Source: Nibricoccus sp. (lineage in GTDB: Bacteria > Verrucomicrobiota > Verrucomicrobiia > Opitutales > Opitutaceae). Taken from it: a DNA stretch of 64,000 bases. The stretch is taken from the NCBI GenBank assembly GCA_047602425.1, contig JASGHG010000001.1, forward strand, positions 3,840,001 through 3,904,000. Reading direction: 5' to 3'. Within the stretch, counting starts at the first letter, position 1. Every line of letters begins with the position of its first letter. Position numbers and translations under genes: made by a program. Below, piece by piece: positions 1-64,000 of the stretch. The notes under the pieces are model-generated. The model worked only from the letters and a program-made list of their open reading frames with translations. It ran no database searches and was not told the origin of the DNA.

Positions 1-130
1 CGTAGGGACTTTTTCCGGCGGCGACGATGCCGGCGTCTCCGCGGACAAACAGACGCTGGGCCGAGGCGGTGCCAGCCGTGGCCGCGAGGGAAAGGATTAA
101 CAACGCAATTTTATTCAGGTGTGTTTTCAT
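1..130 (-). CDS. 5' part of an exported protein (runs off window start)
   Basis: ATG at 130; manual translation MKTHLNKIALLILSLAATAGTASAQRLFVRGDAG, a typical signal peptide with ASA cleavage site. Confidence 0.6.
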   Translation of the reverse strand, partial: MKTHLNKIALLILSLAATAGTASAQRLFVRGDAGIVAAGKSPY

Positions 131-274
131 GTGAACACGCTGAACATAGCGATTCGCACGCGGGCTGTCTTGCCGCCGTCCATTGGTGGGCATTTTGGCG
201 GATGGCTGGGTTAAACCGCGGGATGGATGGCGGCGCCATGCACCCCGAAGCCGCACGTGGGACTGTGTTGCCTC

Positions 275-1255
275 TTACTTTTGCGTGACGCCGGCTTCTT
301 CGTAGACGCCGAGATGGCGGTAGCGTTCGTAGCGGGTATCGAGCAATTGCTCGGCCGAGAGCGCACGCAGGTCGTTCAAATGCTTGATCAGCGAATACCT
401 GAGAGCCTCGGCGGATTGCTTGGGATCGTTATGGGCGCCGCCAAATGGTTCGGCAATGACCTCGTCGACCACGCCAAGTTTTTCGAGGTGATCGGCATTG
501 AGCTTGAGAGCATCGGCCGCTTGCGGCGCGTTGGCACGGTCCTTCCAAAGAATGGCGGCGCAGCCCTCGGGCGAAATGACGGAGTAGTAACTGTTTTCGA
601 AAATGAGCACGCGGTCGGTCACGCCGATGCCGAGCGCACCGCCGGACCCGCCTTCGCCGACGACGACACCGATGGACGGCACGCGCAGCATGGCCATTTC
701 GCGAAGATTGATGGCGATGGCTTCAGAGACGTGGCGCTCTTCGGATTCGATGCCGGGGAAAGCTCCGGGCGTGTCGATGAAAGTGATGACGGGCAGGCCG
801 AACTTTTCCGCGAGACGCATGAGACGCAGGGCTTTTCTATAACCTTCCGGTTGAGGCATACCGAAGTTGCGCAAGATGTTTTCCTTGGTGTCGCGGCCTT
901 TTTGTTGCGCGACAATCATCACAGGCTGCCCTTCAAAAAACGCAGTGCCGCCGATCAAAGCGCGGTCATCGTTATACTGGCGGTCACCATGGAGCTCCTG
1001 GAAATTTTCGCAGAGCAACTCGACATAATCGAGCGCGTAGGGACGCTTCGGATGACGGGCGATTTGTACCTTTTGCCAGGGTGAGAGACTGGAATAAATT
1101 TCGCGCTGCGTGGCGGCGATCTTGCGCTCAATGGCGGCGATTTCGTCGGAAAGATCGAGTTTGTTTTCCTCGGAACGCTGCCGCAGTTGATCGAGCTGGG
1201 CACTGAGTTCGCGCAGCGGTTTTTCGAATTCTAGCGTGTAGATCGGTTTTTCCAT
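275..1255 (-). CDS. accA: Acetyl-CoA carboxylase carboxyltransferase alpha subunit
   Basis: LEFEKP, ARHPKRP, ELHGDR, FGMPQPEGYRKA, GEGGSGGA, YSVISPEGCAAILW; start taken at MEKP. Confidence 0.97.
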   Translation of the reverse strand: MEKPIYTLEFEKPLRELSAQLDQLRQRSEENKLDLSDEIAAIERKIAATQREIYSSLSPWQKVQIARHPKRPYALDYVELLCENFQELHGDRQYNDDRALIGGTAFFEGQPVMIVAQQKGRDTKENILRNFGMPQPEGYRKALRLMRLAEKFGLPVITFIDTPGAFPGIESEERHVSEAIAINLREMAMLRVPSIGVVVGEGGSGGALGIGVTDRVLIFENSYYSVISPEGCAAILWKDRANAPQAADALKLNADHLEKLGVVDEVIAEPFGGAHNDPKQSAEALRYSLIKHLNDLRALSAEQLLDTRYERYRHLGVYEEAGVTQK

Positions 1256-1382
1256 TCGCGCGCAGGTTAATGGGCAGGGCCCGGGTGTCAAACAGCCGCG
1301 CGGCATGGGAATTCAGTTGGAGATTGTAATATCCAAACTGCCTGTCTCTAAATATGCTAAATACCCAAAACAACTATTTCCC

Positions 1383-1961
1383 ATGATCGACCAACTATCC
1401 AGCTGGTGGGGCGGTTTAACGGATGCGCAGCAGGTTTTTTACGGCATCGGGCTCCTGGCCGGCCTTGTTTCGGTCATTCTGGCTGCGCTCGCTTTCCTTG
1501 GCATGGAACATCACGACGCGGTGGACGCGGTCGGCGCCGACTTCGATCATGGCGGCGGCGGCATCTTTTCGGTAAAACCGCTGACCGGTTTCTTCCTAGG
1601 CTTTGGTTGGGCGGGCGGGTTGGCATTAAAGGCTGGTTTGATTTTGCCGATGGCGGTTGTCGTGGCAATGGCTTCCGGCGGTACAATCATGGGACTGATC
1701 ATCCTGATGTTTCGCGCGATCTACTCGATGCGCAGCGACGGCACGATGCGTCCGGAGGAAACCGTGGGCGCGATTGGCACCGTTTATGTGACTCTGCCTC
1801 CGGCCCGCGCCGCAGGCGGGCAGGTGATTGTGAATTTTTCCGGCCGACAGGAGACGTTTTCGGCGCTCAACACCAGCGATCGTCTGCTTCCCAGTGGCGA
1901 AAAGATCAAGGTCGTGCAGGTCATCGATTCACGCACGCTCCTCGTCGAACCATTGGCCTGA
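1383..1961 (+). CDS. NfeD/YuaF-like membrane protein with C-terminal OB fold
   Basis: Three hydrophobic segments, then VGAIGTVYVTLP...GQV..KIKVVQV OB-fold pattern; directly upstream of a flotillin. Confidence 0.8.
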   Translation: MIDQLSSWWGGLTDAQQVFYGIGLLAGLVSVILAALAFLGMEHHDAVDAVGADFDHGGGGIFSVKPLTGFFLGFGWAGGLALKAGLILPMAVVVAMASGGTIMGLIILMFRAIYSMRSDGTMRPEETVGAIGTVYVTLPPARAAGGQVIVNFSGRQETFSALNTSDRLLPSGEKIKVVQVIDSRTLLVEPLA

Positions 1962-2003
1962 TACAGATCGGGCGGAGTTTTTTTATCCAGCTTATTGAAT
2001 CCC

Positions 2004-3509
2004 ATGAATATTGTACCAATCGCACTCATTGCATTCGGAGTTATATTTATTTTTATCATAGCGACGACCTTGATCGCGCGCTATCGCATGTGTCCACCGG
2101 ACCGGATATTGGTGGTGTACGGCAAACTCTCCAACGGCCTTTCGTCGCGTTGCTACCACGGCGGTTCGACCTTCGTTATACCGTTCTTCCAGAGCTACGG
2201 TTACCTCGACCTGACGCCAATGAATCTGGAGATCGAACTCAAGGGTGCGCTCTCCAGCCAGAACATCCGTATCGATGCGCCAGCCGCATTTACAATCGGT
2301 ATATCGACCGATCCGGAGGTGATGCAAAACGCGGCTACGCGTTTGCTCGGTCGCAACCTCGACGAAGTGCAGCAACTCGCTTCCGAAATCATCATGGGCC
2401 AGATGCGCGTGGTCTTCGCCTCGATGACGATCGAGGAAATCAACAACGACCGCGAAAAACTGATCGCTGCCATCACCAAGGGCGTGGAGGTCGAACTCCA
2501 TAAAATCGGCCTACGGATGATCAACGGCAACATTCGCGACATCAAAGATCTTTCTGGCTATATCGATGCGTTGGGCAAGGAAGCCGCGGCCAAGGCAATC
2601 AACGATGCGCAGATCAAGGTCGCGCAGGAAAATCAGCGCGGCGCGATCGGTCGAGCCGAAGCCGAGCGCGAGCAGGCCATTCGCGTGGCCACGGCCCAGG
2701 CCGAGGCGCGCAAGGGCCAGAATACCGCACAGGTCGTTATCGCCAAATCCGATGCCGATCTTGCCTCCGAGCAGGCTGAAGCCAAGCGCCGTGTCGAGGC
2801 CGCGCAAAAAGTCGCCGAGGCCCGCGCTTTGCAGGAAGGTTACAAGGCACAGCAGGAAGCCGAACTCGCCCGCGCTTCGCGCGAAAAAGCGCAGCAGCAG
2901 GCCGATCAAATTGTGAAGGCGGAAATCGAAAAGGAACGCATCCGCATCGATGCCGAAGCGAAGGCCGCACAGGCGAAGATCATGCAGGAAGGCCAGTCGG
3001 CCGCGTACGTTATCCAAAAGGAAGCTGAAGGCGAAGGCGCGAAACGCCTCGCGGAAGGCGAGGCAGCGGGTATCCGGGCCAAACTTACAGCGGAGGCTTC
3101 CGGTATTCAGGCGAAACTCACCGCCGAAGCCGAAGGCACGCGCGCGCTGCTCGATGCGAAGTCACAAGGTTTCGAAAAACTGCTGCGAGTCGCACAGGAC
3201 ACCAGCGGCGCCACGCAGCTGCTCATTGCGGAAAACATCGTGCGCATCGCCGAAATTCAGGCCGGTGCGATCAAGGGACTGCAGTTTGAGAAGGTGGTCG
3301 TGATGGGTGGCAGTGGCGCTCAGGCGGCGGGTCCCGGACAATTTGTGCAGGACCTTTATAAGGGTGTTTTGCCGATCAACGAACTGGCAAAGAGCGTGGG
3401 ACTTAACCTACCAGCTTTTTTGGGTAACACCAACTCAGCGAGCCCGGCCGCCGGATCAACGGAGTCCCATGCACCGTCGAGCCAGGAGGGAACCAAAAGC
3501 AAAGCCTAA
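2004..3509 (+). CDS. Flotillin family SPFH protein
   Basis: N-terminal TM, SPFH domain (YHGGSTFVIP, GQMRVVFASMTIEEINNDR, GYIDALG), long AEA-rich coiled coil. Confidence 0.92.
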   Translation: MNIVPIALIAFGVIFIFIIATTLIARYRMCPPDRILVVYGKLSNGLSSRCYHGGSTFVIPFFQSYGYLDLTPMNLEIELKGALSSQNIRIDAPAAFTIGISTDPEVMQNAATRLLGRNLDEVQQLASEIIMGQMRVVFASMTIEEINNDREKLIAAITKGVEVELHKIGLRMINGNIRDIKDLSGYIDALGKEAAAKAINDAQIKVAQENQRGAIGRAEAEREQAIRVATAQAEARKGQNTAQVVIAKSDADLASEQAEAKRRVEAAQKVAEARALQEGYKAQQEAELARASREKAQQQADQIVKAEIEKERIRIDAEAKAAQAKIMQEGQSAAYVIQKEAEGEGAKRLAEGEAAGIRAKLTAEASGIQAKLTAEAEGTRALLDAKSQGFEKLLRVAQDTSGATQLLIAENIVRIAEIQAGAIKGLQFEKVVVMGGSGAQAAGPGQFVQDLYKGVLPINELAKSVGLNLPAFLGNTNSASPAAGSTESHAPSSQEGTKSKA

Positions 3510-3533
3510 TTGGCCTTAAACTTTTAAAGAGCG

Positions 3534-3565
3534 AAGCCCGTTGCGTTTGCAGCGGGCTTTTTTAT
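3534..3565 (+). terminator. Intrinsic terminator
   Basis: AAGCCCGTTGC-GTTT-GCAGCGGGCTT followed by a T run. Confidence 0.8.
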
Positions 3566-3650
3566 TCAGCACGCGCGGAAAGTTGCGCTTTGGCTGGGTG
3601 TCAGGCGTTGGAGGCTTGAGTCAGGGCTGGCGGTTTGTGAGGATCGCGAC

Positions 3651-5537
3651 GTGATTTCCCCCAATGATTGGCTTTTGAGCCCAAGGCGCGACTTTCTCGG
3701 ACAAGCGTTGTTTGTTTTGCTGGCGGTATTGATTGGGTGCGTTTTGCCGGCACATCTATCGGCCGCGCCGCAGTGGCGTGTGCTGGAAACACCGAGATTC
3801 ACCGTGGTTTCCCAACTTTCCGAAAGAGAAACGCGGGCGTGGGCGGAGGAGTTCAACCAGTTCATAGATGCATTGAGCCAGGTCATCACGGTCAACGAAA
3901 AGCTCCTGCCTCGACTCACGGTGGTGATGTTTGCGAAGGAAAAAGATTTTCGCGGTTATCTCCCCAAGAATCTGGAAAAGAAGCATGAGAAGATCTCGGG
4001 ATTTTTCACGCGATTCGAGACTTGGGGCGTTATTGGCATGAAAGATTTGAGTGAGGATGCCGACACCCGCGAAACAATTTATCACGAAGGCGTTCACTGG
4101 ATGCTAAGCGCTTTTTCGAAGAAAATTCCCCTTTGTATCAACGAGGGTTTGGCTGAGGTGTTTTCATCGTTTCAAGCGGTCAAGGGCGAAGCGCAGTGGG
4201 GGCAGCCGATTCCCAGCCGTTTGGCGCGGTTGCACGGTTCGGGAAGCCAGCTCATTTCAACCAAGGAGCTCCTGCATGCCACGCCGGATGGGCAAAATTA
4301 CAACGAGGAAGACCGGGTCAGCGTCTTTTACGCGAAGTCGTGGCTTTTGGTGCATTACATGATGTTTGGCAAACGCGAGGGCGCGCGGTCCGCCTTGAAC
4401 GATTTTCTCAATGCGAATTCAGGCGACCTGTCGCTGGACGAAGCTTTTGAAAAGGGGTTTGGAATGAAGTACGAGAAGATGGACCTCGAACTTGGGAAGT
4501 ATCTCCGCGACGGGAAATATAGTCTGGGCATGCAGAAGTTCGACTCCCACGGGAAACTCCAGGGGGCGTTTTTACCCGCGTCGCAGGCTGAAGTGGAAAT
4601 AGCACTGGCAAAGCTGGCGAGCGCAGCGGGACGCCAGGAAGCGGGCTTGGCTCATGCCGAGGCGGCTATTCGCCTCGCTCCGGGCAAACCAGAGTGTTGG
4701 GACACGCTGGCTGGTTTGCAAAGCATCAGCAGCGAGGAAGGCGGTTATGAAGCCGCCAAAAAGGCGGTGGTGCTTGGTTCGAAAGACGCGATGAGCTACA
4801 TCATTGTCACGCAACAACGGACGCAGCTCGCGGCTGCCGCCGGAGATATACCGGACAACGAGACGCGGGAGATTGCCGATCACTTGGAGAAGGGCATCGC
4901 GGTGAACCCGTATTACCAGAGGTTCTATCGTTCGCTTGCGAGAACCATGGCGAACCTCAAACGGTACACGGACGCCGACGTGCAAGCACTGCAACAAGGG
5001 CTCACTTTTTTTCCGAATGAACCCATCCTCTATGTGGGTTTGGCGTATATTGCGGATGGCTCTGGCGACAGCGCGACGGCGTGGAAACTCCTTTCACGAG
5101 CGCTGGCCAATCGCGAGAAACTGGATGCGCGCGATTGGGGCATAGCCCAGGACCTGAAAAAACGTTGGATCTTGAACGATGTTAAAGTCCGGATCGCCCC
5201 CATGGCGGAACGTGGCAAAGCCAGGGAGGCGCTGGAGATGGTGGATAGTTATATGAAGGACCCCGACGCGGGCAGTTCGCTCCGGGAAGAACTGCAAACC
5301 CTGCGCGAACCTATGGCCCTGCGTGCCAAATATGCTCGGGCCCAGGAAGCGATCAAAGGGGGACGCCGGGACGAGGCGCGCGAGCTCTTGGAGGAAGTGG
5401 CGCAAGCCGCTAAATCGACGTACCAACTCAAGCTGGACGCATGCGATCAGATTATGTTGTTGGATAAAATTGAGGCGAACGAGCGAAAGCAGAAGCGGGA
5501 GGCGGCTGAACGTGAACCTCGGGCGGGAGGAGGATAA
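3651..5537 (+). CDS. Secreted HExxH (gluzincin/DUF1570-like) protein with TPR-like C-terminus
   Basis: Signal peptide; IYHEGVHW ... INEGLAE motif; helical Ala/Leu repeats; start uncertain. Confidence 0.7.
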   Translation: MISPNDWLLSPRRDFLGQALFVLLAVLIGCVLPAHLSAAPQWRVLETPRFTVVSQLSERETRAWAEEFNQFIDALSQVITVNEKLLPRLTVVMFAKEKDFRGYLPKNLEKKHEKISGFFTRFETWGVIGMKDLSEDADTRETIYHEGVHWMLSAFSKKIPLCINEGLAEVFSSFQAVKGEAQWGQPIPSRLARLHGSGSQLISTKELLHATPDGQNYNEEDRVSVFYAKSWLLVHYMMFGKREGARSALNDFLNANSGDLSLDEAFEKGFGMKYEKMDLELGKYLRDGKYSLGMQKFDSHGKLQGAFLPASQAEVEIALAKLASAAGRQEAGLAHAEAAIRLAPGKPECWDTLAGLQSISSEEGGYEAAKKAVVLGSKDAMSYIIVTQQRTQLAAAAGDIPDNETREIADHLEKGIAVNPYYQRFYRSLARTMANLKRYTDADVQALQQGLTFFPNEPILYVGLAYIADGSGDSATAWKLLSRALANREKLDARDWGIAQDLKKRWILNDVKVRIAPMAERGKAREALEMVDSYMKDPDAGSSLREELQTLREPMALRAKYARAQEAIKGGRRDEARELLEEVAQAAKSTYQLKLDACDQIMLLDKIEANERKQKREAAEREPRAGGG

Positions 5538-5555
5538 ACATCTTGTCCATTGGAA

Positions 5556-5587
5556 ATAAAAAAGGCGCCGCATGCATGCGGCGCCTT
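5556..5587. terminator. Terminator between convergent genes
   Basis: Perfect palindrome AAGGCGCCGCATG/CATGCGGCGCCTT preceded by an A run (U tail on - strand). Confidence 0.75.
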
Positions 5588-5619
5588 GGGTGAAAGGGGT
5601 GGTTAGGGTTTTGCTGGCC

Positions 5620-6132
5620 TCAGGCGGCGGGGACGATGCGGATGCTTTCGATGGCCACCCGTTCGATCGGCGTGCTGCGTTCCGGGCCGGAGCAGGGGAC
5701 GGTGGCGAGACGTTCGAGGACGTCGTCACCGGCGGTGAGCTGACCGAAAGCGGTATACTGCTTGTCGAGGAAACGTGCGTCGCCGTGGCAGATGAAGAAC
5801 TGGCTGCCAGCGGAATCCGGGTGAGCTGAACGGGCCATCGAGACAACGCCGCGCACGTGGGGCTTGGCGTTGAATTCGGCTTTGATCTGGTAGCCGGGAC
5901 CACCGGTGCCGGGCATGCCTTTGCCGCCGACCTTGGTGTTGGGGCAGCCGCCTTGGATCATGAAGCCTTTGATGATGCGGTGAAACGCCGTGCCGTCATA
6001 AAAACCTTCACGGGCGAGTTTCTTGAAGTTTTCAACTGTCTTGGGAGCGACGTCGGGCCAGAAGGCGAGGGTGATTTCGCCATAGGCGGTTTTGATAATC
6101 GCAGTTTCGTTGGCAGTGGCGGGTGTACTCAT
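5620..6132 (-). CDS. Cyclophilin-type peptidyl-prolyl cis-trans isomerase
   Basis: APKTVENF, FYDGTAFHRIIKGFMIQGG, SMAR, SAGSQFFI, YTAFG. Confidence 0.95.
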   Translation of the reverse strand: MSTPATANETAIIKTAYGEITLAFWPDVAPKTVENFKKLAREGFYDGTAFHRIIKGFMIQGGCPNTKVGGKGMPGTGGPGYQIKAEFNAKPHVRGVVSMARSAHPDSAGSQFFICHGDARFLDKQYTAFGQLTAGDDVLERLATVPCSGPERSTPIERVAIESIRIVPAA

Positions 6133-6235
6133 AAAGGTGCGAACAAGGCCCGGGAAACGTTTTCGCGCAAGCAGATTTCCGCCATTGCCCCGCGCGGGTC
6201 GACCTGCCACAGATGTCCGCGCTTATCGTTTTCCC

Positions 6236-7675
6236 ATGGTCTACTTCCTGATCGGCGCAGTCATCGGTGCCTTCGCCATCTTTCTCTTTTATTTCCGCGC
6301 CCAGCGACAACTGGAGCGATTGCACGCGGAGAAACAGGTCGTGGCCCAGCAGACGCAAATCGTGGTGGAATTTATTCATCACATGGCCGAGGCGCTCGGT
6401 GAGAATCCCCGCAGAGAAGAGCTTTACCAGCGCATTGTGCACGCGTCGATTTTGTGCACCGGGGCGCTCAGCGCATGCATTTTTGAGCGAAGATCAGATA
6501 ACACGATGCGGGGCGCGGCGTTGGAGGGGCTTTTCCCGCCGCACCGTCCGCTGCCGACTTCGGTGAAAGATAAGCTGACTTCGCGCGCGAAGTTCATTGA
6601 GCAGGTTTTGAAGTCCGAAACGTTTCCCGTGGGCGAAGGCGTGGTGGGCCGCGTCGCGGAAACCGGCAAGGCCGAACTCATCGTCGACGCAGCCAGCGAT
6701 CCGCGCGTGGTGAAACACGACGATCCGGCTTTGCAGGTGAAGTCGGTGATCGCGGTGCCGCTGACCTTTCGCGACCGCTTTTTCGGCGTGCTGGCGGTGA
6801 CGAATCCGGCCGACGGCATTCCTTTCAACTCCGTCGATTTTTCCCTCGTGCAATCGCTCGCCGAGCAAGCCGCGCTCGCCCTGCACAACGCCGACCACCT
6901 GAGCTACCAGATCGAAAAGAAGCAGCTCGACATGGATCTCTCTCTGGCGAGTGGTATTCAGCAAATGCTGCTGCCGCGCGAGGCACCGCGAATCAAAGGC
7001 TTCCAAGTCGATGCGCGCTACGTCCCTGAGCAACAAGTGGGCGGCGACTTCTACGATTTATTTGCGCTTTCCGACACACGTCTTGGCGTGGCGGTGGCTG
7101 ACGTATCAGGAAAAGGAATACCGGCGTCACTACTCATGGCGATTTGCCGCACGAATCTCCGACAGATCGCGCCGCGTTTCGAGTCTCCCGCGCGAGTATT
7201 GTCGGAGCTCAATCACGTGTTGAGCGGCGAACTGCGCAAGGATCTCTATATTACGATCACGTATGCGGTGATCGATGCGGCGGAAAACGAAGTGATTTTT
7301 GCCCGTGCGGGCCATGAGTTGCCGCTCTTCATCCGGCATCTGGCCGCGGGCGCGGGCTTGTCGTCTGACTTCGTGGGCGCCGAAGGCATGCCGCTTGGCT
7401 TGGTCGAACCGGAACTTTTCGACGCAGTGATTACGGACCGGCGGGAACCGCTCGGGCCGGGCGACGTGTTTATTCTCTATACCGATGGCATCACGGAAGC
7501 GCCCAACAACGAGGGTCGCGAGTTTTCCGGCGTTCGCCTCTCAGAACGTGTGCGCAGCATTTACACACGCACGGCCAGCCAGATCAACGACGGCATCTTC
7601 GACGCCGTTCGCCGCTTCTCCGGCGGAGCCACGCAACGCGACGATATGACCGTGGTGACCGTCAAACGCGTTTAG
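6236..7675 (+). CDS. GAF domain + PP2C (SpoIIE/RsbU-type) serine phosphatase
   Basis: N-terminal TM; GAF (GEGVVGRVAETG, SVIAVPL); VGGDFYD, ADVSGKG, AGH, LYTDGITEA, DDMT. Confidence 0.9.
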   Translation: MVYFLIGAVIGAFAIFLFYFRAQRQLERLHAEKQVVAQQTQIVVEFIHHMAEALGENPRREELYQRIVHASILCTGALSACIFERRSDNTMRGAALEGLFPPHRPLPTSVKDKLTSRAKFIEQVLKSETFPVGEGVVGRVAETGKAELIVDAASDPRVVKHDDPALQVKSVIAVPLTFRDRFFGVLAVTNPADGIPFNSVDFSLVQSLAEQAALALHNADHLSYQIEKKQLDMDLSLASGIQQMLLPREAPRIKGFQVDARYVPEQQVGGDFYDLFALSDTRLGVAVADVSGKGIPASLLMAICRTNLRQIAPRFESPARVLSELNHVLSGELRKDLYITITYAVIDAAENEVIFARAGHELPLFIRHLAAGAGLSSDFVGAEGMPLGLVEPELFDAVITDRREPLGPGDVFILYTDGITEAPNNEGREFSGVRLSERVRSIYTRTASQINDGIFDAVRRFSGGATQRDDMTVVTVKRV

Positions 7676-7789
7676 GGTTAGGTTGACCGTTGCTCTTTTA
7701 GCTGTGCCCGTCGCTCGCTACGCCCACTGACAGGAAGCCTGCAAAAGCGGTTTGCCTCTGCGCTCAGTGGGCCTTCAGTGTTTCCGCTC

Positions 7790-9013
7790 ATGTCAAAAGC
7801 TCCTGTTTCCAAGATCGATCGTTTCTCACTCCCTGACGCGACTGGCCATTTTGGCGTGTACGGCGGCATCTACGTGCCCGAGACGCTCATGACCGCTTTG
7901 CAGGAGCTCGATCAAGCCTATGAAGCGGCCAAGATTGATCCCCAATTTCAGGCCGAACTGAGCCATCACCTCAAAGAATTCGCCGGACGGCCCACCGAGC
8001 TTTATTTTGCCGAACGTCTGACGAACCACATTGGTGGGGCAAAAATCTATTTCAAACGCGAAGACCTGCTTCACACCGGCGCGCATAAAATCAACAACGC
8101 CCTTGCGCAGGTTTTGCTCGCCCGCCGTATGGGCAAGAAACGCATCATCGCCGAAACGGGTGCCGGCCAGCATGGCGTCGCCACGGCGGCGGCGTGCGCG
8201 AAGTTTGGACTCGAATGCGTCGTCTACATGGGCGCGGTCGACATGGAACGGCAGGCGTTGAATGTTTTTCGCATGCGGCTGATGGGCGCCGAAGTTCGCG
8301 CAGTCGAGGCCGGCCAGAAAACTCTGAAGGAAGCGGTCAACGAGGCCCTGCGCGACTGGGTCACCAACGTCCGCAACACGCACTACGTGCTAGGCACGGC
8401 GTACGGCCCGCATCCATACCCGAAAATGGTGCGCGATTTTCACCGCGTTATCAGTCTGGAGGCGAAGGAACAAATCCTCGCGCGTGAAGGCCGTCTGCCC
8501 GACGAACTCATTGCTTGCGTCGGCGGTGGCAGCAATGCCATTGGCCTCTTCTTCGAATTTCTCGAAGACACGCAGATTCGCATGACCGGCGTCGAAGCGG
8601 GCGGTCGCGGCATCAAGCGCGGCGAGCATGCCGCGCGTTTTGCCGGTGGGCGTTTGGGTGTGTTGCAAGGCTGCAAAACCTATTTGTTGCAGGACGCCGA
8701 TGGTCAAATCGAACCGACCCACTCGGTATCGGCAGGCCTCGATTACGCGGCCGTTGGACCCGAGCACGCGTTTTATCACGAACGTGGCCGGATCGATTTC
8801 GCTTATGCCACCGACGACGAAGTGCTCGCGGCTTTCCAACTCTGCTCGCGCCTCGAAGGCATTATTCCTGCGCTCGAGTCGACCCACGGACTCGCCTACG
8901 CGTTGAAGCGCGCGAAAGAATTACCCAAAGACAAAATCATCATCGCGAGCCTGAGCGGACGCGGGGACAAAGACGTTCAGCAAGTCCAAGTGATGCTCAG
9001 TCGGAAAAGCTGA
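7790..9013 (+). CDS. trpB: Tryptophan synthase beta chain
   Basis: [46 protein letters not shown]. Confidence 0.97.
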
Positions 9014-9015
9014 GC

Positions 9016-9482
9016 AAAAATCCCAAAGGCCAAAGGTCCAAACTCCAAAAAATAGTCAATGAGTGAAAAACCAAAGGACTTGGAGGCGAGGACTGAGGAG
9101 TTTGCGGTGGCAGTCAGAACGTTTGTGCGGCGGTTGCCTCGGACCATTTCGAATCTCGAGGACGTCAAACAATTGATCCGTGCGTCTGGTTCGGTTGCGG
9201 CCAACTGCATCGAGGCCAACGAAGCGCTTGGTGATAAAGATCGGGTGATGAAATTTCGCATTTGCCGAAAAGAGGCAAAGGAAAGTCAGCTTTGGCTCCG
9301 ACTTGTCGATTGCAGCGCCGATGCAGCGTTGGACAAGACACGGGCGGAACTTCGCCAAGAGGCACATGAATTGAAGCTCATTTTTTCAGCCATTGTGAAG
9401 AAACTGGAGTGACAATTGGCCTTTTAACGTCGGCGTTTTCCGGTCTTTTTTGGCGTTTGGAATTTTGGAGTTTGTGATTTTT
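9016..9482. repeat. Imperfect 37-bp inverted repeats (9016-9052 / 9446-9482) of ~7-nt CCAAA units enclosing the four-helix-bundle gene
   Basis: 31/37 identity between left arm and reverse complement of right arm by manual alignment. Confidence 0.8.
9059..9412 (+). CDS. Four helix bundle protein (23S rRNA IVP / bAvd-like family)
   Basis: DLEART..FA, QLIRASGSVAANCIEANEA, ICRKEAKES.LWLRL. Confidence 0.9.
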   Translation: MSEKPKDLEARTEEFAVAVRTFVRRLPRTISNLEDVKQLIRASGSVAANCIEANEALGDKDRVMKFRICRKEAKESQLWLRLVDCSADAALDKTRAELRQEAHELKLIFSAIVKKLE

Positions 9483-9506
9483 CATGAATGAAATGGAGTT
9501 TCATTC

Positions 9507-10379
9507 ATGAAAAGCATGACCGGTTTTGGCCGGGCGACTGGGTCGCTCGGAGCACAGACGCTAACGGCGCAAGTGAGTTCGGTGAATCGCAAGACGCTCG
9601 ATCTCACGGTGAAACTTCCCGAGGAATGGGAGTCGCTCGAACCGGCCATCAACGATCTCGTCCGCAAATACGCCGCACGGGGCAAAGTCCACGTCGACCT
9701 GGAACTGACCGGTGCGAAAGGTTCCCAAACAGTGGAATGGGACGAAGCGGTCATGGGAGAAGCGCTCGCAAAGTTGAAGGATTTTGCGACGAAACAGGGC
9801 GTGTCTTTTCTGCCCTCGCCGGAATTGCTGTGGCAGATTGCCAACTCGCAGCGCAAGGCTTCGGAATTACCGACCGCCGAAGTCGCCCAACCGGTCGTGC
9901 TCGCGACGCTGGAAGCAGCGCTCAAAAGCTTCGCTGACATGCGTGCGAAGGAAGGTTCGGCCTTGCTGGCGGATTTTCTCGCGCGCCTGACGATCCTGCA
10001 AAATCACGCGGCGGCTATCGCCGAGCGCGCGCCCCAAGTGCCGAAAAATTATCGCGACCAGCTGATGCAACGCCTGCGTCAGGCCGGGCTGGAACTCGAT
10101 TTGAATGATGAGCGTGTACTCAAGGAAATCGCGCTGTTTGCCGACCGCTGCGACATCGCCGAGGAGCTCACGCGCATGCGCAGTCACTTCGAGCAATTTT
10201 TAGCGCTACTAAAAAGTTCGGGCGAGATCGGCCGCAAATCGGAGTTTATTCTGCAGGAAATGGGCCGTGAGGTGCACACGATGGGCAGCAAGGCCAACGA
10301 TCTGACGATTTCCCGCAACGTGATCGAACTGAAGAACGAACTCGAACGCATCCGCGAACAGATCGCGAATGTGGAGTGA
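9507..10379 (+). CDS. yicC: YicC/YloC family endoribonuclease
   Basis: MKSMTGFG, SVNRK, DIAEELTR, GRK.EFILQEMGRE..T.GSK, REQIANVE. Confidence 0.93.
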   Translation: MKSMTGFGRATGSLGAQTLTAQVSSVNRKTLDLTVKLPEEWESLEPAINDLVRKYAARGKVHVDLELTGAKGSQTVEWDEAVMGEALAKLKDFATKQGVSFLPSPELLWQIANSQRKASELPTAEVAQPVVLATLEAALKSFADMRAKEGSALLADFLARLTILQNHAAAIAERAPQVPKNYRDQLMQRLRQAGLELDLNDERVLKEIALFADRCDIAEELTRMRSHFEQFLALLKSSGEIGRKSEFILQEMGREVHTMGSKANDLTISRNVIELKNELERIREQIANVE

Positions 10380-10423
10380 ATCGATTATTAAGTGCTAGGT
10401 AGGAATATCTCGCGATAAATCAG

Positions 10424-11035
10424 CTACTTTCTTTTCTTGGGATAAAAGAAGGCTGGTTGATTCGATAGTTCGAGATATCGCGTACAACGACCAGATTCTA
10501 TTTGCTCGATCTGAATCGCGTGATGCGTAGCTCCGTCTTCGAACTCGGGATCTACATCTCCGATGCACTGAGCACTACCGTCATATCGCGAAAACTGTAG
10601 TACCTCGATCGAGTACCAGCCTGGCGAAACGTTCCAGACGTAGTCTTCCCAAAATGGCAATTCGTCTTTGTCGATAAGCTGCGCGATTGCCGCTAGACCG
10701 GAAAAGCCTGTTAGGCACAACCGGCCTTGGGATATCTCAATTGCTCCTTGGAACCGTTGCAGCGCAGTGGCTCGCAACTGCTGGAAATTCGCTGGGTTGA
10801 TGTTGATTTGATTGTCCGCATCGGCAGAACCCCAGAAAAAAGCAAGGCCATTGTTCATGTGCTGGAGTGCTCGTTCCAGAACCTCCGCCGGTGTCCAAGC
10901 CCTGCCTAATTGGCTAGTTTTTCCTCCCAGGTTTGCATCATAACGATCCAGATCGATAAACCCCATAAAACCCCAGGCGCTTGAATAAGATAACTGCGCA
11001 CTCGAAAGACTTTGGTATCGGTGTTTAGGAGTCAC
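10424..11035 (-). CDS. Hypothetical protein, lower GC than neighbours
   Basis: 203-codon ORF filling the gap; visibly AT-richer; no recognised motif. Confidence 0.55.
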   Translation of the reverse strand: MTPKHRYQSLSSAQLSYSSAWGFMGFIDLDRYDANLGGKTSQLGRAWTPAEVLERALQHMNNGLAFFWGSADADNQININPANFQQLRATALQRFQGAIEISQGRLCLTGFSGLAAIAQLIDKDELPFWEDYVWNVSPGWYSIEVLQFSRYDGSAQCIGDVDPEFEDGATHHAIQIEQIESGRCTRYLELSNQPAFFYPKKRK

Positions 11036-11098
11036 ATCTAAACACTTTCTCTATAGTGCTCTAGAGTCGAGCTTTTATCTATAGCAACTAGTACGGCA

Positions 11099-11573
11099 CT
11101 ACCTGCTCTTAAACGCGAACGCAGGTTGCACGCGGGCGGTGGAGAGGAATTTCATCGCGCGTTTTTCGGCGGCGCGCATGAGGCGTTTTTTGGTGGGTTT
11201 CAAATCGTCATAACCGGCGAGGTGGAGCCAGCCGTGGACCACGTAGAGAGTGAGTTCTTCGGAAAAGTTGTGGCCGTGTTGTGAGGCATACGCGGCGGCG
11301 GTGTCGGACCGAAACGCAGATTTCGCCGCCGCTGCCGAGTTGGGCATTGCCCTCGAAAGTGATCACGTCGGTCGTCGTCGGATCGTCGAGAAAATCGGCG
11401 TGGATGCGGGCAAGGGCTTTGTCGGTGAGGAAGGCGATGGAGATTTCGCCAGGGGGGCAGCCGCCGCGGAATTTCTCGGCGTGTTGGTCGAGCGTTTGCA
11501 CAACTTTCACGACAGAGTTCTTGTCGAGCTTAAGGCGGGGGTGGGCGACGTGGATGTGGACCTCGCGGGACAT
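11099..11573 (-). pseudogene. ybeY: rRNA maturation RNase YbeY with +1 frameshift near 11306 (pseudogene or sequence error)
   Basis: One frame gives PTTTDVITF..GEICVSV, another gives DTAA..LYVVHGWLHLAGYDD; GTCCGAC in place of GTCGAC separates the two frames. Confidence 0.85.
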
Positions 11574-11914
11574 GAGGAAAACAAGCGCGGAGGCTGTAAC
11601 TTTGTTTAACGCGAGTCGAGGCAGGAAACGTAAGAGAACAATGAAGCTAAAAAATCGCAGTTGGACCACTTATTTTCACTGAGATTCACTGATAGAAAGC
11701 CACTTAGGCGGGGAGCAGGGTATATCCGACGAGGGAACGCCGTGGCGCGATATATTGTCCGGCAGGCGTACTCCTTAGTGTCAATAAGTGATAATAAATG
11801 GTTCCCCTTCCAGGGAAATTGGAATGAAGTGCCGTGAAGGCTTGTACGATTTGGAAGGCGGGCCGCCGTGCCCATCGTTCCGAACCGGCGTCGACAACGC
11901 GTCGCCCGAAAAAC

Positions 11915-13891
11915 TTACGGCGTGGCGGTGGCGACAGGCGTGAATTTTGTGACGAACGTCGCCTCCTTCCCCTGCGTCTCAAGGTAGAAGGCTTCGCGAC
12001 GTGCGGGCGGAATATCGGGGGCCGATCCGTGCCAGATGGTGAATTCGCCGGGAAGGGAAAAGGTGACGCGCATGTGCAGTCCGCGATAGGCCACGTCGAA
12101 GCTCACTTGGTCCTTGCAGGTGGTTTTTGTCACGTTCTTCCAATACCCGAAAGCGGCGGGCCGGTTTGTAGCGAAGGTGTCGTCTGATTTGAACGAGGCG
12201 GGCAATTGAACCTTTCCCTGAAGGTGCAGTGCGAGGCCGAGTGCATGGGTTTTGCCCGCGGTGCTCCGAACGTTGGCGGTGTCGATCAGTTGGTTGCCCT
12301 CGATCGCCAAGGTGCGCGAGGTAGTGATGCCGGGGCGGGAGAGCGGCTGCGCGGCGGAGATGCGCGCTTGTTCCGCGGAGTAGCCGAGGAGTTCGCCGGG
12401 CTGCGGGGGAACGCTGCCTTCGCCGTCGACGAGCGGTACGTTGTGATTGAGGCCTTTGGTGTAGTACTCCTTGTGATACGGAGAACCGTAGCCGACGGTG
12501 CCGGGGTCGTGCGTGATATCGATTTCTCCATAGAAGGCCGAAAAATTGAGCGCTTCGGATTGCGCGTGGGATTTATTGAGTTGTCCGTAGTGAAGGAAAA
12601 CCTGCCACGGGCCGCGCTTGATCAGAGCCATGCGCGAGCGTTCGAGATTTTCGCTTTGGACCTCTGGGAGCGCATCGGATTTTTGCGAAGTGGGTGGGGG
12701 ATCGAGCAGCGTGTTCCAGTTTCGCAGCTCGGCGGCTTCGCTCAGGCCCAGTGTGGTTGGAAAGACGCGGTAGGTGCTGGCGAGGAAGCTGCGATGAGGC
12801 ACCTTTTCAATGCCGGTGCCATCGGCGGGGTTGGGCAGCGTGCCGTCGGGAAAGCGCAGATAGATTGGCGATAACATGAGGTTTTCTCCCACCGTCATTT
12901 CGCGCGCGAGCTCCGAAGCTCGGCCCGCGAGTCCGGCTTGGGTGAAGAGGGTGATCAGTGCTTGGACGACAAATTCGTTGTAATGAAACGATTGCTCGAA
13001 CCACAGGTAGTCGGCCGTGATGCCCTGCGCGATCTGGTTGCGCAGGCCGAATTTTCCATCAATCGCCTCGTGCCAGAGCGCTTCGTTTTTATAGACCAGA
13101 GCGAATTGGGCGACGGCGCAGCGATGCCAATTGGCGATGTTGTGAATGTTCGGGTAGCCCTTGTTCAGGACGTCCGCCTCGGGCTTGAAAAATTTGTCCC
13201 ACCAAAGCTGTTTGCGGGCCGGATCGACGTAGTCGCCGAGCAGGCGAACGGTATTGATGTATTTGATACCGCTGGTGGCTTCATCGAGCGTTTGCCAGAA
13301 GAGACGCGCTTCCTGGCCTTTGCGCTGCGGCTGCCATTCGAGGTAGTGCTGCGCATAAAAATCCAACTGAGCCGCAGCCCAACTGGCGTATTTCTCCTCG
13401 CTGGTCAGGCGATAGAGAAAGGCTGCGCGCTCCATCATCTCGGCGTGGCGGGCGCGAAAAGCAAAAACCCAGCCGCCCATGATTTTGGGAGTGATCTCAA
13501 CGTGCGGGTCGGACGGGCTGGTGAGAAATTTTACGTCCTCGCCCGGAACGTCGGGCGTCCACGTGAGATGCGAGGCGTCCTTGGGACTGACGAAATCGTG
13601 ATACCAACCGCACGCCCATTCGACGCGGTCACGGCGTCGCGCGATCCAGCCGTCGACCGCGGCCCGTTCTTGTCGCAGCCATTTGGTCCAAGCGGGATTG
13701 TTGGCGACTCGTTCGCGTGCCCCCGGCCAATCTTCAACGGGAACACGCCAGGGCTTGCCGTCCGTGGAATAAACTTTGAGTTCTGCGAAAGCCTGTTCGG
13801 GTGACCCTGTGTCGACGGCGTTGGCATCGAGACGTGCGAGCAGTGCGAGCGAACCCAGAACGACGAGCCGAGAAAAACGAAGAAAGCGCAT
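11915..13891 (-). CDS. Secreted alginate lyase/heparinase II/III-like polysaccharide lyase (PL17-like)
   Basis: Signal peptide; RLFWQTLDEA, IHN, WFEQSFHY, LPNPAD, DPGTVGYG, HNVPLVDG. Confidence 0.8.
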   Translation of the reverse strand: MRFLRFSRLVVLGSLALLARLDANAVDTGSPEQAFAELKVYSTDGKPWRVPVEDWPGARERVANNPAWTKWLRQERAAVDGWIARRRDRVEWACGWYHDFVSPKDASHLTWTPDVPGEDVKFLTSPSDPHVEITPKIMGGWVFAFRARHAEMMERAAFLYRLTSEEKYASWAAAQLDFYAQHYLEWQPQRKGQEARLFWQTLDEATSGIKYINTVRLLGDYVDPARKQLWWDKFFKPEADVLNKGYPNIHNIANWHRCAVAQFALVYKNEALWHEAIDGKFGLRNQIAQGITADYLWFEQSFHYNEFVVQALITLFTQAGLAGRASELAREMTVGENLMLSPIYLRFPDGTLPNPADGTGIEKVPHRSFLASTYRVFPTTLGLSEAAELRNWNTLLDPPPTSQKSDALPEVQSENLERSRMALIKRGPWQVFLHYGQLNKSHAQSEALNFSAFYGEIDITHDPGTVGYGSPYHKEYYTKGLNHNVPLVDGEGSVPPQPGELLGYSAEQARISAAQPLSRPGITTSRTLAIEGNQLIDTANVRSTAGKTHALGLALHLQGKVQLPASFKSDDTFATNRPAAFGYWKNVTKTTCKDQVSFDVAYRGLHMRVTFSLPGEFTIWHGSAPDIPPARREAFYLETQGKEATFVTKFTPVATATP

Positions 13892-14014
13892 GCGATACGA
13901 AGAAGACGGGAGACGTCAGAAGGAGTTTCGCGATTCTTCAAGGAATTGGCGAGGGATGAATTGCGTTCAGACGATTGACGTGGCCTTGGCCCTGCGACCT
14001 CTTTTGATGCCGAT

Positions 14015-15070
14015 ATGAACCCGCGTTATTCTGCCGAAGAGCTCACGACGTTTGCGCAAGAGCTATTGACCAACGCCGGTCTGGAAATTTCCAAAGCTGC
14101 GGTGGTGGCCGAGATTTTGGTGGAAGGCGATTTGTTGGGGCATTCGACGCACGGCCTGCATCAATTGGGCTCTTATCTGGCCGACGTTCGCACCGGCGTA
14201 ATGGCGACGTCGGGCGAGCCGCGCGTGGTGGCGGATTTTCCCGCGGCGGTGACCTGGGACGGCATGCGCTTGCCGGGGCCATGGCTGACAGTGAAGGCCT
14301 TTGACCTCGCGATGGAACGGGCGCGCAAAAATGGCACCTGCTCCGTGGCGATCTCGCGCAGTCATCACATCGCCTGTTTGGCGGCGTATTTGAAGCGCGT
14401 CGCGGATGCAGGGCTTATGGCGCTGTTGACTTGTTCGGATCCGCAGGACCGTGCGGTCGCAGCGCATGGAGGGCGCCAGGGAATTCTATCGCCAAATCCC
14501 ATCTCGGCGGCCTGGCCCACTGATGGTGAACCAGTGATTATCGACATTTCGACATCGATCGCGTCCAACGGGCAAACGCGTCGCGCCCATAGCGAAGGGC
14601 GAACGTTTCCGTCGGAATGGTTGGTCGATTCGGCGGGGAAGCCCACGAAAGTGCCGGGGGCGTTGTTCACGCAGCCGCCCGGTGCCCTGTTGCCGATTGG
14701 CGGTGTGGATCATGGGCACAAAGGCTATGCACTCGGTTTGCTGGTCGAGGCGTTGACGTCAGGTTTGGCCGGACACGGTCGGGCGGATCCGAAGGAAGGC
14801 TGGGCGGCTTGCGTGTTTCTTCAGGTTTTCGAACCAGCGGCATTTGGCGGGGCGGCGGCGTTTATCCGCCAAACGCAACAGATGGCCGAAGCGTGTCGGG
14901 CCTCGGCGCCGCGGGAAGGTTTTGATCGCGTGCGTTTGCCCGGGGAAAGCGGACTGCGCCGCCGCGAAACCCAACTGCGCGACGGCGTGGAACTTTATCC
15001 GACGATCCTGCCGGCGCTTAAGCCGTGGGCGGAAAAACTGCGTGTGATGTTGCCGCAGCAGCTGACTTGA
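14015..15070 (+). CDS. Ldh_2 family (malate/L-lactate dehydrogenase-like) oxidoreductase
   Basis: GDLLGHSTHG, SHH, PNPI, DISTS, LLPIGG..HGHKGYAL, VRLPGE. Confidence 0.9.
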   Translation: MNPRYSAEELTTFAQELLTNAGLEISKAAVVAEILVEGDLLGHSTHGLHQLGSYLADVRTGVMATSGEPRVVADFPAAVTWDGMRLPGPWLTVKAFDLAMERARKNGTCSVAISRSHHIACLAAYLKRVADAGLMALLTCSDPQDRAVAAHGGRQGILSPNPISAAWPTDGEPVIIDISTSIASNGQTRRAHSEGRTFPSEWLVDSAGKPTKVPGALFTQPPGALLPIGGVDHGHKGYALGLLVEALTSGLAGHGRADPKEGWAACVFLQVFEPAAFGGAAAFIRQTQQMAEACRASAPREGFDRVRLPGESGLRRRETQLRDGVELYPTILPALKPWAEKLRVMLPQQLT

Positions 15071-15322
15071 ACGAGCGCGAAGGCGCGACGTCGGTTCCGG
15101 TTCCCCGGGGAAATCACCCAGATGGCGGGCGATACAGTCTGGCGGCGGGAAAATCGGAAACTGTTACACGAATTTTTCAATCATCGGCGTGCTTTTTGGG
15201 AACCATCTGTTATAGATAAGAGTCTTAACAGCGTTAGTGGGCAGAATGGATCGCTGGCCCGGATTTTTTGGGGTTGCTGAAAAATTGCCAAAGGAGCAAC
15301 CGCCCTCGAAAAAAAGACGAGT

Positions 15323-15338
15323 TGGCGCACGTTTTGCT
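15323..15338 (+). promoter_or_regulatory. Putative sigma-54 promoter (-24/-12)
   Basis: TGGCGC-ACGTT-TTGCT, GG-N10-GC spacing, about 50 nt upstream of the GNAT ATG. Confidence 0.55.
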
Positions 15339-15389
15339 GTTATATTTTGGCCGCGCAAACCGTTATTAGAGTTAGAGAGACCGACTACG

Positions 15390-15752
15390 ATGAAACTTGA
15401 GAAAACACCTTTTCTTGCCACGCATCTGAGCGATGACGTCGCTTGGATCGACGTTCTCTTTGTGCCGAAGGAACAGCGCAAACAGGGCTACGGTCGCCGC
15501 ATGGTCCTCGAATGGCTTTCTAAACTTCCCGCCACGATCAAAAAAATCGAAGTGCTGGCGGTCGATCTCGACGGCGGCTCACCGGTTGGTTTCTGGAAAA
15601 AAATGGGTTTCGACGTGGAGGATAAATATTATCCCGAAATCATGACTGGCTGCTATATGAGCCATCCCTTGCACGACGACGGTCAGGCGCGAAAAAAGTC
15701 CGAGGCACCCCAGAAAAACCAGGACGACGACATCTGGTGTGCGCAGGCCTGA
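15390..15752 (+). CDS. Small GNAT family N-acetyltransferase
   Basis: LFVPKEQRKQGYGR acetyl-CoA motif; FWKKMGF. Confidence 0.8.
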   Translation: MKLEKTPFLATHLSDDVAWIDVLFVPKEQRKQGYGRRMVLEWLSKLPATIKKIEVLAVDLDGGSPVGFWKKMGFDVEDKYYPEIMTGCYMSHPLHDDGQARKKSEAPQKNQDDDIWCAQA

Positions 15753-15782
15753 ACCAGCCAACCCCTCTTTCCCTTTTTGCCC

Positions 15783-15809
15783 AGCCGCGCTATCTCGCGC
15801 GGCTTTTTT
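15783..15809 (+). terminator. Intrinsic terminator
   Basis: AGCCGCGC-TATCTC-GCGCGGCT followed by a T run. Confidence 0.7.
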
Positions 15810-15881
15810 GCGCCCGAATACTGACTCGGTTTGCGCAAAATGTTTTGCCGGAAGCGCCGATGTGGTAAAGATAGCCGCCCC

Positions 15882-16724
15882 ATGGATCCCGCCGCCCTGC
15901 TGAAGGACCACATCCTTCGTCTTTCACAGAAACTCCCGACCGCACCCCACATCTTCAGTCGGCTCAGCATTCTCCTGAATGACGTCAACGCGGACCTCGA
16001 CAAGATCGCCAACCTGATCGGTATCGACACGGGTCTGACCTCGCGCGTTTTGCGCGTCAGCAACAGCATTCTTTTCCGCGGCGGCAACGCCGTCACTTCA
16101 CTCGACGAAGCCGTCAACCGCGTCGGTTTCCGCGAGATTCATCGCATGGTCGGCATGGCGATGACCGAACAACTTTTTCAGAACGGCCTTCCCGCTTATC
16201 GCATGAACGCGAAACAAGTTTGGGAAAACTCCGTCGCCACCGCCTTGGCCATGGAAGCGATCGCCAACGCGGCAGGGCAGGAGACAGAAGGGGCGTTCAC
16301 CCTCGGGATCCTGCGGCAGGTGGGAAAACTGGTTCTCGGTCGCATCCTCGAAAAAGAACATCCCGGCGCAATCTGTCCGGACGATATCGATGTGCTTTCT
16401 TGGGAAAGCGCCCGCCTCAATATCACCAACCACGAAGCCGCATCTTATATATTAGAGTCGTGGAAGTTGCCGCAAAACCTCTGCTTGGGTTTGCGTTACC
16501 AACACGAACCCGAGGTGCATCCCGACGAGGGTCCTGAGGGCGCGCAGATGCATCTCGCCGGCTGGGTGGTTGGCCAATTGGGACTCAGCACGGCCTCGGA
16601 ATCCGTTCTCTGGGAGCTCACCCAAGACCGCCTCGACCTCGCCCAAGTCTCCGAAGAGTCCATGCAATCCTGCGTCGATAGCGTGCAGACGGAGCTCACC
16701 GCTCTGAAAAAACAGCTGACTTAA
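15882..16724 (+). CDS. Stand-alone HDOD domain protein
   Basis: LPTAP, D.GLTSRVLRVSNS, SLDEAVNRVG, G.L..VGKL, H...ILESWKLP. Confidence 0.9.
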   Translation: MDPAALLKDHILRLSQKLPTAPHIFSRLSILLNDVNADLDKIANLIGIDTGLTSRVLRVSNSILFRGGNAVTSLDEAVNRVGFREIHRMVGMAMTEQLFQNGLPAYRMNAKQVWENSVATALAMEAIANAAGQETEGAFTLGILRQVGKLVLGRILEKEHPGAICPDDIDVLSWESARLNITNHEAASYILESWKLPQNLCLGLRYQHEPEVHPDEGPEGAQMHLAGWVVGQLGLSTASESVLWELTQDRLDLAQVSEESMQSCVDSVQTELTALKKQLT

Positions 16725-16846
16725 GTCGTTCCAACGCGCAGCTGTGCCGGTTATTGCGCCCGACAGGTGTGCGAAGGCATGTGAGACTAAGAGAACCTTT
16801 TCCTTGCTCCCGTCGGCAGGGGGCTTTTCCCTCAAGCCTTTCACCC

Positions 16847-18436
16847 ATGAAAGTACTCGTCGCCGACAAAATCTCGCCCAAGGGAGTTGAATACCTGCGC
16901 AAACAGCCGGGTTTTGAAGTCATCGAAGCCTACGGGTCCACGCCCGCCAAGGTCCTTGAGCTCGTGAAAGACGTGCAGGCTATCGCCGTCCGCTCGGAAA
17001 CCAAGATCACCCGCGAAGTTTTTGCCGCTGCGCCATTGCTCAAGGTCGTCGGTCGGGCGGGCGTCGGCGTGGACAACGTCGATGTCGAAGCTGCCACCGA
17101 ACGCGGTGTTGTCGTCATGAACACGCCGTCGGGCAACACCATCGCCACGGCCGAACTCACTTTCACCCACATCCTCTGTGGCGCGCGCCCCGTGCCCCAG
17201 GCCGCCGCTTCGATGAAGGCCGGCCAGTGGGATCGCAAGAACTTTAGCGGTGTCGAACTGTTCCGCAAAACCCTCGGCATCGTCGGCCTCGGCCGCATCG
17301 GTGGCGAAGTCGCCAAGCGCGCCCAAGCCTTCGGCATGCGTGTGCTCGCCTACGATCCTTATCTCGCGCCCAGCCGTGCGAAGGCCATGCAGGTGGAAAT
17401 CGCCACTCTCGACGAAGTTCTCACGCACGCCGACTACATCACGGTCCACATGCCGCTGACCGACGACACCAAGTACATGATCGATGAGAAGGCCTTCGAG
17501 AAATGCAAAAAAGGCCTCCGCATCTTCAACTGCGCCCGCGGCGGAATCATCAAGGAAACCGCCCTGATCGCCGCGCTGAAATCCGGCAAGGTCGCCGCTG
17601 CCGGTCTCGACGTGTTCGAAGACGAACCGCTCGCCAAGGACAGCGAACTCCGTTCGCTCCCGAATGTTGTCCTCACGCCTCACCTCGGCGCCTCGACCGC
17701 CGAAGCGCAGGAATCGGTTGGCATCGAAATCGCCGAACAAATTGCCGACGTCCTCGCCGGTGGCGTGATTCGCAACGCCGTCAACATGCCCTCGATCGAC
17801 GCCGCCGCCCTCAAGATCCTCGGGCCGTATCTCGATCTCGGCACCAAGCTCGGCACGCTCGTCCAGCAAATCGCGCCGCAGCAGATCACTTCGCTGCGCA
17901 TCAATTATTTTGGCAAGGTTGCCGATGTCGACGTGAACTCCGTCACCCGCTCGATCGAACGCGGTTTCCTCCGTCGCATCAGCGGCGAGGAGGTCAACTA
18001 CGTCAACGCGCCCTTCATGTTCCAGCGTCTCGGCATCCAGGTCGAGGTCGTCAAATCGAACGCCGACAGCGACTACACCGAATTGATCAGCGTCGAAGCG
18101 CTTGGCGCTGACGGTTGCAGTTATTCCGCGCAGGGCACACTCATCGGCAAAGCCGCGCAACCCCGCATCGTCGGTATCAACGGTCGTGAGGTCGAAGTGG
18201 AAGCCAGCGGCAAATTGCTCGTCTTGGAAAACGTCGACCAGCCCGGCATGGTCGGTCTCATTGGCACGCTCCTCGGCAAGGACGGCGTCAACATCGCCGA
18301 TATGTCGCTCTCGCGTCTCACACCCGGCGGCACCGCCTACATGGTCGTGCGCGTCGATAACGAACCAAGCGAATCCGCCAGGAAAGAGATCAAGGGCAAT
18401 TCCGCGATCAAGATGGCGAAGTTCGTACAATTGTAA
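16847..18436 (+). CDS. serA: D-3-phosphoglycerate dehydrogenase (with ASB/ACT domains)
   Basis: GRAGVGVDN, GLGRIG, NCARGG, LDVFE.EP, TPHLGAST; C-terminal D.PG..G ACT domain. Confidence 0.96.
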   Translation: MKVLVADKISPKGVEYLRKQPGFEVIEAYGSTPAKVLELVKDVQAIAVRSETKITREVFAAAPLLKVVGRAGVGVDNVDVEAATERGVVVMNTPSGNTIATAELTFTHILCGARPVPQAAASMKAGQWDRKNFSGVELFRKTLGIVGLGRIGGEVAKRAQAFGMRVLAYDPYLAPSRAKAMQVEIATLDEVLTHADYITVHMPLTDDTKYMIDEKAFEKCKKGLRIFNCARGGIIKETALIAALKSGKVAAAGLDVFEDEPLAKDSELRSLPNVVLTPHLGASTAEAQESVGIEIAEQIADVLAGGVIRNAVNMPSIDAAALKILGPYLDLGTKLGTLVQQIAPQQITSLRINYFGKVADVDVNSVTRSIERGFLRRISGEEVNYVNAPFMFQRLGIQVEVVKSNADSDYTELISVEALGADGCSYSAQGTLIGKAAQPRIVGINGREVEVEASGKLLVLENVDQPGMVGLIGTLLGKDGVNIADMSLSRLTPGGTAYMVVRVDNEPSESARKEIKGNSAIKMAKFVQL

Positions 18437-18439
18437 TCA

Positions 18440-18517
18440 GGTGGAGCCCGCACTCTGTGCGGGCTTTGCCTTTTCTAGACGTTTAAAAACAAACCCGCAC
18501 GGAGTGCAGGTTCCACC
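18440..18517. repeat. REP doublet (REPIN-like)
   Basis: GGTGGAGCCCGCACTCTGTGCGGG and an inverted copy GGTGGAACCTGCACTCCGTGCGGG, each an internal hairpin. Confidence 0.75.
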
Positions 18518-18525
18518 ATTTTCCC

Positions 18526-19215
18526 ATGTTCCTCCCGCTTCTCATTGCCGCGGTTGTCGGCTACATCTTGGGCGCCTTACCCTTCGGCTACGTCGTCGCT
18601 CGCGCCAAAGGCATCAATATCTTCGAGCACGGCTCGAAAAACCCCGGCGCGACCAACGTCAAACGTGTCCTTGGCGAAAAGTTCGGCCCCGCCGGCAAAC
18701 GTCTCGGTAATCTCGTATTCTTTCTCGATGCGCTGAAAGGCGCCGTGGCGACGGGGTGGCCGTTGGTTTGGCTGTGGTATGTTCGCACGGTCATCCATGA
18801 GAGCGGAAATGCCGTGGTTGCTGTCAGCGAATCGCGTTATTTCATTTTAGCTGTCACCGACCTCGTTGCCGCTCTCCTCGGCCACAGCTTCTCCTGCTTC
18901 ACCAAATTCAAAGGCGGCAAAGGCGTCGCGACGGCCGCAGGTGGTTTCATGGTGCTGATGCCTTTTGCGATGCTTATCAGTTTCGGCGTATGGATCGCGA
19001 CATTCTATGCCTCGCGCTACGTTTCTCTCGCGTCGATTCTCGCGGCCGTTGCGTTGCCCATCGCGGCATTTTTCCTGCATCAGCCGCCGCTCCTCTTGGG
19101 TCTGGCGGTTGTCATCGCGGCGTTTGTGGTTATACGTCACAAGGCCAATATCCAACGCCTGATGAACGGTACCGAAAATCGCTTCGTGAAGAAACCGACG
19201 GAACCCAAAACCTAA
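18526..19215 (+). CDS. plsY: Glycerol-3-phosphate acyltransferase PlsY
   Basis: GSKNPGATN, DALKG, GHSFS..FKGGKGVAT, YVSLAS, RHKANIQRL..GTE. Confidence 0.95.
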   Translation: MFLPLLIAAVVGYILGALPFGYVVARAKGINIFEHGSKNPGATNVKRVLGEKFGPAGKRLGNLVFFLDALKGAVATGWPLVWLWYVRTVIHESGNAVVAVSESRYFILAVTDLVAALLGHSFSCFTKFKGGKGVATAAGGFMVLMPFAMLISFGVWIATFYASRYVSLASILAAVALPIAAFFLHQPPLLLGLAVVIAAFVVIRHKANIQRLMNGTENRFVKKPTEPKT

Positions 19216-19258
19216 CCTTTCGCGTTCATTTGCCTCCATTCGCGGTTAAAAATTTTTC

Positions 19259-20590
19259 ATGAACAAACCAGCCGTCATTAACATCGGAATCTGCGGTCTC
19301 GGCACAGTTGGGCAGGGCGTTTGGAAGCACATCGAGCGCTCGTTGCCTGAGCTGAAAGCGCGTTTTGGCGTGAAGCTCGAACTCTACCGCGCCGCCGTCA
19401 AAGATCCGAAAAAGCCGCGCTCGGTCGAGATTCCCGCCTCGAAAATCACCGCCGACGCGCTTTCTGTCGCGACTGACCCGAACGTTCACATCGTCTGCGA
19501 ACTGATCGGCGGCACTACGCTGGCCCGCGAGGTTACGCTCGCCGCGCTCAAGGCCGGCAAGATCGTCGTTTCCGCCAACAAGGCCCTGATCTGCGAACAC
19601 GGGGTCGAGATCTTTGCCACCGCCAAAAAGAACGGCGGCCATTTCTTCTTCGAAGCTTCTGTCGCCGGCGGCATTCCGATCATCAAGGCTCTCCGCGAAG
19701 GTCTGATCGCGAATCGCTTCAAGCTCATTTATGGCATCCTGAATGGCACCTGCAATTACATCCTCACCCGCATGGTGCAGGAGGGCGCGCCTTACGCCAC
19801 CATTCTTGCCGATGCCAAACGTCTCGGTTATGCCGAGGCCGACGAAGCGCTCGACGTGCAGGGTTGGGACGCTGCGCACAAGGCCTCGATTCTCGCCTAC
19901 CTTGCGCACGGCGTTTGGGTGAAATCGGACCAGATGATCGTCGATGGCATCGCGCGTCTCACACAGACCGATTTGAAAATGGCCGCGCAACTCGGCTATG
20001 CGATCAAGCTCCTCGCGGTCATCACCCGCGATTTCGAAACCAACGAAATTTCCGTCCGTGTTCACCCGACATTGCTCCCTAAGAGCGCAGTTCTGGCCAA
20101 TGTGAACAGCGTCTTCAATGCGATCTCCGTTACAGGCGACGTGGTAGGAACGACCACCTACATCGGTCGCGGTGCCGGACAAGACGCCACCGCCAGTGCG
20201 GTCATCAGCGACATTGCCGATGCGGTTACCTTGCTCACGGCTGGCAAAGCCGTCATGGCCTGTGCGCCTTCCGAACTTCATGCCAGAGGCAACACCGAGG
20301 CGCCCAAGCTTGCGCCGCTCGGCCACATTCGTGGCTGCTACTATCTGCGACTGACGGTCAAAGACGAAGCCGGTGTGCTCGCACAAATCGCGACCATCAC
20401 CGCCCAGAGCAACGTCAGTATTGCCACCGTCATCCAAATGGCAGCCGAGCGCCCCGATGCCGCCTCGCTGATTCTGACGACCCATTTTAGCGACGAACGC
20501 GCGATCCGTCACACCCTCGGCGACATCGCCAAACTCGATTGCGTCCTCGAACCACCCTTGCTCCTGCGCATCGGCGATTTTCAGGAATAA
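19259..20590 (+). CDS. hom: Homoserine dehydrogenase
   Basis: GLGTVG, ANK, FEASVAGGIP, GILNGTCNYIL, GYAEAD..DV.G.DAAHK, GRGAG; ACT domain. Confidence 0.96.
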   Translation: MNKPAVINIGICGLGTVGQGVWKHIERSLPELKARFGVKLELYRAAVKDPKKPRSVEIPASKITADALSVATDPNVHIVCELIGGTTLAREVTLAALKAGKIVVSANKALICEHGVEIFATAKKNGGHFFFEASVAGGIPIIKALREGLIANRFKLIYGILNGTCNYILTRMVQEGAPYATILADAKRLGYAEADEALDVQGWDAAHKASILAYLAHGVWVKSDQMIVDGIARLTQTDLKMAAQLGYAIKLLAVITRDFETNEISVRVHPTLLPKSAVLANVNSVFNAISVTGDVVGTTTYIGRGAGQDATASAVISDIADAVTLLTAGKAVMACAPSELHARGNTEAPKLAPLGHIRGCYYLRLTVKDEAGVLAQIATITAQSNVSIATVIQMAAERPDAASLILTTHFSDERAIRHTLGDIAKLDCVLEPPLLLRIGDFQE

Positions 20591-20617
20591 GCTTTTAAGG
20601 GTAGGGACGCCTCTCCG

Positions 20618-21931
20618 TGTTTTGTACCGGGTTGTGGGTAACACATGTACCGCTAGTGAGGTAACACTTTTCAACTCATGGAAGAAGGGCCATGGCCCTT
20701 CTTCCATGAGTTGGGACAACAAAAATACAATCGCGCGACGGCACGAGTTTGTGACGTTCGCGCTTGCGGGCTCGATCAGTATGGTGGCCTTGTGTGAGCG
20801 TTTTGGCGTCAGTCGCAAAACCGGTTACAAGTGGTTGAGGCGTTTCCATGCACAAGGGCCCGCTGGCCTGGAAGACCGGCAGCGTGCACGCGTACGTCGC
20901 AGCAACCAGACCTCATGTTCGGTGGAGACGCGTGTGGTGAAGCTGCGCACGAAGCATCCTACCTGGGGAGCGCGCAAACTACATCGCAGGCTCTGCGATC
21001 TGGGCCACACTTGCATGCCGGCGGTGAGTACCTTCGCACGCATTCTTCGCCGGCGTGGGTGCATTCACCCGCGCCACAGTGCCGCACACCAGCCGATGCA
21101 GTGTTTTGCCAGAGCCGAGCCCAATCAACTCTGGCAAATGGACTTCAAGGGCCACTTTGCCATGCAGCGCGGTGGCCGCTGCCATCCGCTCACGGTGCTC
21201 GACGACCACTCCCGCTTTTCCGTTGGGCTTGAAGCGTGTGCCAACGAGCAGACGGTGTGCGTGCGTGAGCGCTTGGAGCGCATCTTCACCTGCTACGGCC
21301 TGCCCGAACAGATCCTTTGCGACAACGGCCCTCCTTGGGGCGGAACAGGGCCGGAGTTCACCCAGCTCAGCGTCTGGTTGCTGCGCCTGGGCGTGGAGGT
21401 CATCCACGGCAGGCCGTTTCATCCTCAGACCCAGGGCAAAGACGAACGTTTCCACCGCACCCTCAAGGCCGATCTTCTGGACCGCCTCGACTGGCGCGAC
21501 CTCGCCCAGGCACAGCGACGCTTCGATGCGTACCGCCATCTCTACAATTATGACCGTCCACATGAAGCGCTTGATCTGGCCGTGCCAGCCTCCCGCTATC
21601 GCCCCAGTTCCCGCCGAATGCCAGCCAGGCTTCCCATCGCGCAGTATGAAGCCTCGGAGCTGGTCCACCTGGTGAAATCCAAGGGCGAGATCACCTTCCA
21701 AAACCGTTTCTTCTTCATCGGCCAGGCTTTCATCGGACTGCCTGTGGCGCTGCGACCCTGCGCAGCCCACGGCGTTTATCGGGTCTGCTACGCCGCATTT
21801 ACTCTCGGCCTTATCGATCTATCAAAACCAACCAATCTTCCCAAAGGCTGCTACCATCCCCTGCTTCGGCCTACTCATACACTGTAACCCCATTAGCGGT
21901 TCATCTGTTACCCTTGACCCGAATCTATACA
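20618..21931 (+). mobile_element. IS481-family insertion sequence (1314 bp)
   Basis: TGT...ACA ends; imperfect ~50-bp terminal IRs sharing CGGGT...GGGTAACA.ATG.ACCGCTA; 5-bp direct repeat CTCCG at 20613-20617 and 21932-21936. Confidence 0.9.
20706..21887 (+). CDS. IS481-family transposase
   Basis: FGVSRKTGYKW HTH; PNQLWQMDFKG, LDDHSR, DNG, HPQTQGKDERFHRT, YNYDRPHEAL rve/DDE core. Confidence 0.95.
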   Translation: MSWDNKNTIARRHEFVTFALAGSISMVALCERFGVSRKTGYKWLRRFHAQGPAGLEDRQRARVRRSNQTSCSVETRVVKLRTKHPTWGARKLHRRLCDLGHTCMPAVSTFARILRRRGCIHPRHSAAHQPMQCFARAEPNQLWQMDFKGHFAMQRGGRCHPLTVLDDHSRFSVGLEACANEQTVCVRERLERIFTCYGLPEQILCDNGPPWGGTGPEFTQLSVWLLRLGVEVIHGRPFHPQTQGKDERFHRTLKADLLDRLDWRDLAQAQRRFDAYRHLYNYDRPHEALDLAVPASRYRPSSRRMPARLPIAQYEASELVHLVKSKGEITFQNRFFFIGQAFIGLPVALRPCAAHGVYRVCYAAFTLGLIDLSKPTNLPKGCYHPLLRPTHTL

Positions 21932-22050
21932 CTCCGTGGCGTCCGTGTAGCTACGTCAAGCGCAGGCGACGCGGCGGACGGCTCGGAGAGCCGTCCCTAC
22001 CACCGCAATCCGCGTTTCCGCGAATAAATCCGGATAATCGTCGATAATTT

Positions 22051-22079
22051 TGTGCGGCTTTGGTGGTGAGCGGCTGCTA
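22051..22079 (+). promoter_or_regulatory. Candidate ECF autoregulatory promoter 1
   Basis: TGTGCG-N13-GCGG, shared with the other two ECF genes. Confidence 0.55.
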
Positions 22080-22101
22080 AAGGTCAAGCGACACAACAGC
22101 T

Positions 22102-23448
22102 ATGACCCACGACGCTGCTCTTCTTCGTCAGTATTTGGATGGTTCGGAAACCGCTTTTGCCGAACTGGTGCGGCTGCACATTGGAGCCGTTCACGGCACC
22201 GCGCTGCGCATGGTGGGTGGCGATGCGCATTTGGCGAACGATGTGACACAGAAAGTTTTCACCGGTCTCGCGCGCAAGGCCGCGAAACTCGTCGACCGTC
22301 CTGTGCTGCTCAGTTGGCTTTATCTCAGCACGCACTACGAAGCCGCGGCCACGGTGAGAGCCGAGCGGCGGAGGCGAACTCGTGAACAGAAGGCGCACGC
22401 CATGCAAGAAATCGAAACTCAAGGGAGCCCGGAACCCGATTGGACCGCACTTCGGCCGGTGATCGATGCGGCTCTGCTGGACTTGAAGGAGAGCGATCGT
22501 GACGCGCTGTTGTTGCGCTTTTTTCATTCACAAACTTTCGCGCAAGTGGGCGAGACGCTCGGACTGAGCGAGAATGCCGCTCGGATGCGCGTTGACCGGG
22601 CCGTCGACAAATTGCGCGATGTGCTGACGCACCGTGGCATTAAATCGACCGCCGCTGCGCTCGGCACCGTGATTGCGACGCAATTGGCCACCGCCGCACC
22701 CGGAGCGCTTGCGGCGACGGTCACGACTGCGGCATTGGCGGGCGCTGCGTCAACTGGTGCCGCCGCTGTGATTTTTATGGGCATGACAAAACTACAATGG
22801 GGCATCGCTGCGGCATTGGCGGTGACGGGAGGATCGGTTATGTGGTCCGAACACCAAACCGCTCAACAATTGCAGGCGGAAAATACCGCCTTGATTCAGC
22901 AGACGGCGGAAGTTTCGCGCTTAAAGACAGAAAATTCCAAATTGGAAGCGAACGCGCGCGCGGCGGAATTGTTGCGCCAACAGGCCAGCGCGTCCGAGGC
23001 GTTGCGAGCCGAGGAGGCGCGCCTGCGCAAAGAAATTCAGCGAATCATGACGGCGCGCAATGCCCAGTTGCTGGCGGGACGTCCGGCTCTGGCGGCTACA
23101 CCAGCACGTGCGCCAACTGCCGCCACGACGGTTGATGGCCTGCGGATTTACCGTTTGAGCGAACTGGACGTGAGACCTACGCCATCCGAGCAACGTGATC
23201 CCGAATTCCCGGGAGGACTCAAGATGGAGGGTTCGGCGGTGATCAGCTGCATTATTCGGCCCGACGGTTCGACCAGCGAATTGAAGGTGGAGCAGGCCAG
23301 CAGCGAGGCTTTTGCCGAGGCGACCAGAAAGGCGCTCGAAAAATGGAAATTCAAACCGGCAATGAAATCGGGTGAGGCGGTTTCTTCGCGCGTGACGGTG
23401 CCCTTTCAAATCGGCCTCAACCAACGAACGGTCCAGGAGTGGCTCTGA
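22102..23448 (+). CDS. ECF sigma factor-TM-coiled coil-TonB C-terminal domain fusion (copy 1)
   Basis: sigma2 (AFAELV..H, DVTQKVF, WLY); sigma4 (LLLRFF, GLSENAARMRV.RA); Ala-rich/TM linker; TonB_C-like LDVRP...PEFP...DG...KWKFKPAMKSGEAV. Confidence 0.85.
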   Translation: MTHDAALLRQYLDGSETAFAELVRLHIGAVHGTALRMVGGDAHLANDVTQKVFTGLARKAAKLVDRPVLLSWLYLSTHYEAAATVRAERRRRTREQKAHAMQEIETQGSPEPDWTALRPVIDAALLDLKESDRDALLLRFFHSQTFAQVGETLGLSENAARMRVDRAVDKLRDVLTHRGIKSTAAALGTVIATQLATAAPGALAATVTTAALAGAASTGAAAVIFMGMTKLQWGIAAALAVTGGSVMWSEHQTAQQLQAENTALIQQTAEVSRLKTENSKLEANARAAELLRQQASASEALRAEEARLRKEIQRIMTARNAQLLAGRPALAATPARAPTAATTVDGLRIYRLSELDVRPTPSEQRDPEFPGGLKMEGSAVISCIIRPDGSTSELKVEQASSEAFAEATRKALEKWKFKPAMKSGEAVSSRVTVPFQIGLNQRTVQEWL

Positions 23449-24197
23449 TGATGAAAAACACGAGAGGCATTTTCATTCTTTTGGTTCTGGCGGGTGTCTT
23501 AGGGGCATTCGTCTGGTTGAAAGTCGACACAGTCGCACGTCTGCGCGGGGAGCGAGCGCAACTCCGCGCAGACGTTGCCGACTTTACACGCCTGGCCGAG
23601 TTGAACGCTCGCTACAAAACCGCTCCGGCGATCGATTCAGCAAAACTGCAACGCGACGCGAATTCGGTGCCGGTGTTAAATGTGCGGATTGAGCAAATGA
23701 AGGAAACGCTGGCCCGCCTTTCCGCGCTGCCACCGCCGATACCGGAAACGGCTCCGGACTACACCGCGCTTTGGAAAAACGCTGGCCTCTCGACGCCGAC
23801 GAACACGTTGCACTCGATCATCTGGGCTTCGCTCAATGGCGATGTGGATGCGTTAGGCTCGATGCTGTTTTTCGATCAGGAAAGCCGCGAGGCTGTGGAG
23901 ACATTGTGGGCTGGTTTGTCCGAGGCGCAGCGGGCGCAGTACCCTACAGGACAAAAGCTCATGGCGACGCTGATTGCCGGACGTTTGACGCCCGCGCTTT
24001 ATCAGGCCGAATGGAGAGAGGAGACGCGAGAGCAGCCTGATGTGATAAAGGCGCGCTTCTTCCTGCACCGGGCCAATCCCAAGGGGATCGACCTCAAAGC
24101 GGTCTTGTTGAGTTTTCAACGACAAGGAGCGGACTGGCGGCTCATGGTGCCCAAATCCGTCGTCGCGGAGTTTCAGCAGACGTTACAATCGAAGTGA
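23448..24197 (+). CDS. Membrane-anchored hypothetical partner protein (copy 1)
   Basis: TGATG overlap with ECF1 stop; N-terminal TM, coiled coil, WKNAGLSTP..TLHSIIWA...GDVDAL. Confidence 0.75.
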   Translation: MMKNTRGIFILLVLAGVLGAFVWLKVDTVARLRGERAQLRADVADFTRLAELNARYKTAPAIDSAKLQRDANSVPVLNVRIEQMKETLARLSALPPPIPETAPDYTALWKNAGLSTPTNTLHSIIWASLNGDVDALGSMLFFDQESREAVETLWAGLSEAQRAQYPTGQKLMATLIAGRLTPALYQAEWREETREQPDVIKARFFLHRANPKGIDLKAVLLSFQRQGADWRLMVPKSVVAEFQQTLQSK

Positions 24198-24251
24198 ACG
24201 ATTGATTCCGGTTTTTGGCGGGGGGCATGAGCGATTTTCACGAGATTGGTC

Positions 24252-24316
24252 GTTGGGACGCCTAGATACGTCACACGCAAGCTGCACTGACGGACAACTC
24301 GGAAAGCCGTCCTTAC
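24252..24316. repeat. Degenerate copy of the REP doublet upstream of ECF1
   Basis: GTTGGGACGCCT..AGATACGTCA..CGGACAACTCGGAAAGCCGTCCTTAC aligns to 20601-20612 plus 21949-22000. Confidence 0.7.
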
Positions 24317-24381
24317 AAACGGGCGTCCTTACCACGGGCAACCTGTGTTCCAGCGATCAAGTTCGGATGATCTGAAAATTC

Positions 24382-24410
24382 TGTGCGGCTTTGTTGGTTG
24401 GCGGGTGCTT
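24382..24410 (+). promoter_or_regulatory. Candidate ECF autoregulatory promoter 2
   Basis: TGTGCG-N13-GCGG. Confidence 0.55.
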
Positions 24411-24422
24411 ATATCCAAAGCC

Positions 24423-25736
24423 ATGACAGACGATGCCGCACTTCTTCGCCGTTATCTCGATGGATCGGAGGCCGCGTTTGCGGAACTCGTGCAATGTCAC
24501 ATCGGCGCTGTTTATGGCACGGCTTTGCGCTTGGTCGCGGGCGACGCGCATCTGGCGGATGACGTGACGCAAAAGGTGTTCACCGGGCTGGCCCGCAAGG
24601 CTTCCTCCTTGGCCGACCGGCCCGTCCTGATCGGCTGGTTGTATTTAAGCACTCAATACGAAGCGGCGAAAGCGATCCGCTCCGAGCAGCGCTGGCGCAA
24701 CCGCGAACAAAAGGCTCATGTCATGAATGAAATCGAAAACCAGGGAGCCGTCGAGCCGGATTGGTCCTCCCTGCGTCCGGTCCTCGATTCGGCCATGCGC
24801 GATCTCAAGGAAGGCGACCGCGACGCGCTCCTCCTTCGTTTTTTTCAATCGCGCACACTCGCGGAAGTCGGCGAAGCCCTCGGCCTGAGCGAAAACGCTG
24901 CGCGCATGCGCGTGGATCGCGCACTCGAAAAACTGCACAGCCTGCTCGTGCGGCGTGGCATCAAATCCACCGCCACCGCTCTCGGCACGGTTTTGGCCGG
25001 TCAAGTGGTCACCGCCGCACCTGCTTCGCTTGCCGCAACGGTCACAACGACCGCACTGGCCGGAGCGGCGACGGCCACCGGCGCCACCATTGTATTTATG
25101 GGTATGACAAAATTCCAAGCTGGCGTCGCCGCCGCGATAGTGGTGGCAGGTGGATCGGCTCTTTGGTCCCAACGCGAAACCGGATCGCAGTTGCAGGCGG
25201 AAAATTCCGCCTTGGTTCAGCGAGCGACTGACATTTCACAGGCGAAAACCGAAAGCGCGCGGCTTGACGCTGAGACGCAGAGGATCGCCTTGCTTCGGCA
25301 GGAGGCGGCGAGACTCGACGCGCTGCGCGCCGAGGAAGCGGAGCTGCTCCAGGCATTGCGAGAGCGTGCGAAGCCCGCGGCGGATGCCAGCGTGCCCCTC
25401 CGGCAGACACCCGATGGTAAGCCGCTTTATACCATCAAGCAGCTCGATCAAATGCCCGTGCCCCGACTGCGCGTGCAGCCGGTTTATCCCCTCGAACTTA
25501 AAAAAATAGGCGTGGGCGGTGACGTGCTGGTTGAGTTCACCATCGCGCCGGATGGAGACGTCAAAGACGTCAACGTCGCGAAAGCCACGCACGAGGCGCT
25601 CGCCGCGGCGGCGCAGGAAGCCATTGTGAAATGGAAGTTTAAGCCCGGGCAAAAGGGTGGTCTACCGGTCAACGCGCGCCTGCAGCAGCCTTTTGTCTTT
25701 TCAATCGAGTACGACGATAACGCCGAGTGGTTTTGA
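24423..25736 (+). CDS. ECF sigma factor-TM-coiled coil-TonB C-terminal domain fusion (copy 2)
   Basis: Paralogue of 22102-23448; TonB_C: LDQMP..RVQPVYP...G.VLVEFTI.PDG.V...KWKFKPGQKGGLPV. Confidence 0.88.
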   Translation: MTDDAALLRRYLDGSEAAFAELVQCHIGAVYGTALRLVAGDAHLADDVTQKVFTGLARKASSLADRPVLIGWLYLSTQYEAAKAIRSEQRWRNREQKAHVMNEIENQGAVEPDWSSLRPVLDSAMRDLKEGDRDALLLRFFQSRTLAEVGEALGLSENAARMRVDRALEKLHSLLVRRGIKSTATALGTVLAGQVVTAAPASLAATVTTTALAGAATATGATIVFMGMTKFQAGVAAAIVVAGGSALWSQRETGSQLQAENSALVQRATDISQAKTESARLDAETQRIALLRQEAARLDALRAEEAELLQALRERAKPAADASVPLRQTPDGKPLYTIKQLDQMPVPRLRVQPVYPLELKKIGVGGDVLVEFTIAPDGDVKDVNVAKATHEALAAAAQEAIVKWKFKPGQKGGLPVNARLQQPFVFSIEYDDNAEWF

Positions 25737-25738
25737 AC

Positions 25739-26479
25739 ATGAAAAATCCCAAGGGAAACATCGTGTTGTTGGTTCTGGCGATGGTTGTCGGTTTTGGCCT
25801 TTGGTGGCAGGCAAAAACAAACCTGCGCCTCCGTGAAGAGCAGTCGCGCCTTAAGGAGCAGTCGGCCGAATCGAACCGGATAAAAGCGCTAAAAATGGAA
25901 TCTAAACCGACGACTGTATCCGCTGAGGAACTTCAAAAACTGAACGAGGCTGCGACCGAAGCGGCGGTGGTGCGTGAGCGAATCGCGGAGCTCAAGAAAA
26001 CGAATTCACAAATGTCGGCGACGGCGGCTGTTCCCCGACCTGTTCAGGAGCGTTGGAAAAATCTCGGACAGGCCTCGCCGCGCGATACGCTTCATTCGGT
26101 GATCTGGGCAGCGACGGGCGGAGAGGTGGATGCTCTGGTTTCGTTGCTCGCTTTTGACGCTGAAAGTCGTGCCGCTGCGGACAACATGTTTGCCTCCATT
26201 CCTCCTGAATCCCAGGCGCTGTTTCCCTCGGCGGATAAATTGGTGGCGACGATCATTGCCGGTCGTTTGCCGACAAATTTAACCGCAGCGGAAATCGTCG
26301 AACAAACCGAAGCCAGTTCAGACGCGATTCTCGCGAAGATTCGTCTCCAACGTTCACACAAGTCCAACGATGCGGTTCGTGAAGTGAACTTTCGTTTTCA
26401 ACGAACGGGAACAGACTGGCGAGTGGTGGTCCCGGCGAGCGTGATTGCGGAATTTACGCGTTCGTTGAAAGGGAAATGA
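25739..26479 (+). CDS. Membrane-anchored hypothetical partner protein (copy 2)
   Basis: Paralogue of 23448-24197 (WKN.G..SP..TLHSVIWA..GEVDAL; FQR.G.DWR..VP.SV.AEF). Confidence 0.75.
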   Translation: MKNPKGNIVLLVLAMVVGFGLWWQAKTNLRLREEQSRLKEQSAESNRIKALKMESKPTTVSAEELQKLNEAATEAAVVRERIAELKKTNSQMSATAAVPRPVQERWKNLGQASPRDTLHSVIWAATGGEVDALVSLLAFDAESRAAADNMFASIPPESQALFPSADKLVATIIAGRLPTNLTAAEIVEQTEASSDAILAKIRLQRSHKSNDAVREVNFRFQRTGTDWRVVVPASVIAEFTRSLKGK

Positions 26480-26574
26480 GCTAAACGGCCTGTTTTTGCG
26501 GCGTGGAAAGAGTTTCTCGGTCACGCAGGAGGTTTTGGGTATAATATAACCTAAGTTGCTATGTTATTGTTAAT

Positions 26575-27102
26575 TGCTTCGCTGTTTGAGCTCATTGCTT
26601 GGCTGTCAGCGGCGATTGTTTCGTTGTCAGTCTCAATTGCTAGACTGTTTGTCTCAATTGCTAGGCCGTTGATGGCCGTTGCGACGCCGTTCGTGGGCGT
26701 TGCTGAAGTGTCAGCGTCTGTTGCGCGAGTGTTCGTGCCCGTTGTTTGGCCGTCTGGATGCGTTGCTTGAGCGTCAGTGGCGATTGCGAACGTGTTCGTG
26801 TCAATTGTCAGACTGTCAGCGCGTGTTGTTTGGATGTCTGAGTGAGTTGCGATGCTGTCTGCACGGATTGTTTTCGTGTCTGAGTGAGTTGCTTCGGTGT
26901 TTGTGTGAGGTGCGACGATGTTCGTGTGAGGTGCGCGCGTGTCAGCGTGTGTTGTTAAGCTGTTCGGATCAGCTGCGACGGTGTCCGAGTGAGGTGCGAA
27001 GCGGTTTGAACGAGTTGCGACGCGGTTCGTGCGCGTTGCGCGGATGTCCGCGCACCTTGTCGAACGGTTCGGCTTTGTTGCGGAAGCGTCGGAGCGAGAT
27101 GC
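26575..27102. repeat. Degenerate tandem array of 25 x 21-nt units
   Basis: Unit TGY-N6-GTY-NG-N7 repeats without indels; TG at positions 1-2 and GT at 10-11 in all 25 units, G at 14 in 24/25. Confidence 0.85.
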
Positions 27103-27119
27103 GCAGCTGCGCGATGATC

Positions 27120-28787
27120 TTACGGCGCCTTCAACAGCTCCGGATGTCCGGCGCGGGCGAGATGGGTTTGGATCTTGGCGCGGGTTTCGGCGGAATTGTC
27201 GACAGAAACAATTTTTTCGAGCAACTCCGAGGCGTGGGCAAAATCACCCGCGCCGACCAAGGCTTCAAGGTCCTTGGACGCGGAGCGTGCGGCATGCTGT
27301 TTTAATCTCTGTATCTCGGCGGTGGGCAGGCCACCGAGAAGATCTGTATTGGAGACGGCGTTGAATTGGCGGACGATGGATTCGTAGGGATATGCGGAGA
27401 CTAACTCGTTGTAACGTTTCGCCTCCAGCAGCTGATCCTTGACGTCATACCCGAGGGTTTTTCGGCGCTTATCGTCCGGTGCCAACGAATCGAAAAGCGC
27501 GAGCGTTTTTTCCTGAGCGCCGAGGGAACGATTGAGAGTCGCAAAATCCTTCAAAGCATCGCGGTCCTTGGCATTTGCCAGAAGGCGTTGCTCAGCCTTG
27601 TCGCGTCGCTCCTGCAGCGCAGCCAGAGCCGGGGGATAGTTCCTTCCTAGTTCGGCAATCGAACTGAGTAGGAAGCTGCTGCGAACACCCCTGTACTTGT
27701 CCATCTGCGGCATTCCAGTGTCGAAGCACCAAAGGTAGTCGGCCAGCGCTTCGTCATACCGCCCGGCCCGAGCGAGCTGTTTGGCATTGTTGAAGCGGGC
27801 TTGGACAGATTCGTCGGTAATAATTTCCTTGGACGTCATGGCGGTCTTTTTATCGATGATGATCGATGAAGTGACGGAGAGAAGTTTTTCGTTGTCGTTG
27901 TCGGCCTCGTCGGCGCGTTTCTTTTCGGCGGCCAGTTGGGACTTCAGGCTATCGAGCTGGGTTTGAAACGCGACTTGGCGTTCGCGCATCGAAGCGGCTT
28001 CGGCGCGGGAAGTATGTAATTGCTGGTTTTGGTAAAGGGCGGTGCCGATGGCGATAAGGGCGGCGATGGTCGTGGCGGTGGCGATGAGTTTGGCGGAGGA
28101 CATGATTTTTAGAAGACTGAAGGCAGTGACGGCGACGGCGGTGGAAGCGAGCGCGGTGGACGTGATTGTGGCGCCGAGTTGGGCGGGCGCGGCGAGGGCG
28201 GCAGGGACGGCCAGAGTGGTGGCAAGCGCAGCGGCGGTGGATTTTACGCCCCGTCGGGCGAGGGAAGTTTCAAGTTGTTCGAGGGCTCGGGTGACGCGCA
28301 TGCGCGCGGCGTTTTCGCCGAGACGCAGGGTGTCGCCGATTTCTGAATACGGGCGGTTTTCGAAATAACGCAGGAGTACGGCCTCGCGGTCGTCGGGCTC
28401 AAGATCGGCGAGGGCATCGTCGATGACCGGGCGAATTTGCGACCAAGCCCGATCGTTGGCCTCGGCGGCGGTGAGTTCGTTCATCGCGTGGCACGTTTGT
28501 TCGCGCTGTACGCGGCGTTGTTCGGCGCGCATGAGTTCGCGTGCCTGGTTGCAGGCGGCGGTGTGCAGCCAGCCGGCGAGGTTCGGGTGGTTGACAAGCG
28601 AACCGGCTTTTTGAGCCAAAAGAGTGAACGTAGCCTGTGCGGCTTCCTCGGCGTTGTGGGAATGACCGTTGGTTTTCCGAAGCGCGGCGAAATAGACGAG
28701 GTTAAGATGCCGTTGCACGAGTTCGGCGAAGGCGTCATCGGCGCGGGTTTCGGCAAATCGGCGGAGCAGGGAGGCATCATCGTTCAT
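27120..28787 (-). CDS. Membrane-anchored ECF sigma factor with helical (TPR-like) C-terminal extension
   Basis: AFAELVQRH, WLH, LLRYFE, LGENAARMRV.RA, Ala-rich TM linker, coiled coil, GRYDEALADYLWCFD. Confidence 0.85.
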   Translation of the reverse strand: MNDDASLLRRFAETRADDAFAELVQRHLNLVYFAALRKTNGHSHNAEEAAQATFTLLAQKAGSLVNHPNLAGWLHTAACNQARELMRAEQRRVQREQTCHAMNELTAAEANDRAWSQIRPVIDDALADLEPDDREAVLLRYFENRPYSEIGDTLRLGENAARMRVTRALEQLETSLARRGVKSTAAALATTLAVPAALAAPAQLGATITSTALASTAVAVTAFSLLKIMSSAKLIATATTIAALIAIGTALYQNQQLHTSRAEAASMRERQVAFQTQLDSLKSQLAAEKKRADEADNDNEKLLSVTSSIIIDKKTAMTSKEIITDESVQARFNNAKQLARAGRYDEALADYLWCFDTGMPQMDKYRGVRSSFLLSSIAELGRNYPPALAALQERRDKAEQRLLANAKDRDALKDFATLNRSLGAQEKTLALFDSLAPDDKRRKTLGYDVKDQLLEAKRYNELVSAYPYESIVRQFNAVSNTDLLGGLPTAEIQRLKQHAARSASKDLEALVGAGDFAHASELLEKIVSVDNSAETRAKIQTHLARAGHPELLKAP

Positions 28788-28801
28788 CGGTTACATGGGG
28801 G

Positions 28802-28830
28802 TTATGGCCGCCCGATGAACAAACCGCACA
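28802..28830 (-). promoter_or_regulatory. Candidate ECF autoregulatory promoter 3
   Basis: Minus strand TGTGCG-GTTTGTTCATCGG-GCGG. Confidence 0.55.
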
Positions 28831-28896
28831 GAAAAGTCTAAAGGAAGACGGAATTATCCGCGGAGCACGGATGCGCCGAAAGTCGAATGCGAATTC

Positions 28897-29640
28897 CTAG
28901 CTTTTGTACCAAAGGAAAAAGGCTGCGAGCAACGCGATGGCAGCAATATGATAAGCGATGCGTCGCATGCGGCGGCGCCTGCGCTGGAGCTGCTTGTTGA
29001 GCAAGTACTGCCGGCCGATTTCTCCGTTCGCCTCGGCCGCTTTCGGGCGGCTGAAATCGTGAACGAGCGTGGGATTTGCGATACGTTTGAAAGCGGCGAG
29101 AAAAACTTCCCATTTGATACCGCTCAACAGAGGCGAAAGCTGTTGGTAGGCGTAGCGCGGCTCCTGCACGAAGCGAGGGAAGTTGAGAAAGGTGAAGGGA
29201 ATTTCGTGCGCGACGAGGGTTTGGACCAAATCGTGAAAAACCGTCGCCAGCGCCGCTTTTTGTTTTGCGGGATCGTCGGTGAGCCAGAGGTCGCCGGGGA
29301 CGGTGCCGTCGCGGCCTCCGATGCGAACGCGGCTGAGGGCTGCGGCGTCCAAATTGCGAATCGGAATAAACGCGTGATCAATTTCCACGAGACCTGAGGC
29401 GAGCAGCGGGGCGAGCTGATTGCAAAGCGCCGGATTCTTCACGATGTAAGGCGAATCGGGATCGGTGATGTCGTGTTCCAAGCCCGCCTGACAGTGCTCG
29501 TCGAATTCCTTTTGCCAGGAATTCCGGGTGAATCCCGTATCGAGTCCGAGTTCCGTCAACAATCGCACGAGGAACGTCGTTCCAGTCCGGCCTGTGCCGG
29601 TGATAATTATTTTTCGGCGGAGAATGGTGGTTGAAGGCAT
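28897..29640 (-). CDS. Sulfotransferase-like P-loop protein with C-terminal membrane anchor
   Basis: IIITGTGRTGTTFL (PAPS-binding-like), VKNP, IR; C-terminal basic stretch and TM. Confidence 0.6.
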   Translation of the reverse strand: MPSTTILRRKIIITGTGRTGTTFLVRLLTELGLDTGFTRNSWQKEFDEHCQAGLEHDITDPDSPYIVKNPALCNQLAPLLASGLVEIDHAFIPIRNLDAAALSRVRIGGRDGTVPGDLWLTDDPAKQKAALATVFHDLVQTLVAHEIPFTFLNFPRFVQEPRYAYQQLSPLLSGIKWEVFLAAFKRIANPTLVHDFSRPKAAEANGEIGRQYLLNKQLQRRRRRMRRIAYHIAAIALLAAFFLWYKS

Positions 29641-29931
29641 GCAGCAGCTCCAGCCAAGGACTTTGACAGACCTGGTTTTTTTAAGGCTTTCGCCCTCCTT
29701 GATCGTAGAACTGACAACAAAGACGCGAAATCTCGTGTGCTGTTACTTAAATTTTGAGCTGAATTTTCAAACCCCCTTTAACAGCGAGATTACTGCCAGC
29801 ATTGGTGCTTTCTTATGGACCACCGGAGCGCGCGCAAAAGTACCGGCAACGTTTCCCCGGCTCTGGCTTTTTTACCAGAGACTCGAAGCCTCAAGAACAA
29901 CTTTCCCTCCGGAGAAAGGCCCGGCCGCTCT

Positions 29932-30975
29932 TCACTTTGGCGGTTGCAGATCGATGAACGTCGGCTCGTCGCGGTTGCAGGTGAGTTTGCCTTCCTGCTC
30001 GTGGAGTTCGACGACGAGGATGGAACTGCGCCGGGTGTCGACGGAGTCTTTCTTTTCGTTGCCGGGCGTGCGACCGGGATGGGTGAAATAGAAAAGATAG
30101 GCGCGGTCATTGTTCACGACGACGTCGCAATGACCTCCTTTGACGCCGTCATCGGCGCCTTTGCCTGGTTCAGCCAAAAGGTTCCCCCCTGGCTGGCGCG
30201 TCCAGTTGAGCAGGTCGTCGGAACGATAAACGGCGAGGCCGCGCCAGACGTCGGTGATCATCCAGAAGGAGTTTTTCCAGCGGAAAACCTTGGGACCCTC
30301 GCCGGGCTGGTCGTGCACGGCTTTGCCTTTGTCGGTCCAGATTTTCAGGTCGGGGCTGTCGGCATAGTAGATGGATTTGCGGTCCTTTTCGTTGTTGTAC
30401 CACAGCCGCCAGTTGCCGTCGGGTAGTTGATAGGCGCAAGCATCGATCACTTTGTCGGTGGCGAGTGTAAGCGGAACGGCGTTGGACCATTTGCGTAGAT
30501 CGGTGCTGGTGAGATGCACAATGGTGCGCGGATGTTTCCAGTCCTCGAAGACGCCGGGGACGACGGTGAGAAACATGTGGTGCGTACCATCGGGCGCGGT
30601 GAAAACGTCGGGCGCCCAATGGGTGGGATAGTTGCTCGCAAGCTCGACGGGCAGATCGATGTCGGCGGTGCCGAGGTACGACCAGGTGGCGCCGTGGTCG
30701 GAGGATTCGGCAATGCCGATCTTCGTGCCGTGAACCCAGGCGACGCCGGAAAGACCTTCGGCTTTGGCGCGGCGGTTGGTGTAGAACATCCACCAGCGTT
30801 TGACGTGGGGATTCCAGATGACGACTGGATCGGCTGCGCCGTCAAAAACGGGATCGCGGAAGAGCGGTTGCGGCGCGGGCTTGCCGGCGGGTTTTGCCGG
30901 CTCGGCAAAAGCGCAGATGGTGGCGAGGCAGGCGAGGGCGAAGAAAAACGGTTTCAGAGAGAGGCGCAAAAGCAT
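29932..30975 (-). CDS. Secreted five-bladed beta-propeller glycoside hydrolase (GH43/GH32-like)
   Basis: Signal peptide; GAADPVV, WAPDV, VIDA, GEGP. Confidence 0.75.
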   Translation of the reverse strand: MLLRLSLKPFFFALACLATICAFAEPAKPAGKPAPQPLFRDPVFDGAADPVVIWNPHVKRWWMFYTNRRAKAEGLSGVAWVHGTKIGIAESSDHGATWSYLGTADIDLPVELASNYPTHWAPDVFTAPDGTHHMFLTVVPGVFEDWKHPRTIVHLTSTDLRKWSNAVPLTLATDKVIDACAYQLPDGNWRLWYNNEKDRKSIYYADSPDLKIWTDKGKAVHDQPGEGPKVFRWKNSFWMITDVWRGLAVYRSDDLLNWTRQPGGNLLAEPGKGADDGVKGGHCDVVVNNDRAYLFYFTHPGRTPGNEKKDSVDTRRSSILVVELHEQEGKLTCNRDEPTFIDLQPPK

Positions 30976-31053
30976 GTTCCCATCTTTCGATTCCGCCGTC
31001 GCAGCGCAACCGCGCAGAAAAATGACCGTTGGATGAATGTATCCCGAAGGCAG

Positions 31054-31072
31054 AGTAACCCATTAGGTTACT
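31054..31072. repeat. Short palindrome AGTAACC-CATTA-GGTTACT
   Basis: Perfect 7-bp arms; same pattern as 60395-60421 and 60474-60496. Confidence 0.65.
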
Positions 31073-31194
31073 TTGTCTTTGGAGACGTTATTCGCCACAG
31101 AAAGCGCAGAAGACGCAAAAGCGGTGGGAGGGAGGGCGGATTCTTTGCGTATCTTGGCGGACTTGGTGTGAAAACGGTTTGGATCCGGGCCGTT

Positions 31195-31335
31195 TTGAAC
31201 AGAAGGCCGCGAAGGGAACGAAGCGTTTTTTGGGACTGCTCAGTCGAGTGTCTTGGCTCGGTTGAAGAATCGAGCAACGAACCTTTGTGCGGGTAGGTGA
31301 CAGCCGCTTCGTTTCCGTCGTTGGCTTCTGTTAAA
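31195..31335. repeat. Imperfect 31-bp inverted repeats with 9-nt GAAG periodicity
   Basis: 31195-31225 vs reverse complement of 31305-31335: 25/31. Confidence 0.65.
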
Positions 31336-34300
31336 TGGTTTTCCGTTTGCGCAGAGCGAAGACGAGGGCGAGGGCGCCGAGGAACCAAGTGCTCGGGGCG
31401 CCACCACCGCCACCACCGCTGGGTGGCGGGACTGAGCCGGAGGAGGAGCCGCCGCCTGACGAGGACGAACTGCTGGAAGACGAACTCGAGCTGCTCGACG
31501 ATGAACTGGAGGAGGACGACGAACTCGATGAAGAAGAACTGGAACTACTCGACGAACTGGACGATGAGGAACTGCTGCTGCTGGACGAGGAAACATTAAT
31601 AACGAAGGGCGAGCTGACAATCGTGGTTCCGCCACCGCTCGTCAGTACGGCCGTGTAGGTGCCGGAGTGGTTCGTTTGTGCATTGGCGACGGTGTACGAC
31701 AGTGAGTTTGCGCCGGGGATATCGAAGTTGTTGAGGCGCCATTGGAAGCCGGTGATGGCGGACACGCTCGTGACAGAGTTAAGGGTGAACGAGGAGCCAG
31801 GGACAACATTGGAAGTCGGGCCGGTAATACTGGCCGTAAAGACCGGCAGCGACGGCGACGCGGCGCCGAAGGTGTTGCCGGCGTAGCTTACGATGGTGGT
31901 GGCGACGTCGGCCGTCGGAATAAGCGCATAGGAGTAGTTCGGTGTGAACACGATGTCGTTGCCGGTGTCGGGCGCGATGCCGGTGCAGTTGGTATAGCTG
32001 TTCCCAATGATGCGCATGCGTCCACCTGCGAGCGTGGTGTCGACGTTTTCCTTGTAGATGGGACTTTTCACGGCGACATAAGCGTTCTGCTCGGAAAAGA
32101 ACTGCGAGAGATCGCGCGCGTTGGTAGCGTAGCTGTTGCCCGGGGTGTTCCAGTAATTGTTGAAAAGATGCACGTGCCCGTAGGTGCCGGATGGCATGCG
32201 CTGATCGCACAGGGTGGACCACCAATTGTGGTGGAGGGTGATGCGGAGCGGTTTGGTCTCAGCGCCGACGCTGCCCGAAATCATGGTGAAGCGGTGATCG
32301 GCCTGGGCGGGCGTGTAGTAGAATTCGCCATACGAAACGGTGACGTTGTCGGCGCCGTTGTTGATGTCGCACATGCCGTCGGCGCAATTGAAGAAGGTGC
32401 AATGCGTGACGTAGATATTGTTGGCGCCGTCGCGGATGGTGATGCCGTCACCGCCATCGATATAGCGGCCGTCGGTGCCGAGCGTGGTGCCGGGATTGGT
32501 GATATTGAGACCACGGATGATGACGTTGGAAATATTGCCGCTGCCGAGATCGAGGCAGCCGATGATAGTGGCGTCGCCGTCGATGCCCTGAATCGTTTTG
32601 TTGGAGCGCACGGCGACCTTGCCGCCGGAAAGCGTGAGCGTTCCGGAGATGGTGATGACCGCGGGGGCGGTGCCTTCAACCAAGGTTTTGAATTGCGCCG
32701 CAGTGGTCACAACCACGGGTGCAAGTGAACCGCCGCCGGTGGCGGAAGAGGCGAAGCCATCGGGCACGAGCGAGGCGTAGACGGGATTGACCGTGAGCGT
32801 TGCGGCAGCGCTGGTGGTGGAACCGGAAGTGTTGGTGATAAGGACACGGTACTGACCTGCCGCGGCTGTTTGGGCCTGAGCGATGGTATAGGATGGATTG
32901 GTCGCGCCGGTGATATTGGCGAAATTGGCGCCGCTATCGGTGCTCTTTTGCCATTGATAGTAGAGCGTGGTATCGCCGGTGGCCACGACAGTGAAGGTGG
33001 CTGAATCGCCCACGTTGATGGACTGCGAGGCGGGCGCGGAGGTAACAACAGGCGTGGCGGAACCGGCGACGACGCGGAGACCGAGTATGTTGCTCATGCT
33101 GGAACCGGTGGAGTCCGTCACTGTGTAGGTGAACCGGGCGAGGCCGACAGCGCCAACGGGCGGCGTGAAGGTGGCGGTTTTGCCGTCGGTGCCGAGTGCA
33201 ACCGTGCCGTTGACCGCACCGGAGACGGTGAAGACGGGACTGCTGGTGTAACCGCGGGCAAGAAGCGAAAGGTCAATGGAGACCGTGCCATTTTGCGGGC
33301 AGTCGGCATGCGGAGCGGCCATCCAATTTAGGAAGTCTTCGAGGTTCGTGTAACCGTCGCCATCCGGATCGGCATTGGCTTCGGAGAAATCGCCCGCGGC
33401 GGAGTTGGGGTTGAAGCCCTTCGCTTTTTCCCACCAGTCGGGCATGCCGTCGCCATCGGAGTCGTAGCCGGAGGCGCGGCTGACGGTCGGATAGTTTTCC
33501 CAGCCGCCAACGTCGGTTTCCACGTCGGGGAAGCCGTGTTTGCCAGTCACGCTGCCGCTATAGGTGTAAGTGCCGGTTAGGGTTTCGTTGACGATGCGGA
33601 TGTCGTGGTCGTCGAGCGCGGGCTGGTTGCAACCGACATCGGAGAGGACGCGCTTGTAGGCGTTGCCCGCGGTTTGGGTTGTGACATACGATGGGAAGAA
33701 TGCGGTGGTGACGAAAGTCTCGTAGGTCGGGGTGGGCACGCCGCTGGAAACGGTGTAGCGACGGCCGGTGTCCTGGGTGGTTTCGTCGAAATAACCAGGC
33801 ATGACATTGCCGGCGAAGTAGGCGCGCTGGGAACCGGCGAAGTCATTTTCGTGATTCATCGTCAGGGCGTACTGGAACAGTGTCGTGCCACTTCCAGGTT
33901 TGTAGTAGTTGTTGACGAAGTCCAATTCCTTGGTGCCGCCATCGGTGGTGCGCGAGCCCCAGTTGTAGACAACATTGTTGGTGATATCGAGGCGTCCGGC
34001 AAAGGCGGCGGAGGCGTCGAGTCCGCCAGCGAGCGACCAATTCCGGCCGTAGCAGTGGGCGAGGAGGTTGTGATGGAAACTGCCGATATCCCCACCGATG
34101 GAGGCGGCGTAGCCATGTTCCGTGCCGGCGAGATTGTCGAGGAACACGTAGTTTGGATGCAGGGCTTTGTTGAGGGCCTCCGAGATCAGCGTGTTTTGCA
34201 ACGTGATGTTTTTGGCGGAACGAGAGCTGAAGGCCTCGTCGATCGTCCAACTGATCGAACAATGGTCGATAATGCAATGGCTGCTACCCTGCATGCCCAT

Positions 34301-37300
34301 GCCGTCAACCGCCACGGCGACTTGCGCGCTGACAGGAGTGCCACTGGTGCCGTTGCTATTGGTGGAAATCATGACGGTCTCCAGCGTGCGACCGGGGCGG
34401 GAGCGAAGGTTGCGAATAATCACGTCGTCGGCACCGCTGAGACCGATCGTATATTTTTTAATGCAGATGCCTTTGCCGGGAGCGGTTTGACCGGCAAGGG
34501 TGATATAGTCGCTGTTGATGATGATCTTGGAGTTGAGCGTGATGAGACCCGCGATATCGAACACGATCGTGCGCGGCCCGGTTTCCTGTTCGATGGCGTA
34601 GCGCAGGGTTCCTGGGACCGGCGTGTCGGACGTTGTGTAATCGGCAAGCGAAGTCACATGGACGACTTTGCCGCCACGTCCGCCGCGGGCGAAACGACCA
34701 TAACCTTCCGCTCCCGGGAAGGCCAGGTGGCGCGGACGGAAGTACCAGACGGTGCCCTTGCTGACATTGCCCGAGGCATCGATCTCGTCGATGCGCCAGT
34801 AGTAGGTCGCGAACGGATTGGAGGCGGTTGCGGTGTAGCTAGTCGTGGTTTGGTTGCCCTTGAATTCGGCCGAAGCGTGGGTGGCGGATTGAACGGCGGC
34901 TTTGGAAGTCCCGAAATAGACGTCGTGCGAAACGGCCGTGCCGGCGGTGGCGGCAGCCCAGCTCAGCACGGTGGTTCCGCTGTCACAGTCGACATGTTCG
35001 TCGGCGTCGACGGGGGCGGGGGTGTTGGCGATGCGGGTGGAGTTGGGTGTGTCGATTTCAAAGCCGTTGATGACAACGTTCTTGGTTGTGGCGGTGGACG
35101 TGGTGTCGGCGGCAAAGAGGATCGTGGTGACGTCGGTCGGGGCGCCGACGGTGAATTCCAGATAGGAAATGGGTGCGGTGGTATCGGTGGCGCGTATGGT
35201 CGGCGTAACGGACGTGACATAGGTGCCATTGAGGGAAACCTGGATTGGCGCCATCGAAACAAGCGCAGTCTGGGCGTCGCCGGCGTTGTGGTAGGTGAGC
35301 AAACTATGACTGCCGGGGGCAAGACCGGTGATCGTCATTTGAATTTGGCCCCCGGCATTGGCGACGGCGGGGGCGACAGTCACGCCATCGCTGACGAGCT
35401 TCTGGCCCTCGGTGGTGGTTCCGGTTGCGTAATAGGTAAACGTAAGCCCGGTGCCGCCGGCGGTCTGGGAGGCGGCGGTTTGCGCGAGGCTGACGCTGAC
35501 GGTAGTGCCGGCGGCGGAGGTGAAGGTCTGCGTGACAGAAGCGGTTCCGGTGGTGGAAACGCCCGTGCTGGCTGCGGTGGTCCACTGCGTGTAGCCCGTG
35601 GCGGTGGTCGAGGCGCTGTTTTTGCCTTCGCGGTTGATATCGACCTTGAGCACGTCGGCTCCGCTCGAGCTGGAGGAACCGGAGGAGGATGAAGACGAAG
35701 AGGACGAACTACTGGACGAAGAACTCGAGCTGCTGGAAGACGAGGATGAGGAACTCGACGAAGACGAACTCGAGCTGCTCGATGATGAAGAGCTTGAAGA
35801 AGAGCTGCTTGAAGACGAACTGCTCGATGAAGAAGATCCGCCGTCGACGGTCAGTGTGGCGGCATTGCTGCTGGTGGAACCGGCGGAATTAGTGATAGTG
35901 ACTGTATAATTGGCGGCATCGGCAGCGGTGACTGAAGCGATGGTGTAGCTGCTCGTCGTAGCACTGGGGATGACCGCACCGTTTTTGTACCATTGATAGC
36001 TTAATGTTTGGGCGCCATTGGCGATGACCGAGAAAACGGCTTGTTGGCCGGACGCCAAAGATTGTAAGACCGGTTGGGAATGGATGATAGGAAGCACAGC
36101 GGGTACCCAGCCATCGCCTGCGGCGGTAGCGGGTGTGCTATCGCTCGTGGTGCCGAAGAAATAGGCGGGATTGCGCAGAAGGATGGCTTCGGCGGACGTA
36201 AGCTGGCGGCTGTAGGAAGCCCGCTGACTTATATCGACAGGCGTGGTGCCAGTGAGGTCGGTGGATTGATATTCCCAGTTGCGCGTGTTCGCGATGTAGG
36301 TGGCATTGATGAAGGAGGAAGACCAGCCGACAGCGGAAACATGAGCATCCATCCGGCAATTGATGAAAATCGGATTTCCGTACGTGGTGGCGTCGACGGA
36401 CGTGCGGCCGAGACTGTAACTGAACGAGCTGCCTGACGGGCGGGTAATCGTGCAATCGATGAAACCGAAGCCGAACTTGTTGGCAGGTGTGCGCGCCTGG
36501 GTCAGGTCGCCGCCATTTATGCAACGCAGTTCGCAATTCTTGAACATGGCGGTGCCGCCTCCCCAAACGAAATCGGTGTCGCCTTGAATGAGGCAATCTT
36601 GGAAATAGTTGCCGGCACCGAGTAGCAGCGTGTCTTGAAAACTCTTGATCGTGCATCCGAGAAAACAATTGCGCGCGCCATCGCTCCGCAAAGCCTCGGC
36701 CTGGCCGCCGCCCTTCGGTGTACTATTGTTAATGGTTAGGTTTGCGATGACGAGGTCGTTGCCCTTTGCGAAGAAACTCACGCGCAGGGTGGTGTCGCTA
36801 TTGAGAGGAGCGTTGTTGGGATATTCGACGACGGTTTGGTCGCGGTTTTCGCCGACGAGGGTGATTTGGTGGCGATTGCCGTAGTTAATGATCTCCTCGT
36901 AGATGCCATTGCGCAGATTAATCCGCACCGGCGTGGTGTTGCCCGTCGGGATGAAATCCAAGGCTCCCTGCAACGTGGAGAAATCGCCGCTGCCGTCGCT
37001 GGCCACGGTGAAGGTCGTTTGGGTGGGCACGCTGGTTGGAGCCGAGGACTTCGTGGTGAATGTCCACGCGGTTTTTCCAGTGACGGCGGGCAATGTGGCG
37101 CCGGTGGAGTCGAGGATGGCGCCTGGTTCGATATTTACATAATAAGAAGTGTTGTAACCCAGCACGGTACCAGACTTCAGCGTGATGCGGGCCTCGTTGC
37201 CGACGATCAATACCGGGAAGTATTTATAATTAGTGCTGCCGCCGGAGCCGCCGATATTTTTGGTTTGGTAGCGATAAGCGATGGACGCATTCGTGAACAG

Positions 37301-39154
37301 CGTGAGGGCCGCGAGGTCGATCGTTTCAACGACAGAATCGTCCGATGTTTTACGGACTGTAATTTTGCCGGTTTCGCCGAGGCGGGGTGCTGACGTGAAA
37401 CGCACGACAAGTGGCGTGTCGGGATTGATGGCTGTTGCACTGTTGCTCGGTCCGAAAACAACGGTCTGGGCGGTGGAAATACCGACATAAACGACATTGC
37501 TGGTGACCGAACCGGCAGAATTTGACGCCGTTACCGTATAATATCCGGAGTTTGCTGCGGAGAAATTGGAGATTTGGATCGTGTCTGTAGTGGCGCCGCT
37601 GATACCGGAGCCATCGCTCACGGCGGCTCCATTGAGCTTCCAGACGTAAGTTGTGGGAACGGGCGTGCCCGATCCCGCGTCCGCGACCACGCTGATCGAG
37701 GTCGTCGCGCCAGCCGTGACGACGGTGCTCAAGGGCTGGGTGGTGATAACAGGTTTTACGGTAAGGGTCGCCGCGTCGCTCACGGCATCAGGAGGCACGC
37801 CATTCTGAACCTTTACGCGGTAGTAACCGGCATCCGCGGTTTGGACATTGAGGATTTGCAGCTGAGACGAGTTCGAGCCAGGGATATCGGTGAACGTGAC
37901 GTTGTCTGAGCTCTTCTGCCAAGAATAGGTGAGAGGCGAGGTACCACTGGCGACGACACTAAAAGTTACAGTTCCGTTAATGGATGCTGTTTGGCTCACA
38001 GGCTGGCTGGAAATCCCAGGAGCGACCGCCGAGGAAGAAAGCGAAAGTGCGCACGTGGTGCTGGTTGTCGGTCCGCCCTGACTCGTTACGACCACGTCGT
38101 ACGATCCTTGATCGGCATTTGTCACGCCGTTCAGTACCAGGGTGGCGGTCGCCGCGCTGGGGTTGGCCACCGTATCGATGGGTGCTCCGTCTTTGCGCCA
38201 GCGATAGGCGAGATCGGTGAAAGGACTGGCGAGGCCAACGGTGCCGTTGAGAACCGCCGTCGCGGGGATCGAAGCCGTGCCGCCGGAGACGACAGTCATT
38301 GTCGGTGGCGGCTGGGCTGTGATGGTTGCGAGCGGGAAACGAATGATTTGGAAACCATTCAGGAAATTCTGCCCGCTGGTATGTTTTGACTGGGTGATGA
38401 CGAGCGTACCGGTGCCGTCCGATTTCCCATGAAGAACATTCCAGCCATTGCCGATAGCGATTGGATTTCCATTTGCATCCAGAACCGAAACGGGAGAAGC
38501 CAGACCGGCGCTGAGTGCGGATGCGGGATTTGTGCTCCATACATTGGCAGCGGCCAAAGTAACAGTTGTCCCTTGGTTGGTGGCATTTCCGGAGCCGTAA
38601 AAGTAAACGTCGTAAGCGGCATTCGCGTCGGGAAGGCCGGCGATTGTATAAACAATGGAATTTTCGCCCCGCTGCTGACGCCATGCACTGCCCATCAAGC
38701 CCGCGGGATTGGGGCTCGCGCCGGACTGGCTGACGTTGGATATGCCATCGTTGTTCGACGCGGCGAAATTGATCGTGACATTGACGGTGACCGGACTGGC
38801 GGCGCCTGTTGAATCGACCAGGCTTTTGGGAGCCGCGTAAAGGTTGTAGGTGCCGAGAGCGCTCGCGGCCTTGGGATTTCCGATATTGCCGGGTGGATTC
38901 AGCACCGAGGTGACGGCGGGAAATTCATTCCAAATGATGCCGGTGTTGGTCTGCGCTGCCGCGCTGTAGCTTCCTCCGGCCGGAGGTGCAATTGTGGCCG
39001 TGGCGGCTGCCGCGGTATTGCTGCTGAGATGCACAAAATAGCCGCGTCCGCTTTGGGCATGAACAGGCAACGCGACAAAAACAAGGCCCAGCATTACGAA
39101 GAATGTTTTGGCGATTGAATGAGGATAGGGCCTGGTGGGGACGGTGTGGGGCAT
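31331..39154 (-). CDS. Giant secreted multi-enzyme pectin degrader: Ig domains, CE8 pectin methylesterase, two PL1 pectate lyases, poly-Ser linkers, GlyGly-CTERM-like tail
   Basis: CE8: VASDGSGDFSTLQ, QAEAL, QDTL, DFVWG, LGR; PL1: AFPGAEGYG..ARGGRGG, IDHCS; second PL1: SNKTIQG, GDGI, DGMCD, TLHHNWW, QRMP; tail GGGGGAPSTWFLGALALVFALRKRK; start uncertain (39154 or 39181). Confidence 0.88.
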   Translation of the reverse strand: MPHTVPTRPYPHSIAKTFFVMLGLVFVALPVHAQSGRGYFVHLSSNTAAAATATIAPPAGGSYSAAAQTNTGIIWNEFPAVTSVLNPPGNIGNPKAASALGTYNLYAAPKSLVDSTGAASPVTVNVTINFAASNNDGISNVSQSGASPNPAGLMGSAWRQQRGENSIVYTIAGLPDANAAYDVYFYGSGNATNQGTTVTLAAANVWSTNPASALSAGLASPVSVLDANGNPIAIGNGWNVLHGKSDGTGTLVITQSKHTSGQNFLNGFQIIRFPLATITAQPPPTMTVVSGGTASIPATAVLNGTVGLASPFTDLAYRWRKDGAPIDTVANPSAATATLVLNGVTNADQGSYDVVVTSQGGPTTSTTCALSLSSSAVAPGISSQPVSQTASINGTVTFSVVASGTSPLTYSWQKSSDNVTFTDIPGSNSSQLQILNVQTADAGYYRVKVQNGVPPDAVSDAATLTVKPVITTQPLSTVVTAGATTSISVVADAGSGTPVPTTYVWKLNGAAVSDGSGISGATTDTIQISNFSAANSGYYTVTASNSAGSVTSNVVYVGISTAQTVVFGPSNSATAINPDTPLVVRFTSAPRLGETGKITVRKTSDDSVVETIDLAALTLFTNASIAYRYQTKNIGGSGGSTNYKYFPVLIVGNEARITLKSGTVLGYNTSYYVNIEPGAILDSTGATLPAVTGKTAWTFTTKSSAPTSVPTQTTFTVASDGSGDFSTLQGALDFIPTGNTTPVRINLRNGIYEEIINYGNRHQITLVGENRDQTVVEYPNNAPLNSDTTLRVSFFAKGNDLVIANLTINNSTPKGGGQAEALRSDGARNCFLGCTIKSFQDTLLLGAGNYFQDCLIQGDTDFVWGGGTAMFKNCELRCINGGDLTQARTPANKFGFGFIDCTITRPSGSSFSYSLGRTSVDATTYGNPIFINCRMDAHVSAVGWSSSFINATYIANTRNWEYQSTDLTGTTPVDISQRASYSRQLTSAEAILLRNPAYFFGTTSDSTPATAAGDGWVPAVLPIIHSQPVLQSLASGQQAVFSVIANGAQTLSYQWYKNGAVIPSATTSSYTIASVTAADAANYTVTITNSAGSTSSNAATLTVDGGSSSSSSSSSSSSSSSSSSSSSSSSSSSSSSSSSSSSSSSSSSSSSSSSSSSSGSSSSSGADVLKVDINREGKNSASTTATGYTQWTTAASTGVSTTGTASVTQTFTSAAGTTVSVSLAQTAASQTAGGTGLTFTYYATGTTTEGQKLVSDGVTVAPAVANAGGQIQMTITGLAPGSHSLLTYHNAGDAQTALVSMAPIQVSLNGTYVTSVTPTIRATDTTAPISYLEFTVGAPTDVTTILFAADTTSTATTKNVVINGFEIDTPNSTRIANTPAPVDADEHVDCDSGTTVLSWAAATAGTAVSHDVYFGTSKAAVQSATHASAEFKGNQTTTSYTATASNPFATYYWRIDEIDASGNVSKGTVWYFRPRHLAFPGAEGYGRFARGGRGGKVVHVTSLADYTTSDTPVPGTLRYAIEQETGPRTIVFDIAGLITLNSKIIINSDYITLAGQTAPGKGICIKKYTIGLSGADDVIIRNLRSRPGRTLETVMISTNSNGTSGTPVSAQVAVAVDGMGMQGSSHCIIDHCSISWTIDEAFSSRSAKNITLQNTLISEALNKALHPNYVFLDNLAGTEHGYAASIGGDIGSFHHNLLAHCYGRNWSLAGGLDASAAFAGRLDITNNVVYNWGSRTTDGGTKELDFVNNYYKPGSGTTLFQYALTMNHENDFAGSQRAYFAGNVMPGYFDETTQDTGRRYTVSSGVPTPTYETFVTTAFFPSYVTTQTAGNAYKRVLSDVGCNQPALDDHDIRIVNETLTGTYTYSGSVTGKHGFPDVETDVGGWENYPTVSRASGYDSDGDGMPDWWEKAKGFNPNSAAGDFSEANADPDGDGYTNLEDFLNWMAAPHADCPQNGTVSIDLSLLARGYTSSPVFTVSGAVNGTVALGTDGKTATFTPPVGAVGLARFTYTVTDSTGSSMSNILGLRVVAGSATPVVTSAPASQSINVGDSATFTVVATGDTTLYYQWQKSTDSGANFANITGATNPSYTIAQAQTAAAGQYRVLITNTSGSTTSAAATLTVNPVYASLVPDGFASSATGGGSLAPVVVTTAAQFKTLVEGTAPAVITISGTLTLSGGKVAVRSNKTIQGIDGDATIIGCLDLGSGNISNVIIRGLNITNPGTTLGTDGRYIDGGDGITIRDGANNIYVTHCTFFNCADGMCDINNGADNVTVSYGEFYYTPAQADHRFTMISGSVGAETKPLRITLHHNWWSTLCDQRMPSGTYGHVHLFNNYWNTPGNSYATNARDLSQFFSEQNAYVAVKSPIYKENVDTTLAGGRMRIIGNSYTNCTGIAPDTGNDIVFTPNYSYALIPTADVATTIVSYAGNTFGAASPSLPVFTASITGPTSNVVPGSSFTLNSVTSVSAITGFQWRLNNFDIPGANSLSYTVANAQTNHSGTYTAVLTSGGGTTIVSSPFVINVSSSSSSSSSSSSSSSSSSSSSSSSSSSSSSSSSSSSSSSSSSSSSGGGSSSGSVPPPSGGGGGGAPSTWFLGALALVFALRKRKTI
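31458..31592 (-). repeat. Poly-serine linker (mixed Ser codons)
   Basis: Long Ser run before the C-terminal sorting tail. Confidence 0.85.
35663..35836 (-). repeat. Poly-serine linker (mixed Ser codons)
   Basis: Long Ser run between the CE8 half and the PL1 half. Confidence 0.85.
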
Positions 39155-39404
39155 GGCGAGAAACGGTTTATCAATGCGCAAGCGGACCTGCGAAAATTTA
39201 GCTGCGATCTGGCAGTTGGGGGAGGGAGGGGCTGGATGGCCGTGTGAAAAATCACGGCTGGTGATGCACGCTCAGCAAAAGCACAGGCTTGCGGAACGGG
39301 CAACGGGAGCCTAGTTCACATCGTTGACCAAAGTCGGGGAAACACCCCGGGCCTGTCATGGGAAATCCATTTGCGCGAATGAGAGCTGTTCGTAACGTTG
39401 GATT

Positions 39405-40376
39405 ATGAGCGATTTTGTTACCGGCGCCGCTGTCACCGAGGCCAAACAGGTGGTTGAAAAACTGCGTGCCAGCATGCGGCAGACGATCAAGGGCAAGGAC
39501 GAGGTGATCGAACAGGTGCTCGTTTGCCTCCTGGCGGGCGGACACGTGCTGATCGAGGATCTTCCGGGCGTCGGCAAGACCACGCTCGCTTATTCGCTCG
39601 CGCGCTCCATGGACTGCGCGTTTTCGCGCATTCAATTTACAAGCGATCTTCTGCCCAGCGACGTGACCGGCGTGGCCATCTATGACGAGACGCGCAAGGA
39701 CTTTGTTTTCAAAAAAGGCCCGGTCTTTGCGAGCGTCGTCTTGGCCGATGAAATCAACCGAACCACGCCCAAGACGCAATCAGCCTTGCTTGAGGTGATG
39801 GACCGCGCGCGGGTGACGGTCGACGGCGTGGCCCATGAGGTCGGACGGCCCTTCATAGTTTTTGCAACGCAAAATCCCGTGGACTACGAGGGCACCTTTG
39901 CGTTGCCGGAAAGCCAGTTGGACCGCTTTTTGATGTGCCTGCAAATGGGCTATCCGCAGCCGCACGACGAAATGGATATCCTGCGCACGGCGCAGACGGC
40001 TTACGACGAGATTGCGATTAAGCCGGTGGCAACCGGTTCGGAAATCCGACAGCTGCAGGAGGTCGCAAAGCAGGTCTTTGTTGAGGACTCGGTGCTCGAT
40101 TATGTGCTGAAAATCGTGACGGCGACGCGGACCGAGGTGGAATTTCACGCTGGCGTGAGTGTCCGCGGTGGACTCGCATTGAAAATCGCCGCTCAGGCGC
40201 GGGCGCTGGTGCATGGGCGCGACTTTGTGGTGCCTGAGGACGTGAGCGAAGTCGTGGCGCCCGTGCTGGTGCATCGCCTGAGTCTGGTGCGGGCGAGTGC
40301 AGATGCTCTTGAAGAACGACGGACTGTGGCGACGGTGCTGAAGCGAATCGTTGCGTCGATTGCCACACCGGTTTGA
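39405..40376 (+). CDS. MoxR family AAA+ ATPase
   Basis: GHVLIEDLPGVGKT, RIQFTSDLLPSD, LADEINR, ATQNP, LPESQLDRF. Confidence 0.95.
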   Translation: MSDFVTGAAVTEAKQVVEKLRASMRQTIKGKDEVIEQVLVCLLAGGHVLIEDLPGVGKTTLAYSLARSMDCAFSRIQFTSDLLPSDVTGVAIYDETRKDFVFKKGPVFASVVLADEINRTTPKTQSALLEVMDRARVTVDGVAHEVGRPFIVFATQNPVDYEGTFALPESQLDRFLMCLQMGYPQPHDEMDILRTAQTAYDEIAIKPVATGSEIRQLQEVAKQVFVEDSVLDYVLKIVTATRTEVEFHAGVSVRGGLALKIAAQARALVHGRDFVVPEDVSEVVAPVLVHRLSLVRASADALEERRTVATVLKRIVASIATPV

Positions 40377-40438
40377 AAGCGGACGTGTAACGGAAATTCA
40401 ACTCGCAAAAACGCGGCAAAACCAGAAACGCATCGATC

Positions 40439-41560
40439 GTGAGACGCGCACCCAAAAAACGGAACGTCTGGCAGGATGCCGGCGCAACTGTGGGATTCTG
40501 GCGGCGGGTTTTGTGGGCGCTGATCTTTCCCAAGCGCACACAACGCGTCTCGGCCACGCTGCCGGGCTTGGTGCTGATCGGTTTGGCGGTGGGTGTTGGT
40601 GTGGCGGCCTACAACAGCGCAAGCAATATTCTGTTTGTCACGCTTTCCCTTCTTCTCGGCTGCCTTGTTTTAAGCGGCGTGCTCTCCTGGTTGAATTTTA
40701 GGAGGGTGCATTGGCGGTTGGAAGTAGATTCGCCGATGCGCGCAGGCAGGGAGCAGACCGCGACCATTCACCTGCGCAACGACAAGCGGCTTGTGCCGTC
40801 ACAGGCGCTGGTATTTGAGGTTGCGAGCACGAGTGCGCCCGACTTGCGGGAGATCGCGTTGCGGGACCGGCTCGATCCGCAGGCCGAGGCGCAGCTTTCC
40901 TGGGCGGTCAAACCGCTGAAACGCGGGCGTGAACGGGTGGAGCTTGCATTTGTTGGTTCTTTGTTTCCGTTCGGCTTTTTGAGAAAAAGTTTTGCGGCGA
41001 AGACGGCCTGTGAAGTCACGGTCTGGCCGGCGCCGGTCGAATACCGGCGTTTCCCTGTAGCCGCCTGGCGGCGGGCTCAGCCGGGCGCGCCGATGGCACG
41101 GGCGGGACAAAGCGGCGACTTGCTGGCGTTGCGCCACTACCGTGCGGGCGATTCCCACCGGCAGATTCATTGGAAGGCGAGCGCCCGGTTGCGCCGATTG
41201 GTGGTACGACAGTTTTCAGTCGAAAACGAGGAGAGCTTTACGCTCTGGCTGGATGTTCCCGCGTCGATTTGGAAAAACGCCATGCAGTTCGAAACGCTGT
41301 GCAGTTTCGCGGCGACGCTCGCGGAAGACTTGTTCAAACAGGGAAAGTTGGATGGCGTGGCGTTTGGCGGAGAGCCGGTGGTTCCGGTTCGTGGCGTGCG
41401 CGACTTGGAAGTATTTCTCGATCGGGTGGCTGTTTTGCAGCCGGTGGAAAACGAAACCAGCCCGGCGCGGCCGGCCAACAAAAACGTGCTGTCTTTTTCA
41501 CCTGAAGGCGGCAAGGGGGTGATTGCTTATGTCGATGGCGAAGTCGCGGCCACAGCTTGA
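40439..41560 (+). CDS. DUF58 domain protein
   Basis: Two N-terminal TMs, FPFG, LRHYRAGD..RQIHWKASAR; follows moxR; start uncertain. Confidence 0.88.
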   Translation: MRRAPKKRNVWQDAGATVGFWRRVLWALIFPKRTQRVSATLPGLVLIGLAVGVGVAAYNSASNILFVTLSLLLGCLVLSGVLSWLNFRRVHWRLEVDSPMRAGREQTATIHLRNDKRLVPSQALVFEVASTSAPDLREIALRDRLDPQAEAQLSWAVKPLKRGRERVELAFVGSLFPFGFLRKSFAAKTACEVTVWPAPVEYRRFPVAAWRRAQPGAPMARAGQSGDLLALRHYRAGDSHRQIHWKASARLRRLVVRQFSVENEESFTLWLDVPASIWKNAMQFETLCSFAATLAEDLFKQGKLDGVAFGGEPVVPVRGVRDLEVFLDRVAVLQPVENETSPARPANKNVLSFSPEGGKGVIAYVDGEVAATA

Positions 41561-43688
41561 ACTCGACGAACTCCGGCAGCTCAAATGGCTGCTCGGCGGC
41601 TTGCTGACGTTGATTTCCATCACGTCGTTGCTCTATCTGGAGATCAATGCGTGGGGGTTCCTCGTCGTCAGCGTAGTCCTCGTTCCGCTGGCTCTCGTGC
41701 GACCTGCTTGGGTGGCTCGCGTGCCGTCGTTGGTTCACAAACTGGCCTTCCCCGGCGTCGTATTATACGTGGCATACGATTTCTACGTGCATAGCGAACC
41801 GCTGGCGTCGATGGTGCGGCTGGACGTGCTGTTGCTCTTGTATCGAAGTTGTCACTACCGCCGGCGGCGCGAGGACTTGCAGCTTATCGTGCTCGGTCTT
41901 TTTTTGATCGTGATCGCCGGTGTGATCACGGTGTCAATGGTGTTTGCGGCGCAGATCATTGCCTTTGTCGCTTGCGGGCTGTTGCTGCTATTTGTTGTGA
42001 CGCTGGTCGATGCCCAGGAGGGTGCCAAGGCGAACGAACCGGTGAAATTGAACGAAGCGCCCCGGTGGTCTCACCGGCGTTGGACGGAATTGCTGGCTCG
42101 CGTGCGCGCGACCTGCGACTGGCGGGTTTTCGCACTGGGCGGAGGGCTGTTTCTGGGCTTTGTGCTGATTTCCGGAGTGCTGTTCATGGCGATCCCGCGT
42201 TTCGATTTCAACAGTGGGCTGGCTTTTGACCGCATGCTGCCAAAGAAATCGCACACGGGATTTAGCGATATGTTGAGGTTTGGCGACGTGAACGATATTC
42301 AGCAGGACAACAGCGTGGTTTTGCGCGTGGAAGTGTCGGATCGCGCGTTGGTGCCGACGGCGCTCTACTGGCGTATGGTCGTGCTCGACGAATATCGTGA
42401 AGGCACGTTCCGGATGTCTACCGCATTGAAAGCTTCATCGTTTTCAAGAGAATCAACGGTGATGCGGATCGAAGGTCAGGAACCGCCCGCGCGGAACCGC
42501 CCGGCTTACTGGACGTTTTATCTGGAACCCGTGGCCGGTCGATATTTGCCTCTGACGGGTGGTTTTAGGAGGTTGTCGTTTACCGAGCCTCAATCGGTAC
42601 GTTATGCCCCCCAATTGAAGTTGTTGATGTTCGGCCGCGATCCGGTGGCGATGAAAGCCTACCGGGTGGAAGGCATGAACACGAACGAACAGCTCGCCGG
42701 CATGTTGCCACCGGCGGACTTTAAACCCGAACGGCTGAATCCGGCTTTGTCCGAAGACGATCGGAGCGTATTGCAGAAAACCGTGGCCACGATCACAGGA
42801 GGGGCCACGCTGAATCCTGAGGCGTTTGCGCGGGCGGCGATGATCTGGCTGGCGAAACAACATGGTTACTCTCTCAAATCTTCGCTCCCTGCCGGCCAAA
42901 ACGACCCGCTGGTGCGCTGGCTCGTCTCGCGTGAGCCCGGCCATTGCGAGCTGTTCGCCGCGTCGTTTGCGCTGCTGGCGCGCGCGGCGGGCCATCCGAC
43001 GCGGGTGGTCGCCGGCTACTTGGGCGGCACTTGGAACGACGATTACCTAATGGTGCGGAACTCCGACGCCCATGCTTGGTGTGAAATTTTTATTGGGCAT
43101 GGCCAGTGGTTGCGGGTGGATCCCACCAACGATGGGCCGCGACTGACGGGAGCGCTGCTGGGGCAGTCGACCAACAGTCTGCGCAACGCCGGCAAAACAT
43201 GGGAGGCGCGTTTTGATCGGCTGCGGATGTTGTGGTACCGGCATATCGTGAACTTCGACCAGGCGGATCAGCAGCAGCTTGTGCGACGGCTGAAGGAATC
43301 GGTCGAGGGCACTGGCCGTCAAATCCGCGAGCAAACCATCGCTTTTGTGACAGCCTTGAAAGAATGGCTGGCCCGCCCGTGGAACTTCGGGCGCTGGGCT
43401 CGCATGGCCGTCACGGTGTTATTGGGTGCGTTGTCCGGGTTTTTGATCCTGCGGGCGTTGCGACGAGGCTGGACGCAGTGGCGTTTTTCCAGCGGAAGAA
43501 CAATGGACCCCGTGCGGCGCGAAGCGGGGATTTGGTTACAACGATTGGATAAGTCGACTGAGTTGGGGAATTCCCCTGATGTGCAGTCGCGTTTGCAGCG
43601 GTTGCGTTATGGGCGTCGGGAAACCTGGCCGGAGCCGAAGCCGGTATTTCGCGCTGCCCGCGATCTCTGCCGCGGACGCCGACGTTGA
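41535..43688 (+). CDS. DUF3488 + transglutaminase-like membrane protein (TgpA-like)
   Basis: Multiple TMs; LYWR; GHCELFA, RVVAGY.GG, DAHAWCE, W.RVDPT triad. Confidence 0.9.
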   Translation: MAKSRPQLELDELRQLKWLLGGLLTLISITSLLYLEINAWGFLVVSVVLVPLALVRPAWVARVPSLVHKLAFPGVVLYVAYDFYVHSEPLASMVRLDVLLLLYRSCHYRRRREDLQLIVLGLFLIVIAGVITVSMVFAAQIIAFVACGLLLLFVVTLVDAQEGAKANEPVKLNEAPRWSHRRWTELLARVRATCDWRVFALGGGLFLGFVLISGVLFMAIPRFDFNSGLAFDRMLPKKSHTGFSDMLRFGDVNDIQQDNSVVLRVEVSDRALVPTALYWRMVVLDEYREGTFRMSTALKASSFSRESTVMRIEGQEPPARNRPAYWTFYLEPVAGRYLPLTGGFRRLSFTEPQSVRYAPQLKLLMFGRDPVAMKAYRVEGMNTNEQLAGMLPPADFKPERLNPALSEDDRSVLQKTVATITGGATLNPEAFARAAMIWLAKQHGYSLKSSLPAGQNDPLVRWLVSREPGHCELFAASFALLARAAGHPTRVVAGYLGGTWNDDYLMVRNSDAHAWCEIFIGHGQWLRVDPTNDGPRLTGALLGQSTNSLRNAGKTWEARFDRLRMLWYRHIVNFDQADQQQLVRRLKESVEGTGRQIREQTIAFVTALKEWLARPWNFGRWARMAVTVLLGALSGFLILRALRRGWTQWRFSSGRTMDPVRREAGIWLQRLDKSTELGNSPDVQSRLQRLRYGRRETWPEPKPVFRAARDLCRGRRR

Positions 43689-45707
43689 TCAGCGGCCGGG
43701 TGCCGTGATGATGGCGGCGGCCGGCGGCGCGCCCGCGGGCTTGGCGATGGCGGGTTGCGCGGCGGCGGTTTTCTTTTCGAAATATCTTTTTAAAATCTTC
43801 GCGGCGATCGGCGCGGAATAAAGACCGCCGGCGAACTGCTCGCCGGGAGTATCGCTTTGGATGGCTACAGCGACGGCAATTTCAGGTTTCTCTTTTGGGG
43901 CAAAACAAATGAACCAGGCCACGTTGAGCTTGTTCGCGTATTGTGCCGTTCCTGTTTTGCCGACTACCTGGACTCCGGGAATTTGGTATTCAGGGATTTT
44001 AAAGGTCGCCGCTGCTGTTCCGTGGGTCACACATCCTTCCATGCCATCTATCACGGCAGCATATTGTGCATTGGTTAATCCAATTGGTTCGTTGTTTTGG
44101 ACGCTCGGAACGGAATGATGTTCGAGGGTAGGCTTGGTGAATGTCTGGCGTCGCGCAACAGAAGCGGCAAAACAAGCCATTTGTAGAGGGGAGAGCTGTA
44201 CGAATCCTTGGCCGATTGCCATATTAGCGGTATCGCCAGGAACCCAGCCTTCCTGACGATTTGTCTTTTTCCACGTTGGATCGGGAATGATCATCCGGCG
44301 CGTTTCAGTCGGGAGCTCGATTCCGGTGGGACGGTCGAGATGAAAACGCCGCGCCTCGGCGGCTATAACCTCGGACGTCATTTGCATTCCGTAGGTATAA
44401 AAATAAATATCGCAGCTGTGAGCAATGGCTTCGCGTAGGGCAACAACCCCGTGGCGCGCCAGGCCGTTATCACAAGTCTTGTTGCTGTTGCCGATGCGCA
44501 TGGTGCCAACGCAGTCGACCGTATCTGCATTAATTGAGAGCGATCCGCTGCGCAGACCGGCGATCGAGACAAGGATTTTGAAAGTGGAACCTGGGGGCCA
44601 GACGCCATTAACTGCTCGATTGAGCCAAGCTTTGTCCGCCTCAATCTTATCGGCTGCCGCTTGCGTCAGACGTGGAGAAAATAAATTAAGGTCGTAGTCG
44701 GGCATGCTCGCGAGGGTGAGCACTTCGCCGGATTTGATGTCGATCGCGACTGCGGCACCGTGAAGCTCGTTGGCAGCGAGTTCTTTTTCCGCAAGCTGCT
44801 GAAGATCGATGTCGAGGCTAAGCGTCACGCTCTTGCCTTGAGCCGGAATTTTACGGAACACGGGTGGTTCGACCCGATAACCCGCAGGATCGACTCGATA
44901 CACGACACCACCAGTTTCTCCCTGAAGAAGGTCGTTATATTCGGCCTCGATGCCATCTTTGCCGATGGCTCCGCGAACCTTGAAAGTGTTCTTGTCGTTA
45001 AAAGTGGCTAGATTGGCGGCGTTGTAGTCTTCGTCGGCCTCGATTTCATCGTTGCTGGAAACGTAGCCAAGTACATGAGAGGTCGCTGCGCCGTACGGAT
45101 AGTAGCGTGTACTTGAGGCATACACCTGCAAGGGCGATTTGATCTCAATTTGCTCGAGCAATTTGGCGTATTCGTCCGGGGTAAGATCCTCGATCAACGT
45201 GAAGGGCAGCAGCAGTTCACCGTGGAAATGGCGGTTGAGGTCCTTGGCATCGAGTTTCTCGGTCCGACCGATGATGGCATTGACCCGGTCCAAGTATCGT
45301 TGAACGACGGCGTAGCGGGCGATTTGCGCCATTTGGCCGAGACTTGGGATGTCCTTGTCGCCGAGTTCGCGGTAGTTTTTCCGGATGATCCGGGATTCTT
45401 TCAGGAATTCCTTCCGGAGTTCGTCGAGGTGTAATCTGATGGAAAAACGCGCGCGATTGCCGACGAGCAAACGGCCTTCGCGGTCATAGATGTTGCCCCG
45501 CGCGCCGGGGATTAGGATTCGACGTTGGTTCTGCTGACGCTCGCGCTCGTGATAAATGTCGGTTTTGAAGAGTTGTTGATAAGCAAGGCCGACGACGAGG
45601 GCGATGAGCAGCGCGGCGATGACGAAATAGAAAAACAGGGTGCGCGGGTCGTAGCCCTTGTGGGTTTCGACCAGATTTCCTGAACGCTCGGCAAGATTGT
45701 TGGCCAT
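43689..45707 (-). CDS. mrdA: Penicillin-binding protein 2
   Basis: RGNIYDR, PGSTFK (SxxK), SCD, KTGTAQ; follows mreD. Confidence 0.9.
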   Translation of the reverse strand: MANNLAERSGNLVETHKGYDPRTLFFYFVIAALLIALVVGLAYQQLFKTDIYHERERQQNQRRILIPGARGNIYDREGRLLVGNRARFSIRLHLDELRKEFLKESRIIRKNYRELGDKDIPSLGQMAQIARYAVVQRYLDRVNAIIGRTEKLDAKDLNRHFHGELLLPFTLIEDLTPDEYAKLLEQIEIKSPLQVYASSTRYYPYGAATSHVLGYVSSNDEIEADEDYNAANLATFNDKNTFKVRGAIGKDGIEAEYNDLLQGETGGVVYRVDPAGYRVEPPVFRKIPAQGKSVTLSLDIDLQQLAEKELAANELHGAAVAIDIKSGEVLTLASMPDYDLNLFSPRLTQAAADKIEADKAWLNRAVNGVWPPGSTFKILVSIAGLRSGSLSINADTVDCVGTMRIGNSNKTCDNGLARHGVVALREAIAHSCDIYFYTYGMQMTSEVIAAEARRFHLDRPTGIELPTETRRMIIPDPTWKKTNRQEGWVPGDTANMAIGQGFVQLSPLQMACFAASVARRQTFTKPTLEHHSVPSVQNNEPIGLTNAQYAAVIDGMEGCVTHGTAAATFKIPEYQIPGVQVVGKTGTAQYANKLNVAWFICFAPKEKPEIAVAVAIQSDTPGEQFAGGLYSAPIAAKILKRYFEKKTAAAQPAIAKPAGAPPAAAIITAPGR

Positions 45708-45714
45708 GACCGAA

Positions 45715-46236
45715 TCAGAGTCCGCGTTGTTCGCGTCGGAGGGAAACGCCGCAAAGCTCCAGCGAACGTTCCTGCAAGGCGAAGAACCACGGGGCAACGA
45801 TGAGTATCAGCAATTCGGAAACGAGCAATTCGCACAACAGACGCAGGATCATCGCCGGCGGAGCGGGGGAGCGGTGGATGAGTGCGAACGTGATCATCAG
45901 GAAAAGGATGAGATTGGCGATCAGGGCGACAATCACTCCGAAGATGGTTTCTTCGCGAGGAAAGCGTCCCCGGAAATTATAAATCATCGTGTGCGCAATT
46001 GCGAAGAACAGCGCATGAAAACCGAAAGAGACGGCAGCGGAGGAGTCGACGAATAGCCCGATTAAAATCGAGCACCACCAACCCTCGCGAAAACCGAGCC
46101 GCAGCGCGGAGAACGTTACCAGCAACCCGCCGACAAAAACGCTGATATGCAGAGGCGAAAATACGTGGTTAATCTGGCATACGCACGTCCAAAGCACCAA
46201 GCAGCAGCCGAGCAAGATGAAGGTGGCACGCGTCAT
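45715..46236 (-). CDS. mreD: Rod shape-determining protein MreD
   Basis: Hydrophobic 173 aa with GL..D..FG pattern, between mreC and pbp2. Confidence 0.7.
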   Translation of the reverse strand: MTRATFILLGCCLVLWTCVCQINHVFSPLHISVFVGGLLVTFSALRLGFREGWWCSILIGLFVDSSAAVSFGFHALFFAIAHTMIYNFRGRFPREETIFGVIVALIANLILFLMITFALIHRSPAPPAMILRLLCELLVSELLILIVAPWFFALQERSLELCGVSLRREQRGL

Positions 46237-47084
46237 GGTTTCGTGGATACAGAAGCCTCGGCTGTAATCGGCACGAGCACGGCGACTTCCTCGACGGAGT
46301 CGAGACGCGGATCAAGTTTGACGTCGCCGGACTTGAAAAGACCGTCGGTGCTGGGATCGAGACGAACGATGTCGCCGATTTTCAGGCCGGGCGGAAAAAC
46401 GCCGCCCAGTCCCGAGGTGACGAGCCGACGCGGAGCAGAAGGTGTCGCGGTCATTTCGAGCGGAACGAATTCCACCCGACCCATGGCGGGTCCAAACACC
46501 GGATTTTTTCCACCCTGATAACTGAGCGGCCGGCTGTCGCCTTCGATATTCGCGGCGAGTCGCAAACCTGGATTGCTGATCATGAGAACTTCGGACTCAT
46601 AGGCGTGAACCGCGCTGATGTGGCCCACGACGCCGCCAGTAAAAATCACGGGTGAACCGACCGTGATGCCATGATTCGCGCCTTTGCGGATGATCAGGAC
46701 CTGCCACCAACTATTGAAATCGCGACGGACGACGCGGGCGGGCTCGGAGCGGTATTCGGTGCGGGAAGGCAGCTTCAAGAGCTCTTCGAGGCGGGCGACT
46801 TCGCCTTGAAGTGCGGCATTTTGCTGAATGCTGGTCTCGTACTTGGCGTTGAGGTGCGCGAGATCGATGCCGGCCTCGATCAGTTCGTTTTTAGTGCGAG
46901 TGCGCAGCGACCAGAATTCCCGCACATCGCGCACTCCGGACGCGGCGGTATCAATCGGCGCCTGAAATTCGAAAAAGCTCAGGCGCATGTACCGTTTGGA
47001 AAGGGTCGGCACGATCAACCACGCCAGGACGATTATGCCGAGGGTGATAAAAGGTTGGGCCTGATCAAAGCGTTTGGGGAGCAC
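46233..47084 (-). CDS. mreC: Rod shape-determining protein MreC
   Basis: TM, coiled coil, IRKG..GI, GVVG, VTSGLGGVFPPGL.IG. Confidence 0.92.
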   Translation of the reverse strand: MLPKRFDQAQPFITLGIIVLAWLIVPTLSKRYMRLSFFEFQAPIDTAASGVRDVREFWSLRTRTKNELIEAGIDLAHLNAKYETSIQQNAALQGEVARLEELLKLPSRTEYRSEPARVVRRDFNSWWQVLIIRKGANHGITVGSPVIFTGGVVGHISAVHAYESEVLMISNPGLRLAANIEGDSRPLSYQGGKNPVFGPAMGRVEFVPLEMTATPSAPRRLVTSGLGGVFPPGLKIGDIVRLDPSTDGLFKSGDVKLDPRLDSVEEVAVLVPITAEASVSTKP

Positions 47085-47162
47085 GACTGTGCATCCTGTT
47101 TACTTGAGAATCACGTGGAATGGCACGGAAATTCTTCTCAAGATTTCAAACGTAGGAATTGT

Positions 47163-47654
47163 TTACACTCGACCGAGCTTTTGAACGATCGTCGCAATGG
47201 TGCCGCCAAGCACGGTGCCGACAAACGAGAGCGTGACTTCGGTGGGAAGTCCGGCTGCGACATTTAAGATGGCGAGCACGATCGTGGTGAAAGCCGCAAA
47301 CATCAGGACCCATTTCACGACTTCGTCCGAGCGAGTGGTTCGACCCCCACGTAGCGTTAGGAGCGTGACCCGGTTGTTTTCCAAAAGCCCCAGTTTCTCT
47401 TTTGCGCTCAACTTCGTGTCGGCGAGAATCTGATTTCGTTCTTCGAGTAGTTGATTGACTCCGGCGTTTTGCAGGGGAGTAAACGTTGCGGCGATCGGAG
47501 TGCTTTTCACCGACGATTCGGCGGAGGGAGCGGCGAAAAAATGCGCGCCAGGGAGCGCAGAGGGGGCAGGTAGCGGCGCGCCGGGCGGACAACGGGTATC
47601 TTCGGGCGATTCTTCTTCTTCGCGCAAAATAGAAGGTGGACGGAGCAGAGGCAT
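47163..47654 (-). CDS. Hypothetical protein with two C-terminal TM helices
   Basis: 163-codon ORF co-oriented between mreB and mreC; Pro-rich N-terminus. Confidence 0.55.
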   Translation of the reverse strand: MPLLRPPSILREEEESPEDTRCPPGAPLPAPSALPGAHFFAAPSAESSVKSTPIAATFTPLQNAGVNQLLEERNQILADTKLSAKEKLGLLENNRVTLLTLRGGRTTRSDEVVKWVLMFAAFTTIVLAILNVAAGLPTEVTLSFVGTVLGGTIATIVQKLGRV

Positions 47655-47716
47655 GTGATTTCGGGGTTTTGAAATTTGCCTCGCCCGGCTGCGCTACTTA
47701 GTCGCGCGTCGGCGCC

Positions 47717-48733
47717 TCAGACGTTCTGCATGACCCAATTCAGGTCATTCAGGACGGCGCCGGTGCCGTTAGCGACGGCGGAGAGCGGGTCGTCGGCAAC
47801 GGTGACGGGCAGGCCGGTCTTTTCGCTGAGCAGGCGGTCAATGCCGCGGATGAGCGAGCCGCCACCGGCCATCACGAAACCGCGGTCAACCAAGTCGGCG
47901 GAAAGTTCAGGCGGACAGCGTTCGAGCGTGGTGCGGACGGCGTCGACGATCGCGCCAATCGTATCGCTGAGGGCTTCGCGGACTTCCTGCGAGGTGATGT
48001 GAATGGTCTTGGGAAGGCCGGCCACGGAATCGCGGCCTTTGACTTCCATTGAGAGCTCCTCTTCGAGCGGATACGCGGAACCGATGCGCATCTTGATCTC
48101 TTCCGCGGTGCGTTCGCCGATGAGGAGGTTGTAGGCGCGCTTCATGTAGTTGACGACGGCCATGTCGAGTTCGTCGCCGGCCACACGTATTGATTTGGAG
48201 AATACAATGCCGGAAAGGGAGATGATGGCGATTTCCGTGGTGCCGCCGCCGATGTCGACGATCATGTTGGCGGCGGGCTCGTCGATCGGAAGGCCAACGC
48301 CAATGGCGGCAGCCATCGGTTCGGGAATCGTGATGACGTCGCGGGCGCCGGCGTGGGTGGCGGAGTCTTTGACCGCGCGTTTTTCAACTTCGGTGATGCC
48401 GGAAGGAATGGCGATAACGACGCGGGGGGCAACGCGCAGGGAATTGTTGTGAACCTTGCGAATGAAGTAGCGCAGCATCGCCTCGGTGACGTCGAAATCG
48501 GCGATGACGCCGTCTTTCATCGGGCGGATGGCGGTGATGTTGCCAGGGGTGCGGCCCAGCATTTTTTTGGCTTCGTCGCCGACGGCGCGAACTTTGCGCG
48601 TGGTGGTATCGAGCGCGACGACTGAAGGTTCGCGGAGGATGATCCCCTTGTCCTTGACGTAGACGAGTGTGTTGGCAGTGCCGAGGTCGATGCCGATGTC
48701 GTTGGAGAAGTAACCGAACAAGTTCGAAGCCAT
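47717..48733 (-). CDS. mreB: Rod shape-determining protein MreB
   Basis: IGIDLGTANT, RPMKDGVIADF, EPMAAAIG, VDIGGGTTE, IGERTAE. Confidence 0.97.
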   Translation of the reverse strand: MASNLFGYFSNDIGIDLGTANTLVYVKDKGIILREPSVVALDTTTRKVRAVGDEAKKMLGRTPGNITAIRPMKDGVIADFDVTEAMLRYFIRKVHNNSLRVAPRVVIAIPSGITEVEKRAVKDSATHAGARDVITIPEPMAAAIGVGLPIDEPAANMIVDIGGGTTEIAIISLSGIVFSKSIRVAGDELDMAVVNYMKRAYNLLIGERTAEEIKMRIGSAYPLEEELSMEVKGRDSVAGLPKTIHITSQEVREALSDTIGAIVDAVRTTLERCPPELSADLVDRGFVMAGGGSLIRGIDRLLSEKTGLPVTVADDPLSAVANGTGAVLNDLNWVMQNV

Positions 48734-48876
48734 GATTTGTGTAATGCGGCGGCGTTGCGCCCACGGAAAACAATCGGTGTATGCGCTCGCTGTCAAAGGG
48801 GAAACGCAAGTCTTACGCAGGAAAAGAGCTGAAAGCGCAGCTTGACGGTAGTGCGGATTATGCGACTTGGTGAGGC

Positions 48877-51201
48877 ATGTCCACCCACGGAATCCATTTC
48901 ATTCAGGATCTGGCCGTCATTCTCATCGCGGCGGGTGTTGTTGGCTGGATCTGCCAACGGCTCGGGTTGTCGGTGGTGGTGGGTTTTCTTGCGGCAGGCA
49001 TTTTGATCGGGCCGAACACGCCTCCATTCGCGTTGGTCGAGGATATTGGTCGGGTGGATACACTGGCGCAGATCGGGCTGGTGTTCCTGATGTTTTCCAT
49101 TGGGTTGAAGTTGAGTCTGCGGCGTCTTCGCGGGCTGGGCTTTTCGCTTTTGCTGGCGGTGGCGAGCGGTGCGGCGATTATTTTTTATACAACGCGGGTG
49201 GCGGGCGCGGTGGTGGGCTTTGGCGGGAAAGAAAGTCTTTTTCTTGCAGCGATGCTGATGGTTTCGTCGTCGTCGATCATCACGAAAGTGCTGCAAGAAG
49301 CCGGCGCAACCCACGAGCGCGCGGGTCAACTCGCGATGGGCGTGACGGTATTGGAAGACGTCGTGGCGGTGGTGATGCTGACTTTGCTCAATTCCGTGGT
49401 GAAGTTTGGCGGTTTGGGCAACGCGCCGATTGGAACGACGTTGGGCTTGTTTGGCGCCTTTGTGGTCCTGGCGAGTGTTGGCGGTTTATTATTGGTGCCT
49501 TGGTTGTTGAGAAAATTGAGCGTATCCATGGGGGACGAATTGCAGACGGTCGCGCTGGCGGGAATGTTGTTCACCCTGGCGGTTGTCGCGCATTGGGCGG
49601 GTTACTCGCTGGCGCTGGGCGCATTTTTGCTGGGCACGATTGTGGCGGAAACGCCGCACTGCACGCAGGTGGAGCGGACCTTCGAGGGCATGCGCGACGT
49701 ATTTACGGCGGTGTTTTTCGTGGCAATTGGTATGGAGATCGACCTGCGCCTATTGGGCCAGGCGATCGGCTGGGTAATCGGCGTTTCGGTTTTCACGCTG
49801 CTGGTTCGGCCCTTGGCGATGGCAGTTGGACTCACCTTAATCGGTAAATCGGTTCGGGAATCGTTGCAGGTCGGTCTTTCGGTGACGCCAATCGGGGAGT
49901 TTTCCTTCGTGATCGCTCAGTTGGGCGTCGGGGCGGCGGTGGTGCCGGGCAAATTTTACCCGCTGGCGGTGGGAGTGTCGCTGGTCACCACGCTGGCGGC
50001 GCCATTGATCACCCGGCACGCGGCCAAAATTAGTGATTGGGTGATAGTTCGTCAGCCGAGGGTATTCGGTCTCTGGCACGCGTATTATCACACCTGGCTG
50101 GAAAAGTTGCAGGCGCGGCAGAAGAGAAATCTGCTCTGGCAACTCAGCAAAAAACGCCTCGTGCAGGTGGGATTGGAGATGTTGTTTGTCACAGGGTTGC
50201 TGGCATTTTCGGAGCAACTCTGGCGGGCCGGAGAAAAATGGCTGGGCAAGGATTGGCTTTTTCCAAACGGACTCGCGATTTTGTTCTGGCTCGCCATGGC
50301 CTTGGTGGTCCTCGCGCCGTTGGTCGCGATCTGGCGAAATCTTTCCGCGCTGTGTCTGCTTTACTCGCAGGTCTCGACCGAGGGGCACGCGGATGCGCGG
50401 CGGATGCGTCCAGTGTTGGACCGGCTGTTTCGTTTTGTGGTGGGCATGAGCCTTTATGTTTGGCTGTCGACGCTGGTTCCGATGGAGGGTCGCGCGAGTT
50501 GGATCATTATCGGGAGCGGTGCGGTGGCTCTGGGGGCTTTGTTTTTCTTCCAACGCAAACTTGTGTACTGGCACAGCGAACTGGAGATCGGATTGCAGGA
50601 GGTCTTCAATAAAAACGAACACCTTGCGACCGATCTGAACGCGCCATGGCTCCGCCCGCATGGCGATTGGAATTTGAGCGTGATCGACTGCGTTTTGCCG
50701 GACCTTGCGGATGCGCAGGGGCGGCGCATTGCAGATCTGGATTTGCGCGCGCGTTTCGGTTGCACGGTGGTGGGCGTGGTTCGGCAGGGCTTTCTGATTT
50801 CGCTTCCGACGCCCGAAACCGTGCTCTATCCGCGGGACAAAGTCTTGCTGCTGGGAACGGCCCAGCAGGTGGAGGCGGCGCAAAAATTTCTTCGAGCTGT
50901 TTCTGGATCGTTGCCGGCTGCCACCGAGTTCGAGGACGTGCGGATGGAATCGATGTTGGTGCCGACGGGAAGCCCAGCATCGGGGCAGAGTCTCAAAACG
51001 CTTTCACCGGCACAAAAACACGGCGTGCAGATTGCCGGTATTCGCCGTGGCACTACGCGTCTACTCAGTCCGGCAGGCGAGGAGGTGATTGGGGCGGGCG
51101 ATGAACTGCTCGTCTTGGGCTTGCCCGATCGGATCCACGATTTTCGCGACTGGTTGCAAGAGCGATCGCAAAAGGACGCGACAAGCTCGGAGCGACAATA
51201 A
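48877..51201 (+). CDS. CPA2 cation:proton antiporter with TrkA-C/RCK domains
   Basis: LMFSIGL, SSS.II.K, LED, LGAFL.G, FFVAIG, GEFSFV; two C-terminal RCK_C repeats. Confidence 0.9.
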   Translation: MSTHGIHFIQDLAVILIAAGVVGWICQRLGLSVVVGFLAAGILIGPNTPPFALVEDIGRVDTLAQIGLVFLMFSIGLKLSLRRLRGLGFSLLLAVASGAAIIFYTTRVAGAVVGFGGKESLFLAAMLMVSSSSIITKVLQEAGATHERAGQLAMGVTVLEDVVAVVMLTLLNSVVKFGGLGNAPIGTTLGLFGAFVVLASVGGLLLVPWLLRKLSVSMGDELQTVALAGMLFTLAVVAHWAGYSLALGAFLLGTIVAETPHCTQVERTFEGMRDVFTAVFFVAIGMEIDLRLLGQAIGWVIGVSVFTLLVRPLAMAVGLTLIGKSVRESLQVGLSVTPIGEFSFVIAQLGVGAAVVPGKFYPLAVGVSLVTTLAAPLITRHAAKISDWVIVRQPRVFGLWHAYYHTWLEKLQARQKRNLLWQLSKKRLVQVGLEMLFVTGLLAFSEQLWRAGEKWLGKDWLFPNGLAILFWLAMALVVLAPLVAIWRNLSALCLLYSQVSTEGHADARRMRPVLDRLFRFVVGMSLYVWLSTLVPMEGRASWIIIGSGAVALGALFFFQRKLVYWHSELEIGLQEVFNKNEHLATDLNAPWLRPHGDWNLSVIDCVLPDLADAQGRRIADLDLRARFGCTVVGVVRQGFLISLPTPETVLYPRDKVLLLGTAQQVEAAQKFLRAVSGSLPAATEFEDVRMESMLVPTGSPASGQSLKTLSPAQKHGVQIAGIRRGTTRLLSPAGEEVIGAGDELLVLGLPDRIHDFRDWLQERSQKDATSSERQ

Positions 51202-51252
51202 AAAAGCGCGCTGTTCAGGCGCGCCTTGAAACTAAGTATGTTTTAAGAACGA

Positions 51253-51495
51253 TTAGTTCTTGCCGTCGGTTTTTGGCGAAGCGGCGGGGGCTGCTGGTTT
51301 GGCATCCGCGGATTTTTCGAGCTCGTCGTCCTTCTGCGCCTTTTTGAACTCCTTGATCGACTGGCCAAGTCCTCGAGCGAGGCTGGGAAGTTTGGCGCCG
51401 CCGAAGAGCAGAACGATGATGAGCAGAATGACAATCAGTTCGGTGCCACCGAGGCCAAAAATGCCTGCGAGAGGTGTTGAAGGGAGGCTGTTCAT
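51253..51495 (-). CDS. tatA: Twin-arginine translocase TatA
   Basis: [28 protein letters not shown]. Confidence 0.93.
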
Positions 51496-51562
51496 GTTTA
51501 GGCGAAACTATGCCGTGAGGGCGGTTGAGTAAAGGCGCTAAATGATTTTATCGGTCGTACCG

Positions 51563-53380
<1,818 letters not shown>

Positions 53381-53403
53381 GATGTTGGAAAAATGGGAAA
53401 AAG

Positions 53404-55281
53404 TCAGACAGCCACGGGCAACCCGAAGGGCGCACGAAGCTGTCGTTGTATATCGGTACGTTCCTTTATTAGAGAAATTACGTCGACGTTACTGTCCGCA
53501 CCGTGGGTGGCCAAAGCAAGTTCTATTTGACGTAAACGCGGCTGCAGCGTGCGGTCGCGCAGCTTGCGCAAACCTTCGTTTGCCACCTTTACCGGTTCGT
53601 CAATTTGCGGAATGTCAAAGAGTAACGACGAAACGAGGTTCTTTTCTTCGGCGGATTCGAGCAGACTGTCGAGATGATCGCGACCGGGCCAGGCGTCGTG
53701 TTCGAATTCGTTGAGAAAACGGTTTAAAAGTGCTCCCGACATGTGAGACGTATCGAGCCATTCGAGCGGCACGGTTTGGGCGATGGGTTTGCCGAGAGCC
53801 TCAAAATGCAGACAGAGCAGTAAGAGGTCGCGCTCGATGGTGTGGGTGGACGCCGTTTCAACTGCGGGCGCCAAGACCGGGATGATTTGCGTCGCAGGTG
53901 GCGGGGCGGGGCGGGCGGCCGCGTGGCGGTCGAGGCGGGCGCGGAATTTTTCGAAATCGCCTCGCACGGCGGGAAGCGGCAAGCGGAACACGCTGGCGAC
54001 TTCGCTGAGAAACTCGGCGCGGGCGACTTCCGATTCGGCGGCGGCGATGATTTCGAAAAGCGATTGGGCAGCGCGGGCTTTTTGTTCGCCCGAAGCCTGT
54101 TCGGGCGCAGGGAGAATGCTGCGGCAGGCAAACGTCATCGCGCTGAGAGCGCCGTGCTGCAGTTCCTTGTACGCAGCCAAACCGCGTTCAAGGAACAAAA
54201 GATCCGGATCGATCTTCGACGTGCCGGCGAGCGAGAGGAAACGGATCTCGAGGCCGGCCTTGAGCGCCATGGGCAGGAAGCGCAGCGCGGCTTTTTGCCC
54301 GGCGCTGTCACTATCGAAGAAACATTCGACCTGCGGATGATAACGGCGAAGGAGGACGAGTTGCGAATCGGTGATCGACGTGCCTTGCGGAGCGATGGCG
54401 GTTTTTAGTCCAACGTGCCAGCAGCGCATCGCATCGAGCTGGCCTTCGACCATGACGAACGGATGATTATCGCCAACGGCGGTGCGCGCGCGGTCGAGGT
54501 TGAAGAGCAAATTCCCTTTCGTGAAAATTGGCGTCTCGGGAGAATTGACGTATTTGGCTTCGCGAGCGGGATCGTCGGCCGGCGTGAGATCGGTCTGACG
54601 CGCGGTGAAAGCGACGACGCGGCTCTGGTGATCGCGAATCGGAATCATCAGGCGGCCTCGGAAACGCGGTTTGAGCGAGCCGAGCGCCAAGAGCGAACCT
54701 TCGCGCAGGAAAAAAAGGCCGCATTGGCGCAGAGCGTCCTCGGAAAATTTTTTCTTCAACAAAAGCGCGGCGAGGGTGTTGTCGGCAGGATCGGCCGCGC
54801 CGACTTTGTATTCTTCGCCGAGTTCGGCGGGAAAACGGCGTTTTTCCTTCCAATAGGTGCGCATGAAATCGCCCGTCGGACTGTTGGCTTTGAAAAGCTG
54901 GTGGAAATGCTCGGTCGCGAGTTCGTGGATTTCGAAAATTTCCTGACGCAGCGAACGCTCCTCGCGTGAAGGGCCGGCGCCTTCTTCGTATTCGATCGTG
55001 ACTCCGAAACGTTGGCCGAGCGCCTCGACGGCCTCGGTGAAGTTGAGTTGTTCCGTCTCGCGAACGAACGAAATGATATCGCCGGCCTTGCCGCAGCCGA
55101 AGCACTTGTAGAAACCCTTGTCAGGATCGACGTGGAAAGAAGGGCTTTTCTCTTGGTGAAACGGGCAAAGCCCTTTGAAACGCGCGCCAGCTTTTCGCAA
55201 CGTCGCCACCCGCGAAATGACGTCGACGATGTTCACGCGAAGTTTGAGATCGCGGACGCAGGTGGGCTTGATGGCGGGCAT
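53404..55281 (-). CDS. dnaG: DNA primase
   Basis: [15 protein letters not shown] zinc finger, [24 protein letters not shown]. Confidence 0.97.
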
Positions 55282-55411
55282 GAGCGTGGTTTGGCGCACG
55301 GGTATGGACAGGCCCGGCGAAAAGAAGTTTGCACTTTTAACCGCACGCCGGGTCTGTCAAGAACTGCCCTTCGTAGGAAACAATCTGTTGTTTTCGGCGA
55401 CTCACTTTAAC

Positions 55412-56488
55412 ATGTCTTTTTTCAAAACCTCCCGCTTCGCCTTCCTAAGCGCGATCTGCCTGCTGTTGCCCTTCGTCGCTGCAGCCGCTCCGACCGCCAC
55501 TACTACTTCGGCTCCCGCCGCTCCAACCCAGCCCGCGGCGCCTCAACCGATTTGGGAGGCATCGCTCGCGCATTTCGACGATGGCGCATATGCCGCTCAA
55601 GTGGAGTTGCTGCTGACCAAATTTGAAAACTCCAGCGGCCGAAAAATCGCTCCGGGCGCGAAGAAAAAAGTAGGGTTGAAAATCTATTCTGACTCTGGCG
55701 CCGGGCTCGCCACGCCCGTGCCGCTCGTGAAGGCCGTAATTTCCGCCCTCGAACGCCGTGGTTTCAAGAAAGAGGATATCTTCCTCGTCGGTCTCAATCA
55801 GTTGCGCCTTCGCATGACGGGTTATTTGCCCTCGCTGGTGACGGGAGAGACGCCTTTCAAAGGTCACAAGGTCTACGTGCTCGAATCGGGCAAGTACTAC
55901 GATCCGGTGTGGTTCTACGACAGTCCGTTGCCCGAACGTTTCGACCCGATTTTTGCGCAGAAGAGCGTCGAAGGCGTCGATGCCAACACCACCGTCGACC
56001 AGGACCGCAAGAGTTTCCTCGCCACGCCGCTTTTCCTCGACGCGGATTTTTGGATAAACCTGCCGGTTTACACCGACCATCCGACCCTCGGAATCAACGG
56101 CGCGCTCGTCAACGCCACGCTCTGGAACGCCAGCAATACCGCGCGTTTCTTCCGCAGCGCGTCCAACGCCCCTGCCGCCGTCGCGGAAATGAGCGCGATT
56201 CCCGAACTGCGCCAAACATGGATCTTCACCATCGCGAGCCTCGAGCGTTACCAATACATCGGCGGTCCCTACTTCAACTCGTTGTACACGCTTTCTGAGC
56301 CGAAAATCTGGCTCAGCACCGATCCTGTCGCTCTCGACTCGATCATGCTCGAGCGGATCAACCAAGCTCGCAAAGAAAACGGTTTCCGCGATGTCTCGGA
56401 AGAAATCCGCACGATCGACTTTGCCGAACAGCTCGGCGTCGGCTCACAGAAGAAGATCTCCTCACGCATCATCCGCGTGGGTGAGTGA
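55412..56488 (+). CDS. Exported DUF362-like protein
   Basis: Signal peptide; KVGLK, D..INLP..H...GA..N, STDPVALD. Confidence 0.65.
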   Translation: MSFFKTSRFAFLSAICLLLPFVAAAAPTATTTSAPAAPTQPAAPQPIWEASLAHFDDGAYAAQVELLLTKFENSSGRKIAPGAKKKVGLKIYSDSGAGLATPVPLVKAVISALERRGFKKEDIFLVGLNQLRLRMTGYLPSLVTGETPFKGHKVYVLESGKYYDPVWFYDSPLPERFDPIFAQKSVEGVDANTTVDQDRKSFLATPLFLDADFWINLPVYTDHPTLGINGALVNATLWNASNTARFFRSASNAPAAVAEMSAIPELRQTWIFTIASLERYQYIGGPYFNSLYTLSEPKIWLSTDPVALDSIMLERINQARKENGFRDVSEEIRTIDFAEQLGVGSQKKISSRIIRVGE

Positions 56489-56560
56489 AATTTTTCTAGC
56501 CGCCCAAAATGTAAAAATGCCCTTGTCTCCGCCAGGGAGTTGCGTCCTTTTCTAATCGTG

Positions 56561-56935
56561 ATGTCCAACGCTCCTTATTTGCCGATTTTGATCCAGGCTT
56601 TGCTTGCCGCGGTCATCGCCGGCACGGTCATTGGTGCGAGCCATTTCTTCGGCCAGCGCTCCAGGAAAAACGCGATCAAGGATTCCGCTTATGAATGCGG
56701 CATCCAATCGGAAGGCGCTCCGCACACGCGCTTCTCGGTGAAGTTTTATCTCACCGCGATGCTCTTCATCATTTTCGACATTGAAGTCGTCTTCCTGATT
56801 CCCTGGACCTTTGTCTACCGGGAATTTCTCTCGCAACACATCGCGATTCTCGGCCCGATCCTCTTTTTCCTCGGCGTGCTCGTGCTCGGGCTCGTCTACG
56901 AAGTGAAAAAAGGCGCGCTCGATTGGGAAAAATAA
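56561..56935 (+). CDS. nuoA: NADH-quinone oxidoreductase subunit A
   Basis: YECG, FY..AMLFIIFDIE..FL.PW, YE.KKGALDW. Confidence 0.93.
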   Translation: MSNAPYLPILIQALLAAVIAGTVIGASHFFGQRSRKNAIKDSAYECGIQSEGAPHTRFSVKFYLTAMLFIIFDIEVVFLIPWTFVYREFLSQHIAILGPILFFLGVLVLGLVYEVKKGALDWEK

Positions 56936-56956
56936 TCCGCCCGAAGACCCACCATC

Positions 56957-58309
56957 ATGCGGCTCGAAAAAATCATCGCTCGCAGTCGCATCATTGACCT
57001 GCGCAGCGCTGATATGAAGGGCGCATTGCAGGAGCTGCTCGAAGTTTCCGTCAACCGTTTCCCAGATCTAAAACAGGACGTGCTGCTGAAGGGCCTGCTT
57101 CAGCGCGAGAGCACGATGACGACTTATCTCGGCCTCGGCGTCGCGTTGCCGCACGTGCGGGCCAAGATCGGCCGTCGCTACGTGCTCGCCATTGGTCGCA
57201 GCCGCTCCGGCATCCGCCACGACGGCGCGAAGGACGAACCGATTCACCTGATCATGATGCTCCTCGCCGACGAAAAGGCGCGGGATTACCTACAGGTGCT
57301 TGCCTCTGTCGCCCGGTTAGTGAAGGAAGCCGACCTCGTCAAAAGTTTCATCGAGGCCCCGACCGTCGACGATTTATACGACCGGATTTTCGCGGGCTTT
57401 GGCGGCATTCTCTCGCGTCCGGTGCAGGCCCAGCAAAACCGGATCAATCGCATGATGATTCGCGAAGCCCAGCGTGTGGCCGAAGGCGCCTCCTGCGGGG
57501 CAATCATGGTTTTTGGCGATACCTTCGTGGGCGGGCTCGATTTCGACAATTGGTTTTCGAAGAACAAAGCGATCCTCGTCAGTCGCAACCTCATCGAGAC
57601 GAGCGACGAGAAAAACGACTTCGCCGAGCGCATTCAGGTGCGGTCTTTTTCCAATCAACGCCTGGCTCAGCTGCGCAGCGCGATGCTGGTGGCGCTGACG
57701 CGCGGCATCATCACCTTCAACGACCGCGTCTGCTGTCTCGGCGGTGTGGTCGGTAGCAACCAGTTCGACACACTGGTCGTGGTCGACGTGGAACGCGAGT
57801 TCCAGCGCTTGATGACGGGCCGCAACGACCTGCTGCCTGAGGATGTGAAACCCGAGGTCCTGGAGCGTGTGATCGCCGTGGCCACTGAGCTTGCAGTCGA
57901 AGGCCGCGAGGGCCGGCCGGTGGGTTGCCTCTTTGTCGTGGGCGACACCGCGCTGGTCGAAAAACTGACCAAACCGCTCGTGTTGAATCCGTTCTTTGGA
58001 TACAAGGAAGAGGATCGCAACATTCTCAATCCCTTCATGGACGAAACGGTGAAGGAGTTTTCGTCGATTGACGGAGCATTCGTGATTCGTGGCGATGGCG
58101 TGGTGTTGTCCGCCGGCAGCCTCATTCAGGCGACGGACAGCGAGCATACCCTGCCCAGCGGCTTGGGTAGCCGGCACGCGGCCGCGGCGGCGATCTCGGT
58201 TACGGCCGATTGCATCGCGTTGGTCGTTTCTTCGAGCACAGGACAGGTCACACTGTTCCGGCGCGGGGTCATGTTGCCGTTGACTGACAAGAAGATGGCA
58301 TCTTCCTAA
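56957..58309 (+). CDS. PTS EIIA domain-diadenylate cyclase (DisA_N, DacZ-like) fusion
   Basis: RE...TT.LG.GVALPH (EIIA phospho-His); EGREG.PVG.LF, SIDGAF, GLGSRHAAA, SSSTG. Confidence 0.85.
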   Translation: MRLEKIIARSRIIDLRSADMKGALQELLEVSVNRFPDLKQDVLLKGLLQRESTMTTYLGLGVALPHVRAKIGRRYVLAIGRSRSGIRHDGAKDEPIHLIMMLLADEKARDYLQVLASVARLVKEADLVKSFIEAPTVDDLYDRIFAGFGGILSRPVQAQQNRINRMMIREAQRVAEGASCGAIMVFGDTFVGGLDFDNWFSKNKAILVSRNLIETSDEKNDFAERIQVRSFSNQRLAQLRSAMLVALTRGIITFNDRVCCLGGVVGSNQFDTLVVVDVEREFQRLMTGRNDLLPEDVKPEVLERVIAVATELAVEGREGRPVGCLFVVGDTALVEKLTKPLVLNPFFGYKEEDRNILNPFMDETVKEFSSIDGAFVIRGDGVVLSAGSLIQATDSEHTLPSGLGSRHAAAAAISVTADCIALVVSSSTGQVTLFRRGVMLPLTDKKMASS

Positions 58310-58371
58310 AATTTAGGTTGCAGAGGGCAGGGCGGGTCCGTTTCTTCTGACCCCTTAAACAATTTAAACCT

Positions 58372-58536
58372 ATGCAAGAAGTCGTCACCCTGGAATGCAC
58401 CGAAGCCAAAAAGGAAGGTAAGCCCGTTTCCCGCTACCTCACCAAGCGCAACAAGAAGACCGTCACCGAGCGCATCGAGAAGAAGAAGTACAATCCGTAC
58501 CTCAAGCGCCACACGGTCCACAAAGAGATCAAATAA
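58372..58536 (+). CDS. rpmG: 50S ribosomal protein L33
   Basis: Manual translation [43 protein letters not shown] (not in the ORF track). Confidence 0.95.
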
Positions 58537-58576
58537 GCTTCGGTCGCGGCTTCGTGTGAAGCCACCGCCAATTTTC

Positions 58577-58608
58577 AAAGCCTGCCGTTAAAACGGCGGG
58601 CTTTTTTT
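58577..58608 (+). terminator. Intrinsic terminator after rpmG
   Basis: AAAGCCTGCCGTT-A-AAACGGCGGGCTTT followed by a T run. Confidence 0.8.
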
Positions 58609-58643
58609 GTTGGCCCAAATCGCGGCGGCGGCGGTGAGATCGG

Positions 58644-58719
58644 AGGTGGAGCGCATTGACCTCAATGCGTTGGTTCGGGCAACGTTGGCAGAATGCGTCA
58701 AGGTCAACGCGCTTCACCT
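58644..58719. repeat. REP doublet (REPIN-like)
   Basis: AGGTGGAGCGCATTGACCTCAATGCGTT and inverted AGGTGAAGCGCGTTGACCTTGACGCATT. Confidence 0.7.
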
Positions 58720-58737
58720 GTCGTTGGGGTACGTGCA

Positions 58738-58769
58738 CAAAAAAGCCCCGGATCGCTCTGGGGCTTTTG
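58738..58769 (-). terminator. Terminator after pal
   Basis: AAAAGCCCCGG-ATCGC-TCTGGGGCTTTT. Confidence 0.75.
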
Positions 58770-58791
58770 TATTGAAAATTTGGAGACTGTA

Positions 58792-59337
58792 TTACGGCTT
58801 CACGACTACGAGCTGGCCGCGACGGTCCTTGGCCATTTCGTCTGACGTACCCTTTTCTTTGGCCTCAAGACTGCCTTTGGAAATGGTCTCAACTTTGTCC
58901 TGAGCGACGCCGATCTTGATCAGGTAGGCTTTGCAGGCATTCGCGCGACGATCGCCGAGGCCGAGATTATATTCGGCAGTGCCGCGCCAATCGGCATGAC
59001 CTTCGATCAAGAGGCGTTGGTCGGGATTCTTTTCGAGGTATTCCTTCGCGGCCTGCAGTTTGGCGCGTTCGCTTTCCTTGATGCTCGACTTGTCGAAATC
59101 GAAGTAAACGGGCTGCAGCAAGTCGTAGTTTTTGTTGCCATTCCAACCCGCTTCATCACGTCCTTTGAGCGGAGAATTCGGATCGGTTGTGAAATTCTCA
59201 TTGCCATTGTTGGGCAGGCCTGAGCCTCCGCCAACAACGGTTTGGTCGACGGTCGGGCGTTGGGGCTTCTTAAAGCAGCCGGTGAAAACCACCAGCGTGC
59301 AGGCAAGGACGAGGCAAAGTTTCTTGGAGAGGTTCAT
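58792..59337 (-). CDS. pal: Peptidoglycan-associated lipoprotein (OmpA_C family)
   Basis: Lipobox FTGC; VYFDFD, IEGHAD.RGT.EYN..LG.RRA, TISKG, DRR. Confidence 0.85.
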   Translation of the reverse strand: MNLSKKLCLVLACTLVVFTGCFKKPQRPTVDQTVVGGGSGLPNNGNENFTTDPNSPLKGRDEAGWNGNKNYDLLQPVYFDFDKSSIKESERAKLQAAKEYLEKNPDQRLLIEGHADWRGTAEYNLGLGDRRANACKAYLIKIGVAQDKVETISKGSLEAKEKGTSDEMAKDRRGQLVVVKP

Positions 59338-59406
59338 GAGAAATGTGTCAGTAGGTTGACCTTATTGAGCAATGGGTTTGGGTCGGCAAGTCATTTATCC
59401 AGTCAA

Positions 59407-60291
59407 ATGGACGCCAAAAGCTCCGCAACGTTCCCAATCTGCTTTCTCTTCGACAATGGTTCGCTGAGGCCGACGGCTACATTGAGCTTGCGCAAGACAG
59501 CGGCGGAATTGGCGACGGTGCTCGGAACCGAGGTTCGCCCGGTGTCGTTGTTGCATTCCAGCGCGATCGATCCCGCGAGGTTGGGGGGGCAGCCCGCTTT
59601 GCTGCTGGAGCCGGCCTTGAATGCTTTTTTGGAAACGAACCCATCGGCAGAGGCAGTGATTTTGCCTTTGTTTTTTGGACCGAGCGGTGCGTTGACCGAT
59701 TATGTGCCGGAGCGACTGGCGACACTGGCGAAAAAATTTCCCGAGGCGCGATTGCGTCTGGCGCGTTGGCTGGTCGATGTGAGCGAGCCGGATACGCGCA
59801 TCGCCGAGGCGCTGGAATTCGCGGTACGACAGGTTGTGGCGGAGAAGCGACTCTGGAAGCCGCAAGTCGTATTGGTCGATCACGGCAGCCCGCAGCGCGG
59901 TGTAACCGAGGTCCGTGATTTCCTCGGGCGACAACTCGCGAATTTGCTTGGCGATGCTGTCGAGGCCGTTTCGGTAGCCTCAATGGAAAAACGTCCCAGG
60001 CCGGAATACGCCTTTAACGATCCTTTGCTTGAGGCCCGTCTGCGCACACCGCCGTTTGATCGCGGCGACGTGATTGTGGCGTTGCAATTTCTTTCACCCG
60101 GTCGTCATGCCGGGCCGGACGGCGACGTGTCTATGATTTGTGCTGAGGCGCGCAAAGGCCAGCCGCTCTTGCGCACGCATTTGACCGCGACCATCGCGAA
60201 CGATCCCCGCGTGATTGCCGTCGCTGCGGTCCGCTACCGCGAAGTGGTCGATGCCACTTTGACCTGCTCGCGCACGGCCCCGTCCAGCTAA
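59407..60291 (+). CDS. CbiX/SirB-like chelatase-fold protein
   Basis: DNGSLRP, P.FFG, LVDHGSP, FLSPGRHAG. Confidence 0.75.
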   Translation: MDAKSSATFPICFLFDNGSLRPTATLSLRKTAAELATVLGTEVRPVSLLHSSAIDPARLGGQPALLLEPALNAFLETNPSAEAVILPLFFGPSGALTDYVPERLATLAKKFPEARLRLARWLVDVSEPDTRIAEALEFAVRQVVAEKRLWKPQVVLVDHGSPQRGVTEVRDFLGRQLANLLGDAVEAVSVASMEKRPRPEYAFNDPLLEARLRTPPFDRGDVIVALQFLSPGRHAGPDGDVSMICAEARKGQPLLRTHLTATIANDPRVIAVAAVRYREVVDATLTCSRTAPSS

Positions 60292-60394
60292 CGGGACGCA
60301 GAGGGCTAAGAGGGCGAACTTGACGCCGACTAACGTTTTTTCCGGACAAATCAGTCCGCACATTCCCGTAGTTCTATTTTAGATGGCGAAAACA

Positions 60395-60496
60395 GTTATG
60401 TCATCCATTAGATGACATAACATAATCCCAAGACCAAAAACCACAACGACAGAAAATTGAGGGGCTCTGAATATTTGTAATCTATTAGATGACAAA
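60395..60496. repeat. Two palindromes TGTMATC-YATTA-GATGACA
   Basis: 60395-60421 perfect 11-bp arms; 60474-60496 9-bp arms with one mismatch. Confidence 0.75.
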
Positions 60497-60531
60497 CATG
60501 CTGGGTGATCGAGTACGGGAAATTTGGCGTT

Positions 60532-61179
60532 TTAGGCCATTTTCTTTGGTTCGATCAGGCCGACCTCGAGGGCGTAGCGGGTGAGGCTGGCGACGTCGTG
60601 GAGGTTAAGCTTGCGCATCAGATTGGTGCGGTGGTTGTCCACCGTCTTGACGCTGATGCCGAGCTTGGAGGCGATTTCCTTGGTGCTGTGGCTCTCGGCC
60701 ACGAGTTGGAGGATTTCGCGTTCGCGGTCGGTGAGAAAATCGGCGGTGTTGCTGGCTTGGGGATTGGCGACGACGTTGCGCAGCAGAGCGGCGACGGCCG
60801 GGCCAAAGTAGGTGCCACCGTTCGAGACGGTTTCGAGGCCTTTCTTAAACTCGATAAGGCCGGCGGTTTTTTCGACAAAACCATGGGCGCCGGCTTCCAG
60901 CATTTCGCGGACGAGCACGGGATTTTCGTGTCCTGAAAAAACCAATACACGCAGATTTTTAAATTGTTTGCCGAGGCGGCGGAGCAAATCGACGCCATTG
61001 AGCCCGGGGAGTTTCGCATCGAGCACGATCACGTCGGGTTTGGTCTCAAGACAAAGGTTGTAGGCGCTTTGGCCATCGCCACTCTCGCCCACGAGAAGGT
61101 AGTTGGGGTCGGCGCGGAGGATTTCCACCAACATTTCGCGGATTGCGGTTTGATCTTCGATGATGACGAGTCGTTTCAT
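60532..61179 (-). CDS. NarL/LuxR family response regulator (orphan)
   Basis: IEDQ, VLD..LPG.NG, GAHGFVEK, LTDREREIL..IASKLGISVKTVDNHR. Confidence 0.93.
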   Translation of the reverse strand: MKRLVIIEDQTAIREMLVEILRADPNYLLVGESGDGQSAYNLCLETKPDVIVLDAKLPGLNGVDLLRRLGKQFKNLRVLVFSGHENPVLVREMLEAGAHGFVEKTAGLIEFKKGLETVSNGGTYFGPAVAALLRNVVANPQASNTADFLTDREREILQLVAESHSTKEIASKLGISVKTVDNHRTNLMRKLNLHDVASLTRYALEVGLIEPKKMA

Positions 61180-61344
61180 AGGGGAGGTTGCGTGCGGAGA
61201 CCGGTTCCCAAAGACTTCGGCGGAAACACCCCAGAATTTTAGTGAAAACTCATTCAACTGCGGGACTTAAAAGAAATTTACAAAAAATTAGCACCCCGAG
61301 CTTCATCTCGCCTTCTTTTGTTCCGTAGCTTAAGCGTGAAGTCC

Positions 61345-61863
61345 ATGAATGCGCTCCTTCGGCTGCGATTTTGGGTGCTGCCTAGCCTTGGCGTGGCCGT
61401 GGCTTGGGCGCGTGCGGCGGAACCAGTCACACCGGTCTCAGAGCGATCCGAAACGAAGCCCGTTGCGGCGTCAACGCCCCAGCCAGTCACGACAAAAGCC
61501 GACGCCAAGACGGTGCCGTCGACCGATGTGAGCCGCGTGCAGGCGTGGAAAGACGCCGAGAAGGTCTCCCAGATGGGCGAGGGGCGGGTCTCAGCGGTTG
61601 GTTCGGGCGGGTCGATGCAACCGGTTTTTGGCGATAATACGATGATCGTGATCAGCAAAATCGCCTACGAAGACCTGAAGCCGGGTATGACCGTGGTCTA
61701 TTTGAATAAAAAAGGACACCAAGTCGTGCATCAGATTTTGGAAAAGAAGGCCAAAGGCTGGCGCGTGCAGGGACTGAACAACGAAATTGCGGATTTGGAA
61801 CTGGTAACGCGCGACAATCTGCTAGGTGTTGTCTATGCGTCATTTGCTGCGGAAGAACCATGA
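61345..61863 (+). CDS. S24/S26 peptidase-like exported protein
   Basis: GSMQP catalytic-Ser motif, L.PG..VVY, VVH, GLNN..D. Confidence 0.6.
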   Translation: MNALLRLRFWVLPSLGVAVAWARAAEPVTPVSERSETKPVAASTPQPVTTKADAKTVPSTDVSRVQAWKDAEKVSQMGEGRVSAVGSGGSMQPVFGDNTMIVISKIAYEDLKPGMTVVYLNKKGHQVVHQILEKKAKGWRVQGLNNEIADLELVTRDNLLGVVYASFAAEEP

Positions 61864-61902
61864 TCTTTGTTCTCTCCCGGAAGGGCTCCCGCAAGTTTTC
61901 GG

Positions 61903-61977
61903 TGGTGGGTTGGCCGGGATTCGAACCCGGAACCAACGACTTAAAAGGACGCTGCTCTACCGTTGAGCTACCAACCC
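61903..61977 (-). tRNA. tRNA-Lys(UUU)
   Basis: Cloverleaf GGGTTGG..TAGCTC..GGTAGAGC..CTTTTAA..GGTTCGAATCC..CCAACCC-ACCA. Confidence 0.93.
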
Positions 61978-62206
61978 AGCGACCATCCGAAAGGGCGACG
62001 TGAATACGTTTCAGCCGCCACGTTTTGCAAGGATTTTTTAACAGAATTGCAGGAAAGAGTGCACAGAATTATCTGGCCGAGGTCAGACCCCTGCGTTGAG
62101 CATCGGCCCCAATCCTCAGGATCCGATCGCGTAATTATATTTAACCGTCCAACTTCAAAAAGTGGGAACAATCGAAAAGTATACCCATCACACTTCCGTT
62201 GATCGC

Positions 62207-62809
62207 ATGTCAACGAAAGCTCAAGAAGTGGCCTTTGATCGTGTGCTGGTCGACCGTTTTAAGAACGGCGACCAAGCGGCATTTAACGAAATGGTTTCGC
62301 GCTACTGGGACCGCATTTATGCAATGGTTCATCAGCTTTTGCGCAACCAGCAGGACGCCGAGGAGGTTACACAAGACGCATTCATCCGGGCGCATCGCGG
62401 CCTCGTGAATTTTCGCGGCGACGCGGCTTTTTCCACCTGGCTTTATCAGATCGCGACGAATCTCGCGCGCAACCGGTATTGGTACTGGTGGCGGCGCAAG
62501 CGCGACAAAACCGTTTCCTTTGACCAACCAGTAAGCGACGACAATGACACGCCCCTTAGCGATGTTTTTACGGCGGAGCTTGAAACTCCCGAAGATGCAA
62601 CCGTGACGCAGGAACTCGTGGACCGCGTTGCGGTCGGGATGGAAAAGCTCGGTACGAAACACCGCGAAATTTTAATCCTCCGAAATGTCAAGAACCTGTC
62701 TTACGAAGAAATTGCCACCATTCTCAACATCTCGGTCGGAACCGTCAAAAGCCGCATTGCGCGGGCCCGCGAGGCGCTGAGAGCCAAACTAGGAGCTGAA
62801 TTCAAATGA
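62207..62809 (+). CDS. ECF sigma factor (RpoE/SigW-like)
   Basis: DAEEVTQDAFIRA, FRGDAAFSTWLYQIATN, LSYEEIA..GTVKSRIARAR. Confidence 0.93.
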   Translation: MSTKAQEVAFDRVLVDRFKNGDQAAFNEMVSRYWDRIYAMVHQLLRNQQDAEEVTQDAFIRAHRGLVNFRGDAAFSTWLYQIATNLARNRYWYWWRRKRDKTVSFDQPVSDDNDTPLSDVFTAELETPEDATVTQELVDRVAVGMEKLGTKHREILILRNVKNLSYEEIATILNISVGTVKSRIARAREALRAKLGAEFK

Positions 62810-63570
62810 AAGACAACCGATTCATCGAGCTGCTCAACCTCTACGTCGACCAGCAGCTGACCGCGGCCGAAGCCACCGAGCTGGAAACCGAAATCCAGCG
62901 GGTACCGGACCGCCGTCGCACCTACCAACAGTACTGCCGCATGCAGAAGGCCTGCACCCAGCTTTTTGAACAGGACCGCCAGGCTGCACCTTCGACTTCG
63001 AAATTCTCCCGCGCCCTCGCGGATGCCGATCGCAAAGTTATCGCTTTTCCCGAACCACGTCGTGTCTGGCTCCAGCGCGGGCTTTACGCCACGGGTGTCG
63101 CGGCGATGGCCGCTTGCGTGGCTTTGGTGTTTTTCCGCGCGAGCCCTGTTGCTCCGCAGAATGTTGCCGAACAACCCGCCAAGCCCGAACCGCGTGCGGT
63201 TGCGACCGTGGTTGCCAAAGCCGAAACTGCTGCTCCCGTCGCGGAAACCGTGCAGGCTGTCGCCATTCCTCCGGCCGATCCGCAGACCCGCGAAATGCGC
63301 AAACTCTACTACGCCGTGCTGCCGGTTCGCCAGTTTGTCCCGGTCAACGCGATTACCACCAACGGCGAGCAGGCCGTGGCCGAGGAGCGTCCTGACTTCA
63401 GCTGGATGAAAAACATGGAGTTCGCTCCGTTGCGTCCGCTTAGCGCGGAGACACTTTTTAGCGAAACCAACGGACAGAACCAGCAACCGAATCCTTCGTT
63501 CATCGGCACCCGCCATCCCGTGCAGCTGCCATATGAGAACTCGGCATTTCAGTACCAGAAGGGGAACTGA
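62806..63570 (+). CDS. Putative anti-sigma factor
   Basis: 4-nt overlap with sigma gene; ELLNLYVD..L ASD-like N-terminus; single TM. Confidence 0.75.
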   Translation: MKDNRFIELLNLYVDQQLTAAEATELETEIQRVPDRRRTYQQYCRMQKACTQLFEQDRQAAPSTSKFSRALADADRKVIAFPEPRRVWLQRGLYATGVAAMAACVALVFFRASPVAPQNVAEQPAKPEPRAVATVVAKAETAAPVAETVQAVAIPPADPQTREMRKLYYAVLPVRQFVPVNAITTNGEQAVAEERPDFSWMKNMEFAPLRPLSAETLFSETNGQNQQPNPSFIGTRHPVQLPYENSAFQYQKGN

Positions 63571-63603
63571 TCCCGGGAACCAAATTTGGTTGTCTTGTCT
63601 TGC

Positions 63604-63630
63604 AGGGCCCGGTTCGACCGGGCCCTTTTT
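63604..63630 (+). terminator. Intrinsic terminator
   Basis: AGGGCCCGGT-TCG-ACCGGGCCCT followed by a T run. Confidence 0.8.
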
Positions 63631-63633
63631 CGT

Positions 63634-64000
63634 TTACAGCAGGCTCAACTGGGAATCGTCGACCGGCTTGACGGAAATCTTCTTTTTCGGAGCGGCCTTG
63701 GGCGCTGGCAATTCCACGGCAGTGTCGTCGGATTCGAGTTTGGCGAGGATAGTCTTAGCACGATCGATCACGCTGAGCGGCAGGCCGGCGAGGCGGGCGA
63801 CTTGGATTCCATAGCTGCGGTCAGCTGCGCCTGAAACAACGCGGCGGACGAACACGATGTCGTCATTCCATTCCTTCACGGCCACGGAGAAGTTGCGCAA
63901 ACGGGACAAATGTTTTTCGAGCTGGGTGAGTTCTTGGTAATGCGTGGCGAAAAGCGTGCGCGGACCGCGGACGGGATCGCGGTGGAGGTGTTCGATCACG
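63634..64000 (-). CDS. mutS: DNA mismatch repair protein MutS, 3' end (partial)
   Basis: [31 protein letters not shown]-terminal QLSLL clamp-binding motif. Confidence 0.93.

Follow-up and report, generated by a model that had tools for sequence, protein, structure and literature searches.

CRISPR, TIGR and VIPR were all found through repeat arrays that lie beside an unnamed protein gene. TIGR arrays belong to a Nop-domain Tas protein and consist of 36-nt units with box C/D motifs. Helically phased degenerate repeats beside the gene of their binder are known from type II/III plasmid centromeres and iterons (parC-ParR, tubC-TubR), while minisatellites, STRR heptamer repeats and REP/MITE elements are dispersed, intergenic and lineage-specific, with gain and loss of whole units. 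In VIPR, the vrRNA alternates fixed trinucleotides with variable slots in 9–16 repeats beside the single gene of the Vipr protein (10.64898/2026.04.26.720920), which, according to the abstract of a companion paper, polymerises along the repeats. A genome-wide survey of periodic intergenic arrays gives an 18-nt entropy period for TIGR-Tas; its section 2.3 names periods of 5, 7, 8, 10, 18 and 60–79 nt, none of 21 among them, and the survey has 66 clusters outside the main bands (10.64898/2026.10.21.760802). Our literature search, which covered few subscription papers, turned up no account of arrays of period 21 paired with helical genes; the supplements of that survey could list some.

We analysed a stretch of 64,000 nt from Nibricoccus sp. 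(the window, C1:3840001–3904000 of genome G000) in which a 21-nt repeat array lies between two convergent genes (Table 1). The array is an orphan element of an apparently undescribed class that pairs such arrays with helical proteins. The original prediction, made from the letters alone, had counted 25 gap-free units, and both the count and the absence of indels hold. It had also taken TGY (positions 1–3), GTY (10–12) and G14 of the unit as fixed. The two trinucleotides are indeed present in 25/25 units (T1, G2, G10 and T11 invariant, positions 3 and 12 always Y), but G14 reaches 24/25. Position 21 is T in 20/25 units, and the mean identity between units is about 11–12 of 21 positions (~55%). 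Autocorrelation peaks at lags 21 (0.575), 42 (0.55) and 63 (0.59), the last slightly above the first, compared to 0.18–0.33 at all other lags; lag 7, at 0.25, reveals no 7-nt period. Degenerate units extend the array at both ends, to about 27110 on the far side. The minus strand (C 35%, G 20%) is unstructured, the folding of either strand being little better than that of shuffles (z −1.55 and −2.06). Rfam returned three chance-level matches alone for the array (E 1.7–4.8), and no inverted arms or terminal repeats were seen in the array copies compared. The TAA(G/A)T word at the array end also terminates the C1:4543 kb copy, the one in G004 and those of the metagenome loci L181, L182, L187 and L189, and is absent at the end of the C1:2085 kb copy. 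The predicted TATAAT is present, and a promoter scan near the array gave no full sigma-70 site.

Table 1. Features of the array and its surroundings (window coordinates).
Feature	Position	Strand	Remark
ECF-type sigma factor with C-terminal extension	27120..28787	-	upstream of the array on the array's strand
250-aa partner gene of the second ECF-TonB_C operon	25727..26479	+	convergent
Core array, 25 x 21-nt degenerate units, RAC-N6-RCA (TGY-N6-GTY on plus)	26575..27099	-	orphan cassette copy; strand from the gene-linked copies L189/L181, L220
Degenerate last unit, in register	26554..26574	-	on the gene-proximal side of linked copies
Partial first unit	27100..27110	-	about 10 nt past the stop codon of the third ECF gene
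TAAGT at array end	26552..26556	+	
TATAAT hexamer	26540..26545	+	without a matching -35; not conserved in paralogues
Stop-free heptad frame without canonical start	26551..27243	-	attributed to the fixed bases rather than to a gene

As had been predicted, the locus is not a CRISPR. CRISPR combines a conserved repeat of 23–47 nt with unique acquired spacers, a design absent here; the present unit has 21 nt with six or seven fixed bases, is common to several genomes and has no Rfam match. The likeness to VIPR is in the short fixed trinucleotides, the variable slots and the one adjacent protein gene, whereas the VIPR period is 5 (GGY/NN), and lag 5 is at background in the window array. TIGR-Tas likewise has two short conserved motifs per unit that separate variable segments, but the present array has no period of 18 or 36 nt, no Rfam match, and no Pfam Nop match among 115 members of the partner families or eight single proteins. 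Plasmid centromeres and iterons resemble the class in their helically phased direct repeats, here on a strict 21-nt grid, beside the gene of a putative binder. In contrast to them, the present arrays are chromosomal, occur as many types in one genome, and have no NTPase or Rep among 59 of 77 listed neighbour frames.

The original prediction had tied the array to the ECF operons whose convergence it occupies. In G001, a congener with a 72% complete genome, the same convergent gene pair is separated by a gap of about 113 nt with a GTAG hairpin and without an array. The array was therefore gained here or lost in G001, and the ECF genes do not require it; as its paralogues also sit in unrelated contexts, the tie is not supported. 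The window holds three ECF-type sigma factors with long C-terminal extensions (22102–28787), two of which have TonB_C at the end, each with an unnamed partner gene of 250 aa behind it. The hairpin at the array-free site (the G001:C492 gap in L254) belongs to a GTAGGG-headed REP-like family with 201 words in the present genome (G000). An IS481-type transposase is found at window 20622–21887, and its near-identical copy (G000:C1:4544092–4545357) lies beside the 4543 kb paralogue of the array, which is there directly adjoined by an array of a second 21-nt type. Judged by eye, window 31331–39181 encodes a 2616-aa secreted-type protein with long poly-serine linkers and a PEP-CTERM-like tail.

A genome-wide search for similar arrays, which the original prediction had proposed, revealed 30 period-21 regions, against 0–1 at each of the periods 12, 15, 18, 24, 27, 30 and 33. 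This excess indicates that the array is not due to chance. Several of the 30 fall in coding repeats, and 24, about two dozen, were treated as intergenic. The consensus differs from array to array within the genome. The window motif itself is present at three other sites (C1:2085 kb, 4543 kb and, as a partial near-copy, 4823 kb) and in 2/60 relatives, G004 of the same genus and G041 of the same order; L168 and L169 from the scan of all species are the two G041 arrays and were counted once. Motif-bearing records and homologues are named Opitutia or Verrucomicrobiota. BLAST of the array over 401 genomes of the class was insensitive (three weak matches beyond the own genome, one of them real). A strict three-unit pattern found only two loci over all species genomes, so the range of the motif is probably underestimated. 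A two-unit pattern gave at least 13 metagenome loci; among the matches listed, four were true arrays (L181, L182, L187 and L189) and nine looked like chance or coding matches. A loose five-unit pattern in viral contigs gave 120 loci, nearly all of them uniform coding repeats and none of the window type. Identical units are shared by four genomes or metagenomes. L181 and L189 are separated by a one-unit indel, and L182 and L187 are near-identical orphan arrays. A nearly uniform 21-nt array of about 13 units (L267, G384:C103:14118–14390), with an A/C-rich stretch behind it but no helical gene that could be recognised, appears young and is possibly an early stage of such arrays.

Several other arrays of this genome lie directly upstream of small unnamed genes, of a 120-aa type (A1), a 223-aa type (A2, A3) and a 240-aa type. 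The layout of the class, of which we are highly confident, is a cassette of 8–25 degenerate units on a strict 21-nt grid and, roughly 20–600 nt downstream on the same strand, the gene of a stand-alone, all-helical protein (a 120-aa hairpin type or a 220–250-aa bundle type). We compared periods of 10–30 upstream of these genes and called an array where the best period was 21 with a score of at least 0.17. Period 21 was best in 19/21 loci of the A1 and 223-aa families, and 18/21 reached the score; the 21 loci are 16/17 and 5/6 from two locus sets, the two omitted being second pieces of split genes. Removal of four genes first found through their arrays left 14/17 with upstream arrays. At the same score, the downstream control gave 0/21 loci for the two helical families, and the background of ordinary genes with an upstream period-21 signal was 5/250. 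The class spans at least two phyla, a homologue on a plasmid of the cyanobacterium Kovacikia having the same array-then-gene layout, and one family alone exceeds 1000 representatives (1091 of the 223-aa type at E ≤ 0.001, clustered at 50% identity). The Kovacikia array (L256) alternates two or three unit types, with a higher-order period of 42–63 nt. Four tblastn searches of plasmid and phage records returned one match; two scans for the helical proteins in viral contigs and one in phage records found none.

At least eight such cassettes, of different consensus, stand in G000:C1 at about 134, 917, 994, 1770, 2561, 3345, 4442 and 5058 kb, with weaker ones at 342, 1277 and 3647 kb. The one at G000:C1:917456–920437 lies, by eye, beside an integron-integrase-like ORF. 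Several cassette genes are broken by stops or a frameshift. Collinear copies of the 3345 kb gene's array stand without a gene at 60 kb and 848 kb, which makes orphan arrays normal for the class. In 30 loci, no conserved promoter motif was found in the array-gene spacers or upstream of the arrays, and no recurring neighbour gene or partner enzyme among 59 of 77 listed neighbour frames. A CA(A/G)nnA(C/T)TTA word, which we take to recall dif-like Xer motifs, follows the array in 4/30 loci (L226 and L175 among the spacers) and precedes it in none on that strand.

Both long types of partner protein were modelled as all-helical, without strands (pLDDT 92 and 87). Foldseek gave no match at E ≤ 0.001 in the PDB or the viral library, and the best VIA Z of 9.1 is ordinary for helical bundles and no proof of a new fold. 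The proteins matched neither a meaningful family in Pfam, NCBIfam or PADLOC nor any family or fold that binds nucleic acids, and no ribbon-helix-helix or HTH domain was found. There is a weak likeness to DUF6261 (PF19775), presumably linked to HagB, with an Atlas feature score of 0.87 and a model TM of 0.51/0.58, under the bar of the tool; PF19775 matched none of 115 family members and nothing in this genome.

The partner of the window motif itself was found in the metagenome loci. In both L189 and L181, a gene lies some 600 nt downstream of the array on its RAC-N6-RCA strand; the full-length version of this gene encodes P0151, a distant relative of the 223-aa family (hhalign 66%, E 6e-5). The P0151 subfamily (A4) is present in 17/401 genomes of the class. 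A period-21 array precedes the gene in 16 of 30 A4 loci returned from 36 matches, and a borderline downstream signal occurs in 1/29. The 14 loci without an upstream array include many partial matches, and also full-length genes (L224, L227 and L236 among them). In G215, a RAC-N6-RCA array lies 211 nt before an A4 gene, and thus the window motif type precedes this subfamily in two independent cases, L189 and G215. The five best profile matches to the window array all precede A4 genes on the same strand (r 0.86–0.53). The array of L219, the gene with the highest score in the subfamily, is unlike that of L189 (r 0.37). Motif and A4 gene occur together in the same 3 of 61 relatives, two of the three being congeners, and neither was found in the other 58. 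The window array accordingly reads on the minus strand, without its gene: profiles of all three families recovered the L189 gene but had no match in the 64 kb of the window or next to ten further orphan loci. The closest A4 gene of this genome (G000:C1:373353–374048, 45% identity) is without an array, as is the best A4 match in G004. The G000 gene stands 230 nt after what is, by eye, a response-regulator/GGDEF-like gene.

The consensus of an array follows the subfamily of its protein. Array and protein similarity correlate with a Spearman coefficient of 0.30 over 465 non-independent pairs, and mean array similarity is 0.58 for the closest proteins and 0.30 for unrelated ones. Taken together, the constant spacing, the few fixed bases and this match between consensus and subfamily look like a lattice for cooperative protein assembly. 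A phased protein-binding lattice was among the inferences of the original prediction, and it is also our best reading, with binding putative. We judge it somewhat probable that the window array represents the non-coding half of a two-part cassette, copied without the gene, and that the cognate helical protein binds to it as a phased lattice. The same modest degree of confidence applies to the mechanism, as read from sequence comparison: the protein would assemble on the array in a cooperative manner, with a binding unit every 21 nt, and would read only a few fixed bases, which would preserve the spacing and let the other positions drift. The gene without an array at C1:373353–374048 might encode a product that binds the orphan arrays in trans, and the likely outcome would be that the protein is controlled or sequestered by its own array (autoregulation or sponge). 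Covariation of array and protein is, however, expected from simple co-inheritance, and broken cassette genes are what selfish or neutral DNA would show; both count against a lattice. Whether DNA or single-stranded RNA would be bound is nearly balanced. We lean slightly to DNA, since 21 nt equals two helical turns and the RNA is unfolded; the case for RNA comes from the strict co-orientation with the gene, the short spacers and the orphans that mostly follow same-strand genes. If binding is confirmed, nucleic acids would be recognised here in a new way, and the class could serve as a source of orthogonal parts; one complete genome supplies cognate and non-cognate protein-array pairs. More tentatively, and here doubt outweighs belief, there may be a widespread, undescribed class of nucleoprotein systems whose small all-helical proteins polymerise on degenerate 21-nt arrays, with a sparse code for each subfamily, more than ten orthogonal pairs in one genome, and free arrays that act in trans as decoys, antitoxin-like RNAs or guides.

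Another reading, which we hold to be unlikely, is that the array RNA neutralises a harmful or defensive helical protein in the manner of type III toxin-antitoxin systems (ToxIN, CptIN, TenpIN), orphans supplying extra antitoxin through read-through. The linked copies share with these systems tandem repeats upstream of a single same-strand gene, and the spacer is 49–126 nt in 7/30 loci, with no promoter enrichment there. The RAC-N6-RCA strand also follows a same-strand gene in 5/8 orphans as counted by script (L182 and L187 left out), or 7/8 without two antisense shadow frames. Some cassette neighbours are of conflict type (AAA_21, Tse2-like, DUF4062 and NTP_transf_2), although most of the 59 are ordinary or unnamed. 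The present repeats are, however, short, degenerate and unfolded, pseudoknots being outside the fold model, and their units are about 55% alike, unlike the near-identical pseudoknot repeats of the known systems. They have no Rfam match, and the proteins match neither a ToxN, CptN or TenpN endoribonuclease nor any other nuclease family in Pfam, NCBIfam or PADLOC.

A similarly small share of our confidence goes to a selfish or neutral minisatellite, spread with REP-like hairpins or into the same gaps, in which whole-unit slippage keeps the register and no protein now reads the array. The arrays, like minisatellites, STRR, REP and MITE elements, are dispersed, intergenic and lineage-specific, and gain and lose whole units, as the indel between L181 and L189 exemplifies. 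The hairpin in place of the array in G001, the REP-like words within 700 nt of 9/24 arrays compared to 57/798 control gaps (from crude gene calls), the young orphan of G384 and the neutral-looking substitutions fit as well. What this account leaves unexplained is the excess at period 21 only, the six or seven positions that stay fixed across families while others are randomised, and the position ahead of a single class of protein genes in two phyla. The 7-nt period of STRR and the inverted arms or terminal repeats of REP/MITE elements are not seen, and the link to one protein class is tight.

It is quite improbable that the array is a VIPR-like guide RNA with a non-contiguous code, in which protein subunits would hold the fixed trinucleotides and the variable slots of 6 and 9 nt would address a target. 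VIPR is a precedent for short fixed motifs that alternate with variable slots beside one protein gene, but it is phage-borne and has a RAMP fold. Here the modelled proteins are all-helical, the loci are chromosomal, with none in viral contigs by two protein scans or in phage records by one, and no structured tail was seen. The slots are inherited, with the same units in four genomes or metagenomes. Four slot-joining rules gave 0–1 matches in the own genome, the same as shuffles, which lends no support to the idea that variable slots serve as spacers.

Still less probable, and largely refuted, is a heptad coiled-coil gene (N at position d) or its remnant on the minus strand, possibly made by frameshifting from the ECF gene, which the original prediction had offered as a less likely alternative. 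Of the two open frames it described, the minus frame is open for its 230 codons, but a TGA inside the array restricts the open part of the plus LxxC frame to 26673 onwards; neither has a Pfam match. The minus frame is stop-free in all three long copies of this genome (chance of no stop 0.16, 0.81 and 0.04), and in the window a TAG comes right after the array. It is broken by stops in G004, G041 and L189 and by a frameshift at C1:2085 kb, however, and different frames are open in different copies. Over 170 units (nine arrays, two pairs of them near-copies), it contains 6 stops against 6.8 expected from column shuffles, and GCA or ACA, which make up 10% of Ala/Thr codons in the long ORFs of the genome, in 162/170 units; fixed bases fall on third codon positions. 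Between close copies, 5 codons have changed synonymously and 25 non-synonymously, a neutral ratio, and synonymous variation in one frame with a proper start, as an ordinary gene would show, was not found. The plus LxxC frame has 15 stops against 46.7 under column shuffling; we attribute this low count to a putative dependence between neighbouring bases in these 170 units. Among 30 gene-linked arrays (L204, L207, L208 and L228, weak, partial or nearly uniform, left out), a sense frame is open in 24, compared to 24.5 under a Markov model, which may overfit, or 18.8 under column shuffling, and an antisense frame in 22, compared to 23.9 and 18.1. The window array is non-coding, and the constraint acts at the nucleotide level, as first proposed. 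Many annotated heptad-repeat hypothetical proteins may be false gene calls over such arrays.

That the array loads Rho as a C-rich tract and so ends the convergent ECF transcripts is hardly credible: the minus strand is C-rich and unstructured right after a stop codon, but the A+C content of linked arrays spans 0.40–0.66, the congener does without an array, and Rho loading is not known to need 21-nt phasing. Four terminator-like hairpins near the array are weak, against 2.3 expected. Elsewhere in the genome, a 3' remnant of a P0151-type gene (G000:C1:847789–848460) lies beside an orphan of the 3345 kb array type, in the opposite orientation to the linked copy, and a gene that by eye is TIR-like adjoins it.
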